A DNA stretch of 26,824 nucleotides from the NCBI GenBank assembly GCA_038046605.1, contig JBBSVW010000002.1, positions 1 through 26,824 of the forward strand, given 5' to 3'. This stretch comes from Candidatus Micrarchaeota archaeon (GTDB lineage Archaea > Micrarchaeota > Micrarchaeia > Norongarragalinales > SBBD01). A model generated the notes under the pieces. The model was not told the origin of the DNA and did no database searches. It saw only the letters and a list, made by a program, of their open reading frames with translations. The position numbers and the translations under genes were made by a program. Below, in pieces: positions 1 to 26,824 of the stretch; positions within the stretch are counted from its first letter, which is position 1, and each line of letters begins with the position of its first letter.

Positions 1-1
1 G

Positions 2-226
2 GGCGCTTCTGAAGCTGCTCTCCAATTAAAGGCGTTCAATTCCGCGGAGCAGCTAATGCTTGTGAAAAGCTCACTTGCCTCCCACCAAAAGGTAATTGCG
101 GCACTTGCGCTCAAAAACACCTTCCGGGGAGAAAAGGTTGCAATCCGATCGCAGAAGGTGTATGGCACACTCGATAAGGCAAAAGTGCCTTTTCCTTCCC
201 TAAAAGAGCGAAAGGGTAAAAAATGA
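2..226 (+). CDS. rnp2: RNase P protein component Pop5/Rpp14 family, C-terminal part (5' end outside window)
   Basis: Manual translation of frame 2 is open from the window edge to TGA at 224-226: GASEAALQLKAFNSAEQLMLVKSSLASHQKVIAALALKNTFRGEKVAIRSQKVYGTLDKA. This fits the archaeal Pop5 C-terminal pattern (AAL.L.....GE.V.IR...V.GT..KA). Not in the ORF track. Confidence 0.75.
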   Translation, partial: GASEAALQLKAFNSAEQLMLVKSSLASHQKVIAALALKNTFRGEKVAIRSQKVYGTLDKAKVPFPSLKERKGKK

Positions 227-245
227 CGGAATTGCTATAACGTTC

Positions 246-1037
246 ATGGCTAAAAAGTTCGCCCTGGTGCTGGCGCTTATTTTGTTTTTCCAAATCGCTA
301 GTGCAGCCTACACCTCATATGTCGATGTTAGGGAGTACATCCCAAATGAATTCAAGTACATTCCAAGGGAGGCAGTTAAGCCACAAGTTAAGCCCCAAAC
401 AAAGCCGCAGGCTAAACCGGATGGCGGAACACAAACAAATCCGGGTGGTGGAGGGGCAACCAAGCCAGGATCAAATCCGGCGGTTAAACCCGGAAGCACC
501 AATGGAAATTCGGATAATGAGGCGGGGGGAATGGCAACAGTTCAGTCAGGCAAAAATATTGATTATTTATCCCCCCTCAATTGCGCAAATGCGGTAAGCA
601 CATCTGATTGCAATGCGATCAAGTCAAGCCTTCGCACCTATTCGGAGAAAAATTTCCCGTATATCTGCAAAAACACATTTACCCCGGAAAAATGGGCATT
701 GGTTTTGTATTGGCAATTATATGCCGAAAGCACCTTCAACAGGTACGCATATCCATCAGGCAGCTCAGCTAGGGGGATATGCCAATTTTTGAGGGAGACA
801 GCCTTAGAATATCACTTATACGACCCCATGGATGATGCAGAATGCATAAGGGCAATGTCGGAATACATGAGGGACCTTGCCCAAAAGCCACAAACCAAAT
901 GTGATCTTGACCTTACAGTAGCTGCTTACCACGTCGGACCAAATGGGGATATTCGAAGGGGCGAAATTTCAGCAAAAGGCCAACAATATGTGAACAAGAT
1001 TTTGCCACAGGTCGAATCCACAATTTCCAACGCCTAG
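246..1037 (+). CDS. Secreted SLT-domain (lysozyme-like) lytic transglycosylase homolog
   Basis: Sec signal peptide MAKKFALVLALILFFQIASA, then a KPQ/G-rich linker. SLT motifs follow: AESTFN (catalytic Glu-Ser), ARGICQFLRETA (cf. A.GLMQ.MP.TA), DPMD..CI..M.EY and AAYHVG (cf. AAYNAG). Confidence 0.8.
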   Translation: MAKKFALVLALILFFQIASAAYTSYVDVREYIPNEFKYIPREAVKPQVKPQTKPQAKPDGGTQTNPGGGGATKPGSNPAVKPGSTNGNSDNEAGGMATVQSGKNIDYLSPLNCANAVSTSDCNAIKSSLRTYSEKNFPYICKNTFTPEKWALVLYWQLYAESTFNRYAYPSGSSARGICQFLRETALEYHLYDPMDDAECIRAMSEYMRDLAQKPQTKCDLDLTVAAYHVGPNGDIRRGEISAKGQQYVNKILPQVESTISNA

Positions 1038-1999
1038 GCAGCCTTTTTCCCAAGAAGCATTATCTGTGCAAGCAGCGCCTCAAGCTGGATGCGCTCATTT
1101 GCTCCCTCGACCATGCGGAAATCATATTCGCCAACCTTGTCAACCAGCATTACTTTTTCCTTGTCCCCAATTTCCATCTTGGTGATCTCACGGAATATCT
1201 GCAAAATAACTTCCTCACCCGACATTCCATACCTTAGCATGATCTCATCCAGCATCTTGCGTGCATCGGTAAATGAGCCATTGAGGGCTAGGTGGACCAT
1301 CTTTTCAACTTCCTCTGGCCTTGCCCTTGAAGCTATCTTGAAGATTTCCTCCGAGGTGATTTTATCCGAAACGGAAGCGGCGCCCTGCATCGTATTGATC
1401 AGCTTGCGTGCATCCCCCTCGGCAACGTAGAGCAGCGCCTCCTGCGCCTTTTGGTCGATTTTGAGATTTTCGCCTTGGGTTATTACCCCTAACATTTTCC
1501 TAAGATCCGCTTCCTGGAGCCTTGAAAACCTAAAAACCGCGCACCTGCTTTGCAACGGCTCTATTATGCGCGAGGAGTAATTGCAGGAGAGCACAAACCG
1601 GGTTGTGGTGGAATATTTTTCCATGGTCCGGCGAAGGGCCTGCTGCGCATCGGCCGTAAGTGCATCCGCCTCATCCAGGAAGATGATTTTGAAGGGTACG
1701 GATGTGAGCGAAAGGGTGCGGGCAAAATCCTTGATTTTGGTTCGGACAACATCAATCCCGCGCTCATCGCTGGCATTTAGCTCAAGGAAGCACTGCTGGA
1801 AATTTTCCCCAAATAACTCGTGCGCAAAGGCGAGTGCACATGAGGTTTTGCCAGAGCCAGCGGGGCCGGCAAATAGGAGGTGAGGAGGGTTCTTGTTCTT
1901 GACAAAGGCCCTTAGTTGGCCGGTAATGGCATCATTGCCAACAACATCCGTTAGCGTTTTAGGCCTGTATTTTTCGACCCACGGCGTGAATTCGGACAT
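1034..1999 (-). CDS. rfcS: Replication factor C small subunit (clamp loader)
   Basis: PWVEKYRP, Walker A GPAGSGKT, LELNASDERG, Walker B IIFLDEAD and the SRC motif. Start moved to ATG 1999 (MSEFTPW). No intein. Confidence 0.97.
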   Translation of the reverse strand: MSEFTPWVEKYRPKTLTDVVGNDAITGQLRAFVKNKNPPHLLFAGPAGSGKTSCALAFAHELFGENFQQCFLELNASDERGIDVVRTKIKDFARTLSLTSVPFKIIFLDEADALTADAQQALRRTMEKYSTTTRFVLSCNYSSRIIEPLQSRCAVFRFSRLQEADLRKMLGVITQGENLKIDQKAQEALLYVAEGDARKLINTMQGAASVSDKITSEEIFKIASRARPEEVEKMVHLALNGSFTDARKMLDEIMLRYGMSGEEVILQIFREITKMEIGDKEKVMLVDKVGEYDFRMVEGANERIQLEALLAQIMLLGKKAA

Positions 2000-2115
2000 A
2001 AATTTGAAACCTCGAATAAAATGATCATTTACGTTAGGCGGCAATTGGCATAAAGCAAATAAAACCAACTCTTCCCATCCACAAAGCAAACTCCGATTAT
2101 TCCCAATTTAATTAT

Positions 2116-2652
2116 TTACCTGCTTTTCCTTGCCCTTCGCATGATAAAAAGCGCGGCAAAAATTATAAATGGGAGCAGTAGGGGGGAAATTTCCGGAACG
2201 GTGAACTGGCCCTGGAAGGATTTCCTATCCCGGATGCACTGGTATTCGGCGGAGACAATATCTACCGGGCCCAAGGTCGCATTGACAATGTAGGCGGTCA
2301 CATTGTACTTTTGGGTAATCGGGGTTACGAGGTTGAATTTCCAGTAGCCGGGATTGCCAACCGGATCGCATGTGCAGGACTCTATATCCGCGGTTTGGCC
2401 ATTGACCAACACCTTGAATGCCGGCACCGCTCCGCCGATGCAGTATTTGTCGGCAGTGGGACCAAGATTTCCACAGCTCGCGTCAGGCGCAGCGCCCGCA
2501 ACTGAAATGTAGATGTTGGCGGAAAGGCTGGTGTTGTCCTGGTTGAAGACGGATGGGCAGCTCATGAAGACCGAATCGGCCCTTGCATTCAAAGCCAAGG
2601 CTAATAAAATTAGGGAAAAACTAAAAACCAGCCTTCGCGATAAACCGCCCAT
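2116..2652 (-). CDS. Secreted protein with PEF-CTERM-like C-terminal sorting signal
   Basis: Signal peptide ending ARA-DS, 6 Cys and N-glycosylation sequons (NTS, NVT, NAT). C-terminus VPEISPLLLPFIIFAALFIMRRARKSR is a motif, a TM helix and a basic tail. Confidence 0.7.
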   Translation of the reverse strand: MGGLSRRLVFSFSLILLALALNARADSVFMSCPSVFNQDNTSLSANIYISVAGAAPDASCGNLGPTADKYCIGGAVPAFKVLVNGQTADIESCTCDPVGNPGYWKFNLVTPITQKYNVTAYIVNATLGPVDIVSAEYQCIRDRKSFQGQFTVPEISPLLLPFIIFAALFIMRRARKSR

Positions 2653-2673
2653 GCTTGATGAACGAACGCGATG

Positions 2674-2681
2674 TATTTAAA
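2674..2681 (-). promoter_or_regulatory. TATA box (TTTAAATA) of the PEF-CTERM-like gene, probably leaderless mRNA
   Basis: TTTAAATA on the minus strand ends 22 nt before ATG 2652, with A-rich BRE-like sequence upstream. Confidence 0.5.
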
Positions 2682-2697
2682 GTTTGTTTTATGCGCG

Positions 2698-2811
2698 CTA
2701 GAGCTCTCCTACCCTGCGCTTCATCTTCTTCTTGAGCCTGCGCCTGCGTTTTCTTATCCATTTCCAGCGCATGTGGCCCTTTTTTTTCCATTTTCTTGGG
2801 CGTGAGCCCAT
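2698..2811 (-). CDS. rpl41e: Ribosomal protein L41e (eL41/eS32), 37 aa
   Basis: Manual translation: [37 protein letters not shown], containing the archaeal L41e core [21 protein letters not shown]. Shine-Dalgarno GGTGAT (2823-2818) lies 6 nt upstream. Confidence 0.92.
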
Positions 2812-2919
2812 AAACATATCACCAAATTACATTTCCTAATTAACCATTTCCGTCTGCAATGAAAGAAAATGCGGGTTCCTTTGCCTTGACAACCGATTGA
2901 ATAGGGGGTTTGGGCATCC

Positions 2920-2956
2920 GACCAAACTAAGGGGGATATGCCCCCTTGGGTTGGTC
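2920..2956. repeat. Imperfect 16-bp inverted repeat (hairpin) between divergent rpl41e and ahcY
   Basis: GACCAAACTAAGGGGG-ATATG-CCCCCTTGGGTTGGTC; the arms differ at 2 of 16 positions. Confidence 0.75.
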
Positions 2957-2990
2957 ATCTAAACGTGATGCATCATTTTCGCTGAATACA

Positions 2991-2998
2991 TTTATATA
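2991..2998 (+). promoter_or_regulatory. TATA box TTTATATA upstream of ahcY (reads TATATAAA on the minus strand, possibly bidirectional)
   Basis: Consensus archaeal TATA box 46 nt before ATG 3045. Shine-Dalgarno GAGGGTGA at 3030-3037. Confidence 0.6.
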
Positions 2999-3044
2999 CG
3001 TTCGTAGCCCAAAGAATTCGCTGATTTTAGAGGGTGAAACTATC

Positions 3045-4298
3045 ATGAAACACTCAGTCAAAGACTTGTTAATGGCCAAGGATGGGCTAATGAAAATAGA
3101 ATTTGCCCAGGAGCACATGCCAGTGCTCATGAAAATTAGGGAGCGCTTTACCAAGGAAAAACCGCTAAAGGGGCTAAAAATTGGCGCTTGCCTTCATGTG
3201 ACAAAGGAAACGGCGGTTTTGATGAGAACCCTTCGTGCGGGTGGGGCGCAGGTTGCGCTTTGCGCCTCAAATCCGCTTAGCACCCAGGATGATGTGGCGG
3301 CGGCATTGGCATCCGAGGGGTTTGAAGTGCATGCGATTAGGGGCGTCGACAACACCGATTACTACAAGCATTTGAATGCGGTTTTGGATACGGGCCCAAA
3401 CATCACCCTCGATGATGGATGCGATGTGATTTCAACAATTCATTCGAAACGCAAAGAACTCCTGAAAAACGTGATTGGCGGGCAGGAGGAAACAACAACG
3501 GGTGTGATCCGGCTTCGCGCAATGGCAAAGGATGGGGAACTGAAATATCCGGTTATTGCGGTAAATGACACGCCAACAAAGCACATGTTTGATAATTACT
3601 ATGGTACCGGCGCATCCACACTCGATGGGATAATGCGCGCAACAAATATCCTAATGGCGGGTAAAACGGTTGTGATTGCGGGCTACGGTTACTGTGGTAA
3701 GGGAGTTGCCCTTCGGGCATCTGGAATGGGCGCCAAAGTAATCGTTACGGAAGTGGAAGCCGTTGAAGGGCTTCGCGCCCATATGGATGGATTTCGCGTC
3801 ATGAAAATGAGGGATGCCGCCAAAATCGGGGATATTTTCATCACACTAACGGGATGCAAGGATGTGATCACGGGCGCGCACTATCCGGAGATGAAAAACG
3901 GCGCAATAATTTGCAATTCGGGCCATTTTGATGTGGAAATTGATGTCAGGGGCCTTAGGAAAACAGCCAAGAAATACGAAACCGTCCGCCCAAATTTGGA
4001 AAAATACACATTCGCAAATGGCAAATGGCTCTATTTGATCGGAGAGGGGCGGCTTGTCAATTTGGCGGCTGCGGAGGGGCATTCCTCGGAGGTAATGGAT
4101 CTATCGTTCTCTGATCAGGCGCTCGTAAGCGAGTATTTGGCAAAGAATGCAAAGAATCTCAAGGCAGGAGTGCATGAGGTTCCGGTTGAAATCGATGATT
4201 GGGTTGCCAAACTCAAATTGGAAGCGCTTGGGGCGGAACTGGATGTTTTGACGCAAGAGCAAAAAAAATACCTGGAGAGCTGGCAGGAAGGGACCTGA
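3045..4298 (+). CDS. ahcY: S-adenosylhomocysteine hydrolase (adenosylhomocysteinase)
   Basis: GACLH, ASNPLSTQDDV, EETTTG, NAD-binding GYGYCGKG, GHFDVEI and GRLVNL motifs. Start set at ATG 3045, after the Shine-Dalgarno site. Confidence 0.97.
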   Translation: MKHSVKDLLMAKDGLMKIEFAQEHMPVLMKIRERFTKEKPLKGLKIGACLHVTKETAVLMRTLRAGGAQVALCASNPLSTQDDVAAALASEGFEVHAIRGVDNTDYYKHLNAVLDTGPNITLDDGCDVISTIHSKRKELLKNVIGGQEETTTGVIRLRAMAKDGELKYPVIAVNDTPTKHMFDNYYGTGASTLDGIMRATNILMAGKTVVIAGYGYCGKGVALRASGMGAKVIVTEVEAVEGLRAHMDGFRVMKMRDAAKIGDIFITLTGCKDVITGAHYPEMKNGAIICNSGHFDVEIDVRGLRKTAKKYETVRPNLEKYTFANGKWLYLIGEGRLVNLAAAEGHSSEVMDLSFSDQALVSEYLAKNAKNLKAGVHEVPVEIDDWVAKLKLEALGAELDVLTQEQKKYLESWQEGT

Positions 4299-4547
4299 GG
4301 TAAATTTTCCAATAATACTTCAATATTTCGCAATTCGCAGAGCTAAATAAGGGGGGTAGAGGCGATGCACGAATTGATTGGCAATTCGGAAATTAGTAGA
4401 GGCAGACTCTACGAAACACAGTAGGGGGGATCCCCTATAGGTGTCATTTAAATATCTTTTTTTGCTATCTTAGAGTGCGTATAGCTGATTTTTAGCAGCA
4501 AAATTCTCACTAGTGGGGAAATGAACCTTTAGAAAGTGGATCTCAAT

Positions 4548-4883
4548 ATGGATAAGCACAATAATTCTACGGAAAAGGAGTTCTCAAAGAGCCTTGAGGA
4601 TCTCAAATCCGGCGAGGAGGAGGCCAAAGGGGAAATTGAGCGCGCAACCAAGAGGAAGGAGGAGATGATCACGCAGACAAGGATGGATGCCGTAAAATTG
4701 CAGGAGGAGGCAATCCAGGATGCAGCCATGGAAAAGGAAAAGCTTATTGCAAAGGGCATAAAGGAAATTGAAAGGGAGGTCGCATCAATCATTGAAAAGG
4801 CGGACAGGGAGGCGGACAAGGTCAGGAAAACGGCTAAGCCCAAAGAGGCGGCAAACAAGATGGCAACAAATTTCTTTAATTAA
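4548..4883 (+). CDS. atpH: A-type ATP synthase subunit H (G-like peripheral stalk)
   Basis: E/K/A-rich coiled-coil protein of 111 aa directly upstream of subunit I, the canonical position. Sequence evidence alone is weak. Confidence 0.7.
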   Translation: MDKHNNSTEKEFSKSLEDLKSGEEEAKGEIERATKRKEEMITQTRMDAVKLQEEAIQDAAMEKEKLIAKGIKEIEREVASIIEKADREADKVRKTAKPKEAANKMATNFFN

Positions 4884-4980
4884 TTGGAATTAAGGGCGAC
4901 GAATGGAAAGAATTGGGTTTTGTCGCTAAAAAACCGCTTGTTTAAATCAAATTGCCCAAAATTCATCAGGATGAAAAAAT

Positions 4981-6870
4981 ATGCTCACATTGGAAAAAAT
5001 GCGCAAGATCCGCGTGATCGTCCCAAGGGACAATCTGAAGGAGGCGGTCAAGGCGCTTTACGATTTTGGCGCCATTCAGGTTCAAGAATGCAAAACCGCG
5101 CAGCTGGATACGCCTCTTGCCGATTTCCAGGATGTTTCAGAAATGCTAATACGCCTGCGGGCGGAGGAGAGGCAATTTAATTTGCTTGGAAGCGTAAAGG
5201 CAAGGGACGCGCCGATGGAGGATATGCGCCAGCGATTATTGGCGCTTGATTTTGAGGCGCTTGATGAAAAGAGGCGCGAGCTTTCGCAATTGGAATCCCA
5301 AATCAGCCAGCTTGGGGAGGCAAAGGAGAGGCTTTTACCCTTCCGCAACCTGAATGTCGACATTTCCAAACTGAAATCCGCCAGGCTGAACATGCTCTAC
5401 TTCGAGCTTAAGCACGCCGCCGAAAGAAACCTAACAGATGGCCTGAAAAAGATCCCATCCGAACTGCTCTTTGTCGAGGATGGCAGGCGCAAATTCGCGC
5501 TTTTGGCATACGATTCAAGGCACCAGGAACGCGCAATGCCAGTTGCCCAAAAGGCGGCAGCGGCCTTCTTTGAAATTCCGGCAGCTGAAAGGGGGTTTTC
5601 GCAGGAGATTTCAATAATTGATGGTGAAATTTCGGGCCTTGTGGCCAAATCCCAACAACTCAAAAAATGGCTGGAGGATTACAAGGAAAGGAACGGGCAG
5701 GAAATCCTTAGGCTCAAGGAATCCCTCAAAATAGCGTCCCTCAAATCAGAACTTCCATTCAAGTTTGGCAGGACCGATTACTTTTCAGTTGCGGAGGGCT
5801 GGATCGAGGATGCGAATTTCGATGCGTTTTGCTTCCGTGTTTCGGGGATGGAAAGCGCCCTGGTGGAGAGTGTCAGGACAAGCGAAGTGCCCCCATCCAA
5901 GCTCAAAAACCCCAAATTAATTAGGCCCTTCCAATTCATGATTGAGTTCTTTTCACTCCCGAAAAGCTACGAGCTCGACCCCACGCTATTCATTGCAATC
6001 ACCTACCCGATATTCTTTGGGATGATCATGGGCGATATCGGCTACGGAATGCTTAGCCTATTCATCGCGCTTGGAATCAAGCTTAAAACAAAAAGCGAGG
6101 CGCTGCAGCGGCTTGGGGGAATGCTCGCGCTATCCGCGGTCTCCTCTATTTTCTTCGGGCTTGTTTTTGCGGAGTTCTTTGGTCTTGAGCACATCTTTGG
6201 GATGGAAATGCACCCCCTCATTCACCGCTCAAGGGATGTCACGGAGCTGATGAACATCGCAATCCTAGTCGGCGTCATGCATTTGGCGCTTGGATACATA
6301 ATCAGCATCGCAACCAACGCAATGCACGGGCACAAAAAGCACGCTTTTGGGAAGCTAGGATGGCTATTGATTGAGATTTCCCTTGTTGCATCTGTTGTGG
6401 GATCCGTGGAAATATCACTGCTTGGGATTTTCAAGCCGCTATCCGCAATCTACCCCATGCCATTTGCGGGCATTGGCCTTCTTGCCGGAATCATCCTTGT
6501 CGCAGTCATGGAAGGCCCAACGCACCTGATGGAGCTGCCTTCACTTCTTGCAAACATCCTCTCATACCTAAGGATTGCTGCGCTTGGGCTTTCGGGCGTC
6601 ATCATAGCCATGATCATAAACCAATTGCCGGTTGATTTCGATGGGTTCTTTGCCATGATCACGCTGGCAAGGCCTTTTGATGCCGGCGCATTCCTGGCAT
6701 TCATATTTTTCGCATCCATCTTCATCCTAGGCCATATCGGCGCGCTTGTGATTGCAATCGTGGAATCCGGGATCCAAAGCCTTAGGCTCCACTACGTGGA
6801 GTTCTTCAGCAAGTTCTACGAGGGCGGCGGGCTGCCGTTCGTGCCGCTTAGGAAAATGGAAAAAGGATAG
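4981..6870 (+). CDS. atpI: A-type ATP synthase subunit I (a)
   Basis: Soluble N-terminal half, then P.SYELDPT, PIFFGMIMGDIGYG, SYLRIAALGLS (essential Arg) and LRLHYVEFFSKFYEGGG. Confidence 0.96.
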   Translation: MLTLEKMRKIRVIVPRDNLKEAVKALYDFGAIQVQECKTAQLDTPLADFQDVSEMLIRLRAEERQFNLLGSVKARDAPMEDMRQRLLALDFEALDEKRRELSQLESQISQLGEAKERLLPFRNLNVDISKLKSARLNMLYFELKHAAERNLTDGLKKIPSELLFVEDGRRKFALLAYDSRHQERAMPVAQKAAAAFFEIPAAERGFSQEISIIDGEISGLVAKSQQLKKWLEDYKERNGQEILRLKESLKIASLKSELPFKFGRTDYFSVAEGWIEDANFDAFCFRVSGMESALVESVRTSEVPPSKLKNPKLIRPFQFMIEFFSLPKSYELDPTLFIAITYPIFFGMIMGDIGYGMLSLFIALGIKLKTKSEALQRLGGMLALSAVSSIFFGLVFAEFFGLEHIFGMEMHPLIHRSRDVTELMNIAILVGVMHLALGYIISIATNAMHGHKKHAFGKLGWLLIEISLVASVVGSVEISLLGIFKPLSAIYPMPFAGIGLLAGIILVAVMEGPTHLMELPSLLANILSYLRIAALGLSGVIIAMIINQLPVDFDGFFAMITLARPFDAGAFLAFIFFASIFILGHIGALVIAIVESGIQSLRLHYVEFFSKFYEGGGLPFVPLRKMEKG

Positions 6871-6880
6871 GCGATTTTGC

Positions 6881-6898
6881 CCCCCTTGGGTTGGTCAT
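6881..6898 (+). repeat. 18-bp exact repeat CCCCCTTGGGTTGGTCAT (other copy at 2941-2958)
   Basis: Direct comparison shows an identical 18-mer in two intergenic regions 3.9 kb apart. Confidence 0.85.
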
Positions 6899-6986
6899 TA
6901 AAAGTTTATGTTGCATAGTATTGCAATATTCAGGTCAGCGGAAATTTCATGTTTACGCTTCTTCTTATGAAGAGCGAGGTGGTTTA

Positions 6987-7211
6987 ATGGTAGAGGTTGG
7001 AAGTGGAATGGTCGCGCTTGGCGCCGCCATTGCAATTGGTGCCAGCGCGCTAGGAACAGCCCTTGCACAAAAATCAATCGGATCCGCAGGGATTGGGCTC
7101 ATGGCGGAAAAGGAAGGCCAGTTCAATAACGTTTTGATCTTCCTTGCGCTGCCCGAGACTATCGTGATCCTTGGCTTCGTCGTGGCATTCCTTATGCTTA
7201 ACAAGGTCTAG
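6987..7211 (+). CDS. atpK: A-type ATP synthase subunit K (c, proteolipid), single hairpin, 74 aa
   Basis: Two TM helices, AQKSIG and LPETIVILGF (ion-binding Glu). Shine-Dalgarno GAGGTGG at 6976-6982 supports ATG 6987. Confidence 0.93.
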   Translation: MVEVGSGMVALGAAIAIGASALGTALAQKSIGSAGIGLMAEKEGQFNNVLIFLALPETIVILGFVVAFLMLNKV

Positions 7212-7223
7212 GTGCGCGACGTT

Positions 7224-7790
7224 ATGAGTCTAGAAGCGCTGCGGCAGGAGCTTAGGAAGAAAAGCGCCACGGAGGCGGCGGGGATCGAATCCGTTGGAAA
7301 AGCGGAAGCTAGGAAAATCCGTGATGAAGCCAAAAAGGATGTGGATTTACGCCTTGAGAAGGCGCAGGAGGAAGCTTTGGCAAGCGTTGAAATGGAAAAG
7401 ATGCGGATACCAGCCGCTAGGCTAAAAGGCAGGCGCATCATCCAAGACGCAAAATACGAAATGGTCAAGGAATCGCTTAAGGAGCTTTCAAAACTGCTTG
7501 AAAAAAAAGCGCTTGGCAGGAAGGAATACGAAAGAATGCTTATTGGCCTTATAGAGGAGGGGATGAAGGCGCTTGGGATAAAGGAGGCGCTCATTTCCGT
7601 TCGCAAGCAGGATGCGCCAATCGCCAAAAAATACGGGAAGGTCAGGGAGATCGATTGCATCGGGGGCGCAATCATCGCCTCGCCGGATGGCAGGATGCGC
7701 ATTGATAGCACATTCGAGGCCCTAATTGAAAAAAGGAGGGGGGAGCTCGAGCAAAAGGCATTCGAGCTGATGTTCTCCAAAGAGAAATGA
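7224..7790 (+). CDS. atpE: A-type ATP synthase subunit E
   Basis: N-terminal coiled coil, C-terminal IDCIGGAIIASPDGRMRIDSTFEALI motif, and position after subunit K. Confidence 0.9.
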   Translation: MSLEALRQELRKKSATEAAGIESVGKAEARKIRDEAKKDVDLRLEKAQEEALASVEMEKMRIPAARLKGRRIIQDAKYEMVKESLKELSKLLEKKALGRKEYERMLIGLIEEGMKALGIKEALISVRKQDAPIAKKYGKVREIDCIGGAIIASPDGRMRIDSTFEALIEKRRGELEQKAFELMFSKEK

Positions 7791-7918
7791 ATTGCAGGCC
7801 AGGGGGAAAGCAGCGGTTTTATGATGTTAGCACATATGGCATAAATAAACCAAAAAGGCGGATGCGCCAATGGTAATTTCCAAACATCCCAAATGCGGTT
7901 CGCAAGCCAAAAACCCTT

Positions 7919-8012
7919 TATAGCGGTTAAGTAAAATAATGGAACAATCAAATATGACCGCTATATTAGAATAAGGCAACAAAAAGTTCCAATAATTGCC
8001 TTATTCGCTATA
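7919..8012. repeat. 94-bp element with nested, mutually exclusive inverted repeats in the atpE-atpC spacer
   Basis: Outer inverted repeat 7919-7945/7986-8012 (21/27 ungapped matches). Inner perfect inverted repeats 7919-7927/7957-7965 (9 bp) and 7969-7979/7996-8006 (11 bp). Confidence 0.75.
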
Positions 8013-8037
8013 TGCTTGAAAAAAGGCAGGATGAAAG

Positions 8038-9057
8038 ATGTCACTTGAATTCGAGTATTCGACTACCCGCGTTAGGGGGATGCGAAGCAAACTATTGTCG
8101 GCAACGCGCCTTCGGCAGCTTTTGGAGGTGAAAAGCACTTCCGAAATGATCCAGCTTTTGGAGGAGACCGATTACAATGAGGATTTCGTTGCGCAGTCGA
8201 CAAAATTTTCCGGAATGGAACTTATTATGCGCGCGCTCCATGAGAATTTCAAGCACACATTGCAAAAGCTGGTGAGAATAAACCCGGAGGAGGGGCAAAA
8301 GGCGTTAAAATTGCTTCTTCAGGAATACGAGATACAAAACATTTCAACAATCATTTCTGCAAAAGCGGGCGATTTAACAATAACCGATAGCGACTTGATG
8401 GTGGTAGGCAAGGATGAAAAGCGCGAGGTCGAAAAGCTGCTTTTGGCAAAAAACGTTCCCGACATCCTGAAAAAAATGCACAAAACCGAATACGGGCAGG
8501 CGCTTAGGAAGATCGAAGCGCAATACCTGAAAACCGGCGATTTCCGCATACTCACAAGGGCACTTGGCATCTATTATTTCGAAAAGCTCCACAGGCTCTC
8601 CCCGGGCAGGGAGGATTTGCTTTGGAAATTGCTGGCACTTAAATACGGCGTGCGCAACCTTATGATCATCCTTCGCGTAAAGAAATCAAACCCCAAGGCG
8701 GATGCGATTGGCTATTTGCCTTCGAAGGAGGATAGGTTCCTCAAGGAATTAAGCAGGATGGATGATTTTGGGAAGATAATGCAGCGCGTTGCCCAAAAGC
8801 GACCGCACCTTGCATCAGCGGTTGAGGAATGCCAAAAGCAAAATTCCCTCATCCCCCTTGAGATCGCACTTGAAGGGGAGTTCATCGAGGAGATTTTGAA
8901 TTTGCTCAAATTTGCAATGCTTGATTTTGCGGCAATACTGGGCTACTTGTACCTGAAGGAGCTGGAGGTTGCGGCCATACGGAAGATTGCGTATGCCAAG
9001 CAGTATGGGTTCACCGGAGAGTTGAAGGGGATGATTTTCAGCTTCAATGCGGGATGA
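8038..9057 (+). CDS. atpC: A-type ATP synthase subunit C (AC39/d family)
   Basis: N-terminal EYSTTRVRGMRSKLL, C-terminal ILGYLYLKELEVAAIRKIA, 339 aa, and operon position. Confidence 0.9.
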   Translation: MSLEFEYSTTRVRGMRSKLLSATRLRQLLEVKSTSEMIQLLEETDYNEDFVAQSTKFSGMELIMRALHENFKHTLQKLVRINPEEGQKALKLLLQEYEIQNISTIISAKAGDLTITDSDLMVVGKDEKREVEKLLLAKNVPDILKKMHKTEYGQALRKIEAQYLKTGDFRILTRALGIYYFEKLHRLSPGREDLLWKLLALKYGVRNLMIILRVKKSNPKADAIGYLPSKEDRFLKELSRMDDFGKIMQRVAQKRPHLASAVEECQKQNSLIPLEIALEGEFIEEILNLLKFAMLDFAAILGYLYLKELEVAAIRKIAYAKQYGFTGELKGMIFSFNAG

Positions 9058-9156
9058 AAAATAATTGTTGATGGAATATCCGATTGGTTGGGATCCATTT
9101 CAAACGGATTCAACCATTGGTGGCAAAATAATTCAATTGATTTCGAGATGAAAAAA

Positions 9157-9468
9157 ATGGATAAAATCCTTGTTCTTGGGGACCGCGACCTTGTGACCGG
9201 TTTCAAACTCGTAGGCGTGAGGGATGGCGTAGTGTGCTCTGCGGAGGATGCGGACGGGAAGCTGAACGCGCTTTTGCAAAGGCAAGACGCCGGAATAATC
9301 ATTTTTCAGGACGAGTTCTTCGGCAGCCTCTCGCACAAAACCAAGAAGCTGATTGAAACGATCCCTAAGCCGGTGGTTGTGAGCGTCGGAGTGAAGGCCG
9401 CCTCTTCGACGGAGAATCTGCAGGCGATGATCAAGCGCGCAATAGGCATTTCGCTGGAGAAGCTTTAG
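9157..9468 (+). CDS. atpF: A-type ATP synthase subunit F
   Basis: KILVLGDRDLVTGFKLVGV and MIKRAIGI motifs. Start is ATG 9157 or 9148. Confidence 0.93.
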   Translation: MDKILVLGDRDLVTGFKLVGVRDGVVCSAEDADGKLNALLQRQDAGIIIFQDEFFGSLSHKTKKLIETIPKPVVVSVGVKAASSTENLQAMIKRAIGISLEKL

Positions 9469-9571
9469 GCGCGGGTTGAAGGGAAACCGTCGGCATTAGA
9501 AGATTGCATCGCATGCACTTTCTTTTTCCAGCCCCAACCATTAAGTGACGAGTTCACAAAAAATACCCCCC

Positions 9572-9581
9572 TTTTATATAT
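9572..9581 (+). promoter_or_regulatory. TATA box TTTTATATAT of the membrane-anchored HTH gene
   Basis: Lies about 20-28 nt upstream of ATG 9600. No Shine-Dalgarno site, consistent with a leaderless transcript. Confidence 0.5.
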
Positions 9582-9599
9582 TCGGAAAAATAATGCTTT

Positions 9600-10706
9600 A
9601 TGCGCAAATTAGCCCCGGCATTTCTGATTGTTTTTTCCATTTTCGCCCTCATTGCAAGCGCGCAGGATTCACCCCCATCCCTGCCCGCCGGATCATTCAA
9701 TTTGCAGCTGCGGGTCCTTGATTCGGACACCTCAAATCCGCTTATTGCGCACGTTGCTAGCCTTCTTTTCACCGGCGATAGCGGCGAAATCCGCAGTGTA
9801 CAGCTTATTTCCGATGCCGGCTACGTATCCCTTCCCCTTGAAAACGGCAATTGGCGCCTAATTGCGCTCATCGATAGGCAAGAAACGCAGGGGAACGATT
9901 ATTTCGGAATGCAAAGTTTCGAGCTAAAGCGCGATTCGAACCTCACGCTTTACATGATGCCGGCAGCTAGCATCGCCGGAAAAGTACTATTTGAGAACAA
10001 GAGCGTTTCAGGAGCGCGCATTTCCCTTAGGTGCGCATCCGAATTTTATGAGATGGGCAAATTCTATGAGAATGTAAAAAGCGATGAGTTCGGCTCATTT
10101 GCAATGCAAAGCGCCCCTGCTGGGAATTGTGAGATATTCGCAAGCGCAAGCGGCAAAATTGGAAGCACGCAAATCAGCATCACCAGGGGCGAATACAAAA
10201 GCATCCAAATAATCCTTGATTCCCAGCTTCAGGATGATGGAACGAATTTCAACTGGTTAATCCTGGTTGGCGCCCTAATCATCCTAATTGTAGCCATCAA
10301 CAAGATCATTAAAAGATGGATGGGAAAAAATGATGGCGCCGCAGGCATAGCGGATAGGGCTGATTCGAAAGCAAAGGATGCCATAAATGCCCACGCCGTA
10401 AAACCAAAGGCAGGAAAGCGAAGTGGAAAACAATCCAACAATGGAAACGATGATGAGGGAAAGCTGAAGGTTTCCTCCAAAATGAAGGCAATCATTCAAA
10501 CGCTAAACGAAAATGAGAAGAGGATTGTAGACCACCTGCTTGAAAACAATGGCAGGAGCAGGCAGAATAAAATTTATTATGCGCTCCTTATTCCAAAAGT
10601 GACGCTCTCCCGCACTGTGTTTTCGCTGGAGAACAAGAACATCATCAAAACAAGGAGGCTGGGGAAGGTAAAGGAAATTGAACTAAGCGAATGGTTCAGG
10701 AATTAG
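9600..10706 (+). CDS. Membrane-anchored winged-HTH protein with extracellular carboxypeptidase-regulatory-like beta-sandwich domains (COG2512-like)
   Basis: Signal peptide, two beta-rich domains (e.g. IAGKV....SVSGARISL; KSDEFGSF), TM WLILVGALIILIVAI, Lys-rich linker, and C-terminal wHTH LNENEKRIVDHLLENNG...IPKVTLSRTVFSLENKNII. Confidence 0.75.
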   Translation: MRKLAPAFLIVFSIFALIASAQDSPPSLPAGSFNLQLRVLDSDTSNPLIAHVASLLFTGDSGEIRSVQLISDAGYVSLPLENGNWRLIALIDRQETQGNDYFGMQSFELKRDSNLTLYMMPAASIAGKVLFENKSVSGARISLRCASEFYEMGKFYENVKSDEFGSFAMQSAPAGNCEIFASASGKIGSTQISITRGEYKSIQIILDSQLQDDGTNFNWLILVGALIILIVAINKIIKRWMGKNDGAAGIADRADSKAKDAINAHAVKPKAGKRSGKQSNNGNDDEGKLKVSSKMKAIIQTLNENEKRIVDHLLENNGRSRQNKIYYALLIPKVTLSRTVFSLENKNIIKTRRLGKVKEIELSEWFRN

Positions 10707-11044
10707 GTGTGCGATGGATGCGGGTGCTTGAACTTTACCGAAATTTCATCTGGCGCCTTTAACGAAACGATAGCCATGTCGCCCGGATGGATTATATCGG
10801 AAAATTCCTTTGGGAATCGCACATACGGGGATTCTTTTATTTCTCCGACCTTCACCTGCATCCCGTGCCTTAGCTTATTTAATTTGAGGTACCTTTGCGC
10901 ATCGAGTGGATGCAATGCCTCTTCCTTGCAATTTCCGCACCTCCAGCCCCGCATTTTCACTCCCTCCCTGAAAGTAATAATCGCGGGCTTCATCCAGCTG
11001 TTGCACTTATAGCACTGCAGTGTCGAATTCTCAAGATCCTTCAT
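10703..11044 (-). CDS. Putative antitoxin: YgiT/MqsA-type Zn ribbon fused to an AbrB/MazE-like DNA-binding domain
   Basis: CYKC...CGNCKEE zinc ribbon, then KVGEIKESPYVRFPKEFSDIIHPGD (AbrB-like). Start set at ATG 11044 after a GGGAGA Shine-Dalgarno site, overlapping the 3' end of the upstream gene. Confidence 0.65.
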   Translation of the reverse strand: MKDLENSTLQCYKCNSWMKPAIITFREGVKMRGWRCGNCKEEALHPLDAQRYLKLNKLRHGMQVKVGEIKESPYVRFPKEFSDIIHPGDMAIVSLKAPDEISVKFKHPHPSHT

Positions 11045-11339
11045 TTCTAAATCTCCCGTACTTAAATGTTTCAATTGAAACGTGGATTAATACATAGACT
11101 TCCTCAAGGCTCCCCTCAGGCTGCCTGTCAAGTTTTTCAGCCACGACCACTCGCAATACCTTCGAATCACGCTTGAGGCATCTTTCTATGATTTCCGCTT
11201 TCCTCTTGCTTGCCGAACATTCGAACCCAAATTCCAAAACTTCAATTACATCCTCTAATTCCAATAGATGATCCCCCAATTCCCTAAACGCGGAGTTAGT
11301 TATGACAATCCGCTTTCCTTGGTATAATGGGTAAAGCAT
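11031..11339 (-). CDS. DUF4258/RelE-BrnT-like small protein, putative toxin
   Basis: 102 aa with the pattern IVITNSAFREL.....LEDVIEVLEFG...KVLRVVV...YVLIHV, coupled to the downstream Zn-ribbon gene. Confidence 0.55.
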   Translation of the reverse strand: MLYPLYQGKRIVITNSAFRELGDHLLELEDVIEVLEFGFECSASKRKAEIIERCLKRDSKVLRVVVAEKLDRQPEGSLEEVYVLIHVSIETFKYGRFRNEGS

Positions 11340-11354
11340 GTTTATTCAGTTCTT

Positions 11355-11387
11355 TACCATAATAATGGTATATACTTTAGGTATATA
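11355..11387. promoter_or_regulatory. Two overlapping palindromes over the promoter of the TA-like pair (candidate operators)
   Basis: TACCAT-N4-ATGGTA (11355-11370) and TATATAC-N5-GTATATA (11369-11387), 16-48 nt upstream of ATG 11339 and overlapping TATA-like sequence. Confidence 0.6.
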
Positions 11388-12025
11388 ATTATTTGCATAC
11401 CAGCCTAAAGTGAAAGTTAGTAGCGTCTCCGGGGGTTAATTAGGATTGGGTAGAAAAAATGTAAACTTCCGGTTGATTTTCAACGCCGGGATTTCGGGTT
11501 ATTTCAGGCTCCAGCTCTTTTCAACAACGCAAACAGCGGGAAGACCCCAAACCGTAATCCTTTGCTGCCGGTGCCTGCCGGTTCCAGGGATTACATAAGG
11601 GCCCATCATTTTCCTGAAAAGGCATGTTAATTTCTCCCCTTCAATCTTGCTCATTTTATCCGGTGGAAAAAAGTTGCTTCCACACTTAAGCAGGCGCTTA
11701 ATTAATCCTTAATGGGGCGCAATTAGGGCTTATTTGACGAAATGGAGCAAAATTCAGGCGATTTCGGCACAATGGAAATGCTAATATACCACCGAATCAT
11801 CCAATAAGTCAAATGGAACGATATCCCACCAAATCGTTCCGCCCAAGTAATATATATCAAAAATTGCGTAAGGATAGTCCGCAGGCTTGCTAACCAAGGG
11901 TTTGCCAAAAAAAATAAAGTTTGGCGGATCAGAAAAGGCATGCCGGTAAAAAAAACCGCGCGGATAAAAATATTTTATAAAATAAAATATTTGCTTAAAA
12001 AAAATAAACAGTTTGGGTGAAACCT

Positions 12026-14749
12026 ATGAACAAATGGTTTGCAGTTTTTGCTTTCGCGCTTTTTGCGCTTTTTATTGCTCCAGATGCGCTTGCCGCAACG
12101 GGCCCTAGTTCCGCATCAGGCGGGGGGGTAAATGCAAAGGTTGATGAACAAACGGGAGTAACGGAGCCCGCGGTTGCGCAGCTTCTGGTCAATCCGAATA
12201 AATATTTCTCACTGCAGTTCCAGCAGGGCTGGAACCTGTTCTCCGTACCCGTGCATACGCCATATATGGGCAGCGCCGCGTTCGCAACAGTACTCAAGAC
12301 GGACTGCACCGAAAGGGCATTCTATTACTACGATTCGAATTCCAAGACTTACATCAAGGAAGGCACTTTGGCAGCGGGCGCCTCGCTTGGCGCGACAAAA
12401 GGGTATTGGTACAAATCCGATGGCAGCTGCACGGTTTCAATTTACGGAAGTGAAATCCTAGAACCGGTCGAGCGTTTGCTATCTGCAGGCTGGAACCAGA
12501 TTGGAGCGCCCTACAAGGCCGTTTCTTTCGAGGAAATTAAAGGCACCTGCGAGGTGATTTCGGGGCCTTACAAATTCAACACAAATGCCTACCAGTGGGA
12601 AAAGGCCAAATTGCTCTCCCCCGGTGAAGGGTATTTCGTCAAGGCAAAGGACAGCTGCATCATCGGAAGCGGAGGGCCGCCCAAGCCGCCGGACACATCA
12701 CCGGTTCCTACAATAATAATCGATAATTGGCCCGACCTTGGGATAAAGGATCTGGAATTCATTCCAGCCAATCCGGCAGCAGGCGAGAACTTCGCGGTTT
12801 ATGCGATAATTTACAACTACGGTTCGGCCGGCGGCTACCTGGATAGCAGCAGCATCTCATTTTCAGTTGTGGGCGTTGTAAACACCGGTGCGGCTGGGAG
12901 CGGCGCCGGAAGCGCGTCGGAAAGCGGTAGCGGCATCTACATCGCGCCAGGCGGGTATTATAAGCTCAAATTTTCCCAGGCACTTTACACTTCCGGATTA
13001 TACGAAGCAAGGGTAAAGGTTCAAGGCAGAAACGACTACAATAGAGGAAACGACGAGTATTTCGAATACTTCACTATTGGTGGAGGAAGGCCTACGAGCA
13101 CACCAAGAGGCTTTGACCCGGTTGCGCAGGATATAACATTCTCAAATAATTATCCCGCTGCGGGCTATTCGGTCGATGTGGCCGGCGTCATTTACAACCG
13201 CGGCCCTGAAGGCGGTTACTTGAACTCAATAAACCTTGATTTCAGTGGAGGCGGGGAAGGCGTGAACGTTGGTGGAGGCACCGGCGCTTCGGTTGGGGGG
13301 AGCATCTACCTCGCGCCCGGCAGTTATTATTATTTAAAAGGCACTAACACATTCCCAACAGGTGGCTGGTGGGCCGGAACCCTCAAATTCTCCGCGTCCG
13401 GGGATGCCGACACTTCCAACAACTATTATGCGGAGAAAATTTATGTGAAGCCCGCCTCAACCCCCACCGCTACGGCAACTCCCGATTGCACATATTCCGG
13501 GGACGGCACCTATTCGATAAAGCCGGGCTGCACAATCAAAGCCAATGACGGATCCAAAGTCATGCTAAAGGAAGTAAGCCAATACGAGGTTGCAGACGCG
13601 GCGCTGAAAAATTACCTTGTGGCGAATTTCCAACTAACGGATTCGTCGGGCACGATAGTGCAATACAATTATTACCTATCTGATGGATCGGATGCATACC
13701 CGTTCGGCGAGGGCAAACTCTACCTGAAAGTCGAGGGAATCAGCACACTTTTGTCGTATCCGGTGCAATACGTCGTCAAGGTCACGGTAAGATCCGGCGG
13801 CACGCCTACGAGCACTCCGGGGGGGTTTGATCTTGGAGTGCAGGATTTGGTGTTCTCAAACTCAAATCCAAAAGTGGGCGAAAGCTTCACAATAACCGCA
13901 ATGCTCTACAATTATGGGGACGTCGGCGGCTACCTGAAATCCCACAGCATCAGCTTCGAGAGCGGTTCTGGAGGCGTAGGCAGCGCAGTCCCAGGGCCGT
14001 CAAGTGCGATTTACATCGGACCGAAGCAATATTACAAATTGCAATTCTCGCAGTCACTATACACGGAAGGCAACTGGAAGGTTACGGTAGGCATAACCCC
14101 TTCGGAAGACATAAACCCGGCGAACGATAAGCTTAGTGAAACGATTTATGTCGGAGGTGCAACCCCTACGGTGACGGCAATTCCTGGAAAGCCAGACCTC
14201 ACAATCGGCACAACTGGTACCAAGGATAATCTGGTCGGAAGCATTGCAAAGCTGCCGTTTACGGTTTATAATTATGGCAGCGCCAAATCCCCCGCAACGA
14301 CCGTTCTGGTGACCGGCGACATCCTCTCGCAGTCTTTTGCGGTTCCGGAATTGCTTCCGGGCGATAGTTATTGGGATACGCTCAGCTTCGCCATCACCGA
14401 CAAGCCGCTTATCGCACTGACTTTGATGGTGGACCCGTACAACTACATTTCCGAGAGCGAGGAAACGAACAACAAGTTTTCTTACACGATCTATCCGGTT
14501 GCATCCAGCACCCCCACTCCGGAGGCAAACATCATCCTGCACAGAACAGTACGCGACTGCAACACGGATAAGCAGGTAGGCCTAGAGCAGGTGTTCGAGG
14601 TGGGAGGCAGCACTGGATACACAAATTATAAATGCACCAGCAGGAAGGCGGAACAGTGCAACTTCGCTGACCCGTATGCTTCGTATTACGATGAGGTGTG
14701 CGAATACCCTTCCAGCATCGGCGGAGGCGGAGGTTCGGGAGGGCCGTGA
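12026..14749 (+). CDS. Large secreted modular surface protein A: signal peptide, GWN-repeat module X, four CARDB-like Ig domains, module Y, C-terminal 4-Cys module Z
   Basis: Shine-Dalgarno GGGTGA at 12015-12020; signal peptide; CARDB-type motifs (PDL...V.N.G...VDP.N.I.ES.E.NN); Pro/Thr linkers; no C-terminal TM. Confidence 0.8.
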   Translation: MNKWFAVFAFALFALFIAPDALAATGPSSASGGGVNAKVDEQTGVTEPAVAQLLVNPNKYFSLQFQQGWNLFSVPVHTPYMGSAAFATVLKTDCTERAFYYYDSNSKTYIKEGTLAAGASLGATKGYWYKSDGSCTVSIYGSEILEPVERLLSAGWNQIGAPYKAVSFEEIKGTCEVISGPYKFNTNAYQWEKAKLLSPGEGYFVKAKDSCIIGSGGPPKPPDTSPVPTIIIDNWPDLGIKDLEFIPANPAAGENFAVYAIIYNYGSAGGYLDSSSISFSVVGVVNTGAAGSGAGSASESGSGIYIAPGGYYKLKFSQALYTSGLYEARVKVQGRNDYNRGNDEYFEYFTIGGGRPTSTPRGFDPVAQDITFSNNYPAAGYSVDVAGVIYNRGPEGGYLNSINLDFSGGGEGVNVGGGTGASVGGSIYLAPGSYYYLKGTNTFPTGGWWAGTLKFSASGDADTSNNYYAEKIYVKPASTPTATATPDCTYSGDGTYSIKPGCTIKANDGSKVMLKEVSQYEVADAALKNYLVANFQLTDSSGTIVQYNYYLSDGSDAYPFGEGKLYLKVEGISTLLSYPVQYVVKVTVRSGGTPTSTPGGFDLGVQDLVFSNSNPKVGESFTITAMLYNYGDVGGYLKSHSISFESGSGGVGSAVPGPSSAIYIGPKQYYKLQFSQSLYTEGNWKVTVGITPSEDINPANDKLSETIYVGGATPTVTAIPGKPDLTIGTTGTKDNLVGSIAKLPFTVYNYGSAKSPATTVLVTGDILSQSFAVPELLPGDSYWDTLSFAITDKPLIALTLMVDPYNYISESEETNNKFSYTIYPVASSTPTPEANIILHRTVRDCNTDKQVGLEQVFEVGGSTGYTNYKCTSRKAEQCNFADPYASYYDEVCEYPSSIGGGGGSGGP

Positions 14750-14778
14750 TTCTCTAAAATAAAAAAGAGGCAATGAAG

Positions 14779-17754
14779 ATGAACGAAACGAAAATCATGC
14801 TAGGGCTTTTACTGTTGCTTGCAGCATTAGCGCCCTTTGTTGCTGCTGCTGAAAGTTCGGATGGCAGCAAAACGGGAATAACCGAACCCGTCGGCTTACC
14901 AAACCCATTTACATACCACAATTTCAATCTAGAGAAGGGCTGGAACCTCATATCCATGCCTATTCATTATCCTGTTGATAATTTTGGCTATGTGGAAATC
15001 CAAGGCACAAATTGCGCAAAAAAATCATTTTACTACTATGAGCCCTCAACACGCAATTATATTGCGGATGCAACGCTTGCAAAAGGCGAAAAGGTCATGT
15101 CCGGCAGGGGCTATTGGATAAAGGCGGATTTCAAATGCAGTTTCCAGGTGCTTGGAAGGGAAGCTGTTGATGCAGCAGATTTTAATGGCTATTTCCAGGC
15201 GGGCTGGAATCAGGTTGGCGCTCCTTTCAGGGCGCTTAGGTTTAGCAGCATTGCGGGCAATTGCAAAGTGGTTAGCGGCCCATATTATTTCAACACTAAT
15301 GCATACAAATGGGAAAAAAGCGATTTTTTAGAAAGCTCAAAGGGCTATTTTATCAAGGTGGCAGAGTATTGCCAGATTGGAAACCAGCCTCCAAGGCCGC
15401 CTGAAGTAACGCCAATCCCAACATCCACAGTTAGCCCGGGAAATGTTGTCGAAATCGAGGAATTCACCGATTTCCAGTGCCCATTCTGCCAGCGCTCGCA
15501 AGAAACCCTAACACGGATTGAAAAGGAATATGGCAGCAATGTCAAAATCATAACCAAGAACTTCCCATTAAGCCAGATTCATCCCTTCGCGTGGAAAGCA
15601 GCGGAAGCATATGAATGCGTAGGCAAATACGGAGGGGAAGGGGCTGCCAAAAAATACAAAGCAACTCTGTTTAGCAACCAAGAATTCTTGGATGTGCCAA
15701 ACCTCAAGAAATATGCCTACAACATGGGCATAGATAAAACATCATTCGACAAGTGCCTTGATAGCGACATGATGAAAGGCTCGGTGCAGGCAGATTACGA
15801 TGAGGGAGTCAAGAGGGGCGTTACGGGCACACCCACATTCTTCATCATGAGGGATAAGGTGGTCGTAGGCGCGCAGCCATTTGCGGTATTCAAGGAAATA
15901 CTTGATTACTACCTTGCTGTTGCCACATTCCAGCCGACACTGAAGCCGGAAAACTATGTGGATTTGGGCGTTGCGGATATTGAGGTATTGCCCAACTATC
16001 CAAAAGCCGGCGAGAGCTTCACAGCATATGCAACTGTAAGGAATTACGGGACTGCCGGCGGCTACATAGACAGCCACCAGATCTCATTCGAAACCGGCTC
16101 TGGTAAAATAGCTGCCTCGGAAAGCCCGGGCATTGCAGTGACAAGCGCGTACATAGCGCCAGGCGGGTATTACAAATTGAAGTTCACGCAGACGTTATAC
16201 GATGTTGCCACCTATCAGGTGAAGGTAAGCGTCAAGAATAAGAATGATTACAACACCGCAAACAATGAATATTCCGAGTACTTCACGGTAGGCGGGGCAA
16301 CGCCCACAGCAACAAGCGTCCCACTGCTGCCAGATCTTACATTAAGCGTTCCATCGCCCTTTACGCCAACTGCAAACACATATGTTAAGCTACCATTTGA
16401 TGTGATCAACAAGGGAGCAGCTAAATCGCCCTATACTACGGTCTCGGTAATCGGCGTAGGCCCAGTCCAGACAATATCAATACCGCCAATTGAACCCGGG
16501 CAGTCATATTCAACAAGCGTTACCTCATGGGTTCCGGATATCACATTCGCCTTGACTTTCAGGGCGGACATGTACAATTACGTCCATGAGAGCAATGAGG
16601 CAAACAACGAATATGTTTTGAAGATGACGCCCAATGTTCCAACACCCACTCCAATACCAACTGCAACAACCATGCCCACTTGCACCTATTATGGCGATGG
16701 GACATTCAGCGCGGTTGCAGCCGGATGCACGATCATAACCAATGAGGATTTCTATGTAAAGCTCGTTGACACGGCTTACGCCCCGGCAAGGGCACAATTT
16801 GATATCTCAACCAAATACGGATTTCTCCTGAAGAGGGTATATCTTTTAGTTGGCGAAAGCTCAATAATCAGCGAAGCGAACAATTTGCAGCTTTCGGTTT
16901 ATTCCATAGTTGACGAAAAAATTTACCCGGTAAGGACAATAGTTCAGGTAAATGTCAAATCCGGCGCGACGCCAACACCCACCGTTGCCCCAACAGCAAC
17001 AGCCGTTCCTGCAAAACCGGACCTTGCGTTGATAACTACGGGCACGTCTGAAAACAGGGTAGGAAAAATTGCCGATATTCCTTTAGTGGTCACGAATTTT
17101 GGCAACGCGGTCTCTCCAGCTACAACGGTCAAATTCACAGGCCATATGTCCGGCTCAAGGACAGTTCCCTCTTTAGCTCCGGGGGCAAGCCACCAAATAA
17201 TTATTTCAGTGGTTGTTGTTGACCAAGCATCAATGCAATTTACCTGGAAGGTGGATCCAGACAACCTGATTGCCGAATCCAGCGAAGGCAATAACGAGCT
17301 ATCATACGCAATTTTGCCAATTTTAGCCTCGTTTATCCCGCTGGAATATGACCTGGTTATACGGCCCGACCATTCCGCATCACCTACGGAAATCCGGCTC
17401 TTCAACCCAGATGACAGATGGAGGTTCAAGGGCGGGCAATACGGGGATTTTGTATCAATTACAGGCATGGAGGACTCGACAAATTACGACAAGGACTTCA
17501 ACGACCTTGCCTTTGATTATACAAGATCCGGGAATACAATAAAAATCAAAATCACGGGCTGCAACTCAGCTGCAAAGAATAAAATCTGGGTGAAAATGAA
17601 GCCGAATGAGGGCTATAAGCGCCTTTCAATTGAGGAGACCGGCTGGTTTTCAGAAGGCGACCAGGGCAATTCAGTTGTCGAACTGTTCAGCCAGTGCCAG
17701 GGAAACGTAGGCGTCACTAGGACGCTTGTGATCGATACGCCGCTGGCAGCTTGA
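14779..17754 (+). CDS. Large secreted modular surface protein B: signal peptide, module X, DsbA/thioredoxin-like domain, three CARDB-like domains, module Y, C-terminal DUF4114-like domain
   Basis: EFTDFQCPFC, FPLSQIHP.A.KAAEA and GVTGTPTF (DsbA); CARDB motifs; GMEDSTNYDKDFNDLAF. Start is ATG 14779 or 14773. Confidence 0.82.
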   Translation: MNETKIMLGLLLLLAALAPFVAAAESSDGSKTGITEPVGLPNPFTYHNFNLEKGWNLISMPIHYPVDNFGYVEIQGTNCAKKSFYYYEPSTRNYIADATLAKGEKVMSGRGYWIKADFKCSFQVLGREAVDAADFNGYFQAGWNQVGAPFRALRFSSIAGNCKVVSGPYYFNTNAYKWEKSDFLESSKGYFIKVAEYCQIGNQPPRPPEVTPIPTSTVSPGNVVEIEEFTDFQCPFCQRSQETLTRIEKEYGSNVKIITKNFPLSQIHPFAWKAAEAYECVGKYGGEGAAKKYKATLFSNQEFLDVPNLKKYAYNMGIDKTSFDKCLDSDMMKGSVQADYDEGVKRGVTGTPTFFIMRDKVVVGAQPFAVFKEILDYYLAVATFQPTLKPENYVDLGVADIEVLPNYPKAGESFTAYATVRNYGTAGGYIDSHQISFETGSGKIAASESPGIAVTSAYIAPGGYYKLKFTQTLYDVATYQVKVSVKNKNDYNTANNEYSEYFTVGGATPTATSVPLLPDLTLSVPSPFTPTANTYVKLPFDVINKGAAKSPYTTVSVIGVGPVQTISIPPIEPGQSYSTSVTSWVPDITFALTFRADMYNYVHESNEANNEYVLKMTPNVPTPTPIPTATTMPTCTYYGDGTFSAVAAGCTIITNEDFYVKLVDTAYAPARAQFDISTKYGFLLKRVYLLVGESSIISEANNLQLSVYSIVDEKIYPVRTIVQVNVKSGATPTPTVAPTATAVPAKPDLALITTGTSENRVGKIADIPLVVTNFGNAVSPATTVKFTGHMSGSRTVPSLAPGASHQIIISVVVVDQASMQFTWKVDPDNLIAESSEGNNELSYAILPILASFIPLEYDLVIRPDHSASPTEIRLFNPDDRWRFKGGQYGDFVSITGMEDSTNYDKDFNDLAFDYTRSGNTIKIKITGCNSAAKNKIWVKMKPNEGYKRLSIEETGWFSEGDQGNSVVELFSQCQGNVGVTRTLVIDTPLAA

Positions 17755-17833
17755 TTTGGCAAAGGAAGGTTAGGAATGAAGCCGGTATAAGGGTTTGACC
17801 CATTTCAAGCCCATCCGCGCATTGGTGAGAGAC

Positions 17834-19747
17834 ATGAACGAAACAAAAATAATGCTAGGAATTTTGCTGTTGCTTTTGGCAATGGTATTTGCAGCCGATC
17901 CAGTTGTGACCGGAAGCGGAGGAGGATCTAGTTTAGGTGCCGTTCCAACCTATAAGGTATATTCCGGAGGGGGATCATATGCTCTTGGAATTGGCGAAAG
18001 CGTAAATACTGGAAATGGCTACCTAATAAAATTGACAGGGATGAGCTCGATTTGGGATTCGGCGCTCTATGCCGTATTCGATGTTTATGAGGCGGGGACA
18101 TACAACACTGAACGCTCAAAGGTCAGCTATGGCGATACGCTGGTGCTGGCTGATGGCAAAATCAAGCTGAAACTCGAAGGCGTTAGCGTATCATCCGATA
18201 TTTCAAAGGCAAAAGTTACGCTTAGGCTTGAGGAGGCAACTTCTGGGAGCGGAATTGGTGGCGGCTCAAGTGGCTCATCTTCAGGCTCATGGGCAATAGG
18301 TGGAGGCGGCACCCCAACATCCACAGCTTCAGGAGGATCTGGCAGCGGGAGTTCGGGAAACAGCGTGCCAACCTCAACTGGTTCTGGAAGCGGATATGGG
18401 AGCGCTTCAACCAAGCCATCCTCAGGCGGAGGAACAGGATCTGGGCAAACAAACCCATCATCTGGTTCATCCGGAGGGGCAGGAGGAATAGCAATTGCAA
18501 TTAGGCCAATCATGGTCACTGTCGAGCCGGGAGAATTGCCCCCATCCCCTCCAAGCGAGGATTTACCAATTGAGGGGGCAAAATACACAATTGATTTGAG
18601 GTCTGGATGGAACCTGATTTCTTTCCCGTACTTTTATCAATACGATTACCAGTGCAGGGGTGAGATTTGCCCCGCGCAGGCGGAGGAAGGGGTCGAAATG
18701 CCGCTCCTCTACAGGCCGCCGGCATTGAAAATTATCGAGAACACTTGCGATTCCTCAACACTTTGGCACTACAACGGCTACTCGAAGGCATACGATAAGT
18801 ACGAAATGGATTCATTTGCGCCAGTTTCAGAATTGAATGGCTTTTGGATGAAAGCGGGAAGCAATTGCAGGATCACAATTGCGGGAAATAACGAGCTCAA
18901 TTGGCAGGGGATGGAACTTGTAGCCGGCTGGAACCACCTTGGAGGCCCATCAAAAAATACGCTTTTTGAAAAGATGAAAGGCTCATGCGATGTATCGTCC
19001 GGACCTTGGAAATACAATGCGGCTGCTAACAAGTATGAAAAAGTGGAGGTGCTAAAGCCCGGCGAGGGGTATTTTGTCAAGGTGTCTGGAAATTGCAACC
19101 TTGGGGCATATACTGATGATGATTTCCCGCCATTGCCGGATGACGAAACTATAGTTACACCAGCTCCTACATCAACATGGGTGCCAACATACATTCCAAC
19201 ATCAACGCCAAAGGTATATCCCGTAAGGCCAACCAAAATACTTAATAAGGAAACCATAGTGCTCTCAAAGGGGGAGACGAAAACTGTTTTTGGAACGGCA
19301 ATTACTCTTGAGGAGATTGGAAGCGGTTGGGTGCAAATAAAGCCGGTCCTTGGGAACGTGCGCACTAACGATAATCCAGGGATGAAGCCAGAGGGCATAC
19401 CATGGGTTTATTCCGGAAATTCCGTGAAAATCAATTTGAATGAGGAGGCCGCCCTGGTTGAGCTGTACGATATCTTCAAGCCAACCCAGATTAGCGATAA
19501 CCAGGCGACAATAGATGTTTATTTCAAGGCAAGCTCGGTTGCAAAAATAGTTTTGCATCGGACGATGCGCAAATGCTCGGATGGATCGCCCATACTTGAT
19601 GAATACGGAAGGGCTGAGCAGATGTTCACAGTTGGCGATAGCTCTGGATATTGGAATTACGATTGCGGCAGCAGGAACCAGGAGCAGTGCATTGAGGATG
19701 GCTCCTTTGACCAGTATTATGATGAGTGGTGCGAATCAGTAAATTAA
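17834..19747 (+). CDS. Secreted modular surface protein C: signal peptide, Y-like module, Gly/Ser linker, module X, beta-domain, module Z
   Basis: Shine-Dalgarno GGTGAG at 17824-17829; signal peptide MNETKIMLGILLLLL; GWNL/GWNH module; LHRTMRKC...YYDEWCE module shared with protein A. Confidence 0.8.
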   Translation: MNETKIMLGILLLLLAMVFAADPVVTGSGGGSSLGAVPTYKVYSGGGSYALGIGESVNTGNGYLIKLTGMSSIWDSALYAVFDVYEAGTYNTERSKVSYGDTLVLADGKIKLKLEGVSVSSDISKAKVTLRLEEATSGSGIGGGSSGSSSGSWAIGGGGTPTSTASGGSGSGSSGNSVPTSTGSGSGYGSASTKPSSGGGTGSGQTNPSSGSSGGAGGIAIAIRPIMVTVEPGELPPSPPSEDLPIEGAKYTIDLRSGWNLISFPYFYQYDYQCRGEICPAQAEEGVEMPLLYRPPALKIIENTCDSSTLWHYNGYSKAYDKYEMDSFAPVSELNGFWMKAGSNCRITIAGNNELNWQGMELVAGWNHLGGPSKNTLFEKMKGSCDVSSGPWKYNAAANKYEKVEVLKPGEGYFVKVSGNCNLGAYTDDDFPPLPDDETIVTPAPTSTWVPTYIPTSTPKVYPVRPTKILNKETIVLSKGETKTVFGTAITLEEIGSGWVQIKPVLGNVRTNDNPGMKPEGIPWVYSGNSVKINLNEEAALVELYDIFKPTQISDNQATIDVYFKASSVAKIVLHRTMRKCSDGSPILDEYGRAEQMFTVGDSSGYWNYDCGSRNQEQCIEDGSFDQYYDEWCESVN

Positions 19748-19821
19748 TTAAGCGAGGAATGGTTTTGTTAGTTGAGCGTTGAAGAAAAAAAGTAAAATGC
19801 ATTTTGAAAGTGAAATAACCT

Positions 19822-20289
19822 ATGAAAGCATTGTTCCTAGCCGTTTTCGCAATTCTTCTTTTAGGATGCACGCAGCCAAACCCTCCGGGCGTATGCACTT
19901 TGGATGCAATGATCTGCCCAGATGGGAGCGCTGTTGGCAGGGTTGCGCCTTCATGCGAATTTGCGCCTTGCCCAAGCGCATCCCCTACAATTGCGCCAAC
20001 TGATGTTCCAGATGACATACCTCCCCTACCGGATGGGGACACATTTTCGGAGTGCAAAGTTGATAGCGATTGCGCTATTGGTGGGTGCAATAGCGAAATT
20101 TGCACAACTCCCCAAAAGGCTAAGGACGTTGCTTCAATTTGCGTTTACAAGCCCGAATTTGCCTGCTACAAGCAGATAGGCTGCGGCTGCATCTCTGGGG
20201 TTTGCGCCTGGGAGGAAACGCCGGAGTTCAGATTGTGCGTTCAGGGAGCAAAGCAGGGAGGAAGCGATTTGCCGCCGTTACCCCAATAA
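19822..20289 (+). CDS. Cys-rich lipoprotein-like protein D: 4-Cys CTxDAxxCPDG module plus eight-cysteine-cluster-like domain
   Basis: Lipobox-like LLLG-C; CTLDAMICPDGSAVGRVAPSCEFAPCP; C..DSDC..GGC..EIC...C...PE..C...C.C..G.C.W; PPLP motif twice. Confidence 0.8.
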   Translation: MKALFLAVFAILLLGCTQPNPPGVCTLDAMICPDGSAVGRVAPSCEFAPCPSASPTIAPTDVPDDIPPLPDGDTFSECKVDSDCAIGGCNSEICTTPQKAKDVASICVYKPEFACYKQIGCGCISGVCAWEETPEFRLCVQGAKQGGSDLPPLPQ

Positions 20290-20374
20290 AAAAAAGCATA
20301 TGGGAGAATGTACCAACTAGCGTTTTTGAGTCCCCAATAATCTAAGGCATATTCATCCAAATTAATCTGCGCAC

Positions 20375-21481
20375 TTATTTTTTCGAAACCTGCTTTTCAA
20401 TCAGCAAAAATATCTCCCTCTCAATTGCCGGGATTGCGCTTGCATTCGCCTGGAGGGCTGCAGCCGGGGCGTGGCCCCCGCCGTTTAGGATTTCAGCGCC
20501 GAAAATAGTTTTGAGTTCTGTTATGAGTTTGTTAGCATCAAAGCCCATCGCAAGAATTGGCTTGTTGGCGCGGAAGGAGATCGAATCGTCAACCTCCCCT
20601 AAACATACCAGTGCTTTTCCGCCGAGTTCACGTTCCTTTTTGGCAATTATCTCATTCATGATTTTGCCCCTGGGTGGGTATTCCCCTTTCTTGAGGAATT
20701 TGGAAACCTTTGAGATGGCAACAGCGTACGCGCCAAAGTCCTTCACTTCCGTGTAATTGTCCGCAAGCTTCATTGCATTTTCCATCTTCTCCTTTGCCTG
20801 CATATAGGCTTCAGCCATCATCTCTGTGTTCCTTAGGGTCTTATCATAGAATTGAAGCGAAAGCTCCTCAAAATTGGCAAGGTAATCAATTGCTATTGCC
20901 TCCTTGAACTCCTTATCCTTCAAAGCGAATGCGGATTTGTCCGCCTGCATGGAAAAATATGCCAAATTTACATTGGAGGTGTGTTCATCCATCAATTTGG
21001 CAAGCTCATAGCAGATAAGGCCGGGAGTATGGGAGGAATCCCCACCGGCAAGCAGGGGAGTGATGAAGAATTTGGCGATCTTTTCAACACGCGCATCATG
21101 AGGGTGGTGGTCAATTACTATAACCTCCATTCCTGCAGATTTGAGCATTTTGAGGGAGGCAACACTTTCGGGGTTTGAGCCATGGTCGAGAATTAGCATT
21201 ATAGTGTTCCGGGGTTCGGGAAAGCGGTTCATGTCATAGAGCGCATCTTCCATCTTGTAAACGGCAGAAGCTGAAGGTATGGAAACGATGAGGGGCTCAT
21301 TGGCTATTGCCTTTAGGGCACGGTAAACGGATAAACCGGAAGTTATCCCATCACAATCGTTATGGTAGCGGATCCCGAATGTTTTGCCGGAATTTGCGGC
21401 GCTAGTTAAGTGTTCCGATAACGCTTCCAATTTGGGCTTGAGTTGCCGCATGCATTCATCGTCTACGAGAAGATTTTCCAT
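20375..21481 (-). CDS. DHH/DHHA1 family phosphoesterase (archaeal RecJ-like nuclease)
   Basis: YHNDCDG, ILDHGS, VIDHHP and C-terminal SISFR...GGGH motifs. Confidence 0.88.
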   Translation of the reverse strand: MENLLVDDECMRQLKPKLEALSEHLTSAANSGKTFGIRYHNDCDGITSGLSVYRALKAIANEPLIVSIPSASAVYKMEDALYDMNRFPEPRNTIMLILDHGSNPESVASLKMLKSAGMEVIVIDHHPHDARVEKIAKFFITPLLAGGDSSHTPGLICYELAKLMDEHTSNVNLAYFSMQADKSAFALKDKEFKEAIAIDYLANFEELSLQFYDKTLRNTEMMAEAYMQAKEKMENAMKLADNYTEVKDFGAYAVAISKVSKFLKKGEYPPRGKIMNEIIAKKERELGGKALVCLGEVDDSISFRANKPILAMGFDANKLITELKTIFGAEILNGGGHAPAAALQANASAIPAIEREIFLLIEKQVSKK

Positions 21482-21605
21482 AAAAGGCGCCTTTTTATAT
21501 GATGCAAAAAACCATCGGCTTTTTATTACTTGATTTTGACAATTAAGAAGCTAGTTATATCGGGTAATCTTTATAACCAGTTTCGTTTTTGACTTAGGTG
21601 TTTGT

Positions 21606-21863
21606 ATGAAAGCAATTGTCAGCAATTACAGGAGGAGCAGGCATGCAACCAATGGGAACCAGATGATCCTTATTGCAGATGGGATAAAGACCAAGGCGGA
21701 TGCCGAAAAGCTAAAGGGCAAAGAGGTAGTTTTCACAACCGAAAGCAAGAAGCTCATAAAAGGAACAGTCAAGGCCGCGCACGGAAACAAGGGCGCATTC
21801 AGGGCGCTTTTCTCAAGGGGGCTTCCGGGGCAGGCAATTGGGACGAAAGTTGACGTCAATTAG
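21606..21863 (+). CDS. rpl35ae: 50S ribosomal protein L35Ae (eL33)
   Basis: NYRRSRH...NQMIL, HGNKG.FRA.F..GLPGQAIG; 85 aa; Shine-Dalgarno AGGTG upstream. Confidence 0.96.
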   Translation: MKAIVSNYRRSRHATNGNQMILIADGIKTKADAEKLKGKEVVFTTESKKLIKGTVKAAHGNKGAFRALFSRGLPGQAIGTKVDVN

Positions 21864-21906
21864 GCAACCAATTACGCTTTTAACCCATTTCCAACACTAA
21901 TTATCA

Positions 21907-22890
21907 ATGGATAAATTCACCCTTAGCAAGAACGAATACCTTGCAAATGGGGCTTATTACGCCATACTTGCCTTCGCCGCACTTGCAACTTATATTTCGG
22001 ATAAACGAATCCCGCTATGGGTCAGCGCGCCGATTGTATTCGATCTGGTGCTAGGGCTGCTTTTCATACTACTGGGGTTCACCATATTAAAGATATCAAG
22101 GGCAAATCCGGCATTTTATCCCAAGGATTTTTCCGAAAATATACAAGGAGCAATCTTCGTTTACGGCTTCATTTTGGGAATAATTGCCCTATTGACTTCA
22201 TGGCAGGAATTCCTCAAGCTTTTTTCATTCGAATATGCGCTATTTTTTGCTTTTGCTCTGGGAAAAATCCTATATGTGAATTATCCCCCGGTATTTTCAG
22301 ATTGGACCGATTTCAGGCTGATTTTCCTGAATAAAATATATGAAAACCAAATCCGCTGGAGCACTATCCCGATTTTCGGGCTCATTGGCGCTGCGTTTTT
22401 CATTGTTTCAATTACTACGATCCCAGCCCTCGTTTTCAATTCCCCCTCGGGGGACTTACTGTCGTTTTCAATCATCAATGTGCCAAAAGACGATATAAGC
22501 ATTTCCTCCCTGACTTGGATCGTAGTTGCAATGGCCTTCGCCCTGATAGGAAGGCACCTTAAAAATGGGAAAGCAGCGCTCTTTTTGATATTGGCCGAAT
22601 TTGGCATTATTTTGGCATCATACCCCATTAATGCCTCGCCATTATTAGTTTTCATTGCATTCATTGTTGGGTCGATTGCCTGGATAGGGGGAGAAAAATT
22701 CAGATTTGGCACCCTAAATACAGGGATTTTGATAACATTATTTCTTGGTAGCATTTTGTTGCCAATGTACATTAGGGAATTCGGGGCGGGATTTGTTTTC
22801 CTCTTCACTTATCTATTTTATACGCTAATCTACTGGTACGGATACAAATCAGCAGCAAATGAAAAAGCAGTAATGGAGGCAGACAATTAG
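21907..22890 (+). CDS. Hypothetical multi-pass membrane protein
   Basis: 327 aa with roughly ten hydrophobic segments and no recognised motif. Confidence 0.7.
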   Translation: MDKFTLSKNEYLANGAYYAILAFAALATYISDKRIPLWVSAPIVFDLVLGLLFILLGFTILKISRANPAFYPKDFSENIQGAIFVYGFILGIIALLTSWQEFLKLFSFEYALFFAFALGKILYVNYPPVFSDWTDFRLIFLNKIYENQIRWSTIPIFGLIGAAFFIVSITTIPALVFNSPSGDLLSFSIINVPKDDISISSLTWIVVAMAFALIGRHLKNGKAALFLILAEFGIILASYPINASPLLVFIAFIVGSIAWIGGEKFRFGTLNTGILITLFLGSILLPMYIREFGAGFVFLFTYLFYTLIYWYGYKSAANEKAVMEADN

Positions 22891-22907
22891 GAAAAACAAG
22901 GGAGCAG

Positions 22908-23858
22908 CTATCTTGCGGTGAGGAATAAAATTATTTCCATAATATTTCCAAAAAACAGAGCTAAAAGAAGCGCGATGAAAATATAGGGCCCAAAACGCGG
23001 GAGGATCTTATTCACCGGGAAAAGTTTCATCCCTTCCTTCCTTTGGATCTCCTTTAGTATTTTGACCTGCACGGCGGTAAGCACTTTTTCAAGCTTGTAT
23101 TTTTTCACTAAATCCTTTGGCATCCTCTCCAGTGCCAAGATGTCCTCATCTTCTATTCGGGAAATTGGGATCCGCTGGATCACCACTTGGTCCAGGATTT
23201 GCTCCCTGAATGTGAGGAAGAAGGCGCTTGCAACGAAAAGGAGGAAGAAAAGAGCTGAGAGCACGTTTAGCCCAAACATCGAATAGAGGAAAAAGCCGCC
23301 AAAAATTAGGAGCAGAAGGGAGGTAGCGCCATAAAGCATGTTGGGCCTTAATGGTTTTTTTGATGAAAAGAGCGCTAGCATGTATTGGAAGGAGCTTCCT
23401 AATGTTGCAATGAATGAGCTGATTAGGAAAATTGTGATGAAGAAAATCCCGTTTTCAAAAACCTTCATGTAGTGGAGGAGGAATGGGCTCACATCCGGGA
23501 TGCCGGTCAGATCGGGGAACTGGAAGTTGATGGGATTTAGGAAATGCAATGAAGCGGGGGTTAGGGGAAGAATTTGCTGGATTGCAACAAACAAGAGCAC
23601 ATCGCCCATTCCCAATTGGCCCTTGCGGTAGAATAAGTAACCAAAGAGCAGGATCGCAATTGAAACGATCAGCGCATATACAATGAGGAGATCATTAGTG
23701 ATGATGAAATGCAGAAGGTTCAAAAAAAGACCGGCTGCAAGCATCAGGTAGATGATTTTCTCATCGATGAATGAGGTTTTGTAATCCTGGTAGGCGGCTG
23801 CCCCGGTGCCGATGAGTGCGACGATTATCCGGATCATTTCGAAATTCAAAACTTCCAT
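22908..23858 (-). CDS. A24-family prepilin/prearchaellin peptidase (FlaK/PibD/EppA-like)
   Basis: Two catalytic Asp motifs AYQDYKTSFI and GMGDVLLF (GxGD), multiple TMs, and C-terminal PRFGPYIFIALLL. Confidence 0.85.
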   Translation of the reverse strand: MEVLNFEMIRIIVALIGTGAAAYQDYKTSFIDEKIIYLMLAAGLFLNLLHFIITNDLLIVYALIVSIAILLFGYLFYRKGQLGMGDVLLFVAIQQILPLTPASLHFLNPINFQFPDLTGIPDVSPFLLHYMKVFENGIFFITIFLISSFIATLGSSFQYMLALFSSKKPLRPNMLYGATSLLLLIFGGFFLYSMFGLNVLSALFFLLFVASAFFLTFREQILDQVVIQRIPISRIEDEDILALERMPKDLVKKYKLEKVLTAVQVKILKEIQRKEGMKLFPVNKILPRFGPYIFIALLLALFFGNIMEIILFLTAR

Positions 23859-23862
23859 AAGA

Positions 23863-24939
23863 TCAGCTTAGGTTTATTGTATTGTTGCCTTTTTTTAGGT
23901 ATACTCCCCATTTATCCGCGATTTTGCCAATCACTTTCGACTTGATGTTGTGCTTTTGGCAGATGGAAATGATTTCCTGCGCGTTTTCCTGCCCCGCCAC
24001 TATGCAAAAGCCAACGCCCATGTTGAATGTGCGGTACATTTCCTTGTCGGATATTTTGCCCTCGTTTTGGATTTTGGCAAAGATCGCTAGGGGTTTTGGC
24101 ATATTCTCCAAGATGAAGCCTTTTTTCGCGTATGCTCCGATGCGCTGCAATTTGGAAAAGCCCCCGCCGGTGATGTGCGCAAGGCCGTGCACGGGAACGC
24201 GCCTTATCACATCCATTACGGCATTTGAGTAGATTTTGGTTGGGATGAGCATTTCTTCAAGAGTTTCCCGAAGTTGCGACTTGCCTTTTGGAACGGGCTT
24301 TAGTTCATTTGGGTTATTTGCGCCCCGTTGTTGCCCCCCGTTTTTCCCTTTTATCAAAACTTTTCTCGCAAGGGTATAACCATTTGAATGGATGCCCGAG
24401 CTCTCAAGGCCGAGTATCACATCATTGGTTTGCATCCCCTTTCCGGTTATCATTTCGCCCTCGATTTCACCGATGCAGGTAACGGAGAGGTCAAACCCCC
24501 TGCCAGCAATTCCCTTGATCAGGTCAGGAACTACTGCGGTTTCGCCACCGACAACTGCGCATCCGGATTCCTTTGCTCCGGCAGCTACGCCCTTCATTAT
24601 CTCGTAAATCTGGTGGCCGTTTGTCTTTTCAACGGCTAAATAATCAACGGCTGCAACCGGGCGGGCGCCAAGGCAAATGAGATCGTTAACATTCATGGCA
24701 ATGGCATCAATGCCCACTGTATCGTATTTGCCGAGCTGTTGGGCAACTAGCACCTTGCTTCCCACTCCATCAGTATGCAAAGCAAGGGTTTTGCCCCCAA
24801 ATTTGAGCAAACCCGCGTAGTGGCCAGCTCCGAGCAAAACATCAGGGGTAAGCGTTGAATCAAGAAGGCCAGCTATTCCCTTCTGGATGCCTTTTACCTT
24901 GTTGACGTTGACACCGGCTTTGGAATAGGAGTAGCTCAT
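23863..24939 (-). CDS. purM: Phosphoribosylformylglycinamidine cyclo-ligase (AIR synthetase)
   Basis: YSKAGVN, TDGVGSK, AMNVNDL, GGETA, SSGIHSNGYTL, HITGGG and TFNMGVG motifs. Start ATG 24939. Confidence 0.97.
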   Translation of the reverse strand: MSYSYSKAGVNVNKVKGIQKGIAGLLDSTLTPDVLLGAGHYAGLLKFGGKTLALHTDGVGSKVLVAQQLGKYDTVGIDAIAMNVNDLICLGARPVAAVDYLAVEKTNGHQIYEIMKGVAAGAKESGCAVVGGETAVVPDLIKGIAGRGFDLSVTCIGEIEGEMITGKGMQTNDVILGLESSGIHSNGYTLARKVLIKGKNGGQQRGANNPNELKPVPKGKSQLRETLEEMLIPTKIYSNAVMDVIRRVPVHGLAHITGGGFSKLQRIGAYAKKGFILENMPKPLAIFAKIQNEGKISDKEMYRTFNMGVGFCIVAGQENAQEIISICQKHNIKSKVIGKIADKWGVYLKKGNNTINLS

Positions 24940-25161
24940 ATTTCCCACAAACCAGCATTAAGAAGCGGGGGTTTTTAAGGGATTTTGTTGGCGATTTGGC
25001 ATTTCAGCGCAGGCAGCCCGAATAGGGAATACCTTTAAGATAGGGGCTTGCGGAAGCGTGGAAGGAGAAGAAGCGAAATCGAGCAGGAAAGTACTCCCGA
25101 AAAGCCTCGACTCTTGGTTTTATTAATTTGGCAGAGAAATAGCTACTGCTGGCGTTTGATT

Positions 25162-25800
25162 ATGAAACTCTACGCGTTTTTACTTATCTTTTCATTAATT
25201 TTATTTGGATGCGTCCAAAACCAAAAATATGTCTGTTCGGATAGCTCCATTGTTGATAATCCTTCAGCATGCCCTTCTGCTCAACCTTCAATCAAATTAG
25301 TTGAAATTTATAGATATGTTTGCCCGGATGGCACAATTGTTGCATCAGCCAATTTATGCCCAACCAAAAAGGAAATGCAAATCAGTAATCCATTGCCTAC
25401 AGTGACTCCTGAACCAACACCTAATACTGGCAAATATCTTCAAAAAACAGTATTATACGAAGTGCCCAGTATAACTGACGGCCAGGCCTTTTCACTTGAT
25501 GATATATTTTCTACAGCGACCTGTGTTATTGCTCCAATGTTTGCTGGTGGAAAAAAACCAATAATTACCGCCATGTGCCATGAAATAGATGAAAATGCTT
25601 TAGCCTCGGGAGAAAATTATGTTGATGCGAAAAGGAATGAGACTCTAGATCAGATTTCTGAACTGGCTGTTGGGGAAGAAATAAGCCTAGTTAAAGTAAG
25701 ATTTTCTAATGCGAGAATATCGATAAAGTTAAATTCAGTCACCACTTCTAGTGCAGGTCGGCCTATTGCTAACCTTACCGTTTACGCGATACCGCAATAA
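25162..25800 (+). CDS. Lipoprotein-like secreted protein with two YVC.D..IV.....CP repeats
   Basis: MKLYAFLLIFSLILFG-C lipobox-like signal; YVCSDSSIVDNPSACP and YVCPDGTIVASANLCP; Pro/Thr linker. Start set at ATG 25162. Confidence 0.75.
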   Translation: MKLYAFLLIFSLILFGCVQNQKYVCSDSSIVDNPSACPSAQPSIKLVEIYRYVCPDGTIVASANLCPTKKEMQISNPLPTVTPEPTPNTGKYLQKTVLYEVPSITDGQAFSLDDIFSTATCVIAPMFAGGKKPIITAMCHEIDENALASGENYVDAKRNETLDQISELAVGEEISLVKVRFSNARISIKLNSVTTSSAGRPIANLTVYAIPQ

Positions 25801-25807
25801 TTTTCAA

Positions 25808-26710
25808 TTAATTACCGTCTATGCTTATTTCTGGAAAATTCAATGCCGACATTGTCAGCAATAATCCGGCTGAGACCTCCTCATCGCCATAATTTAGTAC
25901 TTTACCGTGCAATATGGGGTTTCTCTCAGTTGCAAAACGCGAAATTAGAGATGCAAGTTGAGCAATATATTGAGTTTTATAAGGTAGTTTAGATTTTCGA
26001 AATATTTTCACCAATTTTTCAGCAATAGTATGTGTTGATGGGTAATCTTTTTTCCTGCATGCTTCACAGCAATCGCATTTGCTCTCTTTGAATAATAATC
26101 CAAATCGTTCGATCATAATCCCGTCAATTACCATAAATGAAACAGGAATTGATAAATAATATTTTCCCTTCAAATGCGCCCAGATTATTTCTTCTAATAT
26201 ATGGCTTCTTTTGCCGAAAGACGGATCATCAACTAATTCATTTTTGATAATTTGTAGAATTTCCGGTTTTCGCATTTCACTTAATAATACCTCTTTCATT
26301 TGCTTTCTTAATAATGGGTGTTTCCAGTTTTCGGCAATTTTTCTTATATCTGCTGACGAAATATTTGGACGATATATTAATGGCAATTTCTCAAAATCCT
26401 TATCGGACCATAATTCTGCTTCCACCATGCTTAGTGAAATAAATTCATCAAAAAATGTCTGGAAATTTAGTAGCGAGCTAATTTTATTGAACTGCTCCAT
26501 TGCAGAATGTAAGCGCTTTATCTCCTCTGTTGGCAACTCCATTGCAGTTTGCATTTGCTTTATTGCTTCAGTAGGTAAAGCCATTGTAGAAATCATTCGT
26601 CTCATTTCTTCAGTTGGCAAGATGATTTGATTCAATACATTAACCGCTGCTGGCAATTTCCATAATTCTTTTAGTTGTTTATTCAAGGAAATAACGTCAA
26701 TTCCGGGCAT
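25808..26710 (-). CDS. Hypothetical protein with C-terminal HEPN-like domain (RxxxxH) and N-terminal 14-aa repeats
   Basis: All-helical. ILEEIIWAHLKGKYYLSIP.....IDGI near the domain start and RNPILHG near its end; LPTE repeated at aa 31, 45 and 59. Shine-Dalgarno AGGTGAT upstream and TTTAAATA at 26750-26743. Confidence 0.6.
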   Translation of the reverse strand: MPGIDVISLNKQLKELWKLPAAVNVLNQIILPTEEMRRMISTMALPTEAIKQMQTAMELPTEEIKRLHSAMEQFNKISSLLNFQTFFDEFISLSMVEAELWSDKDFEKLPLIYRPNISSADIRKIAENWKHPLLRKQMKEVLLSEMRKPEILQIIKNELVDDPSFGKRSHILEEIIWAHLKGKYYLSIPVSFMVIDGIMIERFGLLFKESKCDCCEACRKKDYPSTHTIAEKLVKIFRKSKLPYKTQYIAQLASLISRFATERNPILHGKVLNYGDEEVSAGLLLTMSALNFPEISIDGN

Positions 26711-26824
26711 ACTATCACCTATATTCGCCTCGACATCAAGAGTATTTAAACTTTTTGATCCGCAAAATTAAAGTGCGGTTCACGATAATTGGGTTACACT
26801 TTTTCACAATACAAATGCATAGTA

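What the first reader, a model, noticed from the sequence alone, without database searches (positions are those of the whole stretch)
12026..20289. Four-gene mix-and-match surface-protein system built from a shared set of modules
Seen: co-oriented genes with 29-79 nt gaps. A = SP-X-C1-C1-Y-C1-C2-Z. B = SP-X-DsbA-C1-C2-Y-C2-DUF4114-like. C = SP-Y-GS linker-X-beta domain-Z. D = Cys-rich lipoprotein. Every large protein has exactly one X, modules are joined by Pro/Thr linkers, and none of A-C has a C-terminal TM or sorting tail; only D has a lipobox-like anchor. Established: CARDB domains are Ig-like folds of cell-surface proteins, and DPANN cells depend on host attachment. Inference: an undescribed multi-subunit, disulfide-stabilised adhesion or scaffold complex, diversified by domain shuffling, tethered through D or through X, and carrying its own oxidase.
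Basis: partly seen in the sequence, partly recalled or inferred. Interest (0 to 1): 0.8.

Follow-up and report, generated by a model that had tools for sequence, protein, structure and literature searches.

The report
Modular surface-protein locus of Micrarchaeota
A small groundwater archaeon keeps, at one fixed spot in its chromosome, a set of exported proteins rebuilt from the same few building blocks, all sharing an unnamed but very widespread domain that probably holds them at the cell surface.

Summary
The organism is a Micrarchaeota archaeon, probably of the order Norongarragalinales.

The locus sits at the same place in same-genus genomes, between a transmembrane wHTH gene and a DHH gene. 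The number of genes and the domain order differ from genome to genome.

The shared module X is a tandem duplication of an ~80-residue beta-sandwich with no Pfam or PDB match. It is not lineage-specific: a profile finds 14,564 protein clusters in archaea and bacteria. It lies at the C-terminal end in 116 of 159 proteins examined. A PPxP motif follows it in 108 of 141. It is attached to unrelated cargo, including minimal DsbA-X proteins.

D is a lipobox protein with a known but uncharacterised eight-cysteine domain (TIGR04289) and two acidic PPLP motifs of the kind that follows X. D lies next to X genes in the family, and its eight-cysteine domain is fused to X in two genomes.

Best reading (about 0.45): X is a cell-surface retention handle, B is a retained DsbA oxidase, and D is the candidate membrane partner. 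Complex formation, binding and co-transcription remain untested.

The parts
12026..14749 (+). Gene A, 907 aa: Sec-type signal peptide, X, PPKPPD, C1, C1, Y, C1, C2 (CARDB), Z, Gly-rich tail
   Evidence: identical to stored protein P0001
12185..12724 (+). X domain of A, followed by PPKPPD at 12677-12694
   Evidence: profile match E 6.8e-97; motif coordinates; AF2 model pLDDT 93.3
12725..13456 (+). Two C1 modules of A (divergent CARDB-like Ig domains)
   Evidence: 34-51% to the other C1 copies; CARDB 19.9 bits for the first copy, below the cut-off of 22.7
13457..13816 (+). Y module of A (2 Cys)
   Evidence: AF2 model pLDDT 90.4; top Foldseek hit is S-layer DUF1608, 3u2g
13811..14161 (+). Third C1 module of A
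14177..14506 (+). C2 module of A = CARDB (PF07705)
   Evidence: 76 bits against a cut-off of 22.7
14507..14746 (+). Z module of A (4-Cys, ILHRTxRDC...)
   Evidence: 47% identity to the Z of C; alignment A6; no Pfam match at E<=10
14779..17754 (+). Gene B, 991 aa: signal peptide, X, PPRPPE, DsbA, C1, C2, Y, C2, DUF4114-like end
   Evidence: identical to P0026
14896..15435 (+). X domain of B, followed by PPRPPE at 15388-15405
15433..15927 (+). DsbA-like thioredoxin domain of B, with CPFC at 15478-15489
   Evidence: PF01323 72.3 bits against a cut-off of 25.6
15928..17322 (+). C1, C2, Y and C2 modules of B
   Evidence: (three CARDB stretches)
17308..17751 (+). C-terminal domain of B, weakly DUF4114-like; duplicated in relatives
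   Evidence: PF13448 E 0.015, 16.7 bits, below the cut-off of 27
17834..19747 (+). Gene C, 637 aa: signal peptide, Y, Gly/Ser linker, X (6 Cys), DDDFPPLPD, beta domain, Z
   Evidence: identical to P0017
17915..18244 (+). Y module of C (no Cys)
   Evidence: hhalign probability 99%, E 8e-18 against the A/B-type Y profile, using disjoint sequence sets
18560..19177 (+). X domain of C, with a Cys-containing insert, followed by the acidic PPLP motif at 19115-19141
19235..19564 (+). Beta-rich domain of C with no family; not Y-like
   Evidence: hhalign probability 4-12% against Y; no Pfam match
19550..19744 (+). Z module of C
19822..20289 (+). Gene D, 155 aa: lipobox LLLGC (19855-19869), 4-Cys mini-domain, PT linker, DDIPPLPD (20011-20034), eight-cysteine domain (about 20050-20211), C-terminal DLPPLPQ (20266-20286)
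   Evidence: TIGR04289 51.6 bits against a cut-off of 50; alignment A3
9600..10706 (+). Conserved upstream neighbour: signal peptide, CarboxypepD_reg-like ectodomain, one TM, cytoplasmic DUF7343 winged-helix domain. Candidate regulator; this role is inferred
   Evidence: found directly upstream of the X cluster in G002, G003, G004, G005 and G008
11973..11992 (+). AT-rich TATA-like stretch about 35-50 nt upstream of the start of A, inside a 686-nt intergenic region
   Evidence: read from the sequence; no archaeal promoter tool was run

Best explanation
This is a conserved envelope-protein locus that evolves by domain shuffling, in a Micrarchaeota archaeon that is probably Norongarragalinales.

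A, B and C are Sec-exported proteins without a membrane anchor. They are disulfide-containing mosaics of CARDB-type Ig domains, an S-layer-DUF1608-like beta-sandwich (Y), a 4-Cys module (Z) and exactly one X each.

X, together with the proline motif that follows it, is the common handle. It is a two-lobed beta-sandwich whose most likely job is to hold cargo non-covalently at the producer's own cell surface. Under this reading:
- B is a DsbA oxidase kept at the surface, which forms disulfides in the Cys-rich envelope proteins.
- A and C are structural or adhesive stalks.
- D is a lipid-anchored eight-cysteine protein displaying two acidic PPLP motifs of the type that follows X. It is the best candidate for the membrane-side partner of X proteins.

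Shown here: the modules, their homology, the family range of X, its end position, the PPxP coupling, the synteny, and the X-to-eight-Cys fusions.

Inferred: retention at the surface, X-D or X-PPLP binding, lipidation of D, and co-transcription.
For: 1. Architecture and export signals.

2. X behaves as a general end module.
- The X profile finds 14,564 cluster representatives at E<=1e-3, and 257 at E<=1e-30.
- In 159 stored X proteins it is C-terminal in 116, N-terminal in 24 and internal in 19.

3. The cargo is unrelated.
- Of 78 X proteins scanned with Pfam, 16 had any family: DsbA, CARDB, Laminin_G_3, Kazal, beta-helix or dockerin. No listed Pfam match overlaps X.
- In 12 further proteins from other phyla the cargo is M6 and S8 peptidases, a glycosidase-like domain, a phosphoesterase and BNR repeats.

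4. DsbA-X fusions occur in 11 of 159 proteins, in both orders. Two of them are minimal, with DsbA and X only (P0076, 350 aa; P0131, 364 aa). A housekeeping oxidase fused only to X argues for retention at the producer's own surface.

5. A PPxP-type motif lies within 20 aa after the last Cys of X in 108 of 141 proteins, against 14 of 1802 background windows. Of the 74 X domains that end a protein, 60 have it. Some relatives end instead in a short amphipathic tail.

6. The acidic PPLP motif is rare in this genome: 10 hits in 1.29 million six-frame ORF residues, 3 of them in C and D. It is conserved in D homologues while the linkers vary.

7. D-like genes lie downstream of X genes on the same strand in G000, G003, G005, G007 and G008. 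X and the eight-Cys domain share one ORF in G010 and G011, and in G011 the context is different.

8. The slot is conserved: ATPase genes, DUF7343 gene, X cluster, D, DHH.

9. By my count from the table, tandem X genes occur in 11 of the 28 X-bearing genomes.
Against: - There is no direct evidence of binding, of a complex, or of co-transcription.
- D is missing from the locus in G004.
- With the D query, 8 of the 28 X-bearing genomes gave no D hit, and many D hits cover only the N-terminal 4-Cys mini-domain.
- In 80 X loci from other lineages, only three had a D-like neighbour or fusion, and all three are records already counted.
- Synteny among kin is not independent evidence.
- In A and B, X is N-terminal and followed by PPKPPD/PPRPPE, not PPLP.
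- D and many X proteins share the same C-terminal motif. This fits 'both are clients of a third receptor' as well as 'D binds X'.
- The X fold gives only generic jelly-roll or cupin matches (best Z 5.2). These include sugar-binding and phage receptor-binding domains, so X could bind glycans or another cell instead.
- No DsbB or VKOR was found to reoxidise DsbA (the genome is 90.7% complete).
Confidence: 0.45

Rival explanations
1. There is no system. A, B and C are independent paralogous surface proteins or adhesins made by local duplication and domain shuffling at a recombination-prone slot. D is merely a syntenic neighbour. The PPxP stretch is a stiff linker or fold cap of X with no partner.
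For: The gene number and module order in the slot differ in every same-genus genome. D is absent from the slot in G004. D-like neighbours were not seen outside the family and its near relatives. Strain-specific CARDB-fused surface proteins are already described in Micrarchaeota strain Mia14 (PMC5498576, passages read).
Against: A linker does not explain a conserved xPPLPE at the very C-terminus: 60 of the 74 X domains that end a protein have the motif. It also does not explain the same motif occurring twice in D, or the two X-to-eight-Cys fusions.
Confidence: 0.25
2. X is a glycan- or host-binding adhesion module, like a carbohydrate-binding module. The locus encodes adhesins for attachment to another cell or a surface, with X as the business end.
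For: X is a beta-sandwich rich in conserved Trp and Tyr. Weak fold matches include sugar-binding HA70, CBM_E1 and phage receptor-binding heads (Z 3.9-4.8). In bacteria, X-like domains accompany secreted hydrolases.
Against: The fold matches are all in the generic range. Minimal DsbA-X proteins make little sense if X points away from the producer. The order is argued to be weakly host-dependent (PMC12892359).
Confidence: 0.15
3. The locus encodes the main surface layer of this lineage. The conserved C-type protein (Y-X-...-Z) forms the lattice, X or D anchors it, and A and B are accessory.
For: Neither S_layer_N (PF05123) nor S-layer (PF07752) was found in the genome (90.7% complete). The best Foldseek hit of Y is the Methanosarcina S-layer DUF1608 (3u2g, probability 1.0, TMq 0.51, E 0.043), and 3u2h scores Z 6.2. 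C-type orthologues are present in every same-genus slot examined.
Against: The fold match is weak and class II fusion-protein domains score as well or better (Z 7.8). None of the 24 Y copies matches an S-layer family by sequence. A-C almost lack N-glycosylation sequons (2 observed against 20.8 expected), unlike typical archaeal S-layer glycoproteins (general knowledge). There are no abundance data.
Confidence: 0.12

Closest known systems
Strain-specific secreted CARDB-fused surface proteins of Micrarchaeota strain Mia14 (Golyshina et al. 2017, PMC5498576; passages read)
   Same: Same phylum. Exported multidomain mosaics with CARDB modules, proposed to build a complex surface layer and mediate contacts.
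   Different: Those proteins combine CARDB with PKD and beta-propeller domains. X, Y, Z, a fused DsbA and a D-type lipoprotein are not mentioned in the passages I read.
Cell-surface retention modules and their anchors: SLH domains with cell-wall polymers, SlaA/SlaB of Sulfolobales, PGF-CTERM/archaeosortase lipid anchoring (recalled, not tested here)
   Same: A terminal module shared by unrelated exported proteins and used to keep them on the cell; a separate membrane-anchored partner in SlaB.
   Different: No sequence or fold relation to X was found. X has no TM tail or sortase-type signal. The ligand of X is unknown.
Anchored extracytoplasmic DsbA-family oxidoreductases (PF01323)
   Same: The DsbA domain of B passes the Pfam cut-off and has a CPFC active-site motif. 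Extracytoplasmic DsbA enzymes of organisms without a periplasm are usually tethered (general knowledge).
   Different: Here the tether would be X plus Ig-like spacers rather than a lipid or a TM helix. No DsbB or VKOR partner was found.
Eight-cysteine-cluster / Heavy_Cys_CGP proteins (TIGR04289, TIGR04292), including a secreted Thermococcus barophilus protein (PMC10667668; passages read)
   Same: Residues 77-130 of D meet the TIGR04289 cut-off. Members are exported Cys-rich proteins of unknown function.
   Different: D is far below the TIGR04292 equivalog cut-off (73 against 200 bits) and has no CGP-CTERM tail. It has a lipobox, a 4-Cys mini-domain and two acidic PPLP motifs instead.
Methanosarcina acetivorans S-layer protein MA0829, DUF1608 domain (PDB 3u2g, 3u2h)
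   Same: The Y model's top Foldseek hit (probability 1.0, TMq 0.51); Z 6.2 over 79 residues.
   Different: E is only 0.043 and identity 13-14%. There is no sequence-level match. Y is about half the size of DUF1608. Viral class II fusion-protein domain I scores as high.
T9SS cargo proteins of Ignavibacteria, Bacteroidota, Calditrichota and Chlorobi that carry an X-like domain
   Same: An X-like double beta-sandwich sits near the C-terminal end of secreted enzymes. It is followed by an LPPxPP motif (12 loci by my count) and then by the Por_Secre_tail sorting domain where Pfam was run.
   Different: In these proteins X is not the last domain, the proline motif lies about 45 residues downstream inside another region, and export and anchoring go through the type IX system, which archaea lack.

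Membership tests
CARDB (PF07705) | Match to the Pfam model above the gathering score | tested here: met
   A: 76 bits, residues 725-822. B: 117.5 bits in three stretches. Cut-off 22.7. For the C1 copies scanned alone: B 22.7 bits (at the cut-off), the first copy of A 19.9 bits (below), the other two no hit.
DSBA-like thioredoxin (PF01323) | Match above the gathering score, and a CxxC active-site motif | tested here: met
   B residues 228-377, 72.3 bits against 25.6. CPFC at residues 234-237 of the 991-aa protein. Catalytic activity was not tested.
Eight-cysteine-cluster domain (TIGR04289) | Match above the NCBIfam cut-off | tested here: met
   D residues 77-130, 51.6 bits against a cut-off of 50. 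This is marginal. It is consistent with Atlas leads to PF27854 Heavy_Cys_CGP (scores 0.82 and below).
CGP-CTERM-anchored Cys-rich protein (TIGR04292) | Equivalog score of at least 200 bits, and a CGP-CTERM tail | tested here: not met
   73.1 bits against 200. D ends in DLPPLPQ without a hydrophobic tail.
DUF4114 (PF13448) | Match above the gathering score | tested here: not met
   C-terminal domain of B: E 0.015, 16.7 bits against 27, and only 30 residues aligned.
Archaeal S-layer families S_layer_N (PF05123) and S-layer/DUF1608 (PF07752) | Sequence match to the family model | tested here: not met
   A-C had no match to either model at E<=0.1. There was no match anywhere in the genome. None of the 24 Y copies matched.
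Archaeal S-layer families S_layer_N (PF05123) and S-layer/DUF1608 (PF07752) | Shared fold with a solved S-layer domain | tested here: inconclusive
   Y against 3u2g: E 0.043, probability 1.0, TMq 0.51. Y against 3u2h: Z 6.2. Unrelated class II fusion proteins score Z 7.8.
Lipoprotein (lipobox) | A signal peptide ending in an L-x-[GAS]-C type lipobox, with the Cys conserved in homologues | tested here: met
   LLLGC at residues 12-16. All eight full-length D-like sequences aligned have [GS]C at this place. Lipidation itself is not testable with these tools.
Operon or multi-subunit complex | Co-transcription and physical association of the products | not testable with these tools
   No RNA holder was listed. 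The complex predictor was unavailable. The only indirect evidence is short gaps, SD-like GGTGA/GAGG before each start and conserved order.

The most novel reading that the evidence does not exclude
X and the acidic PPLP tail form a docking pair: the tail of one protein, or of D, inserts into or binds the X domain of another. The lipoprotein D, with its two PPLP motifs, would then nucleate and anchor a disulfide-stabilised protein scaffold that serves as the envelope layer in Micrarchaeota lacking the usual S-layer families. The same X-plus-proline-motif principle would be reused across many archaeal and bacterial phyla as an undescribed, general way of retaining proteins at the surface.
Probability: 0.15. 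Interest if true: 0.8.

Novelty: new variant of a known kind. Interest (0 to 1): 0.5.

Why it matters
How DPANN archaea keep exported proteins on the cell is largely unknown, because they lack most known anchoring signals. This locus points to a concrete, testable candidate: an unnamed two-lobed domain with a proline tail. That domain occurs in thousands of exported proteins of archaea and bacteria, is fused to enzymes that must stay cell-associated, and in this lineage is linked to a small lipoprotein carrying the same motif. Defining its ligand would annotate a very large dark family and explain how oxidative folding is organised outside these cells. The locus is also a clear natural example of rapid domain shuffling at a fixed chromosomal site.

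Tried and rejected
Binding is therefore untested.
- RNA evidence: no RNA holder was listed among 7 runs.
- Sequence search of PDB with profiles of X, Y and D: nothing significant (best E 0.075, none, and 0.31).
- Foldseek with the X model: no match at E<=1e-3.
- VIA wide search with the X model: best Z 5.2, generic jelly-roll, cupin and nucleoplasmin folds.
- Pfam on the single modules at E<=10: nothing for Z, the beta domain of C, D, or the Y of B and C.
- NCBIfam: nothing for A or C.
- The search for related loci with the 31-sequence X alignment failed because no stretch was conserved enough. I repeated it with the 3-sequence alignment.
- Is the beta domain of C a Y? Rejected: hhalign probability 4-12%.
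- S_layer_N, S-layer/DUF1608, VKOR and DsbB families in the genome: none found (the genome is 90.7% complete, so this is not proof of absence).
- Earlier findings of this scan: nothing by place or by sequence. One unrelated Micrarchaeota operon came up by words.
- Literature: no paper holds 'PPLP' + 'archaea' + 'S-layer', and 'DPANN' + 'CARDB' gave 2 papers. A description of X in print cannot be excluded, because a domain without a name cannot be searched by word.
- Sigma-70 promoter and hairpin-terminator scan: not informative for an archaeon.


Full report
OBSERVATION. The window holds four co-oriented ORFs at the stated place. Using the ATG starts that reproduce stored database proteins, A is 12026-14749 (907 aa, P0001), B is 14779-17754 (991 aa, P0026), C is 17834-19747 (637 aa, P0017) and D is 19822-20289 (155 aa). 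The gaps are 29, 79 and 74 nt.

- X occurs once in each of A, B and C (30-42% identity, E down to 1e-52).
- C1 occurs three times in A and once in B.
- CARDB-type C2 occurs once in A and twice in B.
- Y occurs in A and B.
- Z occurs at the ends of A and C.

The Y of C is not seen by BLAST. It is recovered by a profile comparison built from disjoint sets of sequences (hhalign probability 99%, E 8e-18). The 'beta domain' of C is not a Y.

Pfam confirms CARDB and a DsbA domain with CPFC. The C-terminal domain of B is only weakly DUF4114-like (16.7 bits against 27).

Each of A-C has a single N-terminal hydrophobic segment, Pro/Thr linkers and no C-terminal TM. D has LLLGC and 15 Cys. Contigs of a second sample cover the region at about 100% identity and bridge the A/B and C/D junctions, so the mosaic is not an assembly artefact.

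ORGANISM AND CONTEXT. The neighbours are archaeal: RFC small subunit, A/V-type ATPase subunits, a DHH/DHHA1 protein and an A24 prepilin peptidase. The genome held is 1.64 Mb in 106 contigs and 90.7% complete. Homologues carry Micrarchaeota titles, and a same-genus genome is titled Candidatus Norongarragalinales. The runs that hold the DNA are groundwater metagenomes. A 2025 paper argues that Norongarragalinales may depend little on hosts (PMC12892359, passages read).

THE SHARED MODULE X. X is a tandem duplication of an ~80-residue unit with the pattern GWN(L/Q)..P...C...Y.Y(D/N)...Y.K...G.GY(W/F)VK...C. The two halves match each other with hhalign probability 98.5%, E 1.8e-15.

With a 31-sequence alignment it folds confidently (pLDDT 93.3, pTM 0.86) into two small beta-sandwiches. 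No PDB sequence matches it. Foldseek finds nothing at E<=1e-3. The exhaustive structural search gives only generic jelly-roll, cupin and nucleoplasmin matches, best Z 5.2.

No Pfam or NCBIfam model touches X:
- in the window's own proteins;
- in 78 relatives;
- in 12 proteins from other phyla;
- in the Atlas's structural look-alikes, which were checked against Pfam 38.1.

Yet the family is huge. The profile finds 14,564 cluster representatives at E<=1e-3, 1,979 at E<=1e-10 and 257 at E<=1e-30. Record titles place relatives in:
- archaea: Micrarchaeota, Woesearchaeota, Nanoarchaeota, Iainarchaeum, Altiarchaeota, Methanoperedens, Thermoplasmata;
- bacteria: many Ignavibacteria, Bacteroidota, Calditrichaeota, Chlorobiaceae, Desulfatiglans, Verrucomicrobia and others.

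WHAT X LOOKS LIKE IT DOES. I examined 159 stored X proteins. These are the 16 hits plus the best 150, with overlaps, and they include the window's own three. X is at the C-terminal end in 116, near the N-terminus in 24 and internal in 19.

The cargo is unrelated from one protein to the next: DsbA, CARDB, Laminin_G_3, Kazal, beta-helix and dockerin (16 of 78 scanned had any family, 62 had none). In other phyla the cargo is M6 and S8 peptidases, a glycosidase-like domain, a metallophosphatase and BNR repeats.

Eleven of the 159 carry a DsbA domain: seven as X-DsbA and four as DsbA-X. Two of these are minimal proteins made of DsbA and X only. An oxidase that must act where the cell's own proteins emerge, and whose only other domain is X, is the strongest argument that X retains cargo on the producer.

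A second regularity is a proline motif.
- Within 20 residues after the last Cys of X, a PPxP-type motif occurs in 108 of the 141 proteins where the core end could be located, against 14 of 1802 background windows.
- The stricter [ILMFV]PP[LMFIVAS][PL] occurs in 53 of 141 against 3 of 1802.
- Of the 74 X domains that end a protein, 60 have the motif, typically as ...(D/E)(I/L)PPLPE-COOH.
- Caveat: the search profile contains these columns, which slightly favours such hits.
- Some relatives end instead in a short amphipathic tail.
- In FCB-group bacteria the X-like domain is followed about 45 residues later by (Y/F)ELPP(L/I/V)PPxGxFDxRF. In the three such proteins scanned with Pfam, the type IX sorting tail follows this motif.

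D AND ITS LINK TO X. D consists of a lipobox signal peptide, a 4-Cys mini-domain, a Pro/Thr linker, DDIPPLPD, an eight-cysteine domain that just passes TIGR04289 (51.6 against 50 bits; Atlas leads to PF27854), and a C-terminal DLPPLPQ.

The acidic PPLP motif is rare in this genome. It gives 10 hits in 1.29 million six-frame ORF residues, three of them in C and D, and D is the only ORF of at least 100 aa that ends in it. In D homologues the two motifs are conserved while the linkers vary. The D-like genes of G007 and G008 have lost the eight-Cys domain but keep the lipobox, the mini-domain and two or three PPLP motifs.

D-like genes lie directly downstream of X genes on the same strand in G000, G003, G005, G007 and G008. 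In G002 and G001, D lies next to the same DHH gene at a contig end. In G010 and G011, X and the eight-Cys domain are in a single ORF, and in G011 the context is different.

Evidence against the link:
- G004 has no D in the slot.
- Across 41 genomes of the order, X was found in 28 and D in 24: both in 20, X only in 8, D only in 4. Many of the D hits cover only the mini-domain.
- Among 80 X loci from other lineages, only three had a D-like neighbour or fusion, and all three are records already counted.

THE LOCUS AS A SHUFFLING SITE. In the five same-genus genomes where the slot was recovered (G001-G005), and in two further genera of the family, the gene order is: ATPase genes, a DUF7343 gene, the X cluster, D-like gene, DHH. 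No X gene was found in the sixth, G006. The content of the slot varies:
- G003: X-C1-C1-Y-(DUF4114-like)x2, then a C-type gene, then D.
- G002: X-DsbA-C1-C1-Y-(DUF4114-like)x2, then a C-type gene with two extra Y.
- G004: X-C2-C1-C1-Y-C1-DUF4114-like, then a C-type gene.
- G000 adds A.

By my count from the table, tandem X genes occur in 11 of the 28 X-bearing genomes. The upstream gene encodes a signal peptide, a CarboxypepD_reg-like ectodomain, one TM and a cytoplasmic DUF7343 winged helix. It is a plausible membrane-bound regulator, but this is inference.

An AT-rich TATA-like stretch precedes A. SD-like GGTGA or GAGG precedes each start. A T5 run follows D before the convergent DHH gene. 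These features are compatible with one transcription unit but do not show it.

THE OTHER MODULES. Y folds confidently (pLDDT 90.4). Its top Foldseek hit is the DUF1608 domain of the Methanosarcina S-layer protein (3u2g, E 0.043, probability 1.0, TMq 0.51). The exhaustive search ranks class II fusion-protein domain I and the CcmF periplasmic domain at Z 7.8 and 3u2h at Z 6.2. This is a fold-level resemblance only, with no sequence support.

Z is a 4-Cys module of about 60 residues with no family. The genome shows no S_layer_N, no PF07752, no VKOR and no DsbB. The S-layer protein described for Micrarchaeum harzensis has S_layer_N/TIGR01567-type domains (bioRxiv 10.1101/2021.04.28.441871, passages read) and is therefore a different kind of protein.

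MECHANISM. I commit to the following, at about 0.45.
- X with its proline tail is a non-covalent surface-retention handle.
- B is a retained DsbA oxidase serving the Cys-rich exported proteins.
- A and C are stalk-like structural or adhesive proteins.
- D is the lipid-anchored partner.

The step from 'shared motif, neighbourhood and fusions' to 'D binds X' is inference. An equally simple alternative is that D and the X proteins are both clients of an unknown receptor that reads the PPLP end.

The rivals are:
- independent paralogues with no system (0.25);
- X as a glycan- or host-binding adhesion module (0.15);
- the locus as the lineage's main surface layer (0.12).

NOVELTY. Mosaic CARDB surface proteins are known in Micrarchaeota (PMC5498576), and DsbA and the eight-Cys domain are known families. 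New here are four things:
- the recognition of X as a very large, unnamed, mostly terminal domain family coupled to a proline motif;
- its recurrent fusion with DsbA;
- its lineage-specific link to a PPLP-bearing lipoprotein;
- the fixed-site shuffling.

I rate this a new variant of a known kind, with interest 0.5. The boldest reading the evidence does not exclude is an X-PPLP docking system that builds a lipoprotein-anchored envelope scaffold (probability about 0.15).

LIMITS. There are no expression data, and no complex prediction could be run. Model coordinates could not be inspected for tail packing. Kin genomes are not independent evidence. Absence calls rest on a genome that is 90.7% complete.

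Noticed in passing
window 12026-19747 (A, B, C) and stored X-family proteins: N-glycosylation sequons (N-x-S/T) are almost absent. A-D have 2 observed against 20.8 expected from shuffles, and 0 of 2000 shuffles reach that low. In 156 other X-family proteins there are 406 observed against 948 expected, and 105 of the 156 have less than half the expected number. The genome has an STT3/AglB homologue at G000:C73:79095-80054. Cytoplasmic neighbours show about the expected numbers. I did not test whether this holds for all exported proteins of the organism.
   Followed up: partly
window 9600-10706 (+): A 368-aa protein with a signal peptide, a CarboxypepD_reg-like ectodomain, one TM helix and a cytoplasmic DUF7343 winged-helix domain. 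It is conserved directly upstream of the X cluster in G002, G003, G004, G005 and G008. It may be a transmembrane transcription regulator of the locus.
   Followed up: partly
loci L066, L076, L078, L083, L087, L088, L100, L104, L106, L111, L115, L119 (bacteria of the FCB group and others): The X-like domain is followed about 45 residues later by a conserved (Y/F)ELPP(L/I/V)PPxGxFDxRF motif in a region with no Pfam family. In the three of these proteins scanned with Pfam, the type IX sorting tail follows the motif. The coupling of X to a proline motif therefore crosses domains of life.
   Followed up: partly
G000 whole genome: There are several DsbA-like genes: the domain in B, plus C10:822-1274 and C9:4126-4566. 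No DsbB or VKOR was found. The reoxidation route of DsbA in this organism is unexplained.
   Followed up: partly
G000:C43:51128-53308: A 727-aa exported protein made of many short Cys-rich repeats (CK.Y.DG.C.IK.C.DG...), with one internal acidic PPLP motif, QDMPPLPED.
   Followed up: no
window 246-1037 (+): An archaeal ORF with a lytic transglycosylase SLT domain (PF01464, 27.2 bits against a cut-off of 21.3). This is unusual for an organism without peptidoglycan.
   Followed up: no
window 7208-7951 (-): The translation of this ORF is low-complexity, and it overlaps + strand ORFs at 6891-7211 and 7212-7790 that lie between the ATPase I and C subunit genes. It is probably a shadow ORF. Its 'conservation' in relatives would then reflect the + strand genes.
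   Followed up: no
window 11340-12025: An unusually long (686 nt), AT-rich (GC 0.41 for 11001-12000) non-coding stretch upstream of gene A. No RNA-family or archaeal promoter search was run on it.
   Followed up: no
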